A stretch of 64,000 bases of DNA from Candidatus Omnitrophota bacterium (GTDB lineage Bacteria > Omnitrophota > Gorgyraeia > JAFGGP01). Numbering within the stretch: position 1 is the stretch's first letter; each line of letters starts with the position of its first letter. This document shows positions 1 through 64,000 of this stretch, one piece after another. Position numbers and translations under genes: made by a program. The notes beneath the pieces were generated by a model that saw only the letters and a list, made by a program, of their open reading frames with translations, did no database searches and had not been told where the DNA came from. Location: positions 12,452 to 76,451 of the forward strand of contig JAFGGP010000021.1 in assembly GCA_016930485.1 (NCBI GenBank), given 5' to 3'.

Positions 1-759
1 CTCTCCCCTTGAATACGCCGAGGCTATCTGTTTTTGAAAAGGAATCCGCATTAAAATTGGAATTTCCTCTTTTTTGCAATAAGCCTCCGTTGCCTGATTT
101 CCTAAGTCAGAGCGATTGATGATCGCACCAAAAGGAATAGTAAGTTTCTTCACGACCTCAACAGCGAGCTTAAAATCATGCAACCCGAACGGCGTCGGCT
201 CGGTAACAAGAATGACGAAATCGCTGTCTTTTATCGCAGCGATTACCGGACACGATGTCCCCGGCGGGGCATCAATAACAGTTACCTTGGAGGAATTGAC
301 ATACCTTTTAACAGCCTTAATCAGGGGAGGCGCCATAGGCTCGCCTATTTTGAGAATGCCGTGAACAAAATCCAAACCCCGGTTGTTGCCTCTTTCAACG
401 TGCCCGATTACTTTATGAACCTCGTGTATGGCCTCCTGCGGACAAAAGTAACTGCACGAACCGCATCCATGACAAAGCTCCTGAAAAACAAGTGCCTTCT
501 GACCAAGCACGGCTATCGCATTATACGCGCAGACTTCCTTACACCTTCCACAGGCATTACAGAAAGACTCGTCAATCTCGGGCACAGGGATAAAAACTTC
601 TTTTTTGTCTGTAATATGCGGTTTTATAAAAATATGCGCATTCGGTTCTTCCACATCGCAATCCAAAAATTGCACGCCACCCTTCAGAGACAGGGCAAAA
701 TTCGTGGCAACGGTGGTCTTGCCTGTACCGCCTTTTCCGCTTGCGATTGCAATAATCAT
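1..759 (-). CDS. MinD/CooC-superfamily P-loop ATPase with two 4Fe-4S ferredoxin-type Cys motifs (partial; C-terminus lies outside the window)
   Basis: Missing from the ORF track because it runs off the window edge. Hand translation from the ATG at 759-757 gives MIIAIASGKGGTGKTTVATNFAL (deviant Walker A), CNACGRCKEVC, CHGCGSCSYFCP and DAPPGTSCP. All 253 codons are open down to position 1. The 178..798 + ORF is its antisense shadow. Confidence 0.85.
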   Translation of the reverse strand, partial: MIIAIASGKGGTGKTTVATNFALSLKGGVQFLDCDVEEPNAHIFIKPHITDKKEVFIPVPEIDESFCNACGRCKEVCAYNAIAVLGQKALVFQELCHGCGSCSYFCPQEAIHEVHKVIGHVERGNNRGLDFVHGILKIGEPMAPPLIKAVKRYVNSSKVTVIDAPPGTSCPVIAAIKDSDFVILVTEPTPFGLHDFKLAVEVVKKLTIPFGAIINRSDLGNQATEAYCKKEEIPILMRIPFQKQIASAYSRGE

Positions 760-761
760 GG

Positions 762-1373
762 TTATATGATCGGACGGTACGCTATCAGGGTTTCCTGATA
801 TGTTGTGCTGTAGGTTTGAACGGTAAAATACTTGGTTGATATATACTCCGCTGCTTCCTGCAGCGTAATGACTCCCAATTCATGCCTTCTTCCTTCATCA
901 GCGTGTATTTTTCCGACTAACGCAAAACCAGCCCTACTGAAATCACTCAGGACCATTTTTCCTTTGAATGATAGTACCCGCAATAACTCGTCAAGCACGC
1001 AAAAAGGTTTATCAAGATGATGCAATGTATTGACGGAAAAAATAACATCGAAACTGTTATTCGTAAAACTAAGACGTTCGGCGTTTTCTATTTTAAAGGT
1101 CGCCAGGTTTTTTAATCCCAGGTATTTCAAATGCAGTAGAGCAAGTTCCTGATTCTCTTCGGAAATATCAACCGATATAACGCTATGCCCTTCCCGCGCG
1201 AGAGCGGCCGTAAAATACCCTTTGCCGGTGCCGATCTCAAGGATTGTCCCTGAAAATGGCCTTGCTTTCTCTATAATACATCGGATTTCATGTTCGGTAT
1301 CATAGCCGCGATGCCGAAAAAGCTCCTCCCGTTCCCGACATCTCTGGTGATGTTCTACCGCGCGATTCTCCAT
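762..1373 (-). CDS. class I SAM-dependent methyltransferase
   Basis: Contains motif I ILEIGTGKGYF and DVIFSVNTLHHL. I start it at the internal Met (MENRAVEHH, 1373). The upstream part of the 264-aa ORF overlaps, in another frame, the better-supported gene at 1378..1584. Confidence 0.8.
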   Translation of the reverse strand: MENRAVEHHQRCREREELFRHRGYDTEHEIRCIIEKARPFSGTILEIGTGKGYFTAALAREGHSVISVDISEENQELALLHLKYLGLKNLATFKIENAERLSFTNNSFDVIFSVNTLHHLDKPFCVLDELLRVLSFKGKMVLSDFSRAGFALVGKIHADEGRRHELGVITLQEAAEYISTKYFTVQTYSTTYQETLIAYRPII

Positions 1374-1377
1374 GCGT

Positions 1378-1584
1378 TCACCCCCTGACCATCCGGGCCC
1401 CGCACTGAGGACAGACAACCGAATAGCAGGGTTGTCCGGCCTGATGTGCCATTTGTTTTCCACAATGGGGACATACACAAAATCCCCCCGGGCCGGCTCC
1501 GAAACGTCCGCCTCCCTGGCGCCCCCTACCTCTGCCTGCTCCGGGTGGCTGTCCAAAAGGTCCAGTTCCGTCTTTGTTCGGCAT
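1378..1584 (-). CDS. small DUF5320-like protein with C-terminal Cys4 zinc-ribbon
   Basis: The N-terminus MPNKDGTGPFGQPPGAGRGRG resembles the N-terminus of 2660..3037 (DRTGPMGMGPMTGRGAG). It is followed by CPHCG...CPQCG. RBS GAGGTGA sits upstream of the ATG. Confidence 0.7.
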   Translation of the reverse strand: MPNKDGTGPFGQPPGAGRGRGRQGGGRFGAGPGGFCVCPHCGKQMAHQAGQPCYSVVCPQCGARMVRG

Positions 1585-1639
1585 GATTCACCTCATCCTG
1601 TTGCGGTTAAACAGGAAGTGAAATGGCTGCAGTCGGACA

Positions 1640-1774
1640 CTAGCCGGCACAGACACCGCACGCTACGCAATTTTCCTGAACAACCGCTTTGTTATCTAAT
1701 ATGACATTAACCGGGCAGATATCAGCGTATATACCACAGCCCCTACATCCGTCTTTGCTGATTGTAACGGACAT
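1640..1774 (-). CDS. 44-aa ferredoxin-like mini-protein (below the ORF-track size cutoff)
   Basis: Hand translation gives MSVTISKDGCRGCGIYADICPVNVILDNKAVVQENCVACGVCAG*. It has CxxC...CP and CxxCxxC motifs. It fills the gap between two same-strand genes. Confidence 0.45.
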   Translation of the reverse strand: MSVTISKDGCRGCGIYADICPVNVILDNKAVVQENCVACGVCAG

Positions 1775-1801
1775 CGCTCATCCTTACCGATAATAGCAGA
1801 A

Positions 1802-2167
1802 TCAGTTCATGCCGAACTTGGAATCAACGTTGGGCTCCCGGGCTACACCAAACCTACCCTGTTTGTAATCATTGACTACCTCGTTAACCTTCCCGGAAAC
1901 ACCACTGATAACCTCTATGCCGGCAGCCTGCAGCGTCTGAAACGCGTTTGGTCCTACATTGCCTGTTAACACCACCTTTACGCCGTGATCGGCCATGAGC
2001 TGACCTGATTTCACGCCGACACCGCCCATACCGTCGATATTGGGATTAGGGAGCCCTGTAAATTCGAGAGTATCTGTATCGATGATCATAAAATACTGGC
2101 ATCTGCCGAATCGCGGATCAACCTGCGACTCTAATGTATTGCCCTGCGAGGTTACACAAATTTTCAT
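1802..2167 (-). CDS. NifB/NifX-family (dinitrogenase FeMo-cofactor-binding fold) protein
   Basis: MKICVTSQG...VDPRFGRCQYFMIIDTD...GVKVVLTGNVGPNAFQTLQAAGIEV matches the family signature. Confidence 0.85.
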   Translation of the reverse strand: MKICVTSQGNTLESQVDPRFGRCQYFMIIDTDTLEFTGLPNPNIDGMGGVGVKSGQLMADHGVKVVLTGNVGPNAFQTLQAAGIEVISGVSGKVNEVVNDYKQGRFGVAREPNVDSKFGMN

Positions 2168-2185
2168 ACTGCTACCGCCTTTCGA

Positions 2186-2605
2186 TTAATGGTCGTGCAC
2201 ATCTTCATCCGGATGTTCACACTCGGTTTTATCTAGTCCATATCCTTTGCCTGCACCGGGCTGACATAAACTTTGCCCCGATTCAAGCTTGCCCTGAACC
2301 AGCCGATGTATAACCTCATCCACCGCGCCGCTGATCCCTACGATTGTCTCTATTCCGGCATCGGCAAAGAGCATGAGGGCACGCTGACCCATGCCGCCGG
2401 CAATAATAGCACTTACGCCGTTTTGCTGCAGAAACCGGGGCAAAAATCCCGGATGGTGTCCCGGGTTATCAATCCGTTCTTGTCGTCTAACCACCCCGTC
2501 TTCAATATCCACAATCGTAAAATGGGGGCAGCGTCCAAAATGCGCAGATACAAAATCACCGTCTGTTGAAATGGCCACTTTCACATCAAGCCTCCTCGTT
2601 TGCAC
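2186..2605 (-). CDS. NifB/NifX-family protein (paralog)
   Basis: VKVAISTDGDFVSAHFGRCPHFTIVDIEDG...GVSAIIAGGMGQRALMLFADAGIETI. A GTG at 2584 preceded by GAGGAGG is a plausible alternative start. Confidence 0.85.
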   Translation of the reverse strand: MQTRRLDVKVAISTDGDFVSAHFGRCPHFTIVDIEDGVVRRQERIDNPGHHPGFLPRFLQQNGVSAIIAGGMGQRALMLFADAGIETIVGISGAVDEVIHRLVQGKLESGQSLCQPGAGKGYGLDKTECEHPDEDVHDH

Positions 2606-2659
2606 TCAAGAAAACAGGCGGGAACACACAACATTGTTTTGAACCCGCCTGTTTCTCTT

Positions 2660-3037
2660 TTAGGCGTTGCCTTCGGATGCCGCGCCCGACTCCAATTCGT
2701 TAATACGCTGGTTCAGAACGTTGATCTCATCCTGCATTACTCTTGCCTGTGCCTTCAGCATATCCGCTTCCTGTTGCGGGGTAACCTCAGCGGCATACGG
2801 TGCCGGCGAATACGGGTATCCATACCCATAAGGATACGCCGCCCATCGCCAGCCAAAACCCCGTCCCATGCCACGTCCTCTGCCGAACCCCCTGCCCCAG
2901 CCACGGCCAAATCCAAACGCCCCGCGTCCGGAGACCGGATTCATATATCCCGGCATAGAATAACCGGCGCAGTAACCCGCTCCCCTGCCTGTCATCGGCC
3001 CCATTCCCATAGGGCCTGTTCTGTCTCCACCTGGCAT
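2660..3037 (-). CDS. DUF5320-family protein (Gly/Arg-rich N-terminus, C-terminal coiled coil)
   Basis: MPGGDRTGPMGMGPMTGRGAGYCAG, then GRG/GFG repeats and a helical tail. The ATG at 3037 has RBS GGAGGTG 6 nt upstream. The track start at 3046 is a GTG. Confidence 0.75.
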   Translation of the reverse strand: MPGGDRTGPMGMGPMTGRGAGYCAGYSMPGYMNPVSGRGAFGFGRGWGRGFGRGRGMGRGFGWRWAAYPYGYGYPYSPAPYAAEVTPQQEADMLKAQARVMQDEINVLNQRINELESGAASEGNA

Positions 3038-3068
3038 CTCGATCACCTCCTTTTTGATTGCTGGTTAA

Positions 3069-3087
3069 TGAAAATCATTTCCATTTA
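3069..3087. promoter_or_regulatory. Fur-box-like motif, copy 1 (upstream of the DUF5320/NifX operon)
   Basis: TGAAAATCATTTCCATTTA is 17/19 identical to the motif at 3596..3614. Confidence 0.55.
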
Positions 3088-3111
3088 TTGTGTAAAAAAT
3101 TTTGTCGCTCT

Positions 3112-3582
3112 CTATGCCTTCTTTTTCCTGCAATTATCGCACATGCCGTAAAATTGAATCATATGATTGGTAATATCAAACTGGTATTTTTTGGCCAGTC
3201 CCTCTTCCGCGCGTTTTAAAAACTCGAGTTCTTCATCGATAAAGTCGGTATAGTTTATCACCCGCTTGCACGAGGTACACACCAGGTGATGGTGGTGTCC
3301 TTCTTTTTTTGGGCCCTCGGCCAGTTCATATCGCGCCCTGCCGTCTCCAAAGTCGAATTTGTGCACCAGGCCCATATCGACCAAAAGTTCCAGTGTCCTG
3401 TAAATAGTCGTAAGGCCTACGGACGGACACGATGGATGTACCTTTAAATAGATGTCCTCGGCACTCAGATGAGCTTCGGCCCTAGTGAGCACATGGAGAA
3501 TGGCCTCCCTTCCTAGGGTAATCCGGTATCCGCATCCCCTGAATCTACCGTGCCACCATACAGGCCCCCTCGGTCCCGGCAT
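3112..3582 (-). CDS. Fur-family metalloregulator (Fur/Zur/PerR type not resolved)
   Basis: Winged-helix N-domain, GHHHHLVCTSCKRV and a C-terminal CDNC pair. RBS AAGGAGGGG. Confidence 0.9.
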   Translation of the reverse strand: MPGPRGPVWWHGRFRGCGYRITLGREAILHVLTRAEAHLSAEDIYLKVHPSCPSVGLTTIYRTLELLVDMGLVHKFDFGDGRARYELAEGPKKEGHHHHLVCTSCKRVINYTDFIDEELEFLKRAEEGLAKKYQFDITNHMIQFYGMCDNCRKKKA

Positions 3583-3595
3583 AGCCCCTCCTTAT

Positions 3596-3614
3596 TGAAA
3601 ATGGTTTCCATTTA
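3596..3614. promoter_or_regulatory. Fur-box-like motif, copy 2 (overlaps the fur promoter and leader)
   Basis: TGAAAATGGTTTCCATTTA contains the inverted repeat AAATGG-TTT-CCATTT. It lies between the predicted -10 and the fur RBS. Confidence 0.6.
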
Positions 3615-3616
3615 CA

Positions 3617-3645
3617 AATATACACGGCTCCATTGCCCTTGTCAA
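3617..3645 (-). promoter_or_regulatory. sigma-70-type promoter of the Fur-family gene
   Basis: The minus strand reads TTGACA (3645-3640), a 17-nt spacer, then TATATT (3622-3617). Confidence 0.6.
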
Positions 3646-3675
3646 GCCCGGTTTTTTAAAAAGGCGGGCGCCTGC

Positions 3676-4302
3676 TTAGTTCTTCATCCCCGAAATCACC
3701 ACAAAGCCACCATCGCCGAACCCTTTCTTCGGTCTTTCTATCTCTCCGAGCGTATCCGGCGCATGAAAGAGTGTCTGATAATAAAAGAATGACTCAAACC
3801 CAGTTTTTACAAGGAGATGCGTTAATTCTTCAACACCAAAAAATCGTGCCTCTTCATAAAAAATGCCTTTTTTTTGCTGGTATTTCTCTCCCAAAAAAGA
3901 GTATTTATCAATGATGGCGACTACAATGCGGCCGTCTTTTTGCAGGACCCTGTTAGTCTCTCTGAGAACTTCCAGAGGATCGGCCGCAAAGCATAAGGTC
4001 ATGATAAGTGCGGCATAGTCAAAACCACTACGCTTAAAGGGCAGCTGCTCCCCCTTCCCCAAACAAACGTGCACTCCTCTCTGGCGGGCAATCGCGATCA
4101 TCTTTTGTGAGGGGTCAATCCCGATAGAAATTCCCAAAGGCGCTGCAAACCGGCCTGTCCCCACCCCAATTTCGATCCCCATTCCTTCCCGTGGTATGGC
4201 TTTTTTGAGAGCGGCCAATTCCGATAAATAGGCAAATGTATTCTTCTCATACCATGCATCATATCTTTGGTAGTATCTGTTAAAAATGCCGGGCATTCTC
4301 AT
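3676..4302 (-). CDS. class I SAM-dependent methyltransferase (type 11)
   Basis: GMGIEIGVGTGRFAAPLG motif I and a FDYAALIMTLCF region. Confidence 0.85.
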   Translation of the reverse strand: MRMPGIFNRYYQRYDAWYEKNTFAYLSELAALKKAIPREGMGIEIGVGTGRFAAPLGISIGIDPSQKMIAIARQRGVHVCLGKGEQLPFKRSGFDYAALIMTLCFAADPLEVLRETNRVLQKDGRIVVAIIDKYSFLGEKYQQKKGIFYEEARFFGVEELTHLLVKTGFESFFYYQTLFHAPDTLGEIERPKKGFGDGGFVVISGMKN

Positions 4303-4616
4303 TCCTTCAGGTCACCCCACCAGCCGTCATAAAACCGCTTGAGATGGTCGCGCATGGCCTCGTTTTTTTCTGATTCCGCATCCTGAACCTCGCTGAAATG
4401 AAACCGGTAATTCAGGCAATACTCTACTAACACCGCATGGGCATTATTGATTTGTTTAAACTTTTCCTCACACTCCTCCTTATCCTTCCCGGGACATCTG
4501 TCAGGATGGTGCTGCAGCGCGAGTTTTCTATAAGCCTCTTTAATCTCGGGGATAGTCGCGCTTTCACCGAGCCCAAGCATTGTCCTTGCGTTATCTATCT
4601 CTTCGAAAGACGGCAT
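4299..4616 (-). CDS. J-domain (DnaJ-like) protein
   Basis: IKEAYRKLALQHHPDR carries the HPD motif. There is no Zn-finger or C-terminal DnaJ domain. Confidence 0.8.
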   Translation of the reverse strand: MPSFEEIDNARTMLGLGESATIPEIKEAYRKLALQHHPDRCPGKDKEECEEKFKQINNAHAVLVEYCLNYRFHFSEVQDAESEKNEAMRDHLKRFYDGWWGDLKE

Positions 4617-4629
4617 GACTTATAGCCTC

Positions 4630-6369
4630 CTATTTTTTACGCCCGTCACCATTATCATCGATCGGTTCTCCGGTAGGGCCAGTGCAAAAAGCCCCTTCCG
4701 CCAGTCTTGTCTGTTGAGCCAGCATCATGTCACTATCATATGCATCCCTAGAGTTTAAGAATGACAGATACCCGCCTGATATGTTGGCCGTTTTATATCC
4801 CCGTTGGGATAAAATCCTGCAGGCTATGTGCGCCCGTATCCCTACATGGCAAAATACGATTATCTCCTTGTCGCTGGGTAGTTCTGGCAGGCGTTCTCTT
4901 ATCTCATCAACCGGGATGTTGACTGAATTGGGGACATTTCTTTCGGTGTGTTCCTTTGCCGTCCTTACATCGAGCAGAAACTCCTCGCCGGAAAGCTCTT
5001 CCCAATGTACCAGCTCGGTAATACCTCTGATATGATTTAAGGCCGTCATGCCCGCCAGATTAACGGCGTCTTTCGAGGACCCGTAGGGGGGCGCGTAGCA
5101 CAGTTCCAGCTCTGCTAGATCACGAACTGTCATCTTTTGTTTCACTGCTACCGCGAGAATATCCGCTCTTCTGGCAATCCCGTTTCTCCCCACTATTTGT
5201 GCCCCGAGAACAATCCCGCTGTCTTTCCCGTAGAGCAGTTTCAGCGCCATCTGCGTTGCGCCGGGGTAGTATCCCACGTGGTCGGCCGGAAAGGTATAGA
5301 CCTTTTCATAAGATACACCCGCTGCCCTCAGGGTTTTCTCACTGGCACCTGTCATGGCGGCCGTCAGGTTGAAAACCTTGACAATCGAAGTTCCCAATGT
5401 ACCTTTATATTCGTCTTCTATGCCGAACAGAGTATTTACCGCCACCAGCGCCTGTTTGGCTGCCGGCCCTGCCAGAGGGACATTGCGCCTCAGGCCCGTA
5501 ACAGGGTCTTCTGATTCGACAACATCACCTATGGCAAAAATTGACCCATCGGATGTCCTCATCTTCTTATCCGTCACAATCCCCTTTTTGCCTGTCTCAA
5601 GTCCGGCATCCCTGGCAAGCTGTATTTCGGGATAAACGCCGATAGCCATAATAATCAGATCCGCTGTAAGACGTCTTTCGGAAGATAGTATTACCTCCCA
5701 CCGGTCATCCTCTACGGTTATCCTCGTTACCTCGCTGTCAAGGTGAAGCCTGATATCATGTTCGCCCAGTTCGCGGTGCAGGATAACCGCCATCTCTTTA
5801 TCCATAGGCGGCATTACCTGGTCCATTTTTTCGATAAGGTGGGTCTCAATCCCCCGCTCGCGAAGATTTTCTGCCATTTCTATACCGATAAATCCCGCAC
5901 CGATCACAACCGCTCTTTTCACGCTACCGGCGTCGAGTTTTTCCTTTATCCTTTCTATATCCGGGACCGTCCGCACGGTATGAACACACTCGAGCGAAGC
6001 TCCCTCAAAGGACAGTCTTATCGGTTCTGCCCCTGGTGAGAGAATAAGACAGTCGTACGTCTCCTGATATTCCTTCTTTTTTTCATAATCTCTCACTGTG
6101 ACTAACTTGGCTTCTCTATCGATAGAGATAACCTCGCTTTTGATGCGCACATCTATGTTGAATCTTTTTCGCAGACCTTCCGGTGTCTGCACAAGAAGAC
6201 GTTTCTTCTTTTTAATTACATCGCCGGCATAATACGGCAGTCCGCAATTCGCAAAAGAAACATACTCGCCTCTCTCAAACAAGATTATCTCAGCGTCTTC
6301 GCTGAGCCTCCTTGCACGTGCCGCCGCACTGGCGCCGCCGGCGACGCCGCCCACTATAACCAGTTTCAT
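4630..6369 (-). CDS. CoA-disulfide reductase / NAD(P)H persulfide reductase fused to a rhodanese domain
   Basis: FAD-binding motif VIVGGVAGGASAA, redox Cys in SFANCGLPYY, a second Rossmann motif VIGAGFIGIE, and a C-terminal rhodanese active-site loop FCHVGIRA. Confidence 0.9.
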   Translation of the reverse strand: MKLVIVGGVAGGASAAARARRLSEDAEIILFERGEYVSFANCGLPYYAGDVIKKKKRLLVQTPEGLRKRFNIDVRIKSEVISIDREAKLVTVRDYEKKKEYQETYDCLILSPGAEPIRLSFEGASLECVHTVRTVPDIERIKEKLDAGSVKRAVVIGAGFIGIEMAENLRERGIETHLIEKMDQVMPPMDKEMAVILHRELGEHDIRLHLDSEVTRITVEDDRWEVILSSERRLTADLIIMAIGVYPEIQLARDAGLETGKKGIVTDKKMRTSDGSIFAIGDVVESEDPVTGLRRNVPLAGPAAKQALVAVNTLFGIEDEYKGTLGTSIVKVFNLTAAMTGASEKTLRAAGVSYEKVYTFPADHVGYYPGATQMALKLLYGKDSGIVLGAQIVGRNGIARRADILAVAVKQKMTVRDLAELELCYAPPYGSSKDAVNLAGMTALNHIRGITELVHWEELSGEEFLLDVRTAKEHTERNVPNSVNIPVDEIRERLPELPSDKEIIVFCHVGIRAHIACRILSQRGYKTANISGGYLSFLNSRDAYDSDMMLAQQTRLAEGAFCTGPTGEPIDDNGDGRKK

Positions 6370-6402
6370 AATATGTATCCCTTTCTCCTGAAGATATCCC
6401 GT

Positions 6403-6573
6403 TCACCTGCTTATGGCAAATAGCAACCCCAGAATGGCACCGTACACAGCCCCCCTAAGGGGGGTGCTTGTCAGGGGGCACGTCCCGCTTGCGCATCTGC
6501 CGAAATAACCCATACCCGCACCAAGTGCCGCACCCAGCGCCACAACGGCCATTTTTTTAACTATCTCGTTCAT
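6403..6573 (-). CDS. small membrane protein (DUF6132-like)
   Basis: MNEIVKKMAVVALGAALGAGMGYFGRCASGTCPLTSTPLRGAVYGAILGLLFAISR. I use the internal ATG at 6573 because GGAGA sits upstream and the start clears the trxA stop. Confidence 0.6.
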   Translation of the reverse strand: MNEIVKKMAVVALGAALGAGMGYFGRCASGTCPLTSTPLRGAVYGAILGLLFAISR

Positions 6574-6593
6574 ACATGTCTCCTCATGCCTGC

Positions 6594-6917
6594 TTACGCA
6601 TTGCAATGCGGTTCCACCATTTTTGCGATAGCCGACCTGGAAAGAACGCCGACGCTCTGGCCAGCTACTTTGCCGCCCTTAAAAACGATCAGGGTTGGGA
6701 TGCTCATTATTCCGTACCGCGAAGCAACGCCCGGGGCCTCGTCCACATTCAGCTTAACGACCTTTAACCTCCCCTGATATTCCCTGGCAATATCCTCAAC
6801 CGCCGGGGCGATCATGTGACAGGGTCCGCACCACGGTGCCCAGAAATCCACCAATACGGCGATATCAGACTGCAAAACCTCCTCTTCAAAATTCGCATCG
6901 TTCGCCATGACCTCCAT
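6594..6917 (-). CDS. trxA: thioredoxin
   Basis: WAPWCGPC active site, about 107 aa. Confidence 0.95.
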
Positions 6918-6928
6918 AAGTTCCTCCT

Positions 6929-7204
6929 TTAGGTTTTATTCACGCCTGTCAAAAGCTGCCTTATCAGTTTCTGGTCGCGTAAACAATAACATCTCTGCTT
7001 GCCTTCCTGTCTGCACTCCACGATGCCGCTCAATTTTAAAAAAGAAAGGTGTTGTGAAAGATTCGGCTGGCGCACCTTCAGGAGTCCCTGCATATCATTG
7101 ACGCACTTTCTGCCGTTCAGCAACTCTGAAACAATGAGCAGTCTTGTCGGATGGGAAAGGGCCCTGAAAAAAGTAGCGGCCTTTTGACAGTCAACGTATT
7201 CCAT
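6929..7204 (-). CDS. ArsR/SmtB-family transcriptional regulator
   Basis: [18 protein letters not shown]...[18 protein letters not shown] start it at Met 7204 (MEYVDCQK). The longer ORF would read through its own promoter. Confidence 0.85.
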
Positions 7205-7225
7205 GCGGCACCCCCTTTTTGTATA

Positions 7226-7273
7226 ATCATATTCGAATATTAGAATATTATCATATTCTTGCCTGCCTGTCAA
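7226..7273 (-). promoter_or_regulatory. sigma-70-type promoter with hexamer-palindrome operator for the arsR-trx-CoADR operon
   Basis: The minus strand reads TTGACA (7273-7268), a 17-nt spacer, then TAATAT (7250-7245). This overlaps GAATAT-GATA-ATATTC and ATATTCGAATAT palindromes. Confidence 0.6.
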
Positions 7274-7407
7274 GGGCCTCGTTTTTTGCCGTACCCGATC
7301 AGGGCTTCTTGCGTACTCGCCAGGTCGTCCGCGCGTTCTCTCTTTCGAAAAGGATTCCAAAATGCCAGCTGTACTACCTGATTAATAGACGCGTCTTGCC
7401 GGGCCGG

Positions 7408-7445
7408 AAAACAAAACCCCTGCAGCAGTAACTGCTGCAGGGGGG
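7408..7445 (-). terminator. rho-independent terminator after the Cys-rich peptide gene
   Basis: The minus strand reads CCCCTGCAGCAG-TTA-CTGCTGCAGGGG followed by TTTTGTTTT. Confidence 0.85.
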
Positions 7446-7473
7446 TATATTCGCACATCTGGTACTTTGCTGC

Positions 7474-7695
7474 TTACGAACCGGCACAGCCCGCGGAGCA
7501 ACCCGCACCGCATGCGCAAGTATCGCCCGCACAACATGACTGGCCGCTGCACTGGCAGGTACCATCGGTACAGCAGGCGCCCTTTTCACACGAACAGGTA
7601 GTCGTTGCACAACAACTGCCGGCCGCTACTGCTGCAAGACCAGAAACCTGTATCAGAAACGCCACTATTACCAGAATGAGAATAAGGTTTCTCAT
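7474..7695 (-). CDS. secreted Cys-rich (metallothionein-like) peptide
   Basis: Signal-peptide-like MRNLILILVIVAFLIQVSGLAAVAAGS is followed by a 46-aa tail with 14 Cys (CC, CxC and CxxxC motifs). It is co-oriented directly downstream of csoR. Confidence 0.7.
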   Translation of the reverse strand: MRNLILILVIVAFLIQVSGLAAVAAGSCCATTTCSCEKGACCTDGTCQCSGQSCCAGDTCACGAGCSAGCAGS

Positions 7696-7711
7696 CGTAA
7701 CCTCCTTGTGG

Positions 7712-7993
7712 TTAGATTTTTCTGAATTTTTTTATCAGCATCATAATCTCTTCGAGTTTTTCCTGCTTGTCGCTTTTCGAAGCCCCTTCCATCGCGCTGG
7801 TCACGCACCCCTCAAAGTGCCTCTCGAGTATCGCATCCTCAACCCGCGCAAGGGCAGCCACAACCGCACGGATCTGGACCAGGATGTCTACACAGTACTT
7901 TCCTTCTTCGATCATCTTCTGTATCCCGCGTACCTGCCCCTCAATCCTTTTGAGGGCAACCAGGTTGGCAGTGTGGTCAGGATAGGTACCCAT
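7712..7993 (-). CDS. csoR: CsoR-family metal-sensing repressor (Cu-type C-H-C ligand set)
   Basis: LKRIEGQVRGIQKMIEEGKYCVDILVQI...ERHFEGC places Cys, His and Cys at the CsoR ligand positions. Strong RBS AAAGGAGGAG. Confidence 0.9.
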   Translation of the reverse strand: MGTYPDHTANLVALKRIEGQVRGIQKMIEEGKYCVDILVQIRAVVAALARVEDAILERHFEGCVTSAMEGASKSDKQEKLEEIMMLIKKFRKI

Positions 7994-8016
7994 AACTCCT
8001 CCTTTCTCTCAAAGTG

Positions 8017-8036
8017 TACCATACCCCCCTATGGTA
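8017..8036. promoter_or_regulatory. CsoR/RcnR type-1-like operator
   Basis: TACCATA-CCCCCC-TATGGTA has perfect 7-bp inverted arms around a C6 tract. It lies 24-43 nt upstream of the csoR start. Confidence 0.65.
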
Positions 8037-8517
8037 TGTCAATGATAATCATGGCTGGTTCATAAAAGGGCGGGGCAGTAATTTATGTAACTATACTAAT
8101 TTAATTTGTTAACAAAAAATAACAGATTTTTTAAAAAAGAGCTCATATAGCCATTTTTCATATACCCTACCTTAACTGCCAGGATGTAGGCTCGTAGTTT
8201 ACCAGTGATCTCTGTCTCATCGAAGCCGCCTATCATAACGCTTATCCTGTTCAGGTCTGCAGTGGATCGATTCAAAAACAGACTCATTCTGCCGGTGGGA
8301 TAGCCTGGGCTCCTGGCAAGAAAACAGCGCCCTTGCTTAAACAGAACCGGCTTTCCGAAAGATGGAATAACAGGGATAGCCGTGTAAAAATTGCCGCAGC
8401 ATCACAGCATTAAGTTCTCGCTTGCAGTTAGGGAAAATACATACTACAATGACACCTGTTGCCCCCGATAAAAAGTCGTTTGTTGCGGGGCCAAAATCGT
8501 AAACCCGAGGAATATAC

Positions 8518-9582
8518 ATGCCACACACACTGAAACTCGACAGCCCATCGATTTTTATCGGCAAACAGGGAAATGGTGTTATCAGCTTTGGTTCGGGTCA
8601 GCCTGATCTGCCGCCGCCGAAGGAGGCCATAGAGGGCATTGATATCCGTAAGGACCTCAGGTACGGCCTGATTCAGGGGGAGCGCTCCCTGCGTGAGGCC
8701 CTCTCAAAGGAATACCCCAATTCTACCGCAGAGAACTTTGTCATCACCAACGGCGCTTCTGAGGCCCTTGACCTGATATTCCGGGCCTGGGGAAAAGGAA
8801 AGGTGCTCCTGCCCCGGCCCTATTACTACTCCTATCCCCCGATTATAAAACTTGCCGGGATGGAGCCGGTCTATACCGATCTGGTGGGCGGCCGGATTGA
8901 TTTGGACGATTTTAAAAAGAAAATAAAAAAGTGCCGGGCCGTCCTGATTAATTCGCCGTCAAACCCCACCGGGCGGATCGAGCTGATAGAAACACTCAAA
9001 GAAATAGAAAGGATCACTTCAAAGCTCGGCGTATACGTGGTCTCCGATGAGGTCTATAAAGACCTTATCTACGAACGCGAGAATTACCACATCCAGGGAG
9101 ACCACGTCATTACAGTCAATTCATTCTCCAAAACCTATGCCATGTGCGGGGTGCGTGTAGGATACCTCTGGAGCAGTGATCAGAGTATCGCCGATAAGGT
9201 TATCGAACTGAAAACGCACACGTCGATGAATACTAATCTCGTCGGGCAGGATATGGCACTCCGTGCAATGGCTGCCCCGCGGGAATACATCCTGAACCAG
9301 CAGCAAATCTGGCGCGGGCGCCGCGACCTCATCTATAAGGGGATATCAGAACTCGGCTTCGAGGTATGGAAGCCCGAGGGGGCGTTCTACATCCTGCCCA
9401 AGTGTAAAAATGCCCGTGAGTTTCTCACGACACTGTACTGTGACTATAAGGTCATTGCCTATCTCGGTGAGTGGTTCGGTGCACCGGACCACATACGCCT
9501 GAGTTATGCGCTGGATGCCAAAGAGATCGAGGAGGGACTGGGACGCATAACAGAGGCAATGAAGAAAGTGCGGTGTCTGTAA
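8518..9582 (+). CDS. pyridoxal-phosphate-dependent aminotransferase (class I/II, aspartate aminotransferase-like)
   Basis: INSPSNPTG and the SFSKTYAMCGVRVGY PLP-lysine motif. Confidence 0.9.
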   Translation: MPHTLKLDSPSIFIGKQGNGVISFGSGQPDLPPPKEAIEGIDIRKDLRYGLIQGERSLREALSKEYPNSTAENFVITNGASEALDLIFRAWGKGKVLLPRPYYYSYPPIIKLAGMEPVYTDLVGGRIDLDDFKKKIKKCRAVLINSPSNPTGRIELIETLKEIERITSKLGVYVVSDEVYKDLIYERENYHIQGDHVITVNSFSKTYAMCGVRVGYLWSSDQSIADKVIELKTHTSMNTNLVGQDMALRAMAAPREYILNQQQIWRGRRDLIYKGISELGFEVWKPEGAFYILPKCKNAREFLTTLYCDYKVIAYLGEWFGAPDHIRLSYALDAKEIEEGLGRITEAMKKVRCL

Positions 9583-9597
9583 GGTTTTTCTATCAGG

Positions 9598-9636
9598 CAA
9601 AAAAGGGGCAGCGGTAAAATCCGCTGTCCCTTTTCT
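9598..9636. terminator. bidirectional hairpin terminator between convergent genes
   Basis: AAAAAA-GGGGCAGCGG-TAAAAT-CCGCTGTCCC-TTTT. Confidence 0.7.
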
Positions 9637-9657
9637 ATTGTGCCTAACCAATAATCT

Positions 9658-10215
9658 TTATGTAATTACTTTGGCCAGAAACTGCGCGAAGACCCCCGCA
9701 AGAGGCGGAAAAATCAGGACGCTCAGGAAGCGGATCAGCGTTAACCGCCACCCCAGAATGCCCACTTCCATCGGCAGTCTGTTCACTGCCCACAACGACC
9801 AGCCGGTCAAAAACGCCACCATAGTCCCTGCGCCGGCACCTGAGCGTATTAATCCGGCCGCGATCGGCAGGCTCACATAGGGGCCACCGGGGGCAAGTGC
9901 ACCCGCGACGGTGCCGATCCATATGCCCCGCATGCCCGATGTCTCGCCGATCCACTTTGCGAGCGCCTCACCCGGCAAAAGGACCTGTACCATCCCCGCG
10001 ACAATAAAGGCGAAGATAAGAAGCGGCAGGATCTCGAGGGTCATTCCAAATGCCAGCTTCATTCCGTATGGGTGCTGTCCCTTCGCATACGCCACTCCTG
10101 TCAATACAATAGCCAGTATAACCATGATGCCGGTAGGAATAAACATGTGTGCTTTTCTCCCCGTTATCTTTGAATAAGTGTTGGTGTGTGGTGCCTTCCC
10201 CATGAATTTTGTCAT
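9658..10215 (-). CDS. polytopic membrane permease (family uncertain, DUF318/ArsP-like)
   Basis: About five hydrophobic segments. RBS AAAGGTGA. It starts 15 nt after the ZIP gene stop, so it is probably co-transcribed. Confidence 0.55.
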   Translation of the reverse strand: MTKFMGKAPHTNTYSKITGRKAHMFIPTGIMVILAIVLTGVAYAKGQHPYGMKLAFGMTLEILPLLIFAFIVAGMVQVLLPGEALAKWIGETSGMRGIWIGTVAGALAPGGPYVSLPIAAGLIRSGAGAGTMVAFLTGWSLWAVNRLPMEVGILGWRLTLIRFLSVLIFPPLAGVFAQFLAKVIT

Positions 10216-10230
10216 GCTATCACCTTTCCC

Positions 10231-11043
10231 CTATCCAAACGCCACATCGAGTATCATCATAACCAGAAATCCCAGTATCGCCCCGGCTGTAGCCAGATCC
10301 GTATTGCCGTTACGCTGTGACTCGGGGATGACCTCTTCGACCACCACAAAAATCATCGCCCCGGCGGCAAAGGCAAGGGCATACGGCAGAAGCGGCCTGG
10401 CCAGAAGCACAGCACCTGCCCCGATAACACTCGCAATGGGCTCAACCACGGCGGAGAGCTGCCCGTACCAGAAGCTTTTGAAACGCGTTATCCCCTCACG
10501 GCGAAGCGGCACGGATACGGCAAAGCCCTCGGGAAAATTTTGAATGCCTATCCCTATAGCCAGAGTCACCGCCGCAGCAACGGTTGCCGAAGGAAGGCCT
10601 GCCGCGGCCGCACCGAAGGCAACACCGATGGCAAGGCCCTCGGGGATATTGTGCAGGGTTATTGCCAGGACAAGGAGGGTGCTTTGCCGCCACGACGTCT
10701 TTATGCCCTCCGCCTCATCCCGGGGAAATCCAATGTGAAGGTGTGGCAAGATGTTATCAAGCAAGCGCAAAAATGCGGCCCCCAGCAAAAACCCTGCCGC
10801 CGCCGGAAACCACTGCCCGATTGTGTTTCCTTCGGACATCGCAATAGCCGGCCCCAGGAGCGACCAGAAACTCGCTGCTATCATCACCCCTCCCGCAAAG
10901 CCGAGCATGGCATCAAGAACCCTCTGGTTGAATGTCCCTGAGGTAAATACAGCCGCCGCACCGCAGGCGGTAATGCCCCAGGTAAAGATACCCGCCAGGA
11001 GTGCCTGCATAACAGGATTATACCGCTCGAGAAAATGTATCAT
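10231..11043 (-). CDS. zupT: ZIP-family divalent metal transporter (ZupT-like)
   Basis: [10 protein letters not shown] and [10 protein letters not shown] signature helices. I start it at Met 11043 ([10 protein letters not shown]), giving about 270 aa as in ZupT. Confidence 0.88.
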
Positions 11044-11340
11044 GCGCGTTTTTCGTCTGAGATAACGAACCGTCTGCATCAAAGCAATAGCGGCGACCAT
11101 CCGCCGCATATCCGATTCTATTATAGGACGGCCGCTATCCGGAAATCAAGGCTACATTGGAAAGTCGAAAATAAAAAGCACCATAAAGAATGTTCTTCAT
11201 AGTGCTACGCACACTCCTATCTCTTTCCCCAGAACTAACGGGCAATATCACCTGTCTATGTTCGACCAAAAGGTCGACGTTCTTTTTTTATCCCTTTCAG
11301 GCCTACCTTTGGCCCCCGTCCTTTCCTTTCATATCTTCTT

Positions 11341-11640
11341 TTATTTCTGCTTCACTTTAAGCTCGGTCCCGTCATACGGGCAGTACTGCGTGCCGGACGT
11401 AAAAGACCGGCCGCAGGTTGGGCAGAACTTCGTTGCCGCCTGTTCGCCGATTAAGGCCCCGCCTGCCGCGCCCCCCGCGGCACCTATCATAGCGCCTTCT
11501 GCAGTATGGCCTGACTGGTGCCCGATAATCGCACCCGCCCCCGCGCCTATGGCGCTTCCTATCCCGGCGCCCTTCTGTGTAGTCGTACAGCCGGTAATAA
11601 CCAGCAGTACCAGCACTAGCAGCGCAAATGAGTGTTTCAT
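11341..11640 (-). CDS. glycine-zipper lipoprotein with C-terminal CxxC...CxxD ribbon
   Basis: Lipobox LVITGC, GxxxG-rich stretch GAGIGSAIGAGAGAIIG, and tail FCPTCGRSFTSGTQYCPYDG. Confidence 0.75.
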   Translation of the reverse strand: MKHSFALLVLVLLVITGCTTTQKGAGIGSAIGAGAGAIIGHQSGHTAEGAMIGAAGGAAGGALIGEQAATKFCPTCGRSFTSGTQYCPYDGTELKVKQK

Positions 11641-11646
11641 AGTACA

Positions 11647-12714
11647 CTACCTCCTTTTCTTCTCAGGTTTTGCCGCCTTCCCGTTAACAGCGGACAGGGC
11701 GTGCACCCCGTTTTCGTACAGGACGATTTTATTCCTGCCCTGTCTCTTTGCCGAATAAAGGGCCTTATCCGCATCGGCTATCAAGTTTTCCTTCGTTATC
11801 GTTTTACTGGAACACCAGTTAATCCCGCCGCTTATGGTAATCCTGATCTTCTTTCCGTCTATATCAAAATCGGCGTCCGATATTTTTTTTCTTATCCTTT
11901 CCGCGATAACAAACGCCTCCTGTTTTTTTGATTCCGGCAGAATAACGGCAAACTCTTCTCCTCCATATCGAAATACCGCATCGCAATAGCGCACGCTTTT
12001 CTTCAAGGTATCAGCGACATTCTTCAACATATCATCTCCGAACAGATGCCCGAATCTGTCATTGACTTTCTTGAAGTGGTCAATATCAAAAATGACGATG
12101 GATAAAGGACGTTTATAGCGCCTGCTTCTTGCCAGCTCAAAACCCAGGCTCTCGTAAAAATATCTCTGATTGTAGCAGCCGGTTAATTCATCTTTTATTG
12201 AAAGCTCCTTGAGTCTTACATTAATCTGCTGAATTTCTCCTATATAGTTATCAATCTTTTCGATGAGGCGCTGATGATAGGCCTCTGATAATTCAAAAAG
12301 CGTATCCATCAAAATATGGTGTGCGGTCTCCAAAATAAAGACCGCGTTCTCCCTTCTGGCATCCCATTTTTCGAACGCGATCTTTATGACGTCATAAAAA
12401 GAATAATATGCCCTCTGCACCTCGGAGAGCCCGAATCCCTGTGAACTGCGAAGGGAACTGATCTTTTTGATAAACATCCGCAGGCTTAAAAAATTTCCTT
12501 TTTCCAAAATCTCGCAAAAGGCATCTAAAAATTCACCGCACAGATCAAATAACTCGGCCGTGTCTACGCCGCTATAACTCCCTCCCAGGGACTTGATGCA
12601 ACCGACCCATGTCGGCAGAAGCTCCCCCTTTTCCGATAAAATAAACTCTGCCGCCTCTTTTTGGAGTGTCACGACATCGTTGTTTATACTCTTACCATTC
12701 ACAAACCTTTCCAT
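11647..12714 (-). CDS. diguanylate cyclase (GGDEF domain, N-terminal sensor of unknown type)
   Basis: RYGGEEF active site, plus RxxD-like RSRRYKRPL upstream. Confidence 0.9.
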   Translation of the reverse strand: MERFVNGKSINNDVVTLQKEAAEFILSEKGELLPTWVGCIKSLGGSYSGVDTAELFDLCGEFLDAFCEILEKGNFLSLRMFIKKISSLRSSQGFGLSEVQRAYYSFYDVIKIAFEKWDARRENAVFILETAHHILMDTLFELSEAYHQRLIEKIDNYIGEIQQINVRLKELSIKDELTGCYNQRYFYESLGFELARSRRYKRPLSIVIFDIDHFKKVNDRFGHLFGDDMLKNVADTLKKSVRYCDAVFRYGGEEFAVILPESKKQEAFVIAERIRKKISDADFDIDGKKIRITISGGINWCSSKTITKENLIADADKALYSAKRQGRNKIVLYENGVHALSAVNGKAAKPEKKRR

Positions 12715-12755
12715 AGCCGTTCCTTTTTTTTGAAGACTGCATCACGCGTGAATCT

Positions 12756-13244
12756 TCACTCGTAATAACTGCTCAGTTTTGTCCATGTCTCTTTACCGAC
12801 AATGCCGTCGCTCTTTAAGTTGTTTGCCCTTTGAAAATCCATAATCGCCTTTTGTGTATTTTTCCCAATCTTGCCGTCGATAGGACCTTCGTAGAATTTG
12901 GCCTTCTGCAGCGCCTTTTGAATCTGAACAGGCGTGGGTTTCGGGTTCTCGTTCTTTACATTCTGTGATGTCTTGTTATTAAAAAATAAAACTTTTTTCT
13001 CCTTTTCCTTTGCAAGCTCGAGCCGGGTTCTTTCCAGCTCGTCCTGTGTATCGTCCAGCCTTTCAGACAGATAACCTACCTCGGCATTTTTCCGCTCTAA
13101 CTGACTCTCGAGCGAGCCGACCCGTGTGCGCAACTGCTGCACCTGCAGGTCGGCCATATCGCTTTTAGAGGCTGTTGCGCAGCCCCCTAATACTAGAATC
13201 AGCATAAGGAAAAATACACATAGTAGCAAAAAGTTCAAGCGCAT
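12756..13244 (-). CDS. lipoprotein with coiled coil and a peptidoglycan-binding (PG_binding_1) domain
   Basis: Lipobox LVLGGC. The C-terminus is YEGPIDGKIGKNTQKAIMDFQRANNLKSDGIVGKETW. Confidence 0.8.
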   Translation of the reverse strand: MRLNFLLLCVFFLMLILVLGGCATASKSDMADLQVQQLRTRVGSLESQLERKNAEVGYLSERLDDTQDELERTRLELAKEKEKKVLFFNNKTSQNVKNENPKPTPVQIQKALQKAKFYEGPIDGKIGKNTQKAIMDFQRANNLKSDGIVGKETWTKLSSYYE

Positions 13245-13263
13245 AATCCTCTCCTCTCCGTAT

Positions 13264-13908
13264 TTAACCCCGCTCCTTTGGGAAATATTTGCTTAATTCC
13301 TTCCATGTCTCCCGGCCGATAATGCCGTCCGCCTTTAACCCCTTTGATTTCTGAAAAGCGGCTACTGCCCTTCTGGTTTTTCCTCCCATTTTTCCGTCGA
13401 TTGCCCCCGGGTCAAATCCTAGATTCTTTAACGCCTGCTGTATCTTCTTAATCCACAGAGGGGATTCGAGATAGGATTTCGTAAACGCGATCTCGGATTC
13501 CGCTGTTTTTGCTGCCGGCGTGCCGGCTTTCTGGAAAGATACGGCCGGAATATCTTTATTTAGTTTCGGCTGAAATACTGTTTCTTCCAAGGAGGTCATT
13601 TTTTCCTTTGTTGCGTTGTCGATAAAGCCGCTCGCCTTCAGTTTATTGGCCTTCTGGAACTGTTTGATCGCCTCTCTCGTCTGCCAGCCCATCCTCCCGT
13701 CGGTTTCCCCGGGGTTAAAGCCTGCCTTTTTTAATACCCACTGTATTGTCTCTATCTTTGGATCATAGTCACGTAGGGCGCCAAAAATCTTTTTCTCTTC
13801 CTTTGCCTCCTTTCCAAAGCCGTTCAATGAGCCGCATCCTGCAATAAAAAATGATGCGATAAGTACCACTATATAAAAATACCTGCTTTTATAAGAAATG
13901 TTTATCAT
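13264..13908 (-). CDS. lipoprotein with two peptidoglycan-binding (PG_binding_1) repeats
   Basis: Lipobox FFIAGC. The repeats are NPGETDGRMGWQTREAIKQFQKANKLKASG and DPGAIDGKMGGKTRRAVAAFQKSKGLKADG. Confidence 0.8.
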   Translation of the reverse strand: MINISYKSRYFYIVVLIASFFIAGCGSLNGFGKEAKEEKKIFGALRDYDPKIETIQWVLKKAGFNPGETDGRMGWQTREAIKQFQKANKLKASGFIDNATKEKMTSLEETVFQPKLNKDIPAVSFQKAGTPAAKTAESEIAFTKSYLESPLWIKKIQQALKNLGFDPGAIDGKMGGKTRRAVAAFQKSKGLKADGIIGRETWKELSKYFPKERG

Positions 13909-14308
13909 CGTCGCACCCCTCCTTTCTTTCGAGGTATCTGGTAATTTTTCTTAAAATCATCTCTTTCTCAAAAGTGTTATATACGTAATCGGATATGCCC
14001 AATCTTTCCATCATTCCGGAATGTAAGGATTCGCACCCTGAAAGAATAAGAATGATCGGTGCCCGGGGATGCCTCCTCCTCACATGCTCTATCACCCCTA
14101 ATGCCGCCGCCTTGCTAATGTCGCCATTCATCAGTAGCAGATCCGGGCGGACCTCTTCGAGAACCGCTCGGGCGTCAAAGCTGAAGACGCAAATAAGCTC
14201 TACAGCTTCATCTCTGAATATGTCTTTCATCCTGCCAGCGAAAAGCCCTGTCTCGCTATCAATGAATATAATATTACGCCGCTGGGTGTCGAGTATCATA
14301 GTGATCAC
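13889..14308 (-). CDS. receiver-like (pseudo-receiver) domain protein
   Basis: REC-like fold pattern IIFIDSE...PDLLLMNGD...IILILSG. The expected phospho-Asp position aligns with Asn. Confidence 0.65.
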   Translation of the reverse strand: MITMILDTQRRNIIFIDSETGLFAGRMKDIFRDEAVELICVFSFDARAVLEEVRPDLLLMNGDISKAAALGVIEHVRRRHPRAPIILILSGCESLHSGMMERLGISDYVYNTFEKEMILRKITRYLERKEGCDDDKHFL

Positions 14309-14343
14309 TGATGCCTTTGCTCCGAACTAGGCAGAGGCAATGG

Positions 14344-14721
14344 CTATAAAAAACTATTCCCTGTTGAGCCGTTGTCTAAAACTTCCTTTATCCGGAGAAG
14401 CAATTCTTCGATCCCGTATGATTTATCGTAATAACCGTCAGCGCCTTCGATCATCCGTTTCTGTTCGGTCAACGGGCACACGCTGGCCACGATAACCCTG
14501 GTTTTTCTGTGAAATAACTGAATAATATCGTACATTTCACCCCCGTCTATCTCCGGCATTTTTATATCAAGCAATACAAGGTCGATGTTTCTTTTCTTCA
14601 GCATCTCATAGGCATCCGCCACATTCGATGCCTCACAGGTTTCATATCCTTCGCCCTTCAATAATCCGGAATAAACAGATCTTATTTTCCGTTCATCATC
14701 AACGATAAGGATGTTGGTCAC
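14344..14721 (-). CDS. single-domain response regulator (CheY-like)
   Basis: ILIVDDE...DLVLLDIKMPEIDG and a conserved Lys region. Confidence 0.9.
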   Translation of the reverse strand: MTNILIVDDERKIRSVYSGLLKGEGYETCEASNVADAYEMLKKRNIDLVLLDIKMPEIDGGEMYDIIQLFHRKTRVIVASVCPLTEQKRMIEGADGYYDKSYGIEELLLRIKEVLDNGSTGNSFL

Positions 14722-14865
14722 TGTGCCCTCCTATAGTTGTGTCAGCTTAAGTATACAAAAGAGAACATTAGGGGAAGATTAAAATAGGATTAAAAGCTTC
14801 TAATCGCACAACCTGCTGTGAATAAATAAGATAGAAAAATATAGGGGTTGCCGTCTCTGGGGAAG

Positions 14866-16344
14866 TTACTGAATGGGAAGTGTGGCCGTAAAGCGCGATC
14901 CTCCGGCAGGCCGGCTTTCGACCGTAATCTTTCCGTGATGAATCCCGGCAATTAATTGGGCTATATGCAGGCCCAGGCCCGTGCCCTGCCGGTCCTGTCC
15001 GGTTCTGTCTTTGTGAAAAAATCTGTTAAAAATCCTCGGAAGGTCCTCCTCGGCGATACCGATACCCGTATCGGATACAGACACTACCGCTTTTGTATCT
15101 TCTTCCCGGATAACTATGTCTAATTGCCCGCCCGAAGGGGTGAACTTAAGGGCGTTATTGATGATATTAAAGAAAAGCCTGCGCAAATGGAGTCTGTCGC
15201 CGTTAATAAAAAGTGGCTTCTGAGATACGAAGAGGGCTGTGGCAATATTTTTTTCGGATGCCAGAATTCTGCTTTGATCGTATATCTCCTGTATAAACTC
15301 GTTTAACTCAATCTTTTCAAAATGAAAAAGTTCCAGTTGATAATCGAGCCGGGCCAAAAGCAGCATGTTCTCTATGGTCTTAAGCATCCTTTTTATCTCT
15401 TCGAGATTATTCTCGATTATTTTTTTGTATTCCTCGGCAGGTCTTTCTCTCCTGAGGGCAACCTCGGATTCCCCCCTTATTATCGCAAGCGGGGTCTTTA
15501 ACTCGTGCGCCACGTGAGAACTGAATTCAGCAATATAGTTAAAGGAATTTTCAAGCCTTGAGATCATATCATTGAAGGCCTCTACCAAATACTGCATTTC
15601 TTCATCGATATGCTCTGTCTTAACTCTTGCCTCTAAATTCTGGTGGGTAATATGCTGCGCTGTCCTGGTGAGCTCGATAACGGGCTTGAGTATCCGGGCG
15701 ACCAGTATTCTGCCTATAAAACTGGCAAGTAACAAAACAACAGGAATGCTCACTGCAATATGAAACAGCCTGTTCTGCAATATATGCATAAGAGGCTTAA
15801 GCGACGTCCCGATCTGCAGCATATACTCTTCCTGCCCCCCATAGGAGAAATGAGTATTGACAACCCGGAGTTTTTGCTTTTGCAGGTTTGCGTTCTTAAA
15901 ATATATCTCTTTATTTCTTGCCTTGCTGATATCTTTTGCAAAAACGGACACAACATCTTGAGACACGTTGGAAGACCTGACAATTGATTCGCCTTTATAA
16001 TTCGAAAAATTAATATAATCTTCCTTCAAGTCATATTTGTCCACCTTCTGAAACCAGAGATTTTCGATCTCTTTTAGTTTGCTCTCATTCGATAACTCCT
16101 CCTTAAAGTGAATGAGGGCGTCCATGATGTCGATTAAAGGCTGCTTCTCATCCCCGGCTGCCTGGGCATACATCTTAATTATGTTTTCGATCTCTGTTGC
16201 CTTTTTCTGCAGTTCATTGTCGAGCTCGTCGTAGAGGGTGTAATGCAGGCTGGCAAAAAGAATGCCGCTGTACAGGACTAAAATAATACCAAGTATCGCC
16301 ACATACAAAATGCTGATCTTAAACTTGATGGAATTCAGCCTCAT
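14866..16344 (-). CDS. sensor histidine kinase (two TM segments, HAMP, HisKA, HATPase_c)
   Basis: H-box FSSHVAHELKTPL, N-box NNALKFT, G-boxes DTGIGI and GTGLGL. Confidence 0.9.
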   Translation of the reverse strand: MRLNSIKFKISILYVAILGIILVLYSGILFASLHYTLYDELDNELQKKATEIENIIKMYAQAAGDEKQPLIDIMDALIHFKEELSNESKLKEIENLWFQKVDKYDLKEDYINFSNYKGESIVRSSNVSQDVVSVFAKDISKARNKEIYFKNANLQKQKLRVVNTHFSYGGQEEYMLQIGTSLKPLMHILQNRLFHIAVSIPVVLLLASFIGRILVARILKPVIELTRTAQHITHQNLEARVKTEHIDEEMQYLVEAFNDMISRLENSFNYIAEFSSHVAHELKTPLAIIRGESEVALRRERPAEEYKKIIENNLEEIKRMLKTIENMLLLARLDYQLELFHFEKIELNEFIQEIYDQSRILASEKNIATALFVSQKPLFINGDRLHLRRLFFNIINNALKFTPSGGQLDIVIREEDTKAVVSVSDTGIGIAEEDLPRIFNRFFHKDRTGQDRQGTGLGLHIAQLIAGIHHGKITVESRPAGGSRFTATLPIQ

Positions 16345-16347
16345 ATA

Positions 16348-17016
16348 TTAGCCTTTTAACATATAACCGGTACCGCGAACAGAATGGATAAGCTGCACAT
16401 CGAAGCCCCTGTCGATCTTGTTACGGAGATAATTAATATACACGTCGATAACGTTAGTGAAACTGTCGAAGTCCTCGTTCCATACGTGTTCCGAGATCAT
16501 GGTCCTGGTAACTACCTGCCCCGCGTTCAGCATCAGGTATTCAAGAAGTGCGTATTCTTTGGCAGTAAGTACCATTTCCCTGCCGGAGCGTTTCACCTGA
16601 TGTGTGATCTGATTTAATTCCAAATCCGCTGTCTTCAGTGTGGTCAGTTTATCCTGCTGCTGCCGCCGAAGCAGGGCGCGTATCCTCGCCAGAAGCTCCT
16701 CAAAAGCAAACGGCTTGGTTAGATAGTCGTCGGCCCCTGCATTCAGTCCCGAAACCTTGTCCCGTGTGGTTCCCTTTGCGGTGAGCATCAAAAGAGGGGT
16801 ATTGATATTTTTATTTCTGAGTTCCTTGCATATGACAAGCCCGTCCTTGTCGGGCAGCATAAGATCTAATATGATCAGGTCATACGGATTGACCTCGGCC
16901 AGAAAAAGACCCTGCTCCCCGTCCGGGACCGTATCAACCGTATAGTTTTCTTCTTTTAATCCGCGCTCGATAAAAGCCGCTATTTTCTTTTCATCTTCTA
17001 TGAGTAAAATTCTCAT
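16348..17016 (-). CDS. OmpR-family response regulator
   Basis: MRILLIEDE...LIILDLMLPDKDG plus the winged-helix end LIHSVRGTGYML. I use the Met at 17016, preceded by AAGGGG. Confidence 0.9.
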   Translation of the reverse strand: MRILLIEDEKKIAAFIERGLKEENYTVDTVPDGEQGLFLAEVNPYDLIILDLMLPDKDGLVICKELRNKNINTPLLMLTAKGTTRDKVSGLNAGADDYLTKPFAFEELLARIRALLRRQQQDKLTTLKTADLELNQITHQVKRSGREMVLTAKEYALLEYLMLNAGQVVTRTMISEHVWNEDFDSFTNVIDVYINYLRNKIDRGFDVQLIHSVRGTGYMLKG

Positions 17017-17045
17017 AACAGGGTGCCCCTTTGATAACACCCGTT

Positions 17046-18278
17046 CTACAAAGAAATCTCTGTCTTTTCCAAGACCTGCAGTATAACCGTATTCAAATAC
17101 CGCCCTTCGGGGAAGGCAAGCGTAGTCGTGTGGTCAGGAGGCTGACCCAGCACTTCAAGAACCTGGACGTCCCTCGCCGCCAAGCCGGCGGCTATCCGAA
17201 GAGCGCCCAGAAAATCCTCCTCCGTTACCCTCCCCGAGCACGAGCTTGTTATCAGAATGCCGCCCCCTCTAAGAAGGCCAAGGCACCGCATGTTGAGGCC
17301 GGTATATGCCTTTAAGGCCTGCGCGATCTTGCCCCGGGTCTTTGCAAAGGCCGGCGGGTCGCATATCACCATATCAAAAGGAGCGGTTTTCTTCAATTCT
17401 GAAAGAAAATCAAAGACATCAGCCTTCACGTTTTTCACGCTTCCTGCCGGCAGATTATTGATCCTGAAATGTTCCCCGGCAATATCGATTGCGTCCCGCG
17501 AGGACTCGACCATCGTCACACCCTTCGCCCCGCCGCTGGCAGCATAGAGGCTGAAGGCACCGGTATAACCGAACAGATTGAGCACGTTCCTGCCGGCGGC
17601 ATACGCCCCGGTCCTCCGGCGCGCGTCTCTCTGGTCAAGAAAGAAGCCGGTTTTCTGCCCTTCCAGTACATCGGCATAAAAGCTAAGGCCGCACTCCTTG
17701 AAGAGAACCGGCCCTTCGACCTCACCCTTATGAACGCCGATAATCATATCCTTCAGTCCCTCGCGCCTGCGTATTTCGAGATCCGAGCGCTCCACAATCG
17801 CACGCGGACTAAATGTATCATCAAGTGCCCCGATAATTTCCTGACGGAAAAGCTCCATACCGGCCGTGTGAATCTGAAAGACACAGACATCGTCGTACCT
17901 GTCGACGATAAGCCCGGGAAGTGAATCGGCGTCGGCGTTGACAAGGCGATACCCGTTAGTCTCGTGGGGAAGAAATGGGTGCTTTCTCTTCTCAAGACGC
18001 TGAAACTGCCCCGCGAAAAATTCCTCATTAATCTCCGCGTCCTCATCCCGTGCAAGGATTCTTACCCTGATAGAGGTAAGGCCGTTCCACGTGCCTATGC
18101 CGAGAAATTCGTTCTTGTGTGATGTGACGCGGACAATCTCACCCGGCGACTCTCCCCGGCCTGATAAAATAGCCTCGGAAAATACCCACGGGTGGCCCGC
18201 CTTGATGGGGATTTCTTTCCTGGCTTTCAGTTGTATGGTATTACGCGTGTGTCTTTTCATCGAGAATGGCAGATACAT
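17046..18278 (-). CDS. rlmI: class I SAM-dependent rRNA methyltransferase (RlmI/RlmK-like, PUA plus methyltransferase)
   Basis: PUA-like N-terminus (HPWVFSEAI), VLNLFGYTGAFS motif I and DMVICDPPAF. Confidence 0.8.
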   Translation of the reverse strand: MYLPFSMKRHTRNTIQLKARKEIPIKAGHPWVFSEAILSGRGESPGEIVRVTSHKNEFLGIGTWNGLTSIRVRILARDEDAEINEEFFAGQFQRLEKRKHPFLPHETNGYRLVNADADSLPGLIVDRYDDVCVFQIHTAGMELFRQEIIGALDDTFSPRAIVERSDLEIRRREGLKDMIIGVHKGEVEGPVLFKECGLSFYADVLEGQKTGFFLDQRDARRRTGAYAAGRNVLNLFGYTGAFSLYAASGGAKGVTMVESSRDAIDIAGEHFRINNLPAGSVKNVKADVFDFLSELKKTAPFDMVICDPPAFAKTRGKIAQALKAYTGLNMRCLGLLRGGGILITSSCSGRVTEEDFLGALRIAAGLAARDVQVLEVLGQPPDHTTTLAFPEGRYLNTVILQVLEKTEISL

Positions 18279-18360
18279 ATTTTCTGCCGTGGTTTGCTGC
18301 TAGTCAGTAAGGGTAAAAGTAAGGATGCATTACAGGGAGGCATAGATTGTCACCGCTCCA

Positions 18361-20055
18361 TCAGGGAGCGGGGTTCTCTTGTTGATTTGTTTCTTCTTCA
18401 CTTCCTTCATCGCATTCTCTATCCAGACTCTTCTGGCGCTCAAGCGTTTTCCTGCTTACCATCTGGACTAACGGCTGGTATTCGATGATCCCGACTATTT
18501 CCTTCGACTGGGCATTCTTGACAACGGCCAGATAATCTATCTCTCTCTTACTGAAAATATCAAAGGCCTCCTTCAGCGGCTCATCCGGATACAGTACCCT
18601 GCCCACCGGCACGGCGACGTCCTTAGCGAACACAATATCATCTAACTGGGTCTCTCGGAAGACGCCCCTCAAGCTCCCCAAAGAGATCAGGCCGGTCAGC
18701 TCACCCTGATTATTCACTACCGGTAAATGATAGGCCTCCCGCTCTTTTACGGCATCCAGAATTTTGTCGAGGCTGGCGCTTTCTTTCACGAAAGAAAATT
18801 CTGTGCGCATAAAATCGCGCACCTTGCTGGACTCTATGATATCCTCCTCGGTCACATTGCGCCACGCCTCATCTGCTTTGGTAATTCCGATTTTGACAAA
18901 AATGGGTCCTATCAACTGTACCACGAACGTCGTCGCCACCACTACATTAAGAATAGTAATCCCGGTGGCGATGCCCAGCTGGCCGAGATCGCTCAAATTA
19001 TGGGCTATGGACATGGCAAGCCCTATCGCGACCCCGCCCTGCGTAAAAAGACAGATCCCGCTGTATTTCGTTACTGTTTTCCGCGCCCCGGAAAGCCACC
19101 CTCCCATCATGGAGCCGAAAATCTTACCGGCGCTGCGGCTGATTAAATACGCGATGACTATGCTTATGATAAAGAACTGGAAAAAAACGTGGATATCCAG
19201 GCTTGCCCCCACAAAGACAAAGAAAAAGATATATAATGGTATCGCCGATTCTTTGACTCGCTTGGTTAACTTTTCGCTGATTTTAGGTATTCTATTCACA
19301 ATCACGGCACCCATGGTCATCGTCGTCAGAATCAGATCCAAGCGGAAATATACCGACAGACCCACAAGGACGGCAATCCCTCCCAGAGCAAGCGACAGCA
19401 TAAATTCGTCCTTAAAATAGGAAATCAACCGTATTAAAATGATGCCGGCCAGTATGCCCAGGCCTAGACATTCGGTAAGTTCGATTAAAGGCAGGCCGAT
19501 AGAGCGCCAAAGGGAATAATGCTCGTGGGCTATCATGGCATGCGAGAATACGCTGACCAATCCGTATAAGAGAAGGGCGAGTCCGTCATCGAGCGCCACG
19601 ATCGAGGTTACCGTCGTTGTAAGCGGCCCCCGTGCCTTGTACTCCCACAGGACGTTAACGGTAGAGGCCGGATCGGTAGCAGAGGCAATGGCGCCAAAAA
19701 GCAATCCCAAATACATTTTTTTCGTGAGAAGGGTAACCGCGGCGAATACCAGAAAAAAGGCCATCATCCCTTCGGCAATAAGCACAAAATATATGGAACG
19801 TCCGTACCTATCAAATACCTCTTTCTTGAGTTCCGTTCCTATTAAAAAGCCGATGGCCCCCAGCGTGAAATTAACCAAAGGGGTAAAGGCCTCGAGGGCA
19901 TGGGACGGAAAAATCTTCAGTACAGACTTTCCCAGAAGCGCCCCTATGATGATATAGCCGACCACCTGAGGTATCTTCAGTTTTTGAAACAGGCCGCCTC
20001 CCAGAATCCCCAGAAATATAGCGATGCCTGTGAGAAAAAGTATATTGATATCCAT
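18361..20055 (-). CDS. cation:proton antiporter (CPA-type Na+/H+ exchanger) with a C-terminal CBS pair
   Basis: About 11 TM helices, then CBS-like repeats (HLPVVNNQGELTGLISL; YLAVVKNAQSKEIVGII). I use the ATG at 20055 (RBS GAGAGG). The track start is a GTG. Confidence 0.85.
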   Translation of the reverse strand: MDINILFLTGIAIFLGILGGGLFQKLKIPQVVGYIIIGALLGKSVLKIFPSHALEAFTPLVNFTLGAIGFLIGTELKKEVFDRYGRSIYFVLIAEGMMAFFLVFAAVTLLTKKMYLGLLFGAIASATDPASTVNVLWEYKARGPLTTTVTSIVALDDGLALLLYGLVSVFSHAMIAHEHYSLWRSIGLPLIELTECLGLGILAGIILIRLISYFKDEFMLSLALGGIAVLVGLSVYFRLDLILTTMTMGAVIVNRIPKISEKLTKRVKESAIPLYIFFFVFVGASLDIHVFFQFFIISIVIAYLISRSAGKIFGSMMGGWLSGARKTVTKYSGICLFTQGGVAIGLAMSIAHNLSDLGQLGIATGITILNVVVATTFVVQLIGPIFVKIGITKADEAWRNVTEEDIIESSKVRDFMRTEFSFVKESASLDKILDAVKEREAYHLPVVNNQGELTGLISLGSLRGVFRETQLDDIVFAKDVAVPVGRVLYPDEPLKEAFDIFSKREIDYLAVVKNAQSKEIVGIIEYQPLVQMVSRKTLERQKSLDRECDEGSEEETNQQENPAP

Positions 20056-20115
20056 TTCTTTACCTCTCACCCGAATGCAGAATGCAAACGGGTACCCTTT
20101 TGGTAATAAAGTTAC

Positions 20116-20144
20116 ATTATACTCCTCGATGGTAATAAGGGCAA
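20116..20144 (-). promoter_or_regulatory. sigma-70-type promoter of the antiporter gene
   Basis: The minus strand reads TTGCCC (20144-20139), a 17-nt spacer, then TATAAT (20121-20116). Confidence 0.5.
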
Positions 20145-20262
20145 GCGATGTGTAATATCTTTATTCATTGATGGTTAGAACAAACAGGAGGTGATTTTTT
20201 CTGGATATCTGATGGCGATTGCAATGTGGGGCTATTGGGGGTATGCACGGATGTCTCCTCTT

Positions 20263-22224
20263 CTACTCGTACCGCAACGCCTCTATGGGATTTAACTGAG
20301 CCGCCTTCCTGGCGGGCCACAGACCAAACCCGATGCCCACCGCGATCGAAAAAGTAGTGGATAAAACAATGCTGAAAAGCGAAACCTTTGTTGCCCATCC
20401 AAAGGCGGCGGCCATAACGAAGGCCGCGCCGGCCCCCAACACAATTCCCATGAGACCTCCGCTGAATGTCATTACGACCGACTCTATTAAAAACTGGGAG
20501 AGTATGTCTGCGCGGCGGGCCCCTATGGCCTTACGCAGACCTATCTCGCGTGTCCGCTCTGTGACAGACACCAGCATGATATTCATGATGCCGATCCCGC
20601 CGACCAGGAGGGATATCGCCGCTATACATCCCAGAAGAAGGCTCATCGTCTGTGTCGTGGAACTTAACATCTGCTGGATTTCGCTCATGTCACGGATTTC
20701 GAATGAATCGTCATTCCTGTATAACCTGTGCCGTTTCTTGATAATGTTGCCGATCTCCTCTTTTGCGTCGTCCATGAGCGAGATATCCGAAACCTCCACG
20801 TAAATCTGGTCAATATAGTCCTTACCCAGCACCCTGTACATTGCCGTAGTCAGGGGGATATAGACAACATCGTCCTGGTCGCGCCAGCCACCCGAGCCCT
20901 TCTCCGGTGCGATGCCAATTACCTTAAAGTTAATGCGGTTTATCTTTATCTCCTTACCGATTGGGTTCTTTTCGCCGAAGATTTTATTCAAAACAGTAAT
21001 CCCTATAACAGCAACCTTGTCCCGCCTGATGATCTCCTCCTTCGTAAACCACCTGCCTATCTCCGGAACCGTCGCCCTCATCCCGGCATAGTCATATCCT
21101 GCGCCCTCAATGCTCGTACTCCAGTTCTCATTTTCATAGACTACCTGGGCGCTGCCGCGGCAGCTGCCGCTCGCCCTCTTCACGTATGGAGCAAGCCCCT
21201 TGATGGCATCGATGTCCTCAAAGGTAAAACGCGTTACCGCTCCCGCACCGGTAGAGGCACCATGCATTCTGGAATGTCCGCCGCTTATAGAGAGAAGATT
21301 TGACCCCAGTGACTTCAGGCGCTGCTCCATGGATGATTTAGCACCCTCGCCCAGGGCCATCATGGCAATCACCGCCCCCACGCCGAACAGAATCCCTAAA
21401 ATCGAAAGGAAGGAACGGGCCTTGTTGGAAAAAATGGCCTGGAATGACTGATAGCAGTGCTGCATAAACTCCATCCTGCCGAGCGAAGAATGTTTCTGCG
21501 ATGCGATATCAGCGATTGACAGGGCATCATGAGCCGCGCCCTGTGGTATGCTCCCGTCCCTGCAGGTATCGTTCTGGATCTTGCCATCGCGCATCGTTAT
21601 GATTCTTTTTGCCTGCTCGGCAACCTCACGCTCATGGGTAACCATAATAATGGTTTTTCCTTCGTCGTTGAGCTTCCGGAGAATCTGCATGATTTCTTCT
21701 TCACTCTTGGTATCCAGATTTCCGGTCGGCTCATCCGCAAAGAGTATCATCGGCTCATTGACCAGCGCCCTTGCTATGGCCACCCTCTGCTGTTCCCCGC
21801 CGGAGAGCTCGTTGGGTCTGTGTTTCTGGCGCTCGGCCAGCCCCACCGCCTCCAGTTTTTCGTACGCCTTCTGCCGCATGCCCTGCTTCCCCGCGTAAAG
21901 AAGGGGCAGCTCCGTATTTTCTATGGCGCTGACGCGGCGCAACAGGTGAAACTGCTGAAAGACGAAACCGACAAGGCGGTTTCTCAGAGTGGCAAGTTCG
22001 GTATCATCTAACCGGGAGACCTCTGTATCAAATATCTTATACGAACCGTCGTCCGGCCGGTCCAAAAAGCCGAGTATGTGCAGGAGCGTTGATTTGCCTG
22101 AACCCGAAGGCCCCATAATAGCCACAAACTCACCCGCTTGTATGGAAAGGCTCACACCCTGAAGCGCGTACACCGGCACCTTATCGGTGTAGTAGGTCTT
22201 GGAAATATTATTTACTTCTATCAT
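20263..22224 (-). CDS. macB: MacB-type ABC transporter (fused ATPase and FtsX-like permease)
   Basis: Walker A GPSGSGKST, signature LSGGEQQR, Walker B ILFADEPTG, and a C-terminal 4-TM permease. Confidence 0.9.
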   Translation of the reverse strand: MIEVNNISKTYYTDKVPVYALQGVSLSIQAGEFVAIMGPSGSGKSTLLHILGFLDRPDDGSYKIFDTEVSRLDDTELATLRNRLVGFVFQQFHLLRRVSAIENTELPLLYAGKQGMRQKAYEKLEAVGLAERQKHRPNELSGGEQQRVAIARALVNEPMILFADEPTGNLDTKSEEEIMQILRKLNDEGKTIIMVTHEREVAEQAKRIITMRDGKIQNDTCRDGSIPQGAAHDALSIADIASQKHSSLGRMEFMQHCYQSFQAIFSNKARSFLSILGILFGVGAVIAMMALGEGAKSSMEQRLKSLGSNLLSISGGHSRMHGASTGAGAVTRFTFEDIDAIKGLAPYVKRASGSCRGSAQVVYENENWSTSIEGAGYDYAGMRATVPEIGRWFTKEEIIRRDKVAVIGITVLNKIFGEKNPIGKEIKINRINFKVIGIAPEKGSGGWRDQDDVVYIPLTTAMYRVLGKDYIDQIYVEVSDISLMDDAKEEIGNIIKKRHRLYRNDDSFEIRDMSEIQQMLSSTTQTMSLLLGCIAAISLLVGGIGIMNIMLVSVTERTREIGLRKAIGARRADILSQFLIESVVMTFSGGLMGIVLGAGAAFVMAAAFGWATKVSLFSIVLSTTFSIAVGIGFGLWPARKAAQLNPIEALRYE

Positions 22225-23185
22225 TGCTTTTTCTGCGGGACGGCATGAAGGGGTTCGTCCCTGTTTCCTGCTTTTTTATGGGAGAATACTTCTGCTCTCT
22301 GAGGATGACAAGATCCTCCTTGCTCAATCCGGATACTATCTCTGCGTTATTGACATCGCTCAAACCCACTTCGAGCGGCCGTTTCTCAACGCCCCTCCCA
22401 CGGCCCTTTTTTACCATTACATATTTTTTATCCCCTTCCTCCTGTATTGCCGCGACGGGTATCAACAGTACGCCGGTACGCTCTTTCTCTATGACCTCGA
22501 CATTCGCGCTCATACCAGATCTGAAAAACTCCGGGACCTCCTGAGGAAGGATATCAACGTCGTAGATCGTCACATTATTGACCAGCTCTGATTCATAGGC
22601 GATGTGGTCTACCGTCCCGTTAATTTTATTCTTTGGATAGGCGTCCAGCGTTATGATTGCCTTCTGTCCGATCTTGACCCGCCCTATATCCGTTTCATCA
22701 AACTGGGCACTGACAATCAGGCGGTCCGACAGCACCAGTAAAGCATCGCCCGTTGTGATTGTCTGGCCCGGTTCAAAAGAGCGGACGATAACTTCCCCGT
22801 CTATCGGTGAAATAATCGGCGTCTTCTTATACACCTCTTCCCAGTACTGGCGCGCCTTCTCTCCCTGTGAAGTAGCGGCGTCTACAAGGGCAGCCCGTTC
22901 CGTCGAGCTCATCCACGCCAGAATGTCCCCCTTCTTTACCATAGACCCTTCTTTCACCAGAATCTCCTCGATGCGCCCGCTGATAGACGGCTTTATCTCA
23001 AGGCGGTTCTGCGGTTGGATAACACCCGTGGTCGTCACGGTAAGTCGGATATCGCCGATTTCCGGGGTTATCTCCTGAGAGGCCTCATTCCTCGCGGCAG
23101 GGCGCCCTGCCTTAAAAAAATACCCTGCAGCAATGCATAAAACAACAATAATAAAGCCCGTGAAAAATAATTTATTCTTTGACAT
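22208..23185 (-). CDS. macA: efflux periplasmic adaptor (MacA/HlyD family)
   Basis: N-terminal TM anchor and barrel-sandwich/lipoyl-type motifs. It overlaps macB by 17 nt. Confidence 0.85.
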   Translation of the reverse strand: MSKNKLFFTGFIIVVLCIAAGYFFKAGRPAARNEASQEITPEIGDIRLTVTTTGVIQPQNRLEIKPSISGRIEEILVKEGSMVKKGDILAWMSSTERAALVDAATSQGEKARQYWEEVYKKTPIISPIDGEVIVRSFEPGQTITTGDALLVLSDRLIVSAQFDETDIGRVKIGQKAIITLDAYPKNKINGTVDHIAYESELVNNVTIYDVDILPQEVPEFFRSGMSANVEVIEKERTGVLLIPVAAIQEEGDKKYVMVKKGRGRGVEKRPLEVGLSDVNNAEIVSGLSKEDLVILREQKYSPIKKQETGTNPFMPSRRKSNDRSK

Positions 23186-24449
23186 ATTCCAGTGTCTCCC
23201 CTTTTGCCTGCAGCCAATAAGCCTCGGCCGTCAATACATTCTCCTGGGCGTCGAGATAGGCCTTCTTGGCGCTCACAAGATTATTTTCGATGATAATCCA
23301 ATCATCAAAACTGGTGAGCCCTGCCGAATACTGTGCGTTGGATATCTCTGCACGCTCCAGCCCTGCCTCCAGAAATCTCTTCTTAACGGCAACCGTCTCT
23401 ATGGCATCCTGAAAATCTTTCCAGGTCTTCTCCAACGTATAAATAACGCCGTCCCGGCCGCTGCGTTCGTTGGCCTGCGCCTGCACAAGCTGAGACTTGG
23501 CCTTCCTGAGTTGAAAAACCCTATTTCCTCCTTCAAAAACAGGCAGCGAAACGGTTAGTCCTGCTGTCCACGTATCGTCCTCCGGCGGCCAGTTCGAATG
23601 ACTTCTGCCGAATGAGCCGCTCAGGTACACCTCGGGAAAAAATTCTGCCTTAGCGGCAGTCACGTTAAACCGGGCAACCTCCTTTTTAGCAATTAATTCT
23701 TTAAGGAGCGGCGTGGTGTCCGCGAGGGCCTCGCAGTCCGGTTTGCTGGTGTCGCTCTCCTCAATCATAAAATCCCCTTCGATCCGTATGGGCGTTTTTT
23801 TATCCCTGCCCAGTTCCTTCGCCAGCTCTTGCTGTACCAGTATAAGATTTCGCTTGGCCTGCGCCACTTCAAACTCGGCCTGCGCCAGGTCTGCCTGAGC
23901 CGTTAATACGGCCCCTTTATGCTCCCTGCCGGCCTCATACCTGACCTGCACCAATTCTAGATTTTCTTTTCTCCTTTTGGCAATTTCCTCGGTGAGAGAT
24001 ATAAGTGCCTGCGCCCGCAGGAGGCCGGAAAATGCGGTCTTTAAATACAGCCTGATATTTGAGGAGGTAACCAGATAATTATACTCTTCGGCATCCAGCG
24101 ATTTTACGGCGGCGTGGATGTTTGATGTGGTTTTAAAGCCGTCGAACAGCAGTTGTTGTCCTGACACGCTGTAGGCATACGTGGTGCTTTCTTTGCTGCC
24201 GGCTGTTCTGGATTTTTTGTCGCTCAGCTGACTGGATATCTGAGGCAGCGCATCGCTGATACTCGCATTTTTGTCGGCCCTTGACTGCACCACCTTCTCT
24301 CTTGCCGCAATCAGGTCGGGATTGTTCTCCAGTGCCTCTTTAACGCAGTCATCCCACCCGAGAGTTTCTTCCGCAGCAGCAAATCCCGGCACGGTGAAAA
24401 ACCAGGCTCCGATCACTACAAGGCAGATTATAGACTGTGGTTTTTTCAT
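23172..24449 (-). CDS. TolC-family outer-membrane efflux protein
   Basis: Signal peptide, two repeated coiled-coil/beta halves, and the typical PEVYLSGSFG segment. Confidence 0.85.
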   Translation of the reverse strand: MKKPQSIICLVVIGAWFFTVPGFAAAEETLGWDDCVKEALENNPDLIAAREKVVQSRADKNASISDALPQISSQLSDKKSRTAGSKESTTYAYSVSGQQLLFDGFKTTSNIHAAVKSLDAEEYNYLVTSSNIRLYLKTAFSGLLRAQALISLTEEIAKRRKENLELVQVRYEAGREHKGAVLTAQADLAQAEFEVAQAKRNLILVQQELAKELGRDKKTPIRIEGDFMIEESDTSKPDCEALADTTPLLKELIAKKEVARFNVTAAKAEFFPEVYLSGSFGRSHSNWPPEDDTWTAGLTVSLPVFEGGNRVFQLRKAKSQLVQAQANERSGRDGVIYTLEKTWKDFQDAIETVAVKKRFLEAGLERAEISNAQYSAGLTSFDDWIIIENNLVSAKKAYLDAQENVLTAEAYWLQAKGETLEYVKE

Positions 24450-24505
24450 TGTTTATTGCAACTCTTAGATCTTAGACAGGTTAAAAAAGAAAAAGTTCCA
24501 CATAG

Positions 24506-24754
24506 TTATATCTTCTGCTGTTTTGAAAGCTCTTTTTTCAGGGCAGTAACCTTGTCTTCAAAATGTTTCAGGAATTCGGAAATACGCCTGGCAGGAACAA
24601 AACTGATTATGTCGCTTTTCCCCGGAGGACCTGACATCACAATGAGTTGGTCTCCTTGTTTAATCTTAAGGGCCTTTCTTGCCTTCATGGGAATAACAAT
24701 TTGTCCTCTCTGTCCAACAGTTACCGTGCCGTATACCTCGGGAGAATCCTTCAT
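24506..24754 (-). CDS. AbrB/MazE/SpoVT-family DNA-binding protein
   Basis: VTVGQRGQIVIPMKARKALKIKQGDQLIV swapped-hairpin motif. The ATG at 24754 is preceded by GAGGAGG. Confidence 0.8.
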   Translation of the reverse strand: MKDSPEVYGTVTVGQRGQIVIPMKARKALKIKQGDQLIVMSGPPGKSDIISFVPARRISEFLKHFEDKVTALKKELSKQQKI

Positions 24755-24843
24755 GGTTACCTCCTCAGTCGCATGCCATTCGGCAGTGTGAAAAGTATGA
24801 AATATCAGATAAATCATATGCTGTTGCGGCGGTCCTGTCAACG

Positions 24844-24875
24844 AAATAAAAAGCCCCGCTCATAAAGAGCAGGGC
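24844..24875 (-). terminator. rho-independent terminator closing the tRNA-Asn/trailer unit
   Basis: The minus strand reads GCCCTGCTC-TTTAT-GAGCGGGGC followed by TTTTTATTT. The stem has a G-U pair on this strand but a C-A mismatch on the other. Confidence 0.75.
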
Positions 24876-24890
24876 TTTTTGCCTTGAGAT

Positions 24891-24909
24891 GCTCCCCCGG
24901 TAGGACTCG
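24891..24909 (-). repeat. 19-nt exact copy of the tRNA-Asn 3' end (partner at 25089..25107)
   Basis: gctcccccggtaggactcg occurs at both positions, 198 bp apart, in direct orientation. Confidence 0.9.
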
Positions 24910-25029
24910 GCGCCTCCGCCTTCGCGGAGCTCAGGCTCCGGTCGGCCATTCGGCCGCTTTCGGCCGGTCTGCGGCTCACGGCCTTTTCCTCCCATGAGGT
25001 CGGCGCGGCCTCTCTTCTTGTCCTCCCGG

Positions 25030-25081
25030 AAAAAACTATTGAAAGCGATAGCCCCACCCGATAAGCGGGACTACCGCTTTC
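25030..25081 (-). terminator. hairpin plus T-tract immediately after the tRNA 3' end
   Basis: The minus strand reads GAAAGCGGTAG[TCCCGCTTATCGGGTGGGG]CTATCGCTTTC-AATAG-TTTTTT. The outer stem is 11 bp and contains an inner CCCG/CGGG hairpin. Confidence 0.55.
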
Positions 25082-25086
25082 TCAAT

Positions 25087-25409
25087 TGGCTCCCCCGGTA
25101 GGACTCGAACCTACGACCTAGTGGTTACAGTTATCCCTAAGTTTCCTTAGAGGCTGGACTATATCATTGCCCTTTCTCAAAGAGAGGGGGGCACCAGGCG
25201 CTTCCCCTTTAGTCGACACTAAAGAGTACTTCCTTGCGGAATAGTCTCTGCACCTTCCCTGAACCACGTAGGGTTCAGGGCTTGGCTCAGGATTACCGTG
25301 CCTTTTGCAAGTTTAGGCTTTCCTGAATTCACCCGGTTTTCACTCTACGGTTTCCCATAGAGGCTGCGCTTCGCACAGCCACCCGCTCTACCGACTGAGC
25401 TACAGGGGA
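25087..25409 (-). tRNA. tRNA-Asn(GUU) interrupted by a group I intron in the anticodon loop
   Basis: Exons 25409-25375 (35 nt) and 25127-25087 (41 nt) join to TCCCCTGTAGCTCAGTCGGTAGAGCGGGTGGCTGT|TAACCACTAGGTCGTAGGTTCGAGTCCTACCGGGGGAGCCA. This gives a full cloverleaf, anticodon loop CUGUUAA, G73 and an encoded CCA. Confidence 0.85.
25128..25374 (-). ncRNA. group I intron (IC3-like, 247 nt, no ORF)
   Basis: P1 pairs exon GGCUGU with intron GCAGCC, giving U-G at the 5' splice site. P2 is CUCUAUGG-GAAA-CCGUAGAG. The core strings GAGCCAAGC and GAAGGUGCAGAGACUA are present, and the intron ends in G. Confidence 0.85.
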
Positions 25410-25652
25410 GTGAATGTGTTTAACTCATTAAAAATAAATGAGATATCTGTTTAGAAAGAGCAATTTACAGTAGAATAAGTGTAATATTTATCACCTTAAT
25501 TGTCAAGGGGAAAGCTGGCTTCATACATTTGGAGAGAAATGGTTCGGTTGCCTCCACCTGCAACCAAAACACAGCCAAAAAAAGACCGAAAGCATCTATT
25601 CGCCTTCGGTCTGTTATGCCGGATGACTTTCTTTGAAAAGAACCGCGAGAAA

Positions 25653-26885
25653 TTAATTTTTTATCCCATGCAATTGCTGAATGGTATATCGCGCTTCTCC
25701 CAGATACCACTCGGACTCTGAATACTTTTTTTCAAGTACCTGGTTCTTATCTTCTACCTCTGCGATCTCTTCATGAAGCTCTCTATTCTGTCGCGCCAAC
25801 TCTGCCAGCGCTTCTTCCTTTTCCTGTAACTCCTCAAGAAGGTCTCTCTGTTTTTCTTTCAGCGCCTCTATTTCCTGTCTTGCGCTATCGAGCTGCTTTT
25901 CAAAAAATCGGCCATTGTCTATCTCTTCTGCGTCGATACGGCCGCCGGCCTTCAACGTCTCCCGTATGAGGTTATCCCATCGCGCCATCCATTCGCCGGC
26001 GAGCTGGCCGCATGTCGCCATCGAACTCTGCATCTCGGATATGCGACGTACAAGAGTTTCGGAATCGTTCTTTTGACGGGAGATTCTTTCTTCAAGGTCT
26101 TTGACTTTAGAATCCGCCTCGCCGCGATACCACTCGGATTCCTCGTACTGCCTTGTCCTTTCGTTCAGCTCCTGTCTCAAACAGTCATTCTCTTCGGCCA
26201 GTCTCCGGATGCGCTCCGCAGAATCTGCGAGAGCGCCCTTGAGCCGTTCCTTTGCCGCCTTTTCCTCACCGAGATACCATTGGGACTCACAGAACTGCTG
26301 TTCTACCTTGACCTGCTTTGCCGAGAGGTGCCTTACCTCTGCTTGGAGCCCTTCGATCAAGACGGCCGACTCTGCAAGAAGTCCTTCGATTTTTTCTTTT
26401 GCGGCTTTTTCTTCGCTCAGAGACGTCTGAAAATCATCGAGCTGTCTTTGCGCCAATTCATTTGCTGAAATGAGTCTGTGCACTTCTGCTGCCTGCTCTA
26501 CAAGATTATTTTTTAATTGGACCGCCTCGTGTTCGGCCTTCTCCCGTAATTGCCTTTCGCCCTGCAGTGACTGCCTGACACTGGACAATTCTTCTTGTAA
26601 CAGATTCTCGTTGCTGCGCAACCCGGGCTGCGGAGTCTTCTGTTCCTTAGAAACACGGATAAGGGTTTTCCGCGAGGTCAAAAGCCCTGCTATTCTGTGG
26701 ACGGGCTTCCGCTGCCTCTTCTGCCCGTCCCCAACGTCTGTCCCGGCATTCTGTGACGCACAAACCACGGCGGTCTGCCGACCGTCCTGGTCAGAGCCGA
26801 CTGACACGACGGCCGCACTGGGAGATTTTCTTTTTGCCGTGCCGGAATTTTTTTTTGCTTTGGATACACTCGTTTTCTTTTTCAT
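25653..26885 (-). CDS. coiled-coil protein with basic N-terminus and three ESxWY(L/R)GE punctuations (function unknown)
   Basis: Long heptad-rich sequence. The motifs are CESQWYLGEEKAAKE, EESEWYRGEADSK and SESEWYLGEARY. Confidence 0.7.
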   Translation of the reverse strand: MKKKTSVSKAKKNSGTAKRKSPSAAVVSVGSDQDGRQTAVVCASQNAGTDVGDGQKRQRKPVHRIAGLLTSRKTLIRVSKEQKTPQPGLRSNENLLQEELSSVRQSLQGERQLREKAEHEAVQLKNNLVEQAAEVHRLISANELAQRQLDDFQTSLSEEKAAKEKIEGLLAESAVLIEGLQAEVRHLSAKQVKVEQQFCESQWYLGEEKAAKERLKGALADSAERIRRLAEENDCLRQELNERTRQYEESEWYRGEADSKVKDLEERISRQKNDSETLVRRISEMQSSMATCGQLAGEWMARWDNLIRETLKAGGRIDAEEIDNGRFFEKQLDSARQEIEALKEKQRDLLEELQEKEEALAELARQNRELHEEIAEVEDKNQVLEKKYSESEWYLGEARYTIQQLHGIKN

Positions 26886-27247
26886 GTTTTCTCCTTGTTT
26901 ACATTTTTGAAAGGAAACGCAATAAAAAGGGTCGTCAGCAAGCTGTTAGAATATCGAGGATGAAATGACGATATTGTATAGCCGCGGCCATGAAATGTAA
27001 ATTAAATAATATCGGAAAAATACTAAGATGCCGGATCTTATTGTCTCGTCTGCGGTAGTGTCAATGGCGCAGTAAAGACCGTCAATATGCGGGCTGATAA
27101 AAGGGTACGTATAATAAGAACGGCTTGGACAGCCAACCGGGCATAGGCATCAGATACAGGTTGTGTTTCATTGTCAACGGCACATCCCCGATTTTTTCTT
27201 ATGCCATTTCATAAGGCCTCATGATATACTAATCGGGGGATGATGAT

Positions 27248-27904
27248 ATGTCAAAACACCCGTTTAAAATCATCTTTTTTTTCTTTCTTATCGGTGCTGT
27301 GCTGCTGCCCTCTCCTGCCCATGCTGCCCTCTCCTGGCGTTACAGCCTGCGCCAGGCGCTCAAGGAGGCAAAAAAAACCGGCACACCGGTCATGATAGAT
27401 TTCTATACCGACTGGTGCCATTGGTGTAAAAAGCTTGATCAGGATACGTATAGTGACGCGGCGGTCAAAAGACGCGCCGAGTATTTTCTCTGCGTGAAGG
27501 TGGATGGCGATAAAGAAAGAGAACTTGTTAAGGCATATGGGGTTAGAGGGTACCCGACCGTTCTTTTTCTCAATAGTGAAGGAAGCACTATCGGTCGCAT
27601 CCCCGGCTATGTCGGCCCAGAAGATTTCCTCAAGGTCATGGATGACGTCCTTAAGGAAACGGACGGCTATAACAAGAGGTCGCCGCGGCAAAAGACAGAC
27701 GCAGACCGCATCCCCAGAGAACCTTCTCCCACCGGCCTTGAACTCTCTGGGATTATGTATGACCCTGAAACCCCTGTGGCTATCATAAACGGTGAATTTG
27801 TCAAAGAGGGCGAATCGATCGGCGGGGCAACAGTTGCCGAAATCACCAAAAACAGCGTGCGGCTCGACAGGCAGGGTAAAGAAATTATCTTAACCACCGA
27901 TTAA
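27248..27904 (+). CDS. exported thioredoxin-fold protein fused to a GspB-like (T2SS protein B) C-terminal domain
   Basis: Signal peptide, YTDWCHWCKKLD (CxxC), and C-terminus LELSGIMYDPETPVAIINGEFVKEGESIGGATVAEITKNSVRL. Confidence 0.8.
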   Translation: MSKHPFKIIFFFFLIGAVLLPSPAHAALSWRYSLRQALKEAKKTGTPVMIDFYTDWCHWCKKLDQDTYSDAAVKRRAEYFLCVKVDGDKERELVKAYGVRGYPTVLFLNSEGSTIGRIPGYVGPEDFLKVMDDVLKETDGYNKRSPRQKTDADRIPREPSPTGLELSGIMYDPETPVAIINGEFVKEGESIGGATVAEITKNSVRLDRQGKEIILTTD

Positions 27905-28041
27905 ATCCCTTCCAGAGAAAGGTTCATCACTATCGACAATCAGAGTATCTTTGGTACCCCACGCCGTTACGCCACCGCGAAAAAGAAGAGAAAAGCGGGA
28001 ACTTATCGGTATCCCGGTGCGTCTAATTAACCGGAGAACAC

Positions 28042-28605
28042 ATGGAATCTATATCGGAAAACCTCATACAACAGGCAACGGGCGGTGATAGAGAGGCGTT
28101 TCGCCGGATATACCAGATAACCTCTCCCTTTGTGTATACCGTCGCCCTGCGCACCATCGGTAATGCCGAAGATGCCGCCGAGGTAACACAGGACGTATTC
28201 GTGAAACTGCACCGGTCATTAAAGAATTTCGAAGGGCGCTCGTCGCTTAAGACCTGGATATATCGCATTACGGTGAACACGGCGATAAACCACGCAAGAC
28301 GCGAAAATAAGCACAGGAGAAAACACATTGATTATCAAAAAGTCCCCGGCGAGGCGTTTTTGGCGGATACGACACGCGCTGAAATTGAAAAGGCTGACAC
28401 GCGCCAATACCTGAAAACACTCCTGGGCACGCTGCCCGAAGAACAGCGTGTCTGCATCATCCTGCGGGAATTAGAAGACCTGTCGTATGAGGAAATTGCC
28501 TCGACTCTGAAAATAAAACTGAATACCGTCCGCACCCGGCTGAAACGCGGACGCGAAAAACTGTTGAGCGCGGCAAGAAAAGAGGTGATAACCCATGAAG
28601 TGTAA
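28042..28605 (+). CDS. ECF (sigma-24) RNA polymerase sigma factor
   Basis: Region 2 (AEDAAEVTQDVFVKL...WIYRITVN) and region 4 (LSYEEIASTLKIKLNTVRTRLKRGR). Confidence 0.9.
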   Translation: MESISENLIQQATGGDREAFRRIYQITSPFVYTVALRTIGNAEDAAEVTQDVFVKLHRSLKNFEGRSSLKTWIYRITVNTAINHARRENKHRRKHIDYQKVPGEAFLADTTRAEIEKADTRQYLKTLLGTLPEEQRVCIILRELEDLSYEEIASTLKIKLNTVRTRLKRGREKLLSAARKEVITHEV

Positions 28606-29080
28606 AAAAGTAAAGGACTTGATTTTGACCGATTATAGTGACGGCCGGTTGGATGCGGCCGGAAACGAGGCGGTGCGCAGACATCTCGCAGCGTGTGCCG
28701 GTTGCAGGGCCTTTGCCGAAGAGGTGCAGAAAACGGTCGTAGAGCCTCTACGTAGGCAGGCGCCCGAAATGCCTCCGGCCCGGGTGTGGGAAATGATTGA
28801 GCGCCGCATTGGTGAAGATGACGCCCTTCCCCTGCAAGAAAGCGAGAACATCGGGGATCTCATCGTCAGGGCGCTCCTCGGTCTACGTCCGGCTGCCGCC
28901 GTCGTCTTTGCCGCGTGCCTCATCGTTGCCTTTTTTGTTATCTCGCAGAGGACTTCGGAGAATGCCATCGAGGAGTACCTCGCAGAACAAGGCTCGTTCC
29001 TCATGGCCTCTAACGGCGAGGCAAATGGCCTCACGGACGAGATGGATTTCGGCACCGCCATCGAAGAGTATTTCCTCTAA
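28595..29080 (+). CDS. anti-sigma factor (zf-HC2, single TM)
   Basis: HLAACAGCRAF motif and one TM helix. It overlaps the sigma gene stop. Confidence 0.8.
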   Translation: MKCKKVKDLILTDYSDGRLDAAGNEAVRRHLAACAGCRAFAEEVQKTVVEPLRRQAPEMPPARVWEMIERRIGEDDALPLQESENIGDLIVRALLGLRPAAAVVFAACLIVAFFVISQRTSENAIEEYLAEQGSFLMASNGEANGLTDEMDFGTAIEEYFL

Positions 29081-29135
29081 AGCGAAACTTTATGCCCCGT
29101 CTATCTGTCTCAAGAGACGGAAGGAGGTGATAAAC

Positions 29136-29675
29136 ATGAATATGCCGCTTACAAAAATTGCAGTAGCAGTCCTTGTAGTTCTACTCGCCGGTACCCCGAC
29201 CTTCGTCTGTGCCCAGCCGGGCGATAAAGAGCAAACGGCAGAATACCGGAAAGAGTGCCCCGGTAAGGAAGAATGGGCGCAAAGGCATCAGAAGATCATG
29301 GAAGAGCTGGGGTTGTCTCCCGAACAGCAGGTACTGATCAAGGAGCAGCACGAGGCCCTGAGGGGAAAGCAAAAAGAGATGCGTCAGGCCATCCAGGAAA
29401 AACGAAAGGCTTTGCGTGAGCTGCTCGGAAGCCCCGAGGTTAATCCTGCCGCCGCCAACAACCTTATCGATGAAATCACAACCCTCATGAATCAGCAGAT
29501 GCGCGACCGTGTCGATGCGATCCTCTCGATGAAAGACATCCTGACCGATGAGCAGTTTCAAAAGCTGCAAGAACTCCACAAAGAGAGAAAAGAACACTGG
29601 AAAAGACATAACGGGCCCGGTCACCACATGAAAGGCGATTTCGGCGACCAGTTCGAAGGCGGGCCTCCCCTCTAA
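29136..29675 (+). CDS. periplasmic Spy/CpxP-family (LTxxQ) stress protein
   Basis: Signal peptide MNMPLTKIAVAVLVVLLAG...CAQ, with LSPEQQVLIKEQ and LTDEQFQKLQEL repeats. The ATG at 29136 follows GGAGGTGA. Confidence 0.8.
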   Translation: MNMPLTKIAVAVLVVLLAGTPTFVCAQPGDKEQTAEYRKECPGKEEWAQRHQKIMEELGLSPEQQVLIKEQHEALRGKQKEMRQAIQEKRKALRELLGSPEVNPAAANNLIDEITTLMNQQMRDRVDAILSMKDILTDEQFQKLQELHKERKEHWKRHNGPGHHMKGDFGDQFEGGPPL

Positions 29676-29698
29676 AGAAAATGCCTGCCGCAGTTTTC

Positions 29699-29723
29699 AA
29701 GCCCGGGGCTAAGCCCCGGGCTT
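29699..29723 (+). terminator. hairpin terminator after the Spy-like gene
   Basis: AAGCCCGGGGC-TAA-GCCCCGGGCTT forms an 11-bp stem. The T-tract is weak. Confidence 0.6.
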
Positions 29724-29817
29724 GGTCTATAGATGTCATACACCAAATGGCCAATCCCCGCTTAAAAAGACCTTGCTAAAGTCATGGTTTCAGATTAAAG
29801 TATCAAGGGGTAATACG

Positions 29818-30546
29818 ATGCTTATCTCAATCGTCATACCGGTACATAATGAGGCCGGTAATATCGGGCCTCTCATTAACGAAATCGTACAGCTTTCATT
29901 AAAGGACCTCTATCAGATAGTCGTCGTAAATGACGCCAGCGACGACGATACGCCTCGTATCCTGTCAGAGAGCAAAAAAAATATACCTGCTCTCAGGGTC
30001 ATTTCGCTTAAAGAACAGCGGGGACAGAGCGCTGCCATTGCAACCGGTGTAGAGCAGTCTGAAGGAGATCTGATCGTCACAATGGACGGCGACGGGCAGA
30101 ACGACCCCGCAGACATCCCCAGACTGGTATCCGCGCTCCTGGAAGACCAAACGCGCCGTATGGTCGTAGGATTCAGAAGGAACCGAAAAGACTCGCTGTG
30201 GAAAATCACCTCATCAAAAATAGCAAATTCTGTAAGAAGTTTTCTGTTAAAAGATAATACGCCCGATGCAGGATGCGGTCTTAAGGCGTTTTATAAATCT
30301 ACCTTTACGGCGCTTCCGTTTTTTGACCATATGCACCGCTTCCTGCCGGCGCTCATTCAGATGCAGGGCGGGCGCGTTATTTCGATAGAGGTCAATCACC
30401 GGCCAAGGAAGCGCGGCAGGTCCAATTACGGAACGCTCGACAGGTTGTGGGCCGGCATAATCGACGTATTCAGGGTATACCGGATGCGCACGCAATCAGA
30501 AAAGGTCGCACATAAGGTCGCACATAAGGAAAGCCTCACTACATGA
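29818..30546 (+). CDS. family-2 glycosyltransferase (polyprenyl-phosphate glycosyltransferase, ArnC/DPM1-like)
   Basis: SIVIPVHNE, VVNDASDDDT and the DGDGQNDP (DxD) motif. Confidence 0.9.
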   Translation: MLISIVIPVHNEAGNIGPLINEIVQLSLKDLYQIVVVNDASDDDTPRILSESKKNIPALRVISLKEQRGQSAAIATGVEQSEGDLIVTMDGDGQNDPADIPRLVSALLEDQTRRMVVGFRRNRKDSLWKITSSKIANSVRSFLLKDNTPDAGCGLKAFYKSTFTALPFFDHMHRFLPALIQMQGGRVISIEVNHRPRKRGRSNYGTLDRLWAGIIDVFRVYRMRTQSEKVAHKVAHKESLTT

Positions 30547-30818
30547 AAATTAATATATTCTGGCTTATCATCGGTCTAACGGGGCAGGCATTTTTTACCC
30601 TGCGTTTCCTCATCCAGTGGATTACGACCGAGAAAAAAAGGGAAAGTGTCGTGCCTGAGATGTTCTGGCATTTCAGCATCATAGGCTCCCTCTTGCTTCT
30701 CTCCTATGCCATTTACCGCAGGGACCCCGTGTTCATCCTGGGGCAGTCGCTTGGCTCTATCGTCTACTTCCGCAATCTGTATTTTATCCACAAAGAGAAG
30801 CGGCATGCGGATAGTTAG
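30543..30818 (+). CDS. lipid-A-biosynthesis N-terminal-domain (LAB_N) small membrane protein
   Basis: GQAFFTLRFLIQW...WHFSIIGSLLLLSYAIYRRDPVFILGQ. There is an ATGA overlap with the GT2 gene. Confidence 0.8.
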   Translation: MKINIFWLIIGLTGQAFFTLRFLIQWITTEKKRESVVPEMFWHFSIIGSLLLLSYAIYRRDPVFILGQSLGSIVYFRNLYFIHKEKRHADS

Positions 30819-32412
30819 AGACCTCTGGCTTTCCTTTGTAATAGTGCTCCTTCTGGGAATAGTGCTCAGTCTGTCACTCCCTTATCTTGCCATCGATGAG
30901 ACACGGTACTTAACAGCGGCGTGGGAGATGAAGGAAAGTGGGTCTTTCATGGTGCCGCTGTTAAACGGTCTCCCCTACCCGCACAAGCCGCCGCTTTTAT
31001 TCTGGTTAATCAACCTGGACTGGCTTATCTTCGGCGTAAACGAAAAAACACTTCGTTTTATACCGCTCCTCTTCAGCCTGCTCAATCTGGTAATGGTGTA
31101 TATAATCGCCCTGAGGCTGTGGCAGGATAAAAAAACCGCGGTGTACGCGGCGCTCATCTTATCATCCACGCTCATTTATTTACTCTGGTCAGGACTCATC
31201 GTATTTGATATCATCTTCACCTTCTGGGTTCTTTTGGGGATCATCGGGCTTTTATCAGCGCGCACGAATAAGAGGATAGCGTGGTGGCTGCTCGTCGGCA
31301 TAGCCATAGGAGGAGGATTGCTGACGAAAGGGCCGGTTATTTTTGCGCACCTCCTCCCGGTGGGAATGCTGTACTTCCTGTGGAGGCCGGATGATGGACC
31401 AAATATGAAGAAATGGTATGCGGGAATCGTGCTGGCGGTTTTTACCGGCGCGTTCATGGCCCTGCTATGGGCTCTCCCGGCGGCCGCAATGGGCGGCGAA
31501 GCATACAAAAAGGCCATACTCTGGGGACAGACCGCAAACCGCATCGTATCTTCTTTTGCGCACCAGCGCCCTGTCTGGTGGTATGCATTTGTTTTCCCTC
31601 TGCTCTTTTTTCCCTGGATTCTGATAAAACCCACCTGGGTCGGCTATTCTGTGGCCAGAACCGATGCCGCTGTTCGCTTCCTCCTTGCCTGGATACTTTC
31701 GTCATTACTCTTATTTTCGCTTGTGAGCGGCAAACAGATATATTACCTGATACCGCTCCTGCCCGCATTGAGCCTGCTGGTGGCAAAAAATGCCGTAATG
31801 CACTGCACCGCGACGCAGGGGAAAATCCGGTGGCACTACCCGGTGGCTCTGTGTTACATTGTATTAGCCCTTATCATGTTGCTGGCGCTGGTGATAAGGC
31901 CTTCGGATGAGCTCGGCGGTTTCTCCGTCAGGGCGATCTCCGTATCGGCAATCTGCCTTATCGTCCTCGGCGGCGGTATGCTGCGCATCAAACCGGCGTG
32001 CGGCGATGTCGCCATCAAGACGATAGCCACCTCATCCATACTGGCCGTGATGATGCTCATGCTTCCCGCCAGAGGCACGCTTTTCAGCCGCTATGACATA
32101 CGGAATATGGCCCGTGTTCTAAAAGAAAAACAAAACGCCGGATACGCAATAATCCATTATGACAAATATCACGGGCAGTATCAGTTCCTGGGTCGTCTGA
32201 CCAGACCTTTGATCATCCTGGAAGATAAAAAGAGTATCGGGGACTATGCCGGTACACATAACAAAGTTCTTCTGATAACCTATGAAAAAAAGAAAAAAAC
32301 TCCCGATGAGAACGACGTGGTCTATCAGCAGTGGTACAGAGGCAAAAAAGTTGTTTTGTGGAATGAGGGTGGTATCCGGCATTTTGTAAGGGCGCCGGAC
32401 CCTGCCGGCTGA
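30805..32412 (+). CDS. family-39 glycosyltransferase (ArnT/PMT_2-like)
   Basis: DETRYLTAAWEM...PHKPPLLFW and more than 10 TM helices. I use the ATG at 30805. Confidence 0.85.
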   Translation: MRIVRDLWLSFVIVLLLGIVLSLSLPYLAIDETRYLTAAWEMKESGSFMVPLLNGLPYPHKPPLLFWLINLDWLIFGVNEKTLRFIPLLFSLLNLVMVYIIALRLWQDKKTAVYAALILSSTLIYLLWSGLIVFDIIFTFWVLLGIIGLLSARTNKRIAWWLLVGIAIGGGLLTKGPVIFAHLLPVGMLYFLWRPDDGPNMKKWYAGIVLAVFTGAFMALLWALPAAAMGGEAYKKAILWGQTANRIVSSFAHQRPVWWYAFVFPLLFFPWILIKPTWVGYSVARTDAAVRFLLAWILSSLLLFSLVSGKQIYYLIPLLPALSLLVAKNAVMHCTATQGKIRWHYPVALCYIVLALIMLLALVIRPSDELGGFSVRAISVSAICLIVLGGGMLRIKPACGDVAIKTIATSSILAVMMLMLPARGTLFSRYDIRNMARVLKEKQNAGYAIIHYDKYHGQYQFLGRLTRPLIILEDKKSIGDYAGTHNKVLLITYEKKKKTPDENDVVYQQWYRGKKVVLWNEGGIRHFVRAPDPAG

Positions 32413-32620
32413 GTGCCGGTTTGAAGAAAGATCCGCCGCGGTTTAATCCGTCTGCCCAAAGAGCCTACGGGCCTGTTTCCTCTCCTCAATCGCCTTATCC
32501 GGTAAGTTAGCTCACTTGCGTTCGTAACTTGCGCCGAACCGCGCAGAACTATGCGCGGAAGAGCACGGAAACTTGTATTTTTTGAATTTTCATACAGCAA
32601 GGTGTGCTATAATAAACCCG

Positions 32621-33607
32621 ATGAATATCTTCTGCGTAAGAAACCTGATGATTTTCTACCGGGAATTCGCGAGCCTCATTACCTCTGGCATTGACGTTAT
32701 CGAGGCAACCCGTCTTTTGACCCGTGCCGCCTCGAGCGCCTTGCTGAAAAACGCCGCGGGCCGCATACGCGAGGACCTTATACGGGGCACGCGACTCTCC
32801 GAGGCGATGCGGCGGCACGCCCGCCTTTTCCCTCTCTGGCATATCCATCTCATTCACTATAGTGAGCACGCGGGAAAGCTGGGCGAGGGACTTGAAAGTA
32901 TCGCCGACTACCTGGAAAAAGAGTACGATAACCAGAAAAAACTCATTATCGGACTCGCCTATCCTGTCTTTCTTCTTCACGCGACAATCTTCCTGTTGCC
33001 TCTTCCAGCCCTGTTTACCGGCTGCCTCGCGGCATATATCTTGGGCGTTCTACACTATCTCGTTCCGGTCTACCTTGTCTTGTTCCTGCTATACGCGCTC
33101 AAGCAGATGCTGGTTTTTCCCGCGGTCAAAAAGCCCTATGATGCGGTTATCCTTTTTGTGCCTGTCTTCGGCAGCCTTATCAAGCGCATCAACATCATCC
33201 GCTTCATACGGGCGCTCAAGTGCCTGCACGATGCCGGGGTAGCGATAACACTGGCCTGGAAGACGGCTATCGAGCTCTGTGACAATACCAGGCTGCGGAA
33301 CAGACTTCTGACAGGCTTAAGGGCGATCGAAGCGGGTCTGCCGCTCGAAGAGGCGTTCCGGCGCTCGACAATCTTTCCGCCCAAGGTGCTCAGCATGGTT
33401 GCCGTTGCCGAAAAAAGCGGGAGCGTCGGAAGCATGCTGGATAAAATGGCACAGTACGGCGAAAAGGAAAATGAAGTAGTCATGGGAATACTCCTGACCA
33501 CAATGCCGGTTGTCTTCTATCTTTTCGTTGCCGGATTTATCGCCTATAAGGTCATTACCTTTTATACGGAATATTTTTCAAAGATATCGTCGATGTACAC
33601 GATGTAA
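32621..33607 (+). CDS. type II secretion / type IV pilus platform protein F family (GspF/PilC-like), orphan
   Basis: Two T2SSF repeats: FYREFASLITSGIDVIEA...LSEAM and FIRALKCLHDAGVAITLAW...LEEAF. TATAAT sits just upstream of the ATG at 32621. The track start is a TTG. Confidence 0.78.
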   Translation: MNIFCVRNLMIFYREFASLITSGIDVIEATRLLTRAASSALLKNAAGRIREDLIRGTRLSEAMRRHARLFPLWHIHLIHYSEHAGKLGEGLESIADYLEKEYDNQKKLIIGLAYPVFLLHATIFLLPLPALFTGCLAAYILGVLHYLVPVYLVLFLLYALKQMLVFPAVKKPYDAVILFVPVFGSLIKRINIIRFIRALKCLHDAGVAITLAWKTAIELCDNTRLRNRLLTGLRAIEAGLPLEEAFRRSTIFPPKVLSMVAVAEKSGSVGSMLDKMAQYGEKENEVVMGILLTTMPVVFYLFVAGFIAYKVITFYTEYFSKISSMYTM

Positions 33608-33650
33608 TTACGTCTGCTTTCCCAGAGCGCCTAAAAGAAAGGAACACGGT

Positions 33651-34883
33651 ATGCGCGAGATCCCTGTTAAAGAACTTATCAGTAAAAGTGTCGAGCGGAC
33701 AAAACTCATCCTCTTCCGTCCGTTCTCTCTGAAGAAATGGCTCAAGTTCCTTGTCATCGCAGTCCTGGCCGGCGCTCTTTCGACGGGCGGAGGAAACGGC
33801 AGTGGGAGCTGGGGCAATCGGAACAATGACACGCGGACAGATACCATGTCGGCACAAGAAGGACGATCCCCCGCGCAAAGTGCGGCGGATGAGGCCGCGG
33901 GGAAAGCAGAAGAGCAGGTCACTCCCGGCACGGCAGACGCTGGTTCGAATCCTGCAGGCTCGGATGCACCCCGCTACATAGGAAGTCCGTTACAGAAGCA
34001 ACAGGAATCCGGCAAGCAGAGTACGCAGGTGCCCTGGGAAAAGATACTACTCCCCGGCCTGGCCCTTCTTCTCATACTGGGAACGCCGCTGGCTATATTT
34101 TTTGCCTGGCTCGGGGCACGGTTTCAATTTATCTGGCTTTATGCAGTGGTCTCGAACGACCCGTTAATCAAAGAGCCTTTCCGCTATTATAAAAAGGAGG
34201 GGAATTCGCTTTTCAGGTTTTTCCTCCTCATTTACGCAATTAATATCGCCGCCATCTTGATTCTCGGCTCCAGGGCTTATTTCGGTATGAAAGAGGCCAG
34301 GGTTTTCGAGCCGGGATTCGTCTTGTCCGCCTCAGAGGTTTTTCGGATTTTTACTGTGCCATTGATTATCTTTGCAGTCATCGTAATAGGAATGGCGGTC
34401 CTCTTTGCCTTTGTTAATCACTTCCTCGTGCCGATTATGGCAATGAATAAGACTTCCTTCCGCAGCGCGTGGGATACATTGGTGAAGATCGCGAGGGAGC
34501 ACGCGAAAGACTTTTTCATATTCATACTGGCGCTTGTCGGTCTTCGAATCGTGACCGCTATTATGGGCGTTATCATAGGAGGGATCGTGCTGCTTGCAGC
34601 CCTGATTGCGGGACTCATCGTATTAGGCATACCGGGTTATCTGCTGGGGTCTGTGCTCAAGGCAAAGATGCTTGCGGCCGTCCTTGGCATTATTGTCGGC
34701 ATCCCCATCATTGCCTTGCTGATACTTCTAGGCTTAAGCATCGGATTGCCCTTTGCGGTCTTTTTCAGGAACTTTTCCTTATATTATCTCTCAAGTCTTA
34801 AGTGCGGCTACACGCCCCTGCCGCTGGAAGAGCCCGGAGAAGCGGCACCGGAAGAACCGGGAGAGACGGGTGGGGTTATCTAA
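33651..34883 (+). CDS. polytopic membrane protein with a disordered Gly/Ser/Ala-rich loop (unknown family)
   Basis: The ATG at 33651 is chosen within the longer ORF. One N-terminal TM helix, a low-complexity loop of about 100 aa, then about six TM helices. Confidence 0.65.
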   Translation: MREIPVKELISKSVERTKLILFRPFSLKKWLKFLVIAVLAGALSTGGGNGSGSWGNRNNDTRTDTMSAQEGRSPAQSAADEAAGKAEEQVTPGTADAGSNPAGSDAPRYIGSPLQKQQESGKQSTQVPWEKILLPGLALLLILGTPLAIFFAWLGARFQFIWLYAVVSNDPLIKEPFRYYKKEGNSLFRFFLLIYAINIAAILILGSRAYFGMKEARVFEPGFVLSASEVFRIFTVPLIIFAVIVIGMAVLFAFVNHFLVPIMAMNKTSFRSAWDTLVKIAREHAKDFFIFILALVGLRIVTAIMGVIIGGIVLLAALIAGLIVLGIPGYLLGSVLKAKMLAAVLGIIVGIPIIALLILLGLSIGLPFAVFFRNFSLYYLSSLKCGYTPLPLEEPGEAAPEEPGETGGVI

Positions 34884-34947
34884 ATTTCTCATTCTTTTTC
34901 TGTTTTTTCTAAGTGCGAGCGGCTGCCGGGTAGAGGAGGGTCGCGGT

Positions 34948-35412
34948 ATGGAGACGGAACGCGCAACGTTCGGGGCAGGCTGTTTCTGGGGGGTTGAGGC
35001 GGCATTCAGTCAGGTCAAGGGTGTGGCCTCCACACAGGTCGGTTATGCCGGGGGCTCGTTCAAAAATCCCTCCTATGAGGATGTGTGTTCAGGGAAAACC
35101 GGACATGCCGAGGTCGTGGATATCGAATATGACCCGGCAAAGGTATCGTACGCAGAACTGCTCGATATCTTCTGGAAGATCCACGACCCGACCACACCCA
35201 ACCGCCAGGGACCGGATACCGGCAGTCAGTACCGTTCCATCATCCTGTTCCACAACGCCGAACAGGAGGCCGCCGCAAAGGAGGCGAAAGAGCACCTCGG
35301 GAAGTCCGGCAGATACGGCAGGCCGATTGTCACCGAGGTCGCCCCCTTCAGGGAATTCTACCACGCCGAGGAGTACCACCAAAAATACTACATGAAATGT
35401 AAACCCCGTTAG
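34948..35412 (+). CDS. msrA: peptide-methionine (S)-S-oxide reductase
   Basis: GAGCFWGVEAAF active site. The ATG at 34948 follows GAGGAGGG. An alternative GTG at 34870 would add a lipoprotein signal (see findings). Confidence 0.9.
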   Translation: METERATFGAGCFWGVEAAFSQVKGVASTQVGYAGGSFKNPSYEDVCSGKTGHAEVVDIEYDPAKVSYAELLDIFWKIHDPTTPNRQGPDTGSQYRSIILFHNAEQEAAAKEAKEHLGKSGRYGRPIVTEVAPFREFYHAEEYHQKYYMKCKPR

Positions 35413-35500
35413 AGAATGCAAGAAACTCTGTCTTTTGCAATGGCAGGAATAGCGTAGGGCAGTCTTCGTCTAATTTTTTATCGTACCAGACTTCTCTAGG

Positions 35501-35551
35501 TTTACCCCATTAGAGAGGTTCCTAAGAGAATATATTCTCTAACGGGGTAAA
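35501..35551. repeat. palindromic unit built from the dispersed ACCCCGTTAGAGA motif
   Basis: TTTACCCCATTAGAGA (35501-35516) faces TCTCTAACGGGGTAAA (35536-35551). The perfect palindrome AGAGAATATATTCTCT lies at 35525-35540. Confidence 0.8.
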
Positions 35552-35689
35552 GGCGGCATCTGCCACATCCAATAGCAAGCTTTCCCCTCCCCCCCCTTCC
35601 GCTCACCCTGCCGATGTACAATGAGAAATATTGCGGCCCCTTTGACTTTAGGATAGAATAAAGGAACCGTTTAAGAAAGAGAGGTTATC

Positions 35690-36304
35690 ATGGAAGTACT
35701 CAATTCGATCGGTGTTTTGCTGGGAAGTTCCTGGGCATCCGGGGTAAATCTGTATCTCACGATTACCGGACTGGGCATCGCGAACCGGCTCGGCTGGATC
35801 GCCCTGCCGGGAGATATGGATATCATTTCTCACCCCGCGATCATCGGTATCGCAGCGTTCATGTACGCGATAGAGTTTATCGCCGATAAAGTTCCGTACG
35901 TGGACTCTGCGTGGGATTCGGTCCATACCTTTATACGCCCGCTCGGCGGGGCGGCTCTGGGCTATATGGCAATGGCGGATATGGGTCAGGCGGCGCAGAT
36001 CCCGGTAGCGCTCCTTACCGGCAGCGTGGCGCTCGATTCGCATCTTACCAAGGCAACGACCCGTGTCGCGATCAATACCTCACCCGAACCGGTCACCAAC
36101 TCGGTAGCCAGCGTCACTGAGGATGCCGGCGTCATCGGTGTCATGTATCTCATCCTGCAACACCCGGTCATTGCCGCGTTACTCGTTATTGCCTTTATCG
36201 CGTTTTCCGTCTGGTTCCTGAGAAAAATGTTTCATCTGGTAAAAAGGGTCTTTGCCGGAAAAAGCGGAGGATCCGCTTCGCAGAAAAAGGCCGATATCCA
36301 ATGA
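35690..36304 (+). CDS. DUF4126-family membrane protein
   Basis: SWASGVNLYLTITGLG...EFIADKVPYVDSAWDSVHTFIRPLGGA. Confidence 0.8.
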   Translation: MEVLNSIGVLLGSSWASGVNLYLTITGLGIANRLGWIALPGDMDIISHPAIIGIAAFMYAIEFIADKVPYVDSAWDSVHTFIRPLGGAALGYMAMADMGQAAQIPVALLTGSVALDSHLTKATTRVAINTSPEPVTNSVASVTEDAGVIGVMYLILQHPVIAALLVIAFIAFSVWFLRKMFHLVKRVFAGKSGGSASQKKADIQ

Positions 36305-37275
36305 CCGCCAAAGAAGATGATTCTGTAAATGCTCCGGTCAGAATCGGCATCAGCGCCTGTCTGTTGGGAGAGAAGGTCCGTTATGACGGCGGCCACAAAC
36401 TGGACCGGTACCTGCGTGACACAGTGGGCCGGTTTGTCACGTGGGTGGGCGTCTGCCCTGAGGTTGAATGCGGGCTTTCGGTGCCACGGGAGGCAATGCG
36501 GCTGGTCGGGCCGATCGAGTCGCCGCGCCTCGTGACTCAGAAAACAGGCATCGACCACACCGAACGGATGCAACGCTGGGCAGAAAAAAGGGTGCGGGAG
36601 CTGGAAAAAGAAAATCTGTGCGGGTTTATTTTTAAATCCGGCTCGCCCAGCTCCGGCATGGAAAAGGTCCGGGTATATAACGCAAAAGGTATGCCGGTTA
36701 AAAAGGGTGTCGGGATGTTTGCGCTGAAATTCATGGAGCGCTTTCCGCTCCTGCCTGTTGAAGACGACGGCCGGCTTCAGGATCTGCCGCTCAGGGAAAA
36801 TTTTATCTCGCGGGCCTTCGTTTTCAGGCGCTGGCTCGACTTCCTGGAAGAGGACGGATCGCTCAAAGGACTCGTTTCGTTTCACACGGCACACAAATTG
36901 CTTATTATGTCGCACAGCCCAAAGGCCCTCGCCGAACTCGGTAATCTGGTGGCCCGGACAAAGAAAATAAAGAGAAAAGAACTCCTGGAGATGTATATCG
37001 GACGGGTGATGGACGCATTGAAGTTGATGGCGACGGTAAAAAAGAATGCGAACGTCCTCTATCATATCGCCGGATATTTCAAAAAACAGCTCACCGCCGA
37101 TGAAAAGGCAGAGCTGGGGGAGATCATCGGCCAGTACCACGCCGGTCTCGTTCCCCTCATCGTGCCGATCACGCTCCTTGGCCACTATGTCCGCAAACAC
37201 CGGGAGCCCTACCTGCTTAAACAGGTCTATCTCTATCCCCATCCCACAGAACTCATGCTGAGAAACCATGTATAA
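36301..37275 (+). CDS. DUF523 plus DUF1722 (YbbK/YbgA-type) fusion protein
   Basis: RIGISACLLGEKVRYDGGHK...CPEVECGL, then a YbgA-like helical C-terminal half. A 348-aa ORF on the opposite strand is a shadow. Confidence 0.8.
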   Translation: MTAKEDDSVNAPVRIGISACLLGEKVRYDGGHKLDRYLRDTVGRFVTWVGVCPEVECGLSVPREAMRLVGPIESPRLVTQKTGIDHTERMQRWAEKRVRELEKENLCGFIFKSGSPSSGMEKVRVYNAKGMPVKKGVGMFALKFMERFPLLPVEDDGRLQDLPLRENFISRAFVFRRWLDFLEEDGSLKGLVSFHTAHKLLIMSHSPKALAELGNLVARTKKIKRKELLEMYIGRVMDALKLMATVKKNANVLYHIAGYFKKQLTADEKAELGEIIGQYHAGLVPLIVPITLLGHYVRKHREPYLLKQVYLYPHPTELMLRNHV

Positions 37276-37379
37276 CACACGCGGGGAACGTATGAAAAAA
37301 ATAGCGGCTGTTTGTTGTGTCTTTATACTCTGACGTAGCGTTATCAGGCCATTTTAAGGTCGAAGAACAAGGTGTGCTC

Positions 37380-37631
37380 ATGAAGGTGCTCGTGGCCGGA
37401 CGGGGGATCCCTTCTGGACCGGCCAAGCTCACCGTCACGTGCACCTTCACCGACGGTCTCTCGGGCGAAGACATTGCTACCCTGACCGACACCAAAGAAT
37501 TCACCAGCCAGTACAGTAATGAGCCGCTTGAGACGCAGCAGGACCTGGACGCGCTCTCGGAGCTCTTCGGTGTATGGGGCAGACGCCTGGCACATTTCAT
37601 CCTCCAGCAAAAAGCCCCGCCCGAACAATAA
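37380..37631 (+). CDS. hypothetical small protein (weak call)
   Basis: 83-aa ORF starting MKVLVAGRGIPSGPAKLTV with a weak AAGG RBS. I recognise no family. It lies in a convergent intergenic zone rich in repeats. Confidence 0.3.
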   Translation: MKVLVAGRGIPSGPAKLTVTCTFTDGLSGEDIATLTDTKEFTSQYSNEPLETQQDLDALSELFGVWGRRLAHFILQQKAPPEQ

Positions 37632-37682
37632 CCTCCCTGTCCTTTCCTTTATACTATTGCTTTGTGACACAAATTCCACACT

Positions 37683-37766
37683 GTCATCCCGCACTTGATG
37701 CCTGTCCCGTACCCCGATACGGGGCGGGATCCAGTTATTATAGATTCCCGTTTGCGCGGGAGTGAC
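37683..37766. repeat. MITE/REP-like palindromic element
   Basis: The termini GTCATCCCGC and GCGGGAGTGAC are inverted. The inner hairpin is CCCGTACCCCGATACGGGGCGGG. GTGACACAA occurs on both flanks (37664 and 37762). Confidence 0.7.
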
Positions 37767-37935
37767 ACAAGGCAAAAATGTATGTCACAGAGCACTATCA
37801 ATCAAATATGGGATACATAATTCGGAGAATGCTTTAATAGTATACCCGGTTGGGGCGCATTGTTCTCCATGGCGGAGAAAAAGCAATAATCGGTCAGGGG
37901 ATATATCGGCGGGCCGGGGCAAAACTCTGTCTTTT

Positions 37936-40230
37936 TCAGGAGAAAGGCCGTTTAGGGATAAAAGCAACGCGCAGGAGCAGCAATACCGAAATGTTAAGGA
38001 GTGCTACGAAAAAACACGTCTGATATATCCCCAAAAGAGGAATGAGGATAGCGGCTGTGATGAGGGCGCCGACACAGGAACCCGCCAGATCCATCCCATA
38101 GTAAAGTCCGGCAGAGTGCCCCACTTCGGCAGAGCCCCCCAGATACAGCTTGTTTGCCAGGGGAAACTGTATGCCTCCGAGAAAACCGGCAATGATTGGA
38201 AGTAGCGGAAAAATGACGTTCGAACCCGCCCATTGCAGTGCCCCTGAATTAGAAGAGGAAAAAAGAGAAAAGACAACCGGCAGGATAAAGGGATAGACAC
38301 AGATACCTGCCTGAACCCACATATAGGCCAGACGTTCATCCCCGAGCCGGGAAAACCGTTTCGTAATAAAGAAGCCGCCCGCCGAAAGCCCTATCATAAA
38401 TGATGTCAGAATAAGACCCAGTTTATAAAAAAGATAGCCGTAGATAATCTGAAATGAGAGAAGAATGACTACCTGAAAGGCGATCTCGGAAAATCCCGTC
38501 GTCAAAACAGAAATGAGGACCGCCTTCTTGTAAAAGGCGGCATCCCACTTCCGCGCAATCCCCAAAAGCAGAATGCAGACAGAGAGAATGCACGCACATA
38601 ACCATATCCCGCTACTGGTAATGCCCGTCAGTATTTTTTTGAAAACCGAACCGGGGAAACGGGAACTCCAGAATATAATATCGTAGTAATATGAAATGGG
38701 TTTAAAATCATGGTTCAGGACGCCCCCCATTTCATTGATAAGATCCTCCCTGATCGCCCTGAGCCGGCCGGGAGACATGCGCGCAAAAAGATACCCCTCG
38801 CTGACGAACGACGTGCGAATGCCGCGTTCCCTGATTCGCCCTTCGAGCACCTGATAGTCCCGCGCAAAAAGGCCCCGCTGGGGAGAAGCCAGGAAGTGCG
38901 CTGTGTCGCCGGGGATCACGAGCAGTTCGGGAAAGACCATGCGCATGGTATAGTACACCGAACCCATGAAAGTCCGCAGAGTATCGCTGATATAATTATC
39001 CGAGGCCGTAACCGAAAAGGCGGCAACGCCTGATTCCTTCAGGATTCGTTTAAGTTCCTGTAAAAATTCCACCGTAAAATACCGGTTCAGCTGTGCCGTG
39101 TAAGGATCCCCCACCGTAATAATCACCACGTCATACTGCTTTTGTGTATGTTTGACGTACGAGCGCCCGTCGGTATAGATAATCTGCACGCGCCTGTCGC
39201 CCAGCGGGGCAAGAAACCGGTCCTCGAGCGTCCTCTGAGAGAGCGCAATGACATCCGGGTCAAGCTCGACATAATCAACATGTTGGACCGGATGTTTGAG
39301 TGTCTCGGCAACCAACCCCCCCATCCCCCCGCCGATCAGGAGCACGTCACGAGGAAGGGGATGTTCGAGAAGCGCAAAGTGTACTGCCTCTTCGGCGGAC
39401 AATATATCGCCGGCGGTATAGAGATGTAACCCGTTATAAAAAAAGGATGTTTCGCCGCCTCGCTTGAGCACCGCAAGGTTTCCGTAAATACTGTTATCTA
39501 CGGCAACGACATCGTATCCCTCCCATTGTTTCGTGTATGTGAACCGGTCGATCCGGTCCCATCCCCCGAACAGCCAGAGCGTTCCCGTAAAGAGCAGTAT
39601 CGCGCAAAGAGTAACAAAGAGAGGTTTCGTCCCGACACCCCTTCTAAATGCCTGATATGCACATGCGGATGCCATGAGCATATTTGCCGAAGAGAGAAAG
39701 GCGATAATGGTAAACGAACCGAGATGGCGGATGAGAATAAAACTTAATAAAAGACCGCCTGCCATAGAACCGACAGCCTCGTACACATAGACCGAGCCGA
39801 TGCTTTCTGCCGGCGCCTCCCCGCCCTTTCGGAAACACACGCAGCCTACCGCAAACATACCTCCCAGAAGAAAACAGAGCGGCCCTACTGCGGTAAACGC
39901 CGTGAGTGCCATAGGAAGAAAATCGACTATCTCCCCAACCGCAAAACCGAGTGCGCTTTTAATGAGTCGTACAGCGACGATAATGGCGGGGAGAATTAGG
40001 GAAAGGGCTGCCTCACCGAAAATGAAAAATGTTACGGCGCTTGCCGCCTTTTTTAATCCTGCGAGCGCCCAGCTGCCGAGCGCCACCCATATCAGCCAGG
40101 CAGCGAGGATCAACGCAATGGAAAGTTCATTTCCGTAAAAGACACCCATGAACTCCCGCATGATGACGATCTGGGAGCTCATTGCGGTAAACCCGAGAAG
40201 AAATATTGCCAGAATAAGCGTCTTTTTCAT
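37936..40230 (-). CDS. fused polytopic membrane / spermidine-synthase-like (polyamine aminopropyltransferase fold) protein
   Basis: N- and C-terminal multi-TM blocks flank VLLIGGGMGGLVAETLKHP...VDYVELDPDVI (methyltransferase-fold motif). I start it at MKKTLILAIF (40230). Confidence 0.82.
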   Translation of the reverse strand: MKKTLILAIFLLGFTAMSSQIVIMREFMGVFYGNELSIALILAAWLIWVALGSWALAGLKKAASAVTFFIFGEAALSLILPAIIVAVRLIKSALGFAVGEIVDFLPMALTAFTAVGPLCFLLGGMFAVGCVCFRKGGEAPAESIGSVYVYEAVGSMAGGLLLSFILIRHLGSFTIIAFLSSANMLMASACAYQAFRRGVGTKPLFVTLCAILLFTGTLWLFGGWDRIDRFTYTKQWEGYDVVAVDNSIYGNLAVLKRGGETSFFYNGLHLYTAGDILSAEEAVHFALLEHPLPRDVLLIGGGMGGLVAETLKHPVQHVDYVELDPDVIALSQRTLEDRFLAPLGDRRVQIIYTDGRSYVKHTQKQYDVVIITVGDPYTAQLNRYFTVEFLQELKRILKESGVAAFSVTASDNYISDTLRTFMGSVYYTMRMVFPELLVIPGDTAHFLASPQRGLFARDYQVLEGRIRERGIRTSFVSEGYLFARMSPGRLRAIREDLINEMGGVLNHDFKPISYYYDIIFWSSRFPGSVFKKILTGITSSGIWLCACILSVCILLLGIARKWDAAFYKKAVLISVLTTGFSEIAFQVVILLSFQIIYGYLFYKLGLILTSFMIGLSAGGFFITKRFSRLGDERLAYMWVQAGICVYPFILPVVFSLFSSSNSGALQWAGSNVIFPLLPIIAGFLGGIQFPLANKLYLGGSAEVGHSAGLYYGMDLAGSCVGALITAAILIPLLGIYQTCFFVALLNISVLLLLRVAFIPKRPFS

Positions 40231-40465
40231 ACTGTCATCATTGTAGCGTATGGGGGCCTTTTTAACAAGATACAAGTCACAGGTAGCATGTCAGATGTAA
40301 CATGTAACAGGCGACTGAAAGACTCAAAAATCGGATCCCACATCAAGCGAAGTCTCGTCAAGTAGTGTGACGAATTCGGGATGACAGAGAAAAGTATCGC
40401 GGAACGATGTAAGTTAGCTGCTTTTGTTTGTTAATTTGAGACCGTTGCAAAACCCTGCTAAAGAC

Positions 40466-40541
40466 GTCATTGCGAGCCTGAATGGTGAAGCAATCTCTTT
40501 TTTTGAGATTACTTCGGTCGCTTTGCTTCCTCCCTAATGAC
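40466..40541. repeat. REP-like long imperfect hairpin
   Basis: GTCATTGCGAGCCTGAATGGTGAAGCAATCTC-T7-GAGATTACTTCGGTCGCTTTGCTTCCTCCCTAATGAC. The termini GTCATT and AATGAC are inverted. Confidence 0.7.
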
Positions 40542-40570
40542 AGCACGAGATACTTTTTCAACGGTCTCAA

Positions 40571-40628
40571 TTTGGATTTGGATGATTCATTTGGATGATT
40601 CATTTGGATTTTGACATTTGGAATTTGA
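40571..40628. repeat. short tandem repeat (TTTGGA-containing, 13-nt unit TTTGGATGATTCA in two exact copies)
   Basis: TTTGGA occurs at 40571, 40577, 40590, 40603 and 40617. The exact 13-mers are at 40577-40589 and 40590-40602. Confidence 0.85.
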
Positions 40629-40630
40629 GA

Positions 40631-41020
40631 TTACGAAAGGGTTTTTCTAATCTCATCCGGGATTGCCCGCGGCTTAAACTGGGGTGAGACGCATACAAGG
40701 GTGGTTGTCGCGTGCACAAGTACGGTATCGTTGTGCCGGATCTCCTGCGAAAACGTAATCGAGGCGCGCGATACGTCCGTAACTGCGGTCGAAATAGCGA
40801 GGGTATCCTCGTAACGGGCCGGGGCCTTATAAGTAATATCAACCTGCTTCACTACAAACCAGAGCCCCTGCGCAGCGCAGTCCCGTAAGCTGATATTTCT
40901 CCCGGCGAAATACTCGGTACGCCCCTCCTCCATGTACTTCAGGTAGTTGCTGTAGTAGACAACACCGCCGCAGTCGGTATCGTGATAATAGATTTTTTTT
41001 TGAATAACGGACATCTTCAT
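40631..41020 (-). CDS. acyl-CoA thioesterase (4HBT/YbgC family)
   Basis: IYYHDTDCGGVVYYSNYLKYMEEGRTEYF hotdog-fold signature. Confidence 0.85.
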   Translation of the reverse strand: MKMSVIQKKIYYHDTDCGGVVYYSNYLKYMEEGRTEYFAGRNISLRDCAAQGLWFVVKQVDITYKAPARYEDTLAISTAVTDVSRASITFSQEIRHNDTVLVHATTTLVCVSPQFKPRAIPDEIRKTLS

Positions 41021-41055
41021 TTTACGGCCGCACTATTCATCAGGGAGCGGCAAAA

Positions 41056-42444
41056 TCAGGTGAGACTGGCTGCACCCATCCCGTCTGCCTGGGAACCGTC
41101 AAAAAGCACCTTCGTCCTCCACTTGCCGCTCACATAATAAAGACAGTTAAGCAGCATAACCGCAAAGGTGCCCATAAGAATAGCAAGCCAGATGCCCGAC
41201 TCCCTTAGTGTTGTTCGTCCTACCAGAAAATAGGCGAGCGGTATCTTAACGCACACGATCGCAATAAAGGCGAAAAGTAAGAGATACTTTGTGTCCCCTG
41301 CCCCCCTGATAACACCCTGTAACGCAAAGATAAAGGCAAACGCCAGGTATCCTACGCTGACAATCTCAAGATAACGCGAGGCATGCATCAGGACAAATGC
41401 ATTTGAGGTAAAGATAGAGGTTATCTGGTAAGGATAGGTGTTGACAAGAAAATAAAAAAGTATCGCAAAAGAGAGTGAAAAGGGGACCGCGCTTTGCAGA
41501 ATGCGCGGCACCCGTTCGCTTTGCTGCGCCCCCAGATTTTGCGCAACCATCGTGGAAACGGCGATGCCGATCGAAAGGCACGGCAGAAAAGCAAACATAT
41601 CGATGCGCATCCCGATCCCGTAGGCCGCGGTCACACTGGGTCCGAACATATTGACCAACGACATAAGAACCATCCAGCTCAGGGCCTTCAGTACAAGCTG
41701 GCCCGATACCGGCATGCCGACCGTGAATAGTTGCCTGATGATCTTCCCATCCGGCGTAAAATCCCAGTCGCCGATCTGCAATAGCGGGTTTTTCCTGATG
41801 AAGTATACATATCCGAGAAAAATCGAAACAAAGAACGCAAAGACACTCGCAAGGGCCGAACCCGCTATGCCAAAAGCGGGGAGCGGGCCGGCACCCACGA
41901 TAAGCAGAGGGGTTACGATCAGATTAATTCCCGCGGATATCGCTAGCAGGGAAAGCGGCGTCTTTGAATCACCCAATCCCCGCAACACGCCGCTAAACCA
42001 GCTAAAAGCCGCCCTGAATATAACGCCCCCCAGAATGATAACAAGATAGGTCTGTGCATCGCGATGAATCGTCTCCGGCGTATTGATGAGAGAGAGAATC
42101 TGACTGCTGAATATAATAGCTATGACAGCAATCGCGCCACAGAATATCATAATAGTAATAAAAGAATTGGTGAGGACCTTGCGCAGATAATCAATATTTC
42201 CTGAGCCGTATGACTGGCCAACAAGTATATTGGTAGCAATGCCCAGGCCGATCAGGACGGCAAAGAGAGAAAAAAGAAGCGGGGAGCAGACAGCGATGGC
42301 TGCCAGCGCCTCATGTCCGATCAGACGCCCAACCCATACCGCGTCAATAACATGGTAAAGGGATTGTAATATATCCCCTGCGATGATGGGCAGAGAAAAA
42401 AGGAAAAGCTGTTTAGTAATATTGCCGTGAGTGAAATTCTGCAT
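41056..42444 (-). CDS. MATE-family efflux transporter
   Basis: 12 TM helices. The N-terminus is ITKQLFLFSLPIIAGDILQSLYHVIDAVWVGRL. Confidence 0.9.
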   Translation of the reverse strand: MQNFTHGNITKQLFLFSLPIIAGDILQSLYHVIDAVWVGRLIGHEALAAIAVCSPLLFSLFAVLIGLGIATNILVGQSYGSGNIDYLRKVLTNSFITIMIFCGAIAVIAIIFSSQILSLINTPETIHRDAQTYLVIILGGVIFRAAFSWFSGVLRGLGDSKTPLSLLAISAGINLIVTPLLIVGAGPLPAFGIAGSALASVFAFFVSIFLGYVYFIRKNPLLQIGDWDFTPDGKIIRQLFTVGMPVSGQLVLKALSWMVLMSLVNMFGPSVTAAYGIGMRIDMFAFLPCLSIGIAVSTMVAQNLGAQQSERVPRILQSAVPFSLSFAILFYFLVNTYPYQITSIFTSNAFVLMHASRYLEIVSVGYLAFAFIFALQGVIRGAGDTKYLLLFAFIAIVCVKIPLAYFLVGRTTLRESGIWLAILMGTFAVMLLNCLYYVSGKWRTKVLFDGSQADGMGAASLT

Positions 42445-42519
42445 AGGTGCCGTAACGCTATTTAGTGTTATTGTACCATTAGCGGATTATAACGTCAAGG
42501 AACAAAAGAGGTTAGAAGA

Positions 42520-43428
42520 CTATGGAGAAGAGGGCTGTTTTTGCCAGAGCCACTTTCTTATATGCGGACGGGAAAAACAGACGACACAAGTACACCAGAG
42601 GGCAATCTCGAAAAGCGCGGTTACCAGAAGGGACTGGCCTGTCTTGTCGGTATGGGCGTAACGGGTAAATAATAATACGAATAATCCAACTCTCAAAACG
42701 ATGATCGTCATAAGTCCGCCGACTAAAACGGCAAGCCAGCGATTGCGTTTCAGGATCCCGATGGCCCCGACAATGTAGATGAGCCCGATCGCTGCCTGGC
42801 GTATCGCCCGGGAAGAAAGCATGGCATATGAAAAGAGTGTATATGCTACCTGCAGGGATGCAACATAGAGAAAAAATATGCCGTCCAGAATAATAAAAAG
42901 TGCCAGAATGCTGACAGCGCGGGGCCTTTCAGGATGATGGATAACGGGATGCAGTGGCTGAAAAAACGGGACATCCGTTTTTGAATAGCCGAGCATCACG
43001 AGAAAGAACGCCTCGAGTATAATAACCGACCCGCTTCCAAAAAGAAAGCAATATGCAAAAAGAAGTAACGCCTCCTCGAAGAGCTCGGGATTGGTCGCCA
43101 TAAGAGGGACAAGCTCGATGGCCCAGAAATAGACGGTGGTAGTAATAAGGAAAGCGGCCGTTAGCCGGAAAAGTCCTGCCTTTACTTCCCGGCTCCACGG
43201 TACGATGCCCGCACTTATCAAAAAATAGGTAAGGGCCGGGAGAGTACTGCATACATAACTCAGCAGGGCCAACCCCGGTATGTGGCGTAGCGAGCCGCGG
43301 GCATATATAAACCACACATAGTGTCTCCAGAGACAAAAGAGCAGTGTATATCCAAAAATAATGCCGCCGAAGATAATCCTCTCTACAGACCGGTCCTCCC
43401 GATGGGCCACAGCAGGGGCATAATCCAT
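42520..43428 (-). CDS. polytopic membrane protein (unknown family), last gene of the pseudopilin operon
   Basis: About eight hydrophobic helices. The Met at 43428 lies 2 nt after the upstream gene's stop codon. Confidence 0.6.
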   Translation of the reverse strand: MDYAPAVAHREDRSVERIIFGGIIFGYTLLFCLWRHYVWFIYARGSLRHIPGLALLSYVCSTLPALTYFLISAGIVPWSREVKAGLFRLTAAFLITTTVYFWAIELVPLMATNPELFEEALLLFAYCFLFGSGSVIILEAFFLVMLGYSKTDVPFFQPLHPVIHHPERPRAVSILALFIILDGIFFLYVASLQVAYTLFSYAMLSSRAIRQAAIGLIYIVGAIGILKRNRWLAVLVGGLMTIIVLRVGLFVLLFTRYAHTDKTGQSLLVTALFEIALWCTCVVCFSRPHIRKWLWQKQPSSP

Positions 43429-43430
43429 GG

Positions 43431-44465
43431 TTAATACTCTTCTTTCCACTGGGCGGAGCTTATGGTATCGGTACCACCGATAAAGTGCGGAGGAGGATTG
43501 GTAACGATCGCCGGGTCATAGATACAGGTGATGTCCTCTGCAGAGTTCATATTCAAATTATTGCCGGCGATGATGGTTCCCAAAAAGGTCACGCCGCTCA
43601 GATTGTTCATGATGACATTATTGACATTGAGTGCGGCATAAACCAACCCCTGAATGGTTGAGCTGGAAAGTTGATTTGCATTTATGTTGCCGCGTGAGAT
43701 AAGGGCCGGATAATTATCGACGGGATCGATTGTGATTCCCGACGACTGCCCTAAATCAATGTTGCCCTCGGCAATGATCGTCCCGTTAATCGTTACCCAG
43801 CTTTCGACCGTGGCATTGCCGGTAATATACCAGACACCGTTGTAGCTGCCGCCCGACAAAAAGGTATAATCGCCGGTGATGCGCTGGGTCGATGGTGCGT
43901 CATTATAGTAGCCTGTAAAATCGACCGTGGGAAGCGGTACACCCGAACTTGGTTCGATATCCCCGTCCACATCGATCTCTCCCATATGGACCGAGCCGCT
44001 ACCCGAGCTGACGTCGCCCTCGAGTAAGCCGTCGGTATTGCTCATATTGATATTATTGCCCGCGTGTATGGCATAATTGAACGCCTCCGGGGGGGCGCCC
44101 GGGGTAAGAACAAAGGACTGGACAACCGTCCTCGAGGTCTCCCCATAGGTGCCTGTGGACTCGACATCAACGCTGTGTGAACTTACGTTGGCGAACTCTA
44201 CCGAAAAACTTCCCGGCCCCAGCGACCTGGAAAAATCAGTGACGTCGCTCCAGTTCGAATCAGAGTCAAGCTGCTCCTCGAGCGCACACTGGATCCCCGC
44301 CTCGGCAAGAAATAACGCCTGGGTCGCTTTATAGGTGTCCTCTGCCATATGGGTATCGACGACAAAGCAGGAGCCCGCGACGAATGCCATCGTTGAAAGC
44401 GTCAACATGATAAAGACCGTTATCATGATTGACATCCCTTTGTCGTTGAGAACCAGGCGTTTCAT
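43431..44465 (-). CDS. PilX/GspK-like large minor pseudopilin with an Asn/Gly-rich repetitive C-terminal domain
   Basis: MKRLVLNDKGMSIMITVFIMLTLSTMA...QALFLAEAGIQ (PilX_N-like). This is followed by GNNINMSN, GNIDLG, GNINAN and GNNLNMNS repeats. Confidence 0.7.
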   Translation of the reverse strand: MKRLVLNDKGMSIMITVFIMLTLSTMAFVAGSCFVVDTHMAEDTYKATQALFLAEAGIQCALEEQLDSDSNWSDVTDFSRSLGPGSFSVEFANVSSHSVDVESTGTYGETSRTVVQSFVLTPGAPPEAFNYAIHAGNNINMSNTDGLLEGDVSSGSGSVHMGEIDVDGDIEPSSGVPLPTVDFTGYYNDAPSTQRITGDYTFLSGGSYNGVWYITGNATVESWVTINGTIIAEGNIDLGQSSGITIDPVDNYPALISRGNINANQLSSSTIQGLVYAALNVNNVIMNNLSGVTFLGTIIAGNNLNMNSAEDITCIYDPAIVTNPPPHFIGGTDTISSAQWKEEY

Positions 44466-44473
44466 AGTGCACC

Positions 44474-44959
44474 TCACCCCGCGTTCCTGAGCCACACCCT
44501 GTTCTGCAGGGAAAATGAACCGGTGGAATTTTGAAGCGTGACGGTAACGATAACCGAACGGATATCGATGATGTTGCTGGTTGTATTATTGTTGCCGTCG
44601 CGATAAGCGAACGACAACCCTGCGGTACTGTCTAAATTCGATGCGAGCACATAGCCGTTCCTTAAAAGATTGCCCCCGCTCTGTTCAAACCGGATATGCG
44701 TTCCGTGTGCATCGTTAAATTCAAGGACCCCCGAAGTCGCCACCGTGATATCGCCGCTCCCCCCGATTTGCCGTACCTCTCTGGCTACCTTGAACATCGA
44801 GGTACGCGCCTCGGCAATGACATCTCTCCGCTCCATAACAAAGGTCCAGGAATCGGCAGCGCTTGCCAAAAGCGGTGCCAGACTCCCTGCAAGGATGCCG
44901 ACAACAACGATCACCAGAATAATTTCTACAAATGTAAAACCCGCGTTCCCCTTTTTCAT
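44474..44959 (-). CDS. prepilin-type N-terminal cleavage/methylation domain protein (PilW/GspJ-like)
   Basis: MKKGNAG|FTFVEIILVIVVVGILAG has the class III signal with Glu at position +5. Confidence 0.8.
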   Translation of the reverse strand: MKKGNAGFTFVEIILVIVVVGILAGSLAPLLASAADSWTFVMERRDVIAEARTSMFKVAREVRQIGGSGDITVATSGVLEFNDAHGTHIRFEQSGGNLLRNGYVLASNLDSTAGLSFAYRDGNNNTTSNIIDIRSVIVTVTLQNSTGSFSLQNRVWLRNAG

Positions 44960-44971
44960 ATCTTCCCCACT

Positions 44972-45385
44972 TTACTCAACGTTCAGATAATCGGTCCTCA
45001 GGCCCACCAGCTGTACGCACACCGACCCTCCATGGTATACCCGGACAAGTACCCGTTTATACTCGGTGGCGCTACCCGACGGGGTATTTAAGGAGCTCGA
45101 GGCGACATAATTGCAAACAACGTCGTAACTGTACGTACTGAAGGGTGCTGAAAATGACGTTTGGCTGACGTTGCCGACCGCAAGAAAAGACTTGTTAAAG
45201 ATCTCCTCCATCTTTGCCTCTGCGAGTGAGGTCGCAACGCTCTTGATTTCGTTTGTCTGAGCCTGGTATGCCCCCTCCCCCAGTGCGATGGCGATCGGTA
45301 CAATACAGATACCGATGATTACGATAACGATGACCAGCTCTACCAAAAAATACCCTTTCTGGAAACGAACTGTATGCGGCTTCAT
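44972..45385 (-). CDS. prepilin-type minor pseudopilin (GspI/PilV-like)
   Basis: FQKG|YFLVELVIVIVIIGI. Confidence 0.72.
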   Translation of the reverse strand: MKPHTVRFQKGYFLVELVIVIVIIGICIVPIAIALGEGAYQAQTNEIKSVATSLAEAKMEEIFNKSFLAVGNVSQTSFSAPFSTYSYDVVCNYVASSSLNTPSGSATEYKRVLVRVYHGGSVCVQLVGLRTDYLNVE

Positions 45386-45876
45386 TGCAGCGACACCCTC
45401 CCTGTCTCAGGTTCCACCTGAACCGTCGTCGAAAAATCAGAGGAATACTGCAGTGTTATAACAGCCGCCGTGGTAAGCAGATTTCCGTAGGCGTCGCATG
45501 GTTCTCCTGCGGCATTGAATTCCAGATTATATCCAAAATTGGTGCTGATCAGATTAATGCCTTTGTACTGATCGATATTCGGATAGCTTATAATCATATT
45601 GGTTCCGGTAATCGGGCTTACTACCTTATCGCTGGTCACCTGCTTGTAGAGATAGTACTGCTCGTTTGCCGTATCAAAATAAATGCCGTGGGGAACGCGC
45701 CTGGTTACTGCCAACTCGTGGGCATACGCGATATCGGAACCGAGCTGCCTGGCGACACTTCTCAATTTCAGCACGGGATAAGGACGGGTATACGACACGG
45801 CCGTCGCGGCCAGGACAAAAATAATAGACATCGCTATAATCAACTCAATAAGTGTTACGCCTTTATTGGCTCGCAT
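45382..45876 (-). CDS. GspH/FimT-family minor pseudopilin
   Basis: MRANKG|VTLIELIIAMSIIFVLAA...LRSVARQLGSDIAYAHELAV. RBS GGAGAG. Confidence 0.8.
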   Translation of the reverse strand: MRANKGVTLIELIIAMSIIFVLAATAVSYTRPYPVLKLRSVARQLGSDIAYAHELAVTRRVPHGIYFDTANEQYYLYKQVTSDKVVSPITGTNMIISYPNIDQYKGINLISTNFGYNLEFNAAGEPCDAYGNLLTTAAVITLQYSSDFSTTVQVEPETGRVSLQ

Positions 45877-45923
45877 GCTGCTCTCCGCTGGTTTTTTTAA
45901 TAGTCACCATACCCACCTCAAAT

Positions 45924-45953
45924 AAAAAACCCATTCTTCGAATAGAATGGGCC
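45924..45953 (-). terminator. intrinsic terminator (riboswitch expression platform)
   Basis: The minus strand reads CCCATTCT-ATTCGA-AGAATGGG followed by TTTTTT, 48 nt upstream of the pseudopilin start codon. Confidence 0.8.
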
Positions 45954-45971
45954 ATAAAAGTTCTTCACTTT

Positions 45972-46068
45972 TTCGGCAACCGGCTGCCTTACCCTTGCAC
46001 CCCGCTCGGTTCAGGGAGTAGGCCCTTGGCTTTGCGTCCCATTCTTTCGAATAGTTTGCCTTTATCGA
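45972..46068 (-). promoter_or_regulatory. c-di-GMP-I (GEMM-I) riboswitch aptamer
   Basis: The minus strand reads AAAGGCAAACUAUUCGAAAGAAUGGGACGCAAAGCCAAGGGCCUA...GCGGGGUGCAAGGGUAAGGCAGCC. This matches the GGCAAAC / GAAA-tetraloop hairpin / GGGACGCAAAGCC core of the Vc2-type aptamer as I recall it. Confidence 0.85.
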
Positions 46069-46296
46069 CGTTCTAATTGTATAGTTTTTCTCTACTTATA
46101 AGTATGCCATATATTATTATAGAAAACAATACAGGGGTTAAAGGAAGTGGGGTCTATTTGTATCTTTTTCCTAATAAAGAGGTTACGGTATATTGTGCTA
46201 TTCCCATCCATTCCTCTTTCACGGCTGTCCCGGTCCAGGCAGCGATGCTTGACCTCTGCCTGTGGCATTGCTAGAATATGTCAAAAAGGGGACTGT

Positions 46297-46815
46297 ATGG
46301 GAACAATAGAGATTGTCGTGGGCGATATCACTACCCAAAACGTGGATGCTATCGTCAATGCCGCCAATACCTCGCTTCTCGGCGGCGGCGGGGTTGATGG
46401 TGCGATTCACCGTGCGGCCGGCCCGGCGCTTCTTGAGGAGTGTCGAAAATTCAACGGCTGCCCCACCGGAGAAGCGCACATTACTCAAGGATATAATCTC
46501 CGCGCATCCTTCGTCATCCATACGGTTGGTCCTGTGTGGAACGGGGGAAATCACGGAGAAGATATTCTTTTAGCCAGCTGCTATCGCGCCGCGCTTGAGC
46601 TTGCCGGGAAAAACAATGTTAAAACGATCGCCTTTCCCTCGATCAGCACCGGGGCCTATCGTTTTCCTGTTATCAGGGCATCCCGGATCGCCCTCACAGA
46701 AATAAAGAAATACCTTGCCACGCACGCCCTTCCTGAAAAAATCACTATCGTCTGCTTTAACCAGGGTATCTACGATATCTACTGCGAGACTGCAAAAGAG
46801 ATTGACGGTATATAA
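46297..46815 (+). CDS. ymdB: macro-domain protein (O-acetyl-ADP-ribose deacetylase, YmdB-like)
   Basis: [39 protein letters not shown]...[14 protein letters not shown]. The ATG at 46297 follows AAGGGG. Confidence 0.9.
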
Positions 46816-47001
46816 TCTCTGTCTGGCGGTCGCCTTTCGCAGAGAAAGACAGAACCCATTAACCCCTCTTTCAGGGCCTACATCTTGTATGTCGGTGGAA
46901 GTTTTTTTTATTTTTTCTTTTCTTTGTCCCTCATCTTATATATAATAATTGTGACTTCTCTATACAACGATAGGGAAAAAATCTCTTTTAAAAAATATTT
47001 T

Positions 47002-50000
47002 ATGCAGCGTGTTTCTTCTCCTATACAGATATTTATTCTCGTATTCACCACAATAGTCCTGTCTCTATCCATTACCCGCCCTCTTCAGGCAGATGTCATC
47101 CGTTTAAAAAACGGTAACGCCCTCGAAGGTCGGATCACCGAAGAAAAAGATGACCATCTCTGGCTTCAGATAGGGGCCGGGGGCGGGGTCAGAATCTGGA
47201 AAAATGACATTGTCTCAATAGAACGCTCGGCGCCGGCGGCAGAACCAGTAGAAGAAAAGGTAGAAAGAAGGATCCAACCTCCCAAAAAACTAGAGGTCCC
47301 AAAAGAATCCCGGCCTGTTACCAAGCCCCCTGTCCAAACAACACCGGTGTTGCCGCAACGACAGCCGCCTGCGCAAGAAGAAGGGCCAACGATGCCGATA
47401 AGCGGCAGCTTTTTAACAGTCTTGTTATTAGTAGCAATCGGAATCTTGATATACGCCCGTAAAAAACGCGCTGATTCCCTGAAGGCCCTTGAGGAGGCTG
47501 AAGAACCGTTGCCCCCGCCAACCTATGAGCCATATGCAGACTACGAGGAAGGAGCGGGAGGTGACGGAGAAAAAGCCATCCCGCCAACAGGCACAGGAGG
47601 AGAATCTATCCCATTCGACGGTGGTAAGGATTCGGGTGAACCGCTCCCCCCTTGGCTCTCGGATGCGCCGCTCGAGGTAGACGAAACGGTCAATTCGGAA
47701 AAAAGCAGTCATGTGCCTTCGCACGCGCTCTCTGAGCCGGGTGCGGAACTCGGACACATCAGACCGCCGGAAGAAAGCGAAGAGGGCCTGCCTCGGGAAA
47801 TACATATCCCCTTTTTGATTAAGATTATTATTTCATCGCTCTTCCTGAAGGCGCTGTTTATCGGGGCCGGCGGTCTTTTTTTTATCAGCCTCGTACGGAA
47901 CGGCTTCCTGCCGAGTACCGCCTCCCTCTCTACCATCTCTATACTAACCGCTTTTTTTGTCGGCCTCAATCTTGTCCCGGCATTCGGTTTGCTTTTTATG
48001 AGGCGGTGGGCCCGGATTCTCGTTGTGATCCTTATTGCCCTGGGCATTATGGGTAAATTCGTTGACCTTTCTGCGAACATCAATATATATCAGTTTCTTA
48101 CAAATAAGTTTTTTGCCGCCGAACTAAGGAAGGAAAAATACCAGGTCGCTCCCAAAGACCTGACAAAACTCATTGATATGATTCAGGTCGTACGGGCAAT
48201 GGATAGATCACTCGAACGCAACCAGGGTCTGGATGCGTTGTCAACGGTACTGAAGCGCGCGCGGATGGAGGATATTCCTGTCAATCCCGCCAAGACTAAA
48301 AAAGCGGTTCTCAGTTTTCTTCTTCTTATCGATTTTCTACTCCTTCTGTATTTTTTAAAACGGGGCGAGGTGCTCGATGCCTTTGATGTCTCGGGAGGCG
48401 TTCCCCTAAGATACGCAATGCGACCACAAGTTGCCGCAATAACGGTCATCGTCCTGATCTTTCTTGCCATACTCGCAGACCGCACATATGCCTTTATTGC
48501 CCGGCAACTCCTGCGGGTGCCGGATCACCTGACAACACATCCGACCACGCTCAAAAAACCTATCGAACCCGATCAAAAACTCCTCGACACCTTCCTCAAA
48601 CACCGGGTATATGGCTATACCATTCTGCTTCCTCCCGAACTGTCACGGCAGCAGCAAGAGCATGCCTTTGCCGCCTTCTTTCTGAAAGAAGATAAATCCC
48701 TTCTGTGCGCGGTTGTGCCCTTATCGGAAGACCTCTATCGCGCCTCCCTAGCAGCGAGTAAGGCACGCTGGAACCCCTATCTTCTGCTCCTGAAGGGCAT
48801 GGAAACCCCCTCAACATCAGGAGCATCCAAAGTCGTTTTGATTCATTCGAAATACTGGGAAGGAACCAGAACGCAATACGGTCCGGCGACAAAAAGCGGC
48901 ATTACAGATTACGGAAAGACCGGTCTTGATCATAACCAGCCGCATGCTATTGTAAACTACAAGATCGTCTTCGGCAAAGGAAGGGGCCTGGAAATAACCT
49001 TTACCGGCAACTCCCAGGCGCTTGATATTCGTCTTCTTGACACTATTGTTTCAGCCATCGAGCCCATCGGACAGGCCGCAACACTAAGGAAAAACGAAAA
49101 AGGCGAGATAGTCGCGGATGAAGGTGTGGTGGGCCTGGATGTGATTTACTTTAAACACGGCAGCAGCATCGAAGGCACCATCATCGATGAGGACGACAGC
49201 TCTCTCACAGTCGAATTCGGCAGCGGCCGCATGACTATCGATAAAACAACCGTTACCCGCATAGAAAAAGCTGCGAGTGGCGAAATATATACCCCGCAGA
49301 TCCCGCCAGAACAGCGGGCGGCAGAAAAGCAAGTGTCTCAAGAAGAGGCAACCGAGCAAATGCCGCCCTCGTTGGATAGCGAGGATGACGCCATGCTTAA
49401 GCCGAACCAGGGCAAGGAAGCCGCCGCTATTGTCTCCTCCTATGAAAATGCCTTCTCAAACCAGAGTCTGGGGCTTCTTAAAAATTATGTCGACCAAGAT
49501 TCTTTATGGTATAAGAGCGGGCTTGTCACCGCGTTAGAACCGCTATTTGAGGTATTCACCCACATAAAAATCTATACGCGCGGTGAGACCGAGATAGCCT
49601 TTACCGATGGCGGGGTCAAGGTAACCAAATACGCTATTCACCTCTATTATAATACAGAGACTAAACTTAATGATATCAACGAAGGATTCGAGACCTATTT
49701 TTTAAACCCGAGCGGCAACACCTACCGGATTAGGGGATACGCAAAGCTGGATCCAAACGAACAGAGGCGGCATTACGAAATCGCGACTCGGGCATTGCTT
49801 GATGACGACACAGAAAAAGCCGTCGATCAGTTCAAACGGGTTATCAGGATTAATCCGGCGCACTCAGCGGCGCATTTTAGATTAGGTCAGCTTTACTTCG
49901 CCCAAAACAATAAAGAAGCAGCCATCGAAGAACTGGAAAAGGCCGTCGAGCTCCAGCCGGATATCGGCCTCTACCATTTCTACCTTTCGCAACTGCTGCT

Positions 50001-50163
50001 CCTCGACGATCAAACTGCCGACAGGGGTCGCGAACTTTTAATGCGGGCCATCGAACTGGACCCGGGGGTCGCCGATTTTCTGGGTGAGCAACTGGTGGAA
50101 AAAAGAGCGCGCGACCTCAAAGAGACGGTCGAGGGAATTCTCTACAGCATACAGGAGCCGTAA
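47002..50163 (+). CDS. large membrane-anchored protein with a duplicated small beta-module, a Pro/Glu-rich linker, multi-TM block and C-terminal TPR repeats
   Basis: Signal/TM at MQRVSSPIQIFILVFTTIVL. Modules DVIRLKNGNALEGRI...IVSIERS and DVIYFKHGSSIEGTI...VTRIEKA. TPR-like end AHFRLGQLYFAQNNKEAAIEELEKAVELQPD. Confidence 0.75.
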   Translation: MQRVSSPIQIFILVFTTIVLSLSITRPLQADVIRLKNGNALEGRITEEKDDHLWLQIGAGGGVRIWKNDIVSIERSAPAAEPVEEKVERRIQPPKKLEVPKESRPVTKPPVQTTPVLPQRQPPAQEEGPTMPISGSFLTVLLLVAIGILIYARKKRADSLKALEEAEEPLPPPTYEPYADYEEGAGGDGEKAIPPTGTGGESIPFDGGKDSGEPLPPWLSDAPLEVDETVNSEKSSHVPSHALSEPGAELGHIRPPEESEEGLPREIHIPFLIKIIISSLFLKALFIGAGGLFFISLVRNGFLPSTASLSTISILTAFFVGLNLVPAFGLLFMRRWARILVVILIALGIMGKFVDLSANINIYQFLTNKFFAAELRKEKYQVAPKDLTKLIDMIQVVRAMDRSLERNQGLDALSTVLKRARMEDIPVNPAKTKKAVLSFLLLIDFLLLLYFLKRGEVLDAFDVSGGVPLRYAMRPQVAAITVIVLIFLAILADRTYAFIARQLLRVPDHLTTHPTTLKKPIEPDQKLLDTFLKHRVYGYTILLPPELSRQQQEHAFAAFFLKEDKSLLCAVVPLSEDLYRASLAASKARWNPYLLLLKGMETPSTSGASKVVLIHSKYWEGTRTQYGPATKSGITDYGKTGLDHNQPHAIVNYKIVFGKGRGLEITFTGNSQALDIRLLDTIVSAIEPIGQAATLRKNEKGEIVADEGVVGLDVIYFKHGSSIEGTIIDEDDSSLTVEFGSGRMTIDKTTVTRIEKAASGEIYTPQIPPEQRAAEKQVSQEEATEQMPPSLDSEDDAMLKPNQGKEAAAIVSSYENAFSNQSLGLLKNYVDQDSLWYKSGLVTALEPLFEVFTHIKIYTRGETEIAFTDGGVKVTKYAIHLYYNTETKLNDINEGFETYFLNPSGNTYRIRGYAKLDPNEQRRHYEIATRALLDDDTEKAVDQFKRVIRINPAHSAAHFRLGQLYFAQNNKEAAIEELEKAVELQPDIGLYHFYLSQLLLLDDQTADRGRELLMRAIELDPGVADFLGEQLVEKRARDLKETVEGILYSIQEP

Positions 50164-50283
50164 TCAAACCTGCTTTGTATAACAGGTTTCGTGAAGGTGC
50201 GTCGGGTTACGTTAAGGTTACGTGACGTTGCCTTAAAGAGAGATATCCGGATGTATGTTTTTTTGCAACGTCACGGGCAGCAA

Positions 50284-51735
50284 TTACATCTCTGGTAGAA
50301 TGCCTTCTCCCATAAGATAATTGTCGATATGGTGCGCCGCGCGGCGTCCTTCGGCAACGGCCCACACAACAAGAGACTGTCCCCGACGCATATCGCCGGC
50401 ACAAAATACGCCTTTCACCGAAGACATGTAGTCATCGCCGGTTTGTACGTTGCCTCGCCGGTCAAATGCCACACCCAATTCTGTAAGAAGTCCCGGATGT
50501 GCCGGATGCACAAAACCGATTGCGAGGATAATTAAATCTGCCTCTATCTCAAAAGTGCTCCCCGGAATCTCTTGCATAACCGGGCAGGCATTTTTCTCGT
50601 CTGTCACAAATTCAACTCTTGCGCACTCGATTTTTTCTACGCAGCCCCCCCTGCCGATAAACCGTCTGGTCAGTACTGACCACATCCTTTCGACACCTTC
50701 CTCGTGGCTTGAGGACGTCTTTAAAAGCATGGGGTACGATGGCCAGGGGTGTTCATTGGTCCGACATTCGGGAGGCGTCGACATAACCTCTATTTGTACC
50801 ACGCATGCGGCTCCCTGACGATTCGCCGTTCCGACACAGTCAGAACCGGTGTCGCCCCCGCCAATCACCACTACTTTTTTCCCTCCCGCATCTATCAGGT
50901 CTTCAGTGGCAACCGTCTCCCCGGCCACTCTCTTATTTGACTGTGTCAGATAATCCATCGCAAAGTGAATACCGGAAAGTTCCCGCCCCTCGATCGGCAA
51001 ATCCCGCGGCGTGCGCGAGCCACCGGCAAGACACACGGCATCGTATTCCTCTAATAATTTCCCTGCCGCATAATCTTTGCCTACATCACACGAGGTAACA
51101 AAACGAATCCCTTCTTTCTCAAGAAGTGACAACCGCCTGTCGATTACATACTTTTCCAATTTAAAATCCGGTATGCCATAGCGCAAAATACCGCCTGCCT
51201 TTTCTGCCTTTTCATACACGGTCACCGTATGCCCGGCCTTATTCAACTGCGCCGCGCAACTCAGGCCCGCCGGGCCTGAGCCAATAACGGCTATTTTTTT
51301 GCCGGTGCGCGTCAGCGGGATCCGCGGAGCAACATATCCCTTGCTAAAGGCAGACTCTATTATGGAAAGTTCGTTTTCGCGTATCGTTACCGGGTCATCG
51401 TTAATTCCCAGTACACACGCATACTCGCACGGGGCGGGACATACGCGTCCGGTAATCTCGGGCAGATTATTCGTCGCGTCTAATAAATCAAAGGCTTTTT
51501 TCAGCTGCCCCGGGTTGACCAGATCGTTCCACTCGGGGATATAGTTGCCCACCGGGCAGCCCCAGTGGCAAAACGGCGTACCGCAGTTCATGCAGCGGGA
51601 GGCCTGTTCCCTGGTATGTCCCGCGCTCGGCGGCGCAACAACTTCCCTGTAATCCTTAATCCGCTCACAGACGGGTCTGTAGGAAAGCGTTTTTCTCTGG
51701 GTCTTTAAAAATGCCCTTACATCTTTATCCATCAT
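50284..51735 (-). CDS. gltD: glutamate synthase (NADPH) small subunit
   Basis: Cys clusters CMNCGTPFCHWGCP and CPAPCEYAC, with VIGSGPAGL and VIGGGDTGSDC dinucleotide motifs. Confidence 0.92.
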   Translation of the reverse strand: MMDKDVRAFLKTQRKTLSYRPVCERIKDYREVVAPPSAGHTREQASRCMNCGTPFCHWGCPVGNYIPEWNDLVNPGQLKKAFDLLDATNNLPEITGRVCPAPCEYACVLGINDDPVTIRENELSIIESAFSKGYVAPRIPLTRTGKKIAVIGSGPAGLSCAAQLNKAGHTVTVYEKAEKAGGILRYGIPDFKLEKYVIDRRLSLLEKEGIRFVTSCDVGKDYAAGKLLEEYDAVCLAGGSRTPRDLPIEGRELSGIHFAMDYLTQSNKRVAGETVATEDLIDAGGKKVVVIGGGDTGSDCVGTANRQGAACVVQIEVMSTPPECRTNEHPWPSYPMLLKTSSSHEEGVERMWSVLTRRFIGRGGCVEKIECARVEFVTDEKNACPVMQEIPGSTFEIEADLIILAIGFVHPAHPGLLTELGVAFDRRGNVQTGDDYMSSVKGVFCAGDMRRGQSLVVWAVAEGRRAAHHIDNYLMGEGILPEM

Positions 51736-51852
51736 AACTCCTATAGGGTATAGCGGCTAGCGTGTAGCGTATAAAAAAACTTATTTTCAGGTAAAGAAAT
51801 TGGCGTGTTATTTTGTCTAATCGCCAACCGCAATACGCTAATCGCTAGAAGG

Positions 51853-54800
51853 TTATCCATCCGCTACCTCGTTCAGGCCTAATTCCTGTTGAACCTGTAT
51901 GTGTTCCAGGATGCGCTTATACTCGACCGGCATTATCTTGATAAATTGTCTGGAGAGTTTCGTAAAATCATCCAGTATCCCCCTTGCAACGGTGCTGGCC
52001 GTATAGGTATAATGATTATGGATTAAGGTATATACAGTTTTGGCATCCTCATCCGTAATCATTTCCAGTTCTACCATACTCATATTGCACCGGTCCCGGA
52101 AGCTCTCATCTGCATCATATACGTACGCGATGCCGCCGCTCATGCCCGCGGCAAAATTACGTCCCGTCTTTCCCAATATAACAACACGTCCGCCGGTCAT
52201 ATATTCACAGGCGTGATCGCCTACCCCTTCAACCACCGCGAAGAGGCCCGAATTTCTAATACAGAAACGTTCCCCCGCAAGTCCTCTGATATAGGCCTCG
52301 CCCCTGATAGCGCCGTAAAAGGCAGTATTTCCTATGATGGTATTTTCCTGAGGATTGTAACCCGCTTTCTTATCGGGATACATAACAATCCTGCCTCCTG
52401 ATATCCCTTTGCCTACATAATCATTCGCGAGTCCTTCCAGCTCAAAGGTGACACCTTTTGCGAGCCAGGCACCAAAGCTCTGGCCGGCAACCCCTTTAAA
52501 ACCGATATGTATCGTATCGTGCGGCAGGCCCTCATCTCCATAGAGACGGCATACTTCTCCGCTCAGCATGGCCCCGGTTGTCCGGTTGGTATTGTTAATC
52601 TCGAGGTGTCCCTTCACACACCGCTGTTCCTTAAGTGCAGGCTGGGCCAGTTCGATCAGCTTCGTGTCAAGGATCTGCTCGATACCATGCTCCTGTGCTT
52701 TTTGACAGTAGAGCCCGGTCCCTGGGGGAGTCCTGGGCTTGTAGAGTATCCTCGAATAGTCGATTTTTTTTGCCTTCCAGGGGAAAAGTGCTTCATCCGG
52801 CTCGAGGAGATCGGTCCTCCCGATGAGTTCATTTATGGTCCGCATGCCAAGTTCGGCCATAATCTCGCGCACCTCGCGGACAACAAAGCGGAAATAGTTT
52901 TCAACATATTCGACGCGCCCTGAAAAGCGGCCCTGGAGAATCTCATCCTGCGTTGCCACTCCCACCGAGCAGTTATTCAGGTGACAGTGTCGGAGCATGA
53001 TACACCCCATAACAATTAATCCCGCGGTGCAAAAACCATACTCCTCGGCCCCCAGGAGCGCGGCAATCACTACATCGCGCCCGGTGCGCATCTGTCCATC
53101 CGTCTGGAGCCGGACCCGGCTTCGAAGGTCGTTCAGCACCAACGTCTGATGCGTCTCTGAAAGCCCCAGTTCCCACGGCAGGCCCGCATGACGGATTGAG
53201 CTTTTGGGCGAGGCCCCGGTCCCGCCGTCACCACCGGAAATCAGAATCATATCGGCGTGCCCTTTGGCAACGCCGGCGGCAATAGTACCAACGCCGATCT
53301 CGGAGACCAGTTTGACACTGATGCGCGCACGCGGGTTTACGTTCTTCAGATCAAAGATAAGCTGGGCAAGGTCCTCTATCGAATAAATATCGTGGTGAGG
53401 CGGGGGTGAGATGAGTGTGACGCCGGGCGTCGTATACCGGGTCTTTGCAATCGTCACGCTGACCTTGTGTCCGGGCAGCTGCCCCCCTTCCCCCGGCTTT
53501 GCGCCCTGGGCAATCTTGATCTGCAGTTCATCGGCATTAGTCAAATAGTTCGTCGTCACCCCGAATCTGCCCGAGGCCACCTGTTTTATCGCGCTTCGCT
53601 TTGAGTCGCCCCCGGGCAAAGTCTGAAACCGAACCGGGTCCTCACCGCCCTCGCCGGTATTCGATTTCCCGCCGAGCCGGTTCATCGCAAGAGCCAGCGT
53701 CTCATGTGCGCCCCGCGAAATAGAGCCGAAACTCATCGCCCCGGTTGCAAAACGCTTCAGGATATTTTCGGCCGGTTCGACCTCATCGAGCGTAATCGGT
53801 ATTGTCTTTTTGAACCGCAGGAGACTGCGTAACGTAGTGGGGTTTCCCGATTGGTCATTAATCAGCCGGGCAAATTCCTTGTAGCGCTCATAGTCATTCC
53901 TCCTCGCCGCATCCTGGAGTGCGGCAATGCTGGCCGGGTTCCACAGATGAAACTCACCGTCCCGTTTCCACTGGTAAATCCCGCCGGTTGCCAGATGGGG
54001 CGCCTCTATGCCGCGTTCGGGAAAAGCCGATTCATGACGCAGGAGCGTTTCTCTCTGCAGTTCCTCAAAGCCGGCACCGCCGATACGCGAAACCGTACCG
54101 GTAAAGCATCTGTCTATGACTTCATCGTGAAGTCCCAGCGCCTCGAATATCTGTGCGCCCCGGTATCCCTGCAGGGTAGAAATGCCCATCTTGGAGAGAA
54201 TCTTGAGAATGCCTTCATTAACCGCGTTGATATAGTTTTTCTGCGCCGCCTCACAGTCATCGGTAAGCTCTCCTTCCTCTCTTAAATAGCACAACCCCTC
54301 CAGAACAAGATACGGATTAATACATCCGACACCGTATCCGAAAAGGGTCGCAAAGTGATGCACCTCTCTCGGCTCTCCGCTCTCCAGTATCAGCGCTATC
54401 TGGGAACGGCATGCCTTCCTGACCAGATACTGGTGCACCGCACCGACGGCAAGCAGGGCCGGCAGCGCTGCCTGCTTCTTATTTACTCCCCGGTCGCTCA
54501 GGATAATAAAAGTGCATCCATGCTGTATCGCCTCTTCCGCCTCGCGGCTGATCCGTTCGAGCGAGGCAACGAAGTCCCCCTTTTTCTCAACATCAAACAG
54601 AATAGGAATAGTTCTGCTCTTGAAGCCTCTCTCATCGATATCACGCAAAGTAGCGAGCTCTTCATTGCTCAAGATAGGATGCTTCAGATGGACCTTTGCG
54701 CAGTGTTCCGGCGTCTCATCAAGCAGATTGCGCCGCGGGCCCATAAAACAATCCAGGCTCATCACCAGCTCTTCCCGGATAGGATCGATCGCAGGATTCG

Positions 54801-56394
54801 TCACCTGCGCAAAGAGTTGCTTAAAATAATGATGGAGCGGGTGTGGATGCCGGGATAGCACACTATGGGGCGTATCATTTCCCATAGAGCCGGTCGGCTC
54901 TTTGCCGGTCTCGGCCATAGGAACGATGACCTCGGTGATATCTTCGCGGGTATAACCAAAGGCCTTGAGCAATGTCAGGATATTCTCTTTGTGTTCTTTC
55001 CGGGGCGCTTTTGATGCGGTAACGTCATCGAGTTCCAGTAGATTCTCCCTGAGCCAGTCCCTGTATGCCTGCCGGCCGGAAATGTGTTGTTTGATTTCGT
55101 CATCATGCACAATACGCCCTTCGGTGGTATCGATAAAAAACATCCTGCCCGGTTCAAGCCTGCCCGAATAGGCAACGTCTTCGGGTTTAATATCCAGTAC
55201 GCCGACCTCGGAGGCCATGATAACCAAATGATTTTTAGTCACGAGATAACGTGACGGGCGCAGTCCGTTTCTGTCAAGCACCGCACCTATACCTTCCCCG
55301 TCGGTAAAGGCAATGCTTGCGGGGCCGTCCCACGGCTCCATCAGACAGGCATGATATTTGTGGAATGCCCTGAGTTCCTCGCTCAATGATGTATTCTGTT
55401 CCCAGGCAGCCGGTATAAGCATCATCATCGTATGCGGCAGCGACCTGCCGGCCAATACCAGAAGTTCAAAGACGTTATCGATAGCCGCCGAGTCGCTCCC
55501 GCCCGGAACAATAATCTGCTTCAGCTTCTCAATATCATCCCCAAAAAGCGGACTTGCCAGTAGATTTTCCTTTGCCTTCATCCAGTTGATATTGCCACGC
55601 AGTGTGTTAATCTCTCCGTTATGGGCCAAAAATCTGAACGGCTGCGCCAGATCCCAAGTAGGGAATGTATTGGTGCTGTAGCGGGAATGAACGAGACAGA
55701 GAGCGCTCTCAATGTTGTCATCGCGGAGATCCGCAAAGTACTGATCAAGCTGATGCGGCATCAGGAGGCCTTTGTAGGAAAAAGTGCGGGAAGAGAGATT
55801 GGTGATATAGAAGAACGACTTCTGGGTGTATTGCGAAGAGCGAATAGTGTTTTCAACCCCTCTTCTGATAACATAGAGTTTTCTTTCAAAGGCCATCTGG
55901 TCTTTTATGGTAGGACCTTTCTGAATGAATGCCTGTTCGATGACCGGCTCGGTCTCGCGTGCCGTCCTGCCGATGTGCGAATTGTCTACCGGCACCTCAC
56001 GCCAGCCCAGCAGCGTTTGTCCTTCCCGGGCAACAATCTTTGCGAAGACCGCCTTACAAAAATCGCGGTTTTTCTTGTCCGGCGGTAAAAAAATCAGCCC
56101 GGTTCCGTAGGCACCGGATTCCGGGAGATCAATTTGGCTTTCGGCGGCAACCTTCCGAAAGAAGGTATGAGGTGTCTGGATTAAAATGCCGGCGCCGTCG
56201 CCGGTATCCGGGTCTGCCCCAACCGCCCCCCGATGGGCCAGGCGTTTTAAAACCTGCATTCCTTGCATAACAATGCTGTTTGACCGGGTCCCCTTCATAT
56301 TACAGACAAACCCGACACCGCATGAATCATGCTCAAACTGCGGGTCATAGAGCCCTTGTTTCTCCGGACGATGTGCGTACTCTGTTAGTGCCAT
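51853..56394 (-). CDS. gltB: glutamate synthase large subunit
   Basis: 1513 aa. N-terminal amidotransferase CGVGFV, FMN/3Fe-4S central domain and a C-terminal GXGXG beta-helix domain. Confidence 0.95.
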   Translation of the reverse strand: MALTEYAHRPEKQGLYDPQFEHDSCGVGFVCNMKGTRSNSIVMQGMQVLKRLAHRGAVGADPDTGDGAGILIQTPHTFFRKVAAESQIDLPESGAYGTGLIFLPPDKKNRDFCKAVFAKIVAREGQTLLGWREVPVDNSHIGRTARETEPVIEQAFIQKGPTIKDQMAFERKLYVIRRGVENTIRSSQYTQKSFFYITNLSSRTFSYKGLLMPHQLDQYFADLRDDNIESALCLVHSRYSTNTFPTWDLAQPFRFLAHNGEINTLRGNINWMKAKENLLASPLFGDDIEKLKQIIVPGGSDSAAIDNVFELLVLAGRSLPHTMMMLIPAAWEQNTSLSEELRAFHKYHACLMEPWDGPASIAFTDGEGIGAVLDRNGLRPSRYLVTKNHLVIMASEVGVLDIKPEDVAYSGRLEPGRMFFIDTTEGRIVHDDEIKQHISGRQAYRDWLRENLLELDDVTASKAPRKEHKENILTLLKAFGYTREDITEVIVPMAETGKEPTGSMGNDTPHSVLSRHPHPLHHYFKQLFAQVTNPAIDPIREELVMSLDCFMGPRRNLLDETPEHCAKVHLKHPILSNEELATLRDIDERGFKSRTIPILFDVEKKGDFVASLERISREAEEAIQHGCTFIILSDRGVNKKQAALPALLAVGAVHQYLVRKACRSQIALILESGEPREVHHFATLFGYGVGCINPYLVLEGLCYLREEGELTDDCEAAQKNYINAVNEGILKILSKMGISTLQGYRGAQIFEALGLHDEVIDRCFTGTVSRIGGAGFEELQRETLLRHESAFPERGIEAPHLATGGIYQWKRDGEFHLWNPASIAALQDAARRNDYERYKEFARLINDQSGNPTTLRSLLRFKKTIPITLDEVEPAENILKRFATGAMSFGSISRGAHETLALAMNRLGGKSNTGEGGEDPVRFQTLPGGDSKRSAIKQVASGRFGVTTNYLTNADELQIKIAQGAKPGEGGQLPGHKVSVTIAKTRYTTPGVTLISPPPHHDIYSIEDLAQLIFDLKNVNPRARISVKLVSEIGVGTIAAGVAKGHADMILISGGDGGTGASPKSSIRHAGLPWELGLSETHQTLVLNDLRSRVRLQTDGQMRTGRDVVIAALLGAEEYGFCTAGLIVMGCIMLRHCHLNNCSVGVATQDEILQGRFSGRVEYVENYFRFVVREVREIMAELGMRTINELIGRTDLLEPDEALFPWKAKKIDYSRILYKPRTPPGTGLYCQKAQEHGIEQILDTKLIELAQPALKEQRCVKGHLEINNTNRTTGAMLSGEVCRLYGDEGLPHDTIHIGFKGVAGQSFGAWLAKGVTFELEGLANDYVGKGISGGRIVMYPDKKAGYNPQENTIIGNTAFYGAIRGEAYIRGLAGERFCIRNSGLFAVVEGVGDHACEYMTGGRVVILGKTGRNFAAGMSGGIAYVYDADESFRDRCNMSMVELEMITDEDAKTVYTLIHNHYTYTASTVARGILDDFTKLSRQFIKIMPVEYKRILEHIQVQQELGLNEVADG

Positions 56395-56654
56395 TGCTCG
56401 ACGTTGATTCCTAACTTTTTTATCTTCGTGTGAAGGGTATTGCGGTTGATTCCCAGTATTCTTGCGGCCTTACTCTGATTGCCGCGTGTCCTATATAATA
56501 CCATCTCTATGAGTGGTTTTTCCACCGCCGATATGACAAAGTCATGCAGGCGGCCTTCAGGGGACCTTAGAATGAAATCTTCGAAATCCGCCAGTACATG
56601 TTCAAAAGGGAGCCGTCTCCCGGTTGTGTTGTGAAGGACGCCGTCTTGCCTCAT
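56385..56654 (-). CDS. fis: Fis-family small DNA-binding protein
   Basis: VEKPLIEMVLYRTRGNQSKAARILGINRNTLHTKIKKLGI aligns with the E. coli Fis C-terminal HTH. Its 3' end overlaps the gltB start by 10 nt. Confidence 0.78.
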   Translation of the reverse strand: MRQDGVLHNTTGRRLPFEHVLADFEDFILRSPEGRLHDFVISAVEKPLIEMVLYRTRGNQSKAARILGINRNTLHTKIKKLGINVEQWH

Positions 56655-56697
56655 GGGTCTTCTGCTTAAGATTCAGGCACCTCGTTGTAAAAAAACA

Positions 56698-57405
56698 CTA
56701 TACGCGTTTTTTTGGTAGCATCGCCGAAAAATTTGAAAGTATCTGCCCTGCCTGAGTCTGGAACTCTGTCTTTTTGTCAAAATAATCTTTAACCATAATA
56801 AAAATATCTGCTTGTGTCAATGACTCCGGCCCAAGATATGCCAGTATCCACGAGGTAACCATCTCCGGGGTAACCTCGATATGGAACTGGATACCATAGG
56901 CATTCCCGTTTACCCGGAAGGCCTGATGAGCACATTTCTCGGATTCGGCGAGCAGCACACCGTCTGCGGGTATATCAAACCGATCTTCGTGCCACTGAAA
57001 AACCGTGAATTCTTTTAAACACCTTGCAAACAGAGGATCGCGGGCGCCTGCGTCGGTCAGACGCGCCACATGCCACCCCATTTCATGGGCAACCCCCCGC
57101 CTAACCACGGCCCCGCAGGCCTTTGCCAGAAGCTGCGCACCAAGACAGATTCCCAAAATGGGGATATGCGCCTGGAGGGCCTTTCGGATAAACCGATCCT
57201 CTTCTTTCAGGAAAGGATAAGCCTCCTCTTCATACACATTCATCGGCCCACCAAGAATAATGATGGCCGTAATACCCTTGAGCCCCTCGGGAAGAACATC
57301 TCTCTGCGCAACATGTGATACCGTAGTCGGCATTCCTTCTCTTTCAAAGAATGTCTTAATCAGCCCGGGGGCCTCAATAGCGATGTGCTGTATGATAAGG
57401 ATCAT
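56698..57405 (-). CDS. class I glutamine amidotransferase-like protein
   Basis: ILGICLGAQLLA nucleophile elbow and the QFHIE His-Glu motif. Confidence 0.85.
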   Translation of the reverse strand: MILIIQHIAIEAPGLIKTFFEREGMPTTVSHVAQRDVLPEGLKGITAIIILGGPMNVYEEEAYPFLKEEDRFIRKALQAHIPILGICLGAQLLAKACGAVVRRGVAHEMGWHVARLTDAGARDPLFARCLKEFTVFQWHEDRFDIPADGVLLAESEKCAHQAFRVNGNAYGIQFHIEVTPEMVTSWILAYLGPESLTQADIFIMVKDYFDKKTEFQTQAGQILSNFSAMLPKKRV

Positions 57406-57528
57406 CGTCGTAAACCCCGTTAGACCCCCGTACGCCTAAAGCCCGGGTTTTTTATGTTCTCATCTAACGGCACATTCATCTTCTTGCTTTAACAAACGGT
57501 TCTTTCTGCATCTAACAGGGTAAAGGTA

Positions 57529-57577
57529 ATCGGCCCTCACCCGTCAGCTTTGAACAGCTGAAGGACCGAGGGCCGAT
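57529..57577 (-). terminator. long hairpin downstream of glnA (terminator or processing site; weak T-tract)
   Basis: ATCGGCCCTC...GAGGGCCGAT forms a 10-bp outer stem, with an inner TCAGCT/AGCTGA stem. Confidence 0.45.
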
Positions 57578-57599
57578 AACCAAAGACCTTTCTGCATTA

Positions 57600-59093
57600 T
57601 TAAATATCGAAATAGAGGTGGAATTCGTACGGATGCGGTCTCAGACGAAGCGCGTCGATTTCTTTTTCCGTCTTATACTCGATCCACGTCTCTATGACGT
57701 CCTTGGTAAAGACATCGCCCTCGAGGAGAAATGCATGATCCTTCTGAAGCGCCTTAATGCTTTCTGCAAGAGAACCGGGAACGTTCGGGATCTTTTTTGC
57801 CTCACGTCCGGTGATTTCGTAGATGTTCCTATCCGTCGGATCGCCCGGATCGATTTTATTGCGGACGCCGTCAAGACCGGCCATAAGCATCGCAGCAAAC
57901 GCCAGATAGGGATTGCACGAACAGTCGGGCGGCCTGAATTCGATCCGCTTTGACTTCGGATTATCGGTATACACCGGAATCCGGACTGCCGCACTCCTGT
58001 TCCGGGCCGAATACACCAGATTAACCGGTGCCTCATATCCCGGTACAAGACGCTTGTACGAATTGGTGGTTGGCGCGGCAAACGCGAGAATGGCCGGGGC
58101 GTGCTTGAGCAGCCCTCCGATATAGTATTTTGCTGTCTCGCTTAAGAGCGCATAACCGTTTTTATCGTAGAAGATGTTCGTGTCGTCTTTCCAGAGTGAC
58201 TGATGCACATGCATACCGCTCCCGTTATCGCCGAAAAGCGGTTTCGGCATAAATGTCGCGACCATATTATGCTTTCTGGCTATATTCTTGACGATGTATT
58301 TGTACATCATGCACTTATCGGCAACCTTCACCAGCGTATCAAACTTCATGTCTATCTCGCACTGTCCGGCCGTCGCCACTTCATGATGATGTACCTCAAC
58401 CGGAATACCGGCCTTGATCATGGTAAGGATGATCTTACTCCTGAGGTCCTGCAGTGAATCGTGCGGCGGAACCGGAAAGTACCCTTCTTTGTACCGCGGC
58501 TTATATCCCAGATTAGGATTCTCCGCGCGGCCGGAGTTCCACTCGCCTTCGTCAGAATCAACGTAGTAATAACATTCGTTTTCCGTCTGATCGAACCTCA
58601 CGTCATTGAATATGAAAAACTCCAATTCCGGTCCCCAGTAACTTTTTGTGGCGATACCGGTCTTCCGTACAAATGCGGCCGCCTTCTTCGCGATAAAGCG
58701 GGGATCGCGGGTATACGCCTCTTTGGTGAGAGGGTCGTAAATATCACAGATGATGCTCAGGGTCGGTACCTCACAAACCGGATCAATGACGGCGGTTGTC
58801 GGATCAGGGACCAGGATCATATCTGATTCCTGTATCTTCTGGAACCCCCTGATTGAAGAGCCGTCAAAACCGACTCCCTCTGCCCAGATGCTCTTGATCG
58901 GGTCGTCGATTTCGGTCAACTCTGAAACCGGCATGGAAAAGTGTTGCCACAATCCGGGAAGGTCGTTAAACTTGAGATCGACGATCTGAATGTTGTTTTC
59001 CCTGATCATGTTCGCGATCTTCTGGATTGCGGATTCATCCACTTCGCCGTTCCAGCGAACTGCGTTCTTTTCTGCAACTGTCGTTTCTGCCAT
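57600..59093 (-). CDS. glnA: glutamine synthetase
   Basis: [26 protein letters not shown] and the [10 protein letters not shown] region. RBS AAAGGAGGG. Confidence 0.95.
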
Positions 59094-59392
59094 TGTGCTG
59101 CCCTCCTTTAAATGAGGCCATCACTTACAGAATGCCAACGAATGTAAGTGATCTGGCCGAATGTACCCCGAAGCTTACGTAGAAAAGTTCCTTGAATTTT
59201 TCAAGTGCTTAAGCAAGGGGTGTTTAGTTAGTTCCTTTAAATGAGCGCATCATTTACCGAGATTTTGTGAACGTAAATGATATATGTGAATGTACCCCAA
59301 AACCCGTCTGCCGGCGGACAGACCTGCTGGAAAAAAGTCGAAGAAATTTTTCCTGCGTTCAAGCAAGGGAGTCTTGTGTCTTCCTTATCTAT

Positions 59393-59408
59393 TGCAAGGT
59401 TCGTGCCA
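59393..59408 (-). promoter_or_regulatory. sigma-54 (-24/-12) promoter upstream of glnA
   Basis: The minus strand reads TGGCAC-GAACC-TTGCA, about 300 nt upstream of the glnA ATG. Confidence 0.75.
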
Positions 59409-59620
59409 AAATAGGGAGGCGCTCTATATTTTCTATAATCTATTTTATTGATACAAGTTACAGAAATATATAAATAACGCCGATACAAACCTGCTTTTAA
59501 AAAATGCTTAAAACTTAATCAATGACTGACAGAATCAGGGCATCTCTTAGCGATTAGCGTAGAGCGGTTAGTGATTAGATTGTTAGTTTTTCTAGACGCT
59601 ACACGCCAGAAGACGCTGTG

Positions 59621-59962
59621 TTACCCGATTGCCTTACTGCCTTTTTCCCCGGTGCGGATCCTGATGCATTCGGGAAGGTCCAGTACAAAAATCTTGCCGT
59701 CTCCTATAGTGCCGGTTCGGGCGCCTGCAATAATTGCATTAATGGTTGGTTGCACAAAGTCTTCATTGACCGCTATCTCGAGCCTGATCTTCTTCAGCAG
59801 ATTGACTTCGTGCACCACACCCCGGTACGTCTCGGTAAACCCTTTCTGCTGGCCGCATCCCAGGGCATTGGTAACGGTCATCTTGAAGACCTCTGCATCA
59901 TACAGTGCCTTTTTGACATCTGGCAGTTTGTGAGGCTGTATCATTGCGATAATAAGTTTCAT
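59621..59962 (-). CDS. glnK: P-II nitrogen regulatory protein
   Basis: [13 protein letters not shown]...[11 protein letters not shown]. It sits directly downstream of amtB. Confidence 0.95.
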
Positions 59963-59995
59963 GGTATCATTCCTCCTTTCATGAGCCCCCGCCGT

Positions 59996-61330
59996 TTAGC
60001 TGGTGGTAAAGACCTGGAATCCCGCGTATGACTCCATGCCGTGTTCGCCAATATCGAGACCTTTTAGTTCTTCTTCGCGCGTCACACGCAATCCAATAGT
60101 TGCATCAATAACCTTAAAGAGAGTTCCCATTGCAATTAAAACAAAGCCGACGACGGCAATAACCCCGAGTGATTGTATTCCAACCTGCATCATCCCACCG
60201 CCGTATAACAATCCGTCATACGCAAGACCGAGTGATTCCCTGCCGAATATTCCGACTGCAAGCGTTCCCCAGATACCGTTTAGTCCGTGAACCGGAACAG
60301 CTCCGACCGGATCATCAATTTGTAATTTATCTAACAAGACAACACCTAATACTACAATAATGCCTGCAAACGCACCGATCGCAATGGCTGCCCATGGTTC
60401 TACAAAGGCGCACGGCGCGGTTATTGCAACCAGCCCGGCCAGAGCACCGTTCATTGCCATGGAGAGATCCGGCTTGCCGAACATCCTCCATACCGTTGCC
60501 ATCGCCAGTATTCCACCTGTTGCTGCAGCCAGATTTGTGTTAATGGCCACCCGAGAAATGAGACTGCCATCGCCAACGCTCAAGGTAGAGCCGGGATTAA
60601 ATCCAAACCAGCCAAACCATAAAATGAACACTCCCAATGAAGCCAGCGGAATTGAATGCCCAGCAATCATATTCGCGCTACCATCGGTATTATATTTTCC
60701 GAGGCGCGGTTTCAAGACTATTGTCCCGATAAGAGCGGCAAAGCCGCCGACTGCATGAACAACAGTAGAACCGGCAAAATCGGCGAAATGAAGCCGGGAG
60801 AGCCAGCCACCGCCCCACACCCAGTGACCGACAAGAGGGTAAATGAATGCCGAGATGAGAAAAGAATATGTTAAATACGCGCTAAATTTCATTCGTTCTG
60901 CCATACCACCGGCTACAATTGTGGCAGCAGCACCACAGAAGGCGGCTTGAAAAAGCCAGAAGGCGAATAATGGAATATCGGACCCCGATTCTGCCCCTCT
61001 CAAAAACCAGCCCGAATACCCCATAAAGCTATTGCCTTCTCCAAACATAATCGCATATCCAAATATGAAAAATCCCAGAGAGGCCATACAAAAATCAAGG
61101 AAGTTTTTGGTTAGAATATTACAGGTGTTTTTTGCCCTGATAAAACCCGCCTCAACCATACCGAATCCTGCCTGCATAAAAAATACCAAAAATGCTGCCA
61201 ATAACACCCAGAGGGTGTCTACTCCTACAGTTGAGGCATACAAAACTGATTCGGCAGCCAGAGCAGGAGAGGCAATAACGCTATATATGCCGCCTAGCAA
61301 TAGTCCTGTTAGAGTTATTTTCCGGAACAT
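59996..61330 (-). CDS. amtB: ammonium transporter
   Basis: Signal/TM, then AGFGMVEAGF, DFAGSTVVHAVGG and VHGLNGIWG motifs. Confidence 0.95.
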   Translation of the reverse strand: MFRKITLTGLLLGGIYSVIASPALAAESVLYASTVGVDTLWVLLAAFLVFFMQAGFGMVEAGFIRAKNTCNILTKNFLDFCMASLGFFIFGYAIMFGEGNSFMGYSGWFLRGAESGSDIPLFAFWLFQAAFCGAAATIVAGGMAERMKFSAYLTYSFLISAFIYPLVGHWVWGGGWLSRLHFADFAGSTVVHAVGGFAALIGTIVLKPRLGKYNTDGSANMIAGHSIPLASLGVFILWFGWFGFNPGSTLSVGDGSLISRVAINTNLAAATGGILAMATVWRMFGKPDLSMAMNGALAGLVAITAPCAFVEPWAAIAIGAFAGIIVVLGVVLLDKLQIDDPVGAVPVHGLNGIWGTLAVGIFGRESLGLAYDGLLYGGGMMQVGIQSLGVIAVVGFVLIAMGTLFKVIDATIGLRVTREEELKGLDIGEHGMESYAGFQVFTTS

Positions 61331-61343
61331 AGTAACCTCCTTT

Positions 61344-62087
61344 TTAATTAAATGTCAAAATGGCCCCGATAAAGACTTCGTCGTCCTGATTTCCATCATC
61401 GGAATCCTTGAGATCGCCAAACGGGATCGAATAGTTTACGCTTGGTACAAACGTACAGTTCTTTGTTAAAGGAAACGTCAGCCCGGCACTCAATCCTACA
61501 TCGCCGCCGTCTCCGTCGATGAAAAGCTCGCTATTATAGCCGGCGCTCGCCCCCAGATCCAGGGTAATCGGGCCGTTTCCCAGGGTAAAACTGTGTCCGA
61601 TACCCAGCAGGATATAGTCACCGTCTCCGCCACCGGAATCTTCATCGGCATAGTCGTGATACCAGGTGAGTGACGGTGAAAGCAGTGTATCGAGGGCGAC
61701 ACCTATATAAAACTCTGTGCTCTTCGCATCGGCTGCCGGAAAATCATAATAGGTATGTCCTGCCGAAAGACTCAGCATATCGAAGCTATAGGTATAATCA
61801 ATCGCATAATCCACCTCATCCGAATTCAGGGCATCTTCCGCATCAATATCAAAGCTTCCCCAGATAGAGGCGGTAAATCTGTAAGCGCTCAGATAGAGTC
61901 CCGGCTGCAAAACCGGATCGTCATCGAGCTTAAATCCTCTCCACATATACTTTGCATATACAGCAAGATCGGTGCTGATCTCGATCGGTATATCTTCCAA
62001 AAAGCCCTCTGTTTCTTCTGCAGAAACAATACCGACGTTACACACAAGACACCCGCACACTAGCATTCCTGCGATCTTTTTAAGCAT
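61344..62087 (-). CDS. outer-membrane beta-barrel protein (TIGR02001/TorF-like family, often linked to amtB)
   Basis: Signal peptide ...GIVSAEE, alternating beta-strand pattern, and a C-terminal aromatic residue (TFN). Confidence 0.7.
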   Translation of the reverse strand: MLKKIAGMLVCGCLVCNVGIVSAEETEGFLEDIPIEISTDLAVYAKYMWRGFKLDDDPVLQPGLYLSAYRFTASIWGSFDIDAEDALNSDEVDYAIDYTYSFDMLSLSAGHTYYDFPAADAKSTEFYIGVALDTLLSPSLTWYHDYADEDSGGGDGDYILLGIGHSFTLGNGPITLDLGASAGYNSELFIDGDGGDVGLSAGLTFPLTKNCTFVPSVNYSIPFGDLKDSDDGNQDDEVFIGAILTFN

Positions 62088-62203
62088 CTCATACCTCCTT
62101 TTTTCTTTGCGGTTTTGCCGTCTGGCGCCGGGGACACGCAGCGCTTTCTTTTAAAAACCAATCCCCCGGGCCTCTTAGTGGATAAACTCTTACCTTTGCT
62201 TTA

Positions 62204-62219
62204 TGCAAAGCCCGTGCCA
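62204..62219 (-). promoter_or_regulatory. sigma-54 (-24/-12) promoter of the porin-amtB-glnK operon
   Basis: The minus strand reads TGGCAC-GGGCT-TTGCA, about 117 nt upstream of the ATG at 62087. Confidence 0.8.
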
Positions 62220-62380
62220 ATTCCAAAAGAATGTTCAGAAAAAATATACACTATCTGTAACTTCTTATTTTTTCGATTGTTGCGTGATTATCGGGAGAAT
62301 TCTTGGGATTGCTTCGGGAGAGCTAGTATAAGAAAGGGGCCTGCCAATTTTCAGGCAGGCTGCCTGCAATGCGGTCACTT

Positions 62381-62412
62381 AAAAAGAAAAACTGTCCGTT
62401 GTGCGGACAGTC
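62381..62412 (-). terminator. rho-independent terminator
   Basis: The minus strand reads ACTGTCCG-CACAA-CGGACAGT followed by TTTTCTTTTT. Confidence 0.85.
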
Positions 62413-62427
62413 TTTCGCTAAAATGTG

Positions 62428-63174
62428 TTAGCGGACAATTACTGAGGCGCTCTGATCAAAGGGGTTGGTGCGCAATGCGAGGGAAAAAAGATACGGATAA
62501 TTCTCTTTCAGGTGATTCATATAGCTAACCCACTCGATAGCCAAGGAGTGATACGCCCTCGTGATGTCACCTGCCAGGTGCTGATAATCTGATTGGGGCA
62601 GTGTTCTCAAATCGTCTCTATAAGCCAGCTCTTCGGAAAGGTGAAATACCGCCCATAAGAGATCGGTAAAAGAGTCATGCTCCAACAGGTTGGGGTTTTC
62701 GAGCAGGCGCAGCAAAAAATCCCTGCGCTCGATAAGAAAAATACGGAGCATCTCGAGATCTATTTTGTTAATATCCACGGTATAGGTGCGCCCTTTTAAG
62801 TATAGAGCGGCGGCCCGAAATTCCTTTCTGGTCCAGCTGTCCTTTGCCGGAATATGCTGTCGTATTTCACCGGCCTTCCGATCAGACTCCGAACAATAGG
62901 CTAAAAGACGGGTGCCGACCTCGCTAAAAAAGGTCCCGATAATCATATTGAGTTTTTCAAAAAGAGACCGCTTTTCTCTGATAGCCAAAAGCTGGTGGAT
63001 AATCAGGGTAACAAAAAGTACCTCGACCGGGACAAAAGCAATATCCCCCACCAAATAAATCATGATGTGATGCATATCATGAAAGAGAATATAGTGGAGA
63101 AAATAGAGGCCTGCCGATAATCCGATAAGGACTAACGCCAGCATAATTTGCCACCTGTGTTTTTTCATATTCAT
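62428..63174 (-). CDS. hypothetical protein with two N-terminal TM helices and a cytoplasmic helical domain
   Basis: Intact ORF with an ATGA overlap onto the upstream activator gene. I recognise no family. Confidence 0.6.
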   Translation of the reverse strand: MNMKKHRWQIMLALVLIGLSAGLYFLHYILFHDMHHIMIYLVGDIAFVPVEVLFVTLIIHQLLAIREKRSLFEKLNMIIGTFFSEVGTRLLAYCSESDRKAGEIRQHIPAKDSWTRKEFRAAALYLKGRTYTVDINKIDLEMLRIFLIERRDFLLRLLENPNLLEHDSFTDLLWAVFHLSEELAYRDDLRTLPQSDYQHLAGDITRAYHSLAIEWVSYMNHLKENYPYLFSLALRTNPFDQSASVIVR

Positions 63175-64000
63175 CTCTCAACGTCTTTATTAATGGCGAT
63201 CCTGTATTTCTCGATTTTATTATGCAGGGTATTGCGGTTCATTCCGAGAATCTTGGCCGCCTTGAGCTGATTGCCTTTTGTCTCCTTCAGGGCATTGACA
63301 ATAAGGGCTTTTTCTACCGTGGTCAGCATATCCTGCTTTTTGTCTGTCCCGGAAAGAGAAGAAAGCTGTCTGTAAAGGGAATCCAGAACGGTCTCGAGAC
63401 TCTGCTGCTCTTTTATCAGCTCGTCCGTCCCCGTTTCTTTTTTTCCTTCGGCAAATACAGGCAATTCATCCGCAAGGATATGGTCGCTTTTACTGAGAAT
63501 GCACAGCCTTTTGATCGTATTCTCCAATTCCCGGATATTGCCGGGCCAGCTATATGCCTGCAAACGCTCCAAGGCCTCGTTACTGAAACCGGTTATCGTA
63601 CGGCCCAGCTCTCTGGCATACCGGCTCAGGAAATATACTGCCAGATCAGCGATGTCTTTCTTCCGTTCGCGGAGAGGCGGGATGGTGATGCTCACAACGT
63701 TCAGGCGATAGTACAAATCCTCGCGGAAAAGCCTCTCTTTCATCAGGGTTTCCAGATTCTTATTTGTTGCAGCGATCAGGCGGACATCCACATTGATCGG
63801 CGTATTACTGCCCAGCCGCGTGATCTTTCTTTCCTGGAGTACCCGCAGCAGTTTTGCCTGGATGGGAAGCGACATATCTCCGATTTCGTCCAGAAAAATC
63901 GTCCCTCTGTCACACTGCTCAAATTTTCCGATGCGCTGCGCCTGTGCATCGGTAAAAGCCCCCTTTTCATGACCAAAGAGTTCGCTCTCAAGAAGGTTCT
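63171..64000 (-). CDS. sigma-54-dependent Fis-family transcriptional activator (NtrC-like; N-terminus outside the window)
   Basis: Hand translation continues upstream of the track ORF: GAFTDAQAQRIGKFEQCDRGTIFLDEIGDMSLPIQAKLLRVLQE (AAA+ Walker B). This is followed by RVDVRLIAATN, and a C-terminal HTH GNQLKAAKILGMNRNTLHNKI. Confidence 0.9.
   Translation of the reverse strand, partial: NLLESELFGHEKGAFTDAQAQRIGKFEQCDRGTIFLDEIGDMSLPIQAKLLRVLQERKITRLGSNTPINVDVRLIAATNKNLETLMKERLFREDLYYRLNVVSITIPPLRERKKDIADLAVYFLSRYARELGRTITGFSNEALERLQAYSWPGNIRELENTIKRLCILSKSDHILADELPVFAEGKKETGTDELIKEQQSLETVLDSLYRQLSSLSGTDKKQDMLTTVEKALIVNALKETKGNQLKAAKILGMNRNTLHNKIEKYRIAINKDVER

Follow-up and report, generated by a model that had tools for sequence, protein, structure and literature searches.

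In two recent reviews, bacterial metallothioneins are listed only as cytosolic proteins (SmtA/BmtA and MymT), and the extracytoplasmic sequestration of copper is listed as a task of folded proteins, including Csp1, CopL, CusF and similar proteins (PMC7558416, PMC11672702). MymT, a tiny Cys-rich protein, binds Cu(I), and RicR, a Cu(I) sensor of the CsoR family, represses its gene (PMC7558416, PMC11672702). Csp1, which is rich in thiolates and exported by Tat, serves as an extracytoplasmic store for many Cu(I) ions, and apo-metallothioneins are disordered (PMC7558416). CopL, which belongs to the CsoR regulon of Staphylococcus aureus, is a folded surface lipoprotein that binds Cu(I) through an architecture of its own (PMC11672702). 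Literature searches for periplasmic metallothionein and related terms returned nothing relevant to a protein of the kind described here.

In a window of 64 kb (the whole stretch of DNA that was analyzed) from an uncultured Omnitrophota bacterium, we identified a two-gene unit on the minus strand that consists of csoR and a small ORF encoding a Cys-rich protein of 73 aa. The features of the unit are presented in Table 1. The small ORF product is probably best read as a metallothionein-like thiolate sponge that is exported via Sec and whose gene is derepressed by Cu(I), with export, metal binding and copper induction all being predicted properties.

Table 1 Coordinates of the csoR-small ORF unit in the window
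Feature	Position	Strand	Basis
-35 hexamer TTGACA (consensus) of the csoR promoter	8037..8042	-	promoter scan
Candidate CsoR operator TACCATACCCCCCTATGGTA = TACCATA-C6-TATGGTA, 20 bp	8017..8036	.	direct reading
-10 hexamer TACACT, with TG just before it	8013..8018	-	promoter scan
csoR, 93 aa, Cu(I)-type, CsoR family	7712..7993	-	PF02583, E 9.9e-27
Intercistronic spacer, 16 nt	7696..7711	-	direct reading
Small ORF, 73 aa	7474..7695	-	direct reading
Predicted signal-peptide codons, residues 1-24, MRNLILILVIVAFLIQVSGLAAVA	7624..7695	-	composition, AXA motif
Predicted mature domain, residues 25-73, 49 aa, 14 Cys	7477..7623	-	alignment A1, composition table
Intrinsic terminator CCCCTGCAGCAG-TTA-CTGCTGCAGGGG then TTTTGTTTTC	7407..7443	-	terminator scan

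The product of csoR matches PF02583, a domain of about 90 residues, with 93.6 bits (cut-off 22.8); it also matches the NCBIfam RicR model (E 3.6e-21, below the cut-off of that model) and the PDB entry 4m1p (E 2.7e-20), in the latter case with the ligand columns in register. In the alignment, C34, H59 and C63 coincide with the ligands of the CsoR proteins of Geobacillus (4m1p) and Streptomyces (4adz), and Y33 directly precedes the ligand C34, while the CstR structure 7mq1 has N at the column where the window CsoR has H. Judged by the x-C-H-C ligand rule of the W-X-Y-Z fingerprint (PMC11672702), the window repressor is a Cu(I)-type CsoR, and the Cys-His-Cys pattern claimed for it in the earlier note on this DNA is thereby placed on the ligands of solved Cu(I) sensors. 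The protein is 100% identical to an NCBI protein of a Candidatus Omnitrophica MAG. More distant relatives of the window CsoR precede CopA/HMA genes and, taken together with the operator boxes and the OEP/CusB-type cargo of a related locus (L093), these neighbors tie the CsoR clade to copper.

The csoR promoter is sigma-70-like, with 10/12 hexamer matches and an 18-nt spacer in the promoter scan. The whole spacer is taken up by the perfect palindrome TACCATA-C6-TATGGTA, which extends over the first two positions of the -10 hexamer. A ribosome-binding site, AAGGAGGAG, immediately precedes csoR. The palindrome combines a G/C tract, AT-rich inverted-repeat flanks and promoter overlap, which are the marks of CsoR-subgroup operators, and it occurs once in the window when up to three mismatches are allowed (0 expected, 100 shuffles). 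It is nearly identical to what we take to be the copZA site of Bacillus subtilis, TACCCTACGGGGGTATGGTA. Of the 59 closest related loci, about 23 have a box of the form TAC[CT][AC]TA-(G/C)6-TATGGTA upstream of csoR. In L093, one of these loci, the box is identical to that of the window, the CsoR is about 60% identical, and the next genes encode an OEP and a CusB-type membrane-fusion protein. A strict arm-plus-tract finder overlooks genuine boxes whose tract carries a single substitution, and fuzzy matching was used in its place. An alternative palindrome, ATACCCCC-T-GGGGGTAT, was found in L084 and L173, where it directly abuts TTGACA as in the window.

Strong signals for translation and termination mark the second half of the unit. 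A Shine-Dalgarno sequence, AAGGAGG (7707-7701), is located 5 nt before the ATG of the small ORF, and most related loci have a GGAGG-type site 5-9 nt ahead of the start codon of the homologous small ORF. The bicistron ends 3' of the small ORF at the terminator, whose stem (7443..7417) comprises 12 bp with nine G-C pairs and is followed by TTTTGTTTTC; its RNA fold has an energy of -26.6 kcal/mol (z = -4.1), and none of 200 shuffled sequences folded as well. The layout described in the earlier note, namely a perfect operator-like palindrome upstream, a 73-aa ORF 16 nt after csoR with a 46-residue tail of 14 Cys, and a strong terminator downstream, was thus reproduced throughout, with the tail starting at C28. 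The view that the small ORF is the only cargo also stands, since the window contains a single copy of the operator and this ORF is followed by the terminator.

A key question is whether the small ORF is a real gene. A word-indexed protein search with it gave no match, a profile search via a word index recovered only 10 family members, and an exhaustive HMMER search of 1.84 billion representatives was needed to reveal 24 full-length homologues of 67-85 aa at 35-52% identity (best E 3.9e-09). The mature part consists of three tandem CC-x4-C-x-C units and a Cys-rich tail, and both the three units and a Cys-containing tail are common to all 24 relatives. Ten columns of alignment A1 are invariant (C34, C41, C42, C47, C49, C54, C55, C60 and C62, plus M1), C28, C29 and G45 are near-invariant, and the residues between the Cys are variable, with one Gly as the only conserved non-Cys residue of the mature part. 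On the strength of this conservation, the small ORF is a real gene of a conserved, unnamed family; gene callers likewise annotated it on a Logan contig. Tandem Repeats Finder detected no DNA-level repeat in the ORF, and the repeats of the peptide are therefore old.

The N-terminal part of the window protein has one basic residue (R2), a 17-residue hydrophobic core with a mean Kyte-Doolittle value of 3.85 over 11 residues, and an A-V-A sequence at residues 22-24 that corresponds to an AXA motif, with no twin-arginine motif. The n-h-c layout of a signal peptide is common to all 24 homologues, and four members (P0122, P0133, P0142 and L012) have a Cys-containing lipobox-like site instead. From these features, Sec-type export of the 73-aa protein is predicted, with a putative signal peptidase I site after A-V-A; that one shared signal comes with both types of cleavage site argues for an extracytoplasmic location.

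The predicted mature parts are uniform in composition. They are 44-52 aa long in 24 of the 25 members and contain 13-15 Cys (27-32%), aromatic residues are absent from 23 of the 25, and His and Met are almost absent; in the window member, Cys accounts for 29% and Phe, Trp, Tyr, His and Met are all missing. The family thus has the operational composition of metallothioneins, being small, with about 30% Cys in CC and C-x-C motifs and scarce aromatics and His. An odd number of Cys (13 or 15) was counted in 15 of the 25 members, and therefore not every Cys can sit in a disulfide. When the 25 members were compared with the metallothionein models of Pfam, the sole match was a nonsignificant one of a single member to Metallothio_6 (E 0.36), and a PDB profile search with the family gave no match even at E 10. 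AlphaFold2 run on the 25-sequence alignment placed a helix at residues 2-18, with no helix outside the signal peptide, and reached no confident fold (pLDDT of 56 overall and below 55 in the mature part). This agrees with the disorder of apo-metallothioneins, although the low confidence may simply reflect the shallow alignment.

Another important question is how widely the association with csoR extends. In five lineages (the window, L082, L084, the P0121 contigs and L173/L174), csoR is located 12-24 nt upstream of the family gene, and the promoter contains a CsoR box wherever the DNA could be read. Conservation of the ORF and of its csoR neighbor had both been named in the earlier note as points to be checked; the homologues described above settle the former, and csoR proves to be a recurrent immediate neighbor. 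Of the grounds for refutation given in the earlier note, none that could be examined by computation applied. Moreover, nine of the 20 closest distinct CsoR loci harbor a small exported-type Cys-rich ORF 13-26 nt downstream, while at other loci among these 20 the same box is followed by genes for Cus-type efflux or for a porin-like outer-membrane protein, whose sole match in Pfam and NCBIfam was a sub-threshold one to Porin_4. In five further lineages (L162, L164, L167, L168 and L171), neither an adjacent csoR nor a CsoR box was found. Roughly half of the members examined have no csoR next to them and are placed after a second small protein, 'FHPP', and for this reason CsoR/copper control is not general to the family. 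FHPP is itself a conserved small Cys/His protein (alignment A2); its gene precedes the family gene in five lineages and, in L012, lies between csoR and a gene for a Cys-rich lipoprotein. Pfam and NCBIfam provided no family for the window small protein, for the shorter Cys-rich types or for the FHPP proteins.

The neighbors of the unit in the window encode an ArsR/BigR-like repressor, a thioredoxin, a DUF6132 protein and a rhodanese-domain enzyme resembling CoA-disulfide reductase. A link to the ArsR, thioredoxin and CoADR-rhodanese genes was considered and rejected, as these genes, located past the terminator, are served by a promoter of their own and are not conserved beside the homologues.

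Among the known systems, MymT/RicR offers the precedent of a CsoR-family repressor that controls a metallothionein, with regulation of the same design and chemistry of the same type. MymT, however, is described as cytosolic, with no signal peptide and without the triple CC-x4-C-x-C, whereas the window protein is predicted to be exported and to be co-transcribed with its own repressor. SmtA/BmtA and the eukaryotic metallothioneins are likewise small, with about 30% Cys in CC/C-x-C motifs and no aromatics, and are probably disordered when metal-free, but they have no sequence relationship to the window family; the known bacterial metallothioneins are cytosolic, and SmtA is zinc-directed and regulated by SmtB. 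Csp1 folds into a four-helix bundle before export, assembles into tetramers and leaves in folded form through Tat, while the mature part of the window protein is 49 aa long with no predicted helix, and its signal is of the Sec type. Membership in the Csp family was rejected on the basis of length (49 vs about 120 aa), the lack of a helix beyond the signal, the lack of a family match and the missing twin-arginine. These comparisons agree with the distinction from cytosolic metallothioneins and four-helix Csp proteins that was proposed in the earlier note. CopL would resemble the family in using extracytoplasmic copper sequestration as a mode of resistance, and some members here are also lipoprotein-like, but it is not a Cys-cluster mini-protein. 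Finally, canonical CsoR operons such as copZA have the same type of repressor, and the difference lies in the cargo, which here is a single predicted exported mini-protein and not a P-type ATPase or CopZ.

The preferred reading would make the unit an autoregulated two-gene copper-stress system. At low copper, tetrameric CsoR would occupy the 20-bp palindrome and, because the palindrome fills the whole -35/-10 spacer, RNA polymerase would be excluded as long as CsoR is bound. Rising cytoplasmic Cu(I) would bind to C34, H59 and C63, and CsoR would leave the DNA, as characterized CsoRs suggest. One short mRNA carrying csoR and the 73-aa ORF would then be produced and, to judge from the sequence signals, would stop at the terminator. 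The pre-protein would exit unfolded via Sec and be cut after A-V-A, and the 49-residue mature peptide, with 14 thiols in CC and C-x-C motifs, would wrap Cu(I) in periplasmic thiolate clusters. By analogy with copper metallothioneins, its capacity would be perhaps 6-10 Cu(I) per peptide. Such a peptide would buffer copper expelled by CopA-type pumps or entering from outside, and this would suit an organism likely living without oxygen, a condition that precludes a working periplasmic multicopper oxidase and keeps thiols in the reduced state. A point against the sponge is that an active Dsb system, if present, would turn the Cys into disulfides.

Several other explanations have to be weighed against the sponge. 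A chance, untranslated reading frame could be suspected from the shortness and low complexity of the ORF and from the empty word-indexed search, but this idea is effectively refuted by conservation: the homologues share invariant Cys columns, the strong Shine-Dalgarno sequence keeps its spacing, the place after csoR and before the terminator is conserved, and gene callers annotated the ORF. A rather unlikely alternative is an exported thiolate protein with a job other than the bulk buffering of copper. Such a protein could pass copper on to a partner in efflux or in the outer membrane, supply it to cuproenzymes, handle another thiophilic metal (Ag, Cd, Zn or Hg), or scavenge oxidants or reactive sulfur in the periplasm. 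The FHPP gene beside the family gene and in L012 hints at a partner or relay, Cus-type efflux or porin-like outer-membrane genes are found at sibling CsoR loci, and the neighbors in the window give a context of sulfur or redox stress. However, those neighbors are separated from the unit in the ways already given, 14 thiols in 49 residues exceed the need of a single-site chaperone, and the x-C-H-C signature of the repressor points to Cu(I) and not to persulfide (x-C-N-C) or Ni/Co (H-C-H-H).

The same small size, exported-type signal and high Cys content, together with a mostly Lys-rich composition and the even number of Cys in the window member, recall many antimicrobial and knotted peptides, and a disulfide-knotted secreted peptide with a nonmetal role (bacteriocin, signal or envelope component) would make the CsoR control incidental. 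We regard this as improbable: the odd Cys counts in most relatives, the absence of a hydrophobic core, the single conserved Gly and the lack of a confident fold all speak against a knot, no immunity or export gene is located nearby, and the recurrent neighbor is a copper sensor. It is highly improbable that the protein is a RiPP precursor with a Cys-rich core modified by a radical-SAM enzyme or a cyclodehydratase. A B12-binding radical-SAM gene does lie 270 nt downstream of the homologue P0132 (L164-166), but in only one of more than ten lineages examined, and the TOMM BorA model is matched only weakly and below its threshold (E 0.0078, with 16 bits vs a cut-off of 60), over 16 low-complexity residues. 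The N-terminus looks like a classical Sec/lipoprotein signal and not like a RiPP leader, and no modifying enzyme is encoded between the window promoter and the terminator, which bears out the remark in the earlier note that this alternative has no adjacent enzyme; a conserved maturase was not found among the relatives either.

If the sponge reading is true, an exported disordered thiolate protein under a cytoplasmic Cu(I) sensor would give metallothionein chemistry a new compartment and a new family, and would offer a clue to how periplasmic Cu(I) is managed in anaerobes, where oxygen-dependent oxidases are not an option. We see an even chance that this is the first family of Sec-exported (in some cases lipid-anchored) bacterial metallothioneins, derepressed through CsoR by Cu(I) and sequestering periplasmic Cu(I), maybe with the FHPP membrane protein, and that in anaerobes it could replace oxygen-dependent copper oxidases. 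Although the Omnitrophota host is uncultured, the 49-residue peptide is within synthetic reach and the operator-repressor pair is compact. The window member is itself atypical of the family, as it has 1 Lys vs 3-15 basic residues in the relatives, and its tail ends in GCAGS and not in C-x-C.

The csoR-like gene and the 73-aa ORF lie on the minus strand, and the arrangement described in the earlier note, with a 16-nt gap between the two frames, a palindrome in front and a terminator behind, was recovered in full (see the table). The gap, counted from the stop of the 93-aa ORF to the next ATG, carries AAGGAGG 5 nt ahead of that ATG. The palindrome occurs only once in the 64-kb window at up to 3 mismatches (0 in 100 shuffles), and the terminator has a fold energy of -26.6 kcal/mol (z = -4.1). 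A separate TTGACA promoter serves the next gene, which encodes an ArsR/BigR-like repressor. Thus, with its own promoter/operator, a terminator and a separate promoter for the next gene, the csoR and 73-aa ORF pair is a self-contained bicistron.

Features of the bicistron, its surroundings and the comparison loci (L numbers)
Feature	Position	Strand	Remarks
-35, TTGACA	8042-8037	minus	consensus; promoter scan
-10, TACACT	8018-8013	minus	TG before hexamer; 18-nt spacer from -35
Palindrome TACCATACCCCCCTATGGTA	8017-8036		perfect; fills promoter spacer exactly
csoR-like ORF, 93 aa	7993-7712	minus	short leader with AAGGAGGAG in front
Second ORF, 73 aa	7695-7474	minus	
Terminator	7443-7407	minus	12-bp hairpin, 9 G-C pairs, T-run; 31 nt past 73-aa stop
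Four-gene operon	4630-7360	minus	directly beyond terminator; own TTGACA promoter at 7273
FUR-family regulator	3112-3582	minus	
ArsP_1-type permease	9658-10215	minus	
ZIP-family metal transporter	10231-11109	minus	
Shorter Cys-cluster peptides	L091:4295-4453, L089:4308-4466, L085:4305-4475, L002:4306-4470, L088:4307-4459, L039:4733-4873		42-56 aa with predicted signal peptide, 6-11 Cys; same post-csoR position
FHPP protein genes	L162:2611-2916, L164:2656-2958, L167:2605-2958, L168:2018-2347, L171:2133-2465, L012:902-1222		
Porin-like loci	L104:4294-8201		siblings L083, L087, L090, L095, L098, L099, L101, L103
Distant CsoR loci	L005:4287-4700		also L009, L019, L024

The 93-aa protein matches PF02583 (E 9.9e-27), and its best solved relatives are the Cu(I) CsoRs of Geobacillus (4m1p, E 2.7e-20) and Streptomyces (4adz), in whose alignments the ligand columns are occupied by C34, H59 and C63; at the position of the window protein's His, the persulfide sensor CstR (7mq1) carries Asn. 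According to the published fingerprint rule, x-C-H-C denotes a Cu(I) CsoR, H-C-H-H an RcnR, P-C-H-x an FrmR and x-C-N-C a CstR (PMC11672702), and the window protein reads x-C-H-C, as the Cys-His-Cys assignment made from the sequence had proposed. An NCBI entry from a Candidatus Omnitrophica MAG matches it at 100% identity, and most of the window protein's closest relatives come from Omnitrophota.

The palindrome, earlier called operator-like, also recurs: among comparison loci obtained via CsoR relatives, TAC[CT][AC]TA-(G/C)6-TATGGTA lies 15-50 nt ahead of csoR in ~23 of the 59 closest. Two loci (L084 and L173) carry an alternative palindrome, ATACCCCC-T-GGGGGTAT, beginning right behind a TTGACA. 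In L093, where the box is identical to that of the window and CsoR is ~60% identical, csoR is followed by genes for an outer-membrane efflux protein (OEP, E 3e-43) and a CusB-type membrane-fusion protein, and CopA/HMA genes lie downstream of more distant CsoR relatives. The operator is shared across the family and associated with copper genes; both it and the repressor are ordinary for the Cu(I) CsoR group. The box presumably comes close to the Bacillus subtilis copZA operator.

Another question is whether the small ORF encodes a real protein. A word-indexed protein search with it gave no match; an exhaustive HMMER search of 1.84 billion representatives, the homologue search suggested in the earlier note, returned 24 full-length relatives of 67-85 aa (E 3.9e-09 to 1e-03). 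One extra match was set aside as an unrelated repetitive protein. In the alignment of all 25 members, a predicted signal peptide comes first, then three tandem CC-x4-C-x-C units 2-4 residues apart and finally a tail that also contains Cys. M1 and nine Cys make up the ten invariant columns; C28, C29 and a single Gly are near-invariant, and the residues between conserved columns vary freely. The mature part measures 44-52 aa in 24 of the 25 members and 61 aa in one, with 13-15 Cys (27-32%; 23% in the 61-aa member), no aromatic residues in 23 members and almost no His or Met. The small ORF is therefore a real, conserved, unnamed protein, and conservation leaves a spurious ORF next to no probability. 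Members are nameless or "hypothetical protein" in every source, with 1-3 sequences per cluster, and the small family is almost wholly metagenomic in origin. Pfam, NCBIfam and PDB, including all metallothionein models, gave no match, and no DNA-level tandem repeat was found in the ORF. AlphaFold2 modelled the signal helix alone at moderate confidence (pLDDT 71-79); the values below 55 throughout the mature part would fit a metal-dependent fold and could equally reflect the shallow alignment. The window member is unusually Lys-poor, and its tail diverges from the family.

Every member begins with 1-3 basic residues, followed by a core of strong hydrophobicity; an A-x-A-like site stands immediately ahead of the first CC. 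Four members (P0122, P0133, P0142 and the related L012 protein) carry in its place a Cys after small residues, with Leu/Met at -4 and then a short linker, which looks like a lipoprotein signal. That both predicted signal types occur among the members speaks for an extracytoplasmic location, and the small protein is probably exported.

On the earlier note's question whether csoR is a conserved neighbour, a csoR with a 93-aa product lies 12-24 nt upstream of the family gene in five lineages (the window, L082, L084, two P0121 contigs and L173/L174), and a CsoR box was found at every such locus with DNA at hand. Roughly half of the members examined have no adjacent csoR. At 20 distinct loci with CsoR at least 60% identical, csoR is followed by a small Cys-rich ORF with a predicted export signal, 13-26 nt away (9 loci), a ~340-aa porin-like protein (7), another gene (3) or none (1). 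The nine small ORFs are of three types: the 73-aa family, one of 52-56 aa (e.g. GGCCGSQKACTCAKCPCDGTCTCGCSCCGK) and one of 42-50 aa (...DCQCAPCACEACKC). Against the family profile the shorter types score weakly (E 6e-05 to 0.17 in a 10,005-ORF set), and they may be shortened relatives or independently invented analogues. In L162, L164, L167, L168 and L171, neither csoR nor a CsoR box was found near the family gene, and directly upstream lies a gene for a 100-117-aa "FHPP" protein with an N-terminal hydrophobic segment, C-x-C-C plus a further Cys/His cluster and an invariant C-terminal F-H-P-P. FHPP proteins have no Pfam or NCBIfam match, and their gene, often missed by gene calling, is absent from the window. 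The L012 order, csoR, FHPP protein, Cys-rich lipoprotein, links the two arrangements.

What the sequence offers is thus a Cu(I)-type CsoR, a promoter-occluding operator, a translatable second cistron, a terminator and a conserved Cys-cluster protein with a predicted export signal. The most likely mechanism, which we consider fairly probable with function computational throughout, is that Cu(I) would release CsoR from the operator, the pre-protein would be exported unfolded through Sec and cut after A-V-A, and its 14 thiols would hold several Cu(I) in periplasmic thiolate clusters and buffer copper that P-type ATPases expel or that arrives from outside. Sec export would suit this protein because it would be disordered until metal is met; Csp1, in contrast, is folded and Tat-exported (PMC7558416). 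Precedents are CopL, an extracytoplasmic copper-binding protein under a cytoplasmic sensor (PMC11672702), and RicR/MymT, a metallothionein under a CsoR-family repressor (PMC7558416, PMC11672702).

The same exported thiolate protein might instead serve as a relay, chaperone, other-metal binder or redox scavenger; a hand-off role is plausible in view of the FHPP partner and of the efflux or porin genes that sibling operons carry, and we give this range of roles a minor share of the probability. A disulfide-knotted peptide with a non-metal role is less probable still, given the odd Cys counts (15 of 25 members), the lack of core residues and the regulatory context. The RiPP precursor, doubted earlier for want of an adjacent modifying enzyme, becomes very improbable: the N-terminus reads as a Sec signal, not as a leader, and there is no conserved maturase, a B12-binding radical-SAM gene lying 270 nt downstream solely in the L164-166 lineage and the other downstream genes being unrelated (Thi4, acyltransferase, chorismate-binding enzyme, rubrerythrin-like protein).

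By composition the small protein falls within the working definition of a metallothionein, and it would work like one; it belongs to none of the known metallothionein sequence families (model and PDB searches) and is not a Csp. No exported bacterial metallothionein was found in the searchable literature, and two broad reviews, of 2020 and 2024, list bacterial metallothioneins as cytosolic only (PMC7558416, PMC11672702). Chemistry and regulator are already known; we rate the protein family and the compartment as what is new.

The porin-like protein, beginning ...FYKEVNLIGGYSDRD..., often stands behind close CsoR homologues with the same operator and has a weak Porin_4 match and no other. In L104 a 209-aa unknown protein, a DUF4920 protein and a MacB-type ABC transporter (FtsX and ABC) come next; such loci may be an uncharacterised copper-responsive envelope system. 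The distant CsoR loci (Omnitrophica WOR_2, Nitrospinota and others) have the same box type, and behind their csoR come 92-138-aa proteins, exported or in the membrane, with CC/CHCC clusters, 5 nt past csoR in L009 and 2 nt in L019; a family assignment was sought for the L005 protein and none was found. In the four-gene operon of the window, the gene for an ArsR-family repressor (its best named NCBIfam match, below cut-off, is the sulfite-sensing BigR) is accompanied by those for a thioredoxin, a membrane protein with DUF6132 and a pyridine-nucleotide-disulfide oxidoreductase of 579 aa that ends in a rhodanese domain; the operon resembles a unit for persulfide or sulfide stress. The FUR-family regulator, the ArsP_1-type permease and the ZIP-family transporter flank the region, and the first ~11 kb of the window has the look of an island for metal and redox homeostasis.

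Follow-up and report, generated by a model that had tools for sequence, protein, structure and literature searches.

The stretch of DNA analysed here, 64,000 nucleotides in its entirety and hereafter called the window, very probably carries a chromosomal gene for tRNA-Asn(GUU), from an uncultured bacterium of the Omnitrophota, in which U35 and U36 are separated by a group I intron that lacks an ORF, is of the IA1 type and belongs to the published family of introns at position 35/36. The insertion point lies within the anticodon (CUGU/intron/UAA). ARAGORN folds the joined exons, TCCCCTGTAGCTCAGTCGGTAGAGCGGGTGGCTGTTAACCACTAGGTCGTAGGTTCGAGTCCTACCGGGGGAGCCA, into the cloverleaf of a 76 nt tRNA-Asn(gtt) with a 7-bp acceptor stem including one G-U pair, a D stem GCTC/GAGC, an anticodon stem GGTGG/CCACT with the loop CTGTTAA, a T arm GTAGG-TTCGAGT-CCTAC, G73 and an encoded CCA. 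Two exons of 35 and 41 nt, joining into a canonical tRNA-Asn(GUU) and separated by 247 nt between U35 and U36, had been proposed in an earlier sequence-only reading; all stems and loops listed there are present in the ARAGORN structure, and the same split point recurs in at least 90 other genes. Across the junction, the 44 central nucleotides recur unchanged in tRNA-Asn(GUU) genes that have no intron, located on 22 metagenome contigs, and U1-A72 and G73 agree with the other bacterial family members among the matches listed. The coordinates of all features are given in Table 1.

The tRNA gene is solitary, with a coiled-coil ORF on one side and the gene for TolC on the other. Proteins encoded in the window include GltB, GlnA, AmtB, a MacAB-TolC efflux system, an ArnT-like transferase, a MATE transporter and an ECF sigma factor. 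Judged by this gene content, the host, an Omnitrophota MAG, is a diderm with ordinary metabolism and not a reduced Patescibacteria genome. For the window GlnA, NCBI has a protein of 100% identity, encoded on an 80-kb contig and assigned to Candidatus Omnitrophica, and several of the next-best matches, at about 80%, bear the same label.

Table 1. Features of the split tRNA-Asn gene and its intron (window coordinates). Changes on both sides of a pair are termed compensatory.
Feature	Description	Position	Strand	Evidence
Promoter-like site	TTGACA-17-TACACT, about 69 nt upstream of tRNA position 1	25478..25506	minus	consensus scan 10/12, pattern match only
tRNA-Asn 5' exon	35 nt, tRNA positions 1-35, ending in CUGU; U35 is the -1 nucleotide	25375..25409	minus	acceptor, D arm and 5' anticodon stem drawn by ARAGORN on joined exons
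Group I intron	247 nt, ORF-less; first base G at 25374, omega-G at 25128	25128..25374	minus	RF00028, 85.4 bits, E 2.5e-20
tRNA-Asn 3' exon	41 nt, positions 36-76: UAA..., T arm, G73, encoded CCA	25087..25127	minus	ARAGORN on joined exons
Terminator-like site	hairpin with 19-pair stem, then T-run AATAGTTTTT; begins 6 nt after encoded CCA	25031..25081	minus	consensus scan, pattern match only
P1	exon GGCUGU (25380..25375) with guide GCAGCC (25367..25362), GC/GC extension, GAA loop	25362..25380	minus	U35-G wobble at 5' splice site in 24/24; three further pairs invariant
P2	hairpin, GAAA tetraloop	25344..25361	minus	7/7 pairs compensatory
P3	25337..25330 with 25200..25193; encloses P4, P5, P6/P6a, P7 5' strand, P7.1 and P7.2	25193..25337	minus	3 compensatory pairs; 86.5% of cells pair
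P4	25326..25321/25292..25287	within P4-P6a domain 25252..25326	minus	5/6 pairs compensatory
P5		25318..25315/25303..25300	minus	48.8% of cells paired in MAFFT alignment, poor support
P6		25286..25284/25254..25252	minus	read off window sequence with Rfam alignment and RNAalifold
P6a		25280..25272/25265..25257	minus	9/9 pairs compensatory
P7	5' strand 25248..25242 (G-A-GACUA, bulged A), 3' strand 25161..25156 (UAGUCC)	25156..25248	minus	6/6 pairs invariant in 24/24 sequences
P7.1 and P7.2	P7.1 UUCC-GCAA-GGAA (25241..25230), GUA, P7.2 of 9 bp with GUCG loop (25226..25205), then GAA	25205..25241	minus	4/4 and 9/9 pairs compensatory
P8	hairpin	25169..25192	minus	3/4 outer pairs compensatory; 94.8% of cells pair
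P9.0	AG/CU, 25155..25154 with 25130..25129	within 25129..25155	minus	2/2 pairs compensatory
P9	hairpin 25152..25135, GAAA tetraloop, just 5' of omega-G	within 25129..25155	minus	5/7 pairs compensatory

The covariance model RF00028 (Rfam Intron_gpI), named in the sequence-only reading as a check on its group I assignment, matches the intron over model positions 1-253 of 253; the 85.4 bits lie well above the gathering score of 50 bits, and the E-value of 2.5e-20 rules out a chance match. The hallmarks recognised by eye in that reading are likewise found in the intron: a P1 with a U-G pair at the splice site (GGCUGU/GCAGCC, U35-G in 24 of 24 homologues), a GAAA-capped P2, the core strings GGGAAACC, GAATTCAGGAAAGCCTAAAC, GAGCCAAGC and GAAGGTGCAGAGACTA, and a 3'-terminal G. 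The helices of Table 1 were read off the window sequence, aided by the Rfam alignment and RNAalifold. P7 and P3 form a pseudoknot; P7 is presumably the guanosine-binding helix, in line with established knowledge of group I introns. A P10 pairing of the 3' exon UAACC with bases 5' of the guide sequence was looked for by eye, and no convincing pairing emerged.

For the covariation counts, 24 homologues with 60-67% identity to the window were aligned by MAFFT without structural guidance. Standard pairs occupy 88.9% of the cells, versus 34-43% in controls whose 3' partners were slid 1-3 columns along, and both sides change in 50 of 75 pairs. The covariation score reaches 0.478, compared with 0.05-0.12 in the slid controls, and the observed values for pairing and covariation are reached by none of 500 shuffles. 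Compensatory changes are present in each of P2, P3, P4, P6a, P7.1, P7.2, P8, P9.0 and P9. P7 and four P1 pairs never vary, and the invariance of P7 renders it uninformative for covariation; the low value of P5 is probably due to the poor alignment of L5. In the window copy, all 13 helices are free of mismatches. Among the columns conserved at 90% or more, the consensus base is kept in 85 of 88, and two of the three deviations keep or add a base pair. The last P4 pair is A-U in the window and not G-U as in 23 of 24 relatives, and the first base of J8/7 is A versus G in 21 of 23 relatives. With its helices free of mismatches and only three of 88 columns deviating, the ribozyme therefore looks intact.

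Catalytic self-splicing of the window intron may be expected by homology with a Patescibacteria member of the family that is active in vitro. The gene would be transcribed on its own, between the promoter-like and the terminator-like site, and the transcript would fold into the group I core with P1 (including the U35-G pair), P2, the P3/P7 pseudoknot, P4-P6, P7.1/P7.2, P8, P9.0 and P9. Exogenous guanosine, bound in P7, would attack the phosphodiester bond after U35; omega-G (25128) would then replace the guanosine in its site, and the freed 3'-OH of U35 would attack after omega-G. Ligation of the exons would create the anticodon loop CUGUUAA, and end processing would yield the 76 nt tRNA.

It is improbable that the intron is instead a decaying, non-splicing relic in a pseudogene whose task has passed to an intact tRNA-Asn gene at another place in the genome. 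The intron has no homing-endonuclease ORF, as a relic might, and a k-mer-assembled Logan contig, 100% identical to the window, stops in the 5' exon at 25380 (tRNA position 30); such an end could be explained by a second sequence in that sample with the first ~30 nt of the tRNA in common, and may be taken as a weak hint of another copy. The perfect cloverleaf formed by the exons, the mismatch-free helices, the retained consensus bases and the promoter-like and terminator-like sites, all in place, argue against decay. ORF-less introns, moreover, make up the majority of the family among the matches listed, and the split genes of Patescibacteria are the sole tRNA-Asn copies of their genomes (PMC13011429). 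An intron-less allele was sought in a metagenome scan, which returned the 22 contigs mentioned above, all with different acceptor stems and none syntenic with the window; these are tRNA-Asn genes of other taxa, silent on an empty site or a paralogue.

The longest ORF in the window intron, 46 aa, is a chance frame lacking an HNH motif, in accordance with the earlier statement that a homing-endonuclease ORF is absent, and the P1 loop (L1) is a bare GAA of 3 nt. An HNH-like ORF is found inside L1 in about 25 relatives (about a quarter among the matches listed), one of them an Omnitrophota copy (L069). In the long introns this ORF comprises 100-135 aa with a CxxC…HH…CANCH motif and scores 17.7-20.1 bits against Pfam HNH, just under the cut-off of 21.4. 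Its start lies 16-68 nt inside the intron and its end reaches the guide sequence or runs across it, which places the ORF in the P1 loop. Most simply, the window intron is the descendant of a mobile intron carrying an HNH endonuclease, from whose P1 loop the ORF was lost, and is now vertically inherited. That an ORF was lost, and not absent from the outset, we infer.

The family was collected by scanning one genome per species with a pattern that runs from the 3' strand of P7 through omega-G into a 3' exon resembling that of tRNA-Asn. The scan yielded at least 120 matching stretches, and in at least 90 of these loci a tRNA gene split at the same point could be reconstructed; the window's own genome is absent among the matches listed. 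All 91 of the 91 genes among the matches listed, the window included, are tRNA-Asn(gtt) with U-1 and omega-G. According to record titles, the hosts among the matches listed are CPR/Patescibacteria (at least 43), Omnitrophota (at least 6, plus the window), Cyanobacteria (at least 6), 'Deltaproteobacteria' (at least 6), Nitrospirota (at least 5), Planctomycetota (at least 3), Methylomirabilota (at least 2), Limnocylindria (at least 2), Elusimicrobia (at least 1), Margulisbacteria (at least 1), archaea-labelled bins (at least 3) and unclassified bins (at least 5). At least 7 bins among the matches listed are labelled Gammaproteobacteria, a label made doubtful by exons that resemble the CPR copies. 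Altogether at least 47 of the at least 90 relatives listed are labelled outside CPR/Patescibacteria, at least 7 of these labels being doubtful. Intron lengths among the matches listed fall into two classes of approximately 190-350 nt and 520-630 nt. Two archaeal-looking (DPANN) contigs (JAGVXA010000008.1 and JAFCDH010000004.1) contain the same intron in their tRNA-Asn genes.

Identity between the window intron and the sampled relatives ranges from about 60 to 71%. No donor lineage can be named, the nearest sampled relatives, about 69-71% identical in the core columns, coming from both CPR and 'delta' hosts. The flanks of the window share no synteny with the intron-bearing loci listed, with the exception of an identical Logan contig (L001). 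The published view holds that introns at 35/36 are 'rare in other phyla' and their horizontal transfer 'likely infrequent' (PMC13011429). The window and its at least 90 relatives, at least 47 of them labelled non-CPR (at least 7 labels doubtful), suggest that the class is more widespread than the survey of complete genomes indicated. A bolder reading, which we regard as tentative and rather doubtful, is that the split gene is the sole tRNA-Asn of a well-equipped diderm Omnitrophota, whose Asn decoding would depend wholly on a ribozyme, and that the family, driven by HNH endonucleases, has reached this one tRNA-Asn site in at least 12 bacterial phyla and in DPANN archaea. If this were true, the spread would be much broader than the published wording implies.

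In the Michel-Westhof scheme, the mark of subgroup IA is an extension made up of P7.1 and P7.2 that separates P7 from the P3 3' strand. In the window 40 nt lie between the P7 5' strand (GAGACUA) and the P3 3' strand, arranged as a 4-bp hairpin with GCAA loop, GUA, a 9-bp hairpin and GAA, and the same layout occurs with compensatory changes in about 30 homologues. Other family members among the matches listed differ in this place: Cyanobacteria, Nitrospirota and several 'delta' bins have one long hairpin containing the motif GAGGA…CCAAUAA, and just one nucleotide is present in four of the remaining Omnitrophota copies, in one Planctomycetia and one Collierbacteria bin, in both Limnocylindria and in one Pacearchaeota copy. 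Subgroup-labelled reference introns were taken from Table S5 of PMC13011429. In whole-intron alignments the best partners of the window intron are Nitrospirota tRNA-Asn introns labelled IA1 (scores 198 and 174), followed by five IC3 introns (136-146), with an IA3 and an IB3 intron last (about 110). Judged by its architecture and by alignment to these labelled sequences, the intron is of the IA1 type and not of the Azoarcus/IC3 type.

It is accordingly most improbable that an Azoarcus-like IC3 intron has moved into a new tRNA host. What likeness there is resides mainly in the 5' half, where the strings aattcaggaaagcc, aatcctgagccaagcc and gaaggtgcagagacta are close to those of IC3 introns in tRNA-Leu and tRNA-fMet. 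The fraction of window positions matched there is 0.62-0.69 for the IC3 introns, compared with 0.73-0.74 for the IA1 Asn introns. L2 and L9 are moreover GAAA tetraloops, as in the Azoarcus intron. In the five IC3 references, however, P7 runs straight into the P3 3' strand (gagact followed by cgacgg, aaacgg, agttgg or tgacgg) and P7.1/P7.2 are lacking, whereas the 40 nt of the window form both hairpins and both covary; the alignment scores favour the IA1-labelled Asn introns, and subgroup covariance models assign 25 of 28 introns at 35/36 to IA (PMC13011429). The near-identity to the Azoarcus IC3 core claimed in the sequence-only reading thus stands as a resemblance of the 5' core strings and fails for the 3' half, the overall architecture and the best alignments; the IC3-like 5' half explains the comparison with Azoarcus in that reading.

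Annotation of the gene by standard tools goes astray. In its default mode ARAGORN calls no tRNA in the whole 64-kb window, and in intron mode (-i) it reports a tRNA-Thr (tgt) i(34,247) with a junction 2 nt upstream; a genome annotated in this way would seem to be without tRNA-Asn. A tRNA-Thr(UGU) gene with its intron between positions 33 and 34 is formally possible, since TG is duplicated at both junctions, but its probability is close to nil: the intron would end in C (...AUAAC) and not in G, the -1 nucleotide U33 would fall in a U-A pair where a U-G wobble is invariant in 24 of 24 relatives, the tRNA body is of the Asn type both in its 44 junction-spanning nucleotides and in U1-A72 and G73, and the 2 nt shift is a documented annotation artefact, the Asn junction having been experimentally verified for a relative (PMC13011429). 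The miscalling of Asn 35/36 introns as Thr(UGU) 33/34 is described by Nakagawa et al. (PMC13011429) as a recurrent error of ARAGORN and tFind. For the window the Thr(UGU) reading was rejected on account of omega-G, the U-G wobble and the Asn-type tRNA body.

An Asn(GUU) host with an insertion at 35/36 had been held in the sequence-only reading to lie outside the known cases, which is contradicted by the literature. The four classical settings of bacterial tRNA introns were expanded to 21 by Williams (2020, bioRxiv 10.1101/2020.01.27.920355), including Asn at 35/36 under the name 'Asn.4Ug', and Nakagawa et al. (preprint 2025, mSystems 2026; PMC13011429) deal chiefly with tRNA-Asn introns at 35/36. 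These authors demonstrated precise in vitro self-splicing of Patescibacteria tRNA-Asn and tRNA-Asp 35/36 introns, and found 28 introns at this position in 4,934 complete genomes, 19 of them in Patescibacteria and the remainder in Cyanobacteriota, Nitrospirota, Bacillota_A, Bipolaricaulota and Pseudomonadota; some of the tRNA-Asn introns carry HNH endonucleases (PMC13011429). The sole Omnitrophota entry of that survey is an IC3 intron in tRNA-fMet (PMC13011429). Since the Asn 35/36 class is published and the Omnitrophota entry of the survey is of another kind, the window intron is a new example, from a further phylum, of a class that is already known and has been validated by experiment. The tRNA-Asn 35/36 intron thereby gains Omnitrophota as hosts; what is understood of group I introns does not change, and the window intron alone opens no new question.

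Among known systems, the intron in pre-tRNA-Ile(CAU) of Azoarcus sp. BH72 and the other IC3 introns of bacterial tRNAs are likewise small ORF-less ribozymes in the anticodon loop. The IC3 introns compared (the Table S5 sequences) share with the window a P1 built from nucleotides of the anticodon stem and loop and very similar P3-P4-P6-P7 core strings. They differ in host tRNA and insertion site (Leu-UAA 34/35, fMet 33/34 and Arg-CCU 36/37, versus Asn 35/36 in the window), in the absence of the P7.1/P7.2 extension, and in J8/7, which is GAUAUAGUCC in the window versus, for example, GAGAGAGUCC or GAGAAAGUCC in the IC3 references.

Many described phage introns belong to subgroup IA. A search of a phage collection gave only partial similarity in the core, besides matches to the tRNA T arm: the P3-P7 core of the window is 70-75% identical to sequences in or near the DNA-polymerase genes of Pseudoalteromonas phage pYD6-A and Klebsiella phages. 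The phage introns differ in that they reside in protein-coding hosts outside any tRNA context, and the match comprises 31-39% of the query only.

The closest counterparts are the Asn.4Ug introns, i.e. the tRNA-Asn 35/36 introns of Nakagawa et al. The window host, an Omnitrophota bacterium, belongs to a phylum for which they list no 35/36 intron (PMC13011429). The window intron shares with them the host tRNA, the insertion point (CUGU/…G/UAA), U-1 and omega-G, an IA-type architecture containing P7.1, a class that is usually ORF-less and otherwise HNH-carrying, and the same miscall by ARAGORN and tFind as Thr(UGU) 33/34.

Of 90 split tRNA-Asn(GUU) genes related to the one in the window and reconstructed from the 120 stretches listed in the genome scan, 47 lie in bins labelled outside CPR/Patescibacteria; a published survey of complete genomes describes the 35/36 site as 'rare in other phyla'. 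Exons of CPR-like type occur, among the matches listed, in at least seven bins labelled Gammaproteobacteria, and these seven may be mislabelled.

The short members of the family differ between P7 and the 3' strand of P3, a segment corresponding to window 25241..25201. Among the matches listed it is filled in three alternative ways at one and the same tRNA site: by P7.1, GUA, P7.2 and GAA in succession, by one long hairpin with conserved GAGGA…CCAAUAA, or by one nucleotide. Both the first and the third filling are present among the listed Omnitrophota bins.

Long introns carry an HNH-like ORF of 100-135 aa (motif CxxC…HH…CANCH) in the P1 loop. The 3' end of this ORF reaches or overlaps the internal guide GCAGCY, and coding sequence and ribozyme guide therefore overlap. 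Several copies look degraded, among them those of the loci L008, L010 and L085, where no ORF reaches 85 aa. The 1858-nt insert in Nitrospira sp. CG24E possesses several ORFs of 87-185 aa, in which no clear HNH motif was found, and it may hold a nested insertion.

Location of the features (L002-L121 denote loci from the genome scan)
Feature	Location	Strand	Details
Split tRNA-Asn(GUU), 35/36	L004 1884..2217	+	contig labelled Candidatus Pacearchaeota, 76.5 kb
Split tRNA-Asn(GUU), 35/36	L010 894..1392	+	contig labelled Candidatus Pacearchaeota, 21.5 kb
Split tRNA-Asn, Nitrospira sp. CG24E	L052 5026..6959	-	1858-nt insert
HNH-like ORF, P1 loop	L007, L011, L014, L019, L025, L026, L038, L041, L042, L044, L069 and others		intron length 519-630 nt
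c-di-GMP-I riboswitch	window 45972..46070	-	RF01051, 75.2 bits
ORF run after riboswitch	window 45876..45382, 45385..44972, 44959..44474, 44495..43431	-	

A Logan contig 100% identical to the window (L001, SRR13394437) ends within the 5' exon, at tRNA position 30 (window 25380). In a k-mer based assembly, such an end would fit a further sequence in the SRR13394437 sample with a common tRNA-Asn 5' part, be it an extra gene copy or a related strain.

Elsewhere in the window, a run of ORFs immediately follows a c-di-GMP-I riboswitch. In the first three ORFs the N-terminus is hydrophobic and of prepilin/pseudopilin type (…GVTLIELIIAM…, …GYFLVELVIVI… and …GFTFVEIILVI…), which, together with the upstream riboswitch, suggests from sequence a pilus or pseudopilus operon under c-di-GMP control.

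The two Pacearchaeota-labelled contigs carry introns of the same family as the window's; that of L004 scores 83 bits against RF00028, and that of L010 falls below the gathering score. Their exons, with G1-C72 and no encoded CCA, differ from every bacterial copy among the matches listed. The flanks are mutually syntenic and look archaeal in character: immediately upstream of both split genes there is a match to the 'universal archaeal KH protein' family arCOG04150, at E values of 3e-27 and 2e-30 and in each case below the curated cut-off, and L010 additionally bears a Taw3-like ORF. Since the archaeal group I introns found by Nawrocki 2018 were all in rRNA genes, and a Pacearchaeota tRNA match was set aside as probable mis-binning (Williams 2020), these two may be unreported group I introns within archaeal tRNA genes.

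Follow-up and report, generated by a model that had tools for sequence, protein, structure and literature searches.

A c-di-GMP-I riboswitch leader of an Omnitrophota bacterium with a predicted strand-exchange platform that copies its own aptamer hairpin

The closest described counterpart of the leader analyzed here is Cd1 (Cdi-1-3), the c-di-GMP-I OFF riboswitch upstream of the flgB operon of Clostridioides difficile, in which aptamer and terminator can form side by side, each in competition with an antiterminator, and c-di-GMP promotes termination (PMC9262584, PMC6366702). The Cd1 antiterminator takes the 3' strand of the aptamer (the P-A-T-H layout), and the binding pocket is unfolded from there. 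In the Cd1 study, the two hairpins of the aptamer form a stable scaffold and the closing helix is the labile element (PMC9262584). In riboswitches more widely, the switching sequence lies most commonly in the first helix (P1), strand exchange is the least understood riboswitch mechanism, and the ZTP riboswitch is a case in which the expression platform invades an internal hairpin, P3, which ligand binding makes resistant, giving ON logic (PMC10907184). The cyclic-dinucleotide switches that have been linked to pili, Cdi-2-4 (class II, pilA1) and Geobacter pilM (GEMM-Ib, cGAMP), are also ON switches (PMC6366702, PMC9262584).

The present leader lies on the minus strand of a 64,000-nucleotide window, the whole stretch of DNA that was analyzed, and resembles Cd1 in that a class I aptamer is followed by a separate intrinsic terminator with which it could coexist. 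Unlike in Cd1, the predicted antiterminator reaches back about 90 nt to open the first aptamer hairpin, which the terminator repeats in 16/17 nt; the target genes also differ, being flagellar for Cd1 and pilin-like here. The predicted invasion of an internal aptamer hairpin rather than the closing helix is a feature shared with ZTP, but ZTP belongs to another aptamer class, and its invader is the terminator itself, adjacent to the target and giving ON logic, whereas invasion here would make an antiterminator, and hence an OFF switch, across about 90 nt. With Cdi-2-4 and Geobacter pilM, the leader has in common the combination of a putative cyclic-dinucleotide riboswitch and an intrinsic terminator in front of genes of the type IV pilus kind; those two are ON switches of another class or ligand, whereas this leader is of class I and of the G20 type, and its predicted repression would have the opposite polarity. 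Our preferred reading, to which we give a probability of roughly 55%, is a transcriptional OFF switch working by strand exchange, in which the first hairpin would be invaded instead of the closing helix. That the element is an OFF switch by one route or another appears quite likely from the folding models.

The aptamer itself is ordinary. A cmscan search against Rfam matched 45972..46070 of the minus strand to RF01051 (c-di-GMP-I) with 75.2 bits (E 6e-13; gathering score, 35 bits), covering model positions 1-87 of 87 and agreeing with all upper-case consensus positions. RF01051 was also the best clan member in a permissive rescan, with two variant families of the same clan scoring lower, and the other weak Rfam matches in the region (SNORA29, Arrc14, anti-hemB and others) were discarded, all being far under their thresholds. 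This full-length covariance-model match bears out the original prediction of a GEMM-I-type aptamer on the minus strand: the strings quoted there are all present, and the proposed interval of 45924..46068 fits the element, with the Rfam match beginning 2 nt further upstream. Read over 45700..46300, the minus strand carries AAAGGCAAAC, CUAUUC-GAAA-GAAUGG, GGGACGCAAAGCC and, further on, GCGGGGUGCAAGGGUAAGGCAGCC; the generic core, in which GGCAAAC and GACGCAAAG accompany a GNRA-capped first hairpin, is present as AAAGGCAAAC, the GAAA-capped hairpin and GACGCAAAGCC. That first hairpin (46039..46054), the proposed switching helix, has a predicted energy of -4.2 kcal/mol, compared with -10.3 kcal/mol for a consensus-like one; called P1a in the original prediction, it is the helix named P2 in the structural literature on Vc2 and Cd1. 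The second hairpin (45978..46031 in the cmscan alignment) has an 11-nt distal insertion, and its tetraloop-receptor motif is a variant, CCUACU...UAAGG in place of CCUAAG...UAUGG. A heuristic regex found the 5' half CUACU in 1 and the 3' half UAAGG in 8 of the 182 sampled leaders. Alignment to the family consensus places the equivalents of G20, A47 and C92 at 46060, 46033 and 45976, respectively; we take the ligand-contact roles of these positions from the Vc2 structures. Vc2 of Vibrio cholerae, the structural reference of RF01051, thus shares with this leader the two-hairpin junction, the GAAA tetraloop and, by alignment, the G20/A47/C92-type contacts, whereas the leader differs from it in its weaker first hairpin, its variant receptor and the second-hairpin insertion, and Vc2 is without a comparable terminator platform.

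Judged by its sequence, the element is a class I c-di-GMP riboswitch and a regular member of RF01051, for which ligand binding is predicted. Recognition of 3'3'-cGAMP or another dinucleotide in place of c-di-GMP appears improbable. The equivalent of position 20 (46060) is G, which agrees with the c-di-GMP-type purine read there originally, and not the A of GEMM-Ib (3'3'-cGAMP) aptamers; the junction is GAC, rather than GGC or UAU, which separates the leader from the c-di-GMP-I-GGC variant (RF03167); and within the clan it scores best with RF01051, whereas L202 and L203, two of the metagenome leaders described below, match the GGC variant. What speaks for another ligand is that position 20 influences selectivity without acting as a hard filter and that mutations low in the first hairpin can alter selectivity (PMC9262584).

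Downstream of the aptamer, consensus scanning and folding place an intrinsic terminator at 45924..45953 (minus strand), with an 8-10 bp stem, a 6-nt loop and a U6 tract followed by AUUU. Its parts are CCCAUUCU (45951-45944), AUUCGA (45943-45938), AGAAUGGG (45937-45930) and U6 (45929-45924), so that a G+C-containing stem-loop is directly followed by the U-tract. The consensus scan reports a 10-pair stem (45953..45928), and the predicted stem energies are -10.3 kcal/mol for 8 bp and -13.0 kcal/mol for 10 bp. The terminator loop together with the 3' arm repeats the first hairpin in 16/17 nt: CUAUUCGAAAGAAUGGG (46054-46038) and CUAUUCGAAGAAUGGG (45945-45930) are identical except for one deleted A, which corresponds to a z of 9.3 against shuffled terminators. 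Since AGAAUGGG occurs twice in the leader and CCCAUUCU only once, the single CCCAUUCU can pair with either copy. The terminator at 45951..45924, the near copy of the aptamer hairpin, the two possible partners of CCCAUUCU and the ability of a self-contained terminator to coexist with the folded aptamer had all been proposed beforehand, and each of them stands. We also considered that the copy might belong to a larger duplication of the 5' half of the aptamer and rejected this, because the similarity of the flanks was unconvincing.

Aptamer and terminator are separate elements without a shared nucleotide, and this argues against an ON switch in which c-di-GMP would block the terminator and activate the pilin-like genes. 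No pairing was found that would let the folded, ligand-bound aptamer hold either terminator arm, and in the ligand-bound state the arms of the first hairpin are occupied by each other. Despite the ON polarity of the known pilus-linked cyclic-dinucleotide riboswitches (PMC6366702, PMC9262584), which is its precedent, we consider such a switch very improbable at this locus.

Prefix and constrained folds single out a switching strand (CCCAUUCU, A, UUCGAA; 45937..45951, minus strand) with two predicted partners, AGAAUGGG (45937-45930) in the terminator and UUCGAAAGAAUGGG (46051-46038) in an antiterminator of 14 bp with one bulge and a predicted duplex energy of -17.5 kcal/mol. At the level of prediction, the strand thus has the two mutually exclusive partners, one in the aptamer and one in the terminator, that define strand exchange. 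The antiterminator extends to 14 bp, not to the 8 bp originally claimed, because the UUCGAA tip is palindromic, so that the loop copy also pairs with the aptamer hairpin. These alternative pairings and their predicted energies, like the identity and anatomy of the aptamer, are direct results of the analysis. In prefixes whose 3' end lies between 45944 and 45931, the minimum free energy (MFE) structure opens the first hairpin and pairs UUCGAAAGAAUGGG with the switching strand, with an advantage of 1.1-5.5 kcal/mol over the best closed-hairpin structure and an antiterminator pair probability of 0.78-0.96 at 15-50 °C. Folding thereby lends model support to the antiterminator, and the OFF logic, that had been proposed for the apo RNA. 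At full length, constrained folds give -47.3 kcal/mol for the terminator state and -47.2 kcal/mol for the antiterminator state, in nearest-neighbour energies that leave out tertiary structure; the ensemble at 37 °C is 49% terminator and 46% antiterminator, and the terminator state prevails below 37 °C (0.87-0.95 at 15-25 °C). The polymerase conceals about 14 nt of the nascent transcript, and hence the ensemble that matters at the U-tract is that of the prefixes, where the antiterminator is predicted to prevail if nothing keeps the first hairpin closed. The findpath barriers, which are heuristic direct-path estimates, are about 9 kcal/mol from the closed hairpin to the antiterminator and about 16 kcal/mol from the antiterminator to the terminator; on these estimates, the antiterminator could serve as a kinetic trap. 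The computed value of RT ln(1+L/Kd) is 4-7 kcal/mol for nM-pM Kd at 1 uM ligand, a range in which ligand binding could make up for the modelled antiterminator advantage of 5.5 kcal/mol.

The terminator state is the full-length MFE without ligand and prevails below 37 °C, which would also suit a ligand-binding aptamer followed by a constitutive or leaky attenuator outside its control, or a decaying element whose repeat is a relic of local duplication. The rare variant of the tetraloop receptor would fit these explanations as well. Nevertheless, we regard them as unlikely, because the two states come within 0.1 kcal/mol of each other while the prefix ensemble flips almost fully, which is hard to expect of an accident. 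Moreover, the aptamer exceeds the family threshold by 40 bits and keeps every conserved position, and a relic duplication ought to reach into the flanks and does not.

If strand exchange operates in this leader, the aptamer (45972..46070) would fold first, and the terminator 5' arm and loop (CCCAUUCU-A-UUCGAA, 45951..45937) would then emerge and face a choice of two partners. Without ligand, the switching strand would invade the weak first hairpin and form the 14-bp antiterminator with UUCGAAAGAAUGGG (46051..46038), which would leave the terminator 3' arm partnerless while the polymerase crosses the U-tract, so that the pilin-like operon would be transcribed. With c-di-GMP bound, the junction and tetraloop docking would keep the first hairpin closed; the switching strand would then be free to pair with AGAAUGGG, and transcription would stop at 45929..45924. 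The OFF polarity is as conditional as the ligand binding, the protection of the first hairpin and the invasion kinetics from which we infer it. A point against invasion is that the switching strand would have to reach back about 90 nt and open a local hairpin that has already formed and offers hardly any single-stranded toehold at its base. Invasion would also depart from published descriptions, which assign the switching role to the closing helix and regard the two hairpins as the stable scaffold (PMC9262584, PMC10907184). It would have to be completed while the polymerase adds roughly 14 nt, for which a barrier of about 9 kcal/mol may be too slow, and because the tetraloop receptor is a rare variant, the ligand-dependent docking that would protect the first hairpin is not assured. 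The notion that the first hairpin is unusually weak in order to permit invasion was dropped, as 29% of 188 leaders have an equally weak or weaker one.

For comparison, other GEMM-I leaders were collected with a generic core pattern; viral contigs contributed 81 loci and species-representative genomes another 120, and the non-redundant set comprised 182 leaders. The complementarity between the 3' arm of the first hairpin and the downstream sequence is more extreme in this leader (z -5.2) than in any other of the 182, and among the 41 leaders with a stringent terminator it also has the longest aptamer-to-terminator copy (score 14; the next reaches 9 nt). In about 30 of 44 leaders, the terminator 5' arm is captured by the 3' half of the aptamer before the terminator 3' arm exists; one leader (L089) captures it with the conserved junction, and the 3' arm of the first hairpin is the capture target in only two of the 44, this leader and L036. 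The capture energy of the 5' arm here is -10.8 kcal/mol, which ranks 6th of 44 and lies in the same range as classical designs, and 8 of its 10 capture partners are within the first hairpin. By these models, the layout of the expression platform is atypical, a minority strand-exchange design among the sampled leaders. Hairpin mimicry was rare in the exact-word and duplex surveys, and we therefore abandoned the idea that it is general in GEMM-I. A metagenome scan with GGCAAAC, TGCCGAAA and AUGGG-U6 as the query gave four matches, of which one (L204) was spurious and three (L202, L203 and L205) have classical antiterminators on the 3' tail of the aptamer; L202 and L203 are c-di-GMP-I-GGC variants according to Rfam. 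Because the scan pattern imposes AUGGG-U6, the CCCAU terminator arms common to these leaders are no evidence of homology.

The classical arrangement has a candidate in this leader too. A middle hairpin, GCCGAAAAAGU-GAAGA-ACUUUUAUGGC (45951..45977, minus strand), recurs in the MFE structure, in the centroid and in each of the two constrained folds, sequesters the 3' tail of the aptamer including the C92 equivalent, and adjoins the terminator with an overlap of 1-3 nt with the extended stem. In a classical OFF switch built on it, the aptamer tail GCCGAAAAAGU would pair with ACUUUUAUGGC (45977..45951) when ligand is absent and weaken the terminator by taking the G-G-C base of its stem, leaving 7-9 of 10 pairs; ligand would hold the tail and so allow the full terminator, and the hairpin copy would be a by-product of the origin of the terminator. 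The strand concerned is the one used by Cd1 and by L202, L203 and L205, it belongs to the aptamer half that captures about 30 of the 44 sampled terminators, and the middle hairpin appears in every predicted fold. The loss of the stem base would lower the terminator from -13.0 kcal/mol (10 bp) to -7.0 kcal/mol (7 bp). Even so, the overlap with the terminator is merely 1-3 nt, and the structure at the global energy minimum contains both the middle hairpin and a 9-bp terminator, so that the hairpin is not mutually exclusive with termination; for this reason, we rejected it as a true antiterminator and kept it as a minor rival. Pairing of the tail also leaves the 16/17-nt copy with its z of 9.3 unexplained, and we find control by this route doubtful. 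The two possibilities make different predictions for a leader with changed arms (CCCAUUCU to CCGAUACU and AGAAUGGG to AGUAUCGG): constitutive termination if the first hairpin is invaded, and normal switching if the tail pairing is what matters.

No orthologous leader was found in the collections, via the proteins or in the metagenome scan. The first protein of the operon is a singleton among 5.8 billion proteins, and the fourth, which is PilX-like, has about 30 homologues with 30-36% identity. Twelve loci of the latter were inspected; they are mostly MshE-T2SSF-pseudopilin-PilMNO clusters, and no GEMM-I element was found at them with Rfam (L206-L210) or a loose regex (L206-L217). A visibly related leader is L134, from the Omnitrophota MAG contig JBARQV010000027.1, which has CGAUAAAGGCAAAC, GUUGCCGAAA and the tail AUGGGUUUUUUAUUU...GAGGU in common with ours. 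Its terminator, GACCCAUAGUCU-GUCC-AGGCUAUGGGUU, repeats 9 nt from the 3' strand of the second aptamer hairpin (AGGCUAUGG), and its second hairpin and terminator hairpin can fuse into one long alternative helix. L134 thus copies the second hairpin and precedes a very large ORF, whereas the present leader copies the first and precedes pilins. In L036, which comes from an IMG/VR contig, the antiterminator pairs the 3' arm of the first hairpin plus GACGC with the terminator 5' arm; its antiterminator target is therefore the same as here, but it is without the long copy. Judged by target strand, L036 uses the same strand as our leader, and L134, L202/L203 and L205 use others. The recurring principle that the models point to is a switching strand that can pair either within the aptamer or with a look-alike segment of the terminator, with the aptamer strand varying by leader.

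We tentatively speculate, without holding it probable, that this Omnitrophota lineage builds expression platforms whose terminators duplicate an entire aptamer hairpin, the first one here and the second one in L134, making a scaffold helix the ligand-gated element. The palindromic UUCGAA tip would then turn the copy into a 14-bp invader with the GAAA tetraloop as part of its landing site, and the ligand-dependent step would be the hiding of this tetraloop by docking. If this were true, the scaffold helix and not the closing helix would be the ligand-gated element of a c-di-GMP-I switch. The platform is short, near-perfectly bistable by predicted energies and contains the 16/17-nt internal copy, and its predicted antiterminator opens a hairpin that is usually held to be a rigid scaffold. 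It would be a compact natural model for studying how an invading strand from far downstream outcompetes a local hairpin while about 14 nt are transcribed, and could show how a platform originates by duplication of aptamer parts.

The riboswitch lies 47 nt upstream of a putatively regulated four-gene pilin-like operon on the same strand (43431..45876), delimited from the ORF list, Pfam and homologues. The first three ORFs are pilin-like and encode 164 aa (45876..45382), 137 aa (45385..44972) and 161 aa (44959..44474); the fourth (44495..43431) encodes a PilX-like protein of 354 aa, whose homologues are annotated as PilX or PF14341. N_methyl (PF07963), the prepilin N-terminal methylation motif, is above the Pfam cut-off in ORFs 1 and 3 and sub-threshold in ORF 2. 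The downstream pseudopilin operon of the original prediction is thus recovered. With this leader, an uncultured and poorly studied phylum gains a c-di-GMP-I riboswitch, which is predicted to link c-di-GMP to a stand-alone set of minor-pilin-like genes. As the sole indication of a promoter, a promoter-like site (TTAACC, 17 nt, AATAAT) was found by consensus scan at 46113..46141 on the minus strand with low confidence, and is weak because the scan gave 6 sites compared with 3.2 expected in shuffles; a better TATAAT lies at 46121..46116. Reading of the sequence further revealed a 15-codon upstream ORF (MVTIKKTSGEQHASQ*; 45863..45910, minus strand), which has its own GAGGUG Shine-Dalgarno sequence directly after the terminator and overlaps the start codon of the first pilin-like gene. 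A comparable GAGGU...GGUG tail follows the terminator in L134. On the other side of the leader, a divergent macro-domain gene lies upstream of the riboswitch.

In two further GEMM-I leaders, the 5' arm of the terminator is directed at unusual strands of the aptamer: in L036 (13761..13842, minus strand) at the 3' arm of the first hairpin together with GACGC, and in L089 (6250..6337, minus strand) at the conserved GGACGCAAAGCU junction. Evidently, several different parts of the aptamer are attacked in GEMM-I platforms of the OFF type. A second c-di-GMP-I riboswitch from Omnitrophota was found in L134 (4258..4400 of the locus, MAG contig JBARQV010000027.1; 79.8 bits), and its terminator, GACCCAUAGUCU-GUCC-AGGCUAUGGGUU, reproduces the second aptamer hairpin's 3' strand, which lies on the side of the tetraloop receptor. 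The second hairpin of the window aptamer (45978..46031, minus strand) contains 11 inserted nt that the Rfam consensus lacks and has a variant tetraloop-receptor motif, CCUACU...UAAGG, the 5' half of which was present in 1 of 182 sampled leaders. Two metagenomic riboswitches of the c-di-GMP-I-GGC variant (RF03167), L202 (789..867, minus strand) and L203 (615..693, plus strand), have a GUAA loop and a clear classical antiterminator, CUGCCGAAAGGAUGG / CCCAUUCUCGGCA, which is followed by an AUGGG-U6 terminator.

Directly 3' of the window terminator, we found a 15-codon upstream ORF (45863..45910, minus strand; MVTIKKTSGEQHASQ*) that has its own ribosome-binding site, GAGGUG, and overlaps the start codon (45876) of the pilin gene. 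This short ORF might serve translational coupling or encode a leader peptide. In L134, the terminator is likewise followed by a GAGGU...GGUG tail resembling this post-terminator sequence, and the ORF downstream of that riboswitch exceeds 1100 codons and extends past the end of the 8-kb locus.

The closest homologues of ORF 4, the PilX-like gene of the window operon, lie within pilus-type clusters of other Omnitrophota MAGs (L206, L208, L209 and L217), which encode an ATPase with an MshEN domain (PF05157), T2SSF, pseudopilins and PilM/N/O, and which are often adjoined by response regulators. Because PMC11731258 describes MshEN as a domain that binds c-di-GMP, the Omnitrophota pilus machinery may sense c-di-GMP through a protein, and the window MAG may have a stand-alone minor-pilin set under riboswitch control.

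Elsewhere in the window, a tRNA gene that was missed by ARAGORN (25083..25407, minus strand) is split within its anticodon loop by a group I intron (RF00028 match at 25135..25385, 85.4 bits). The flanking exons are UCCCCUGUAGCUCAGUCGGUAGAGCGGGUGGCU(GU) and (U)AACCACUAGGUCGUAGGUUCGAGUCCUACCGGGGGAGCCA. Judged from these exon sequences, a putative joint CUGU|UAA would give the loop CUGUUAA, which looks like that of tRNA-Asn(GUU).
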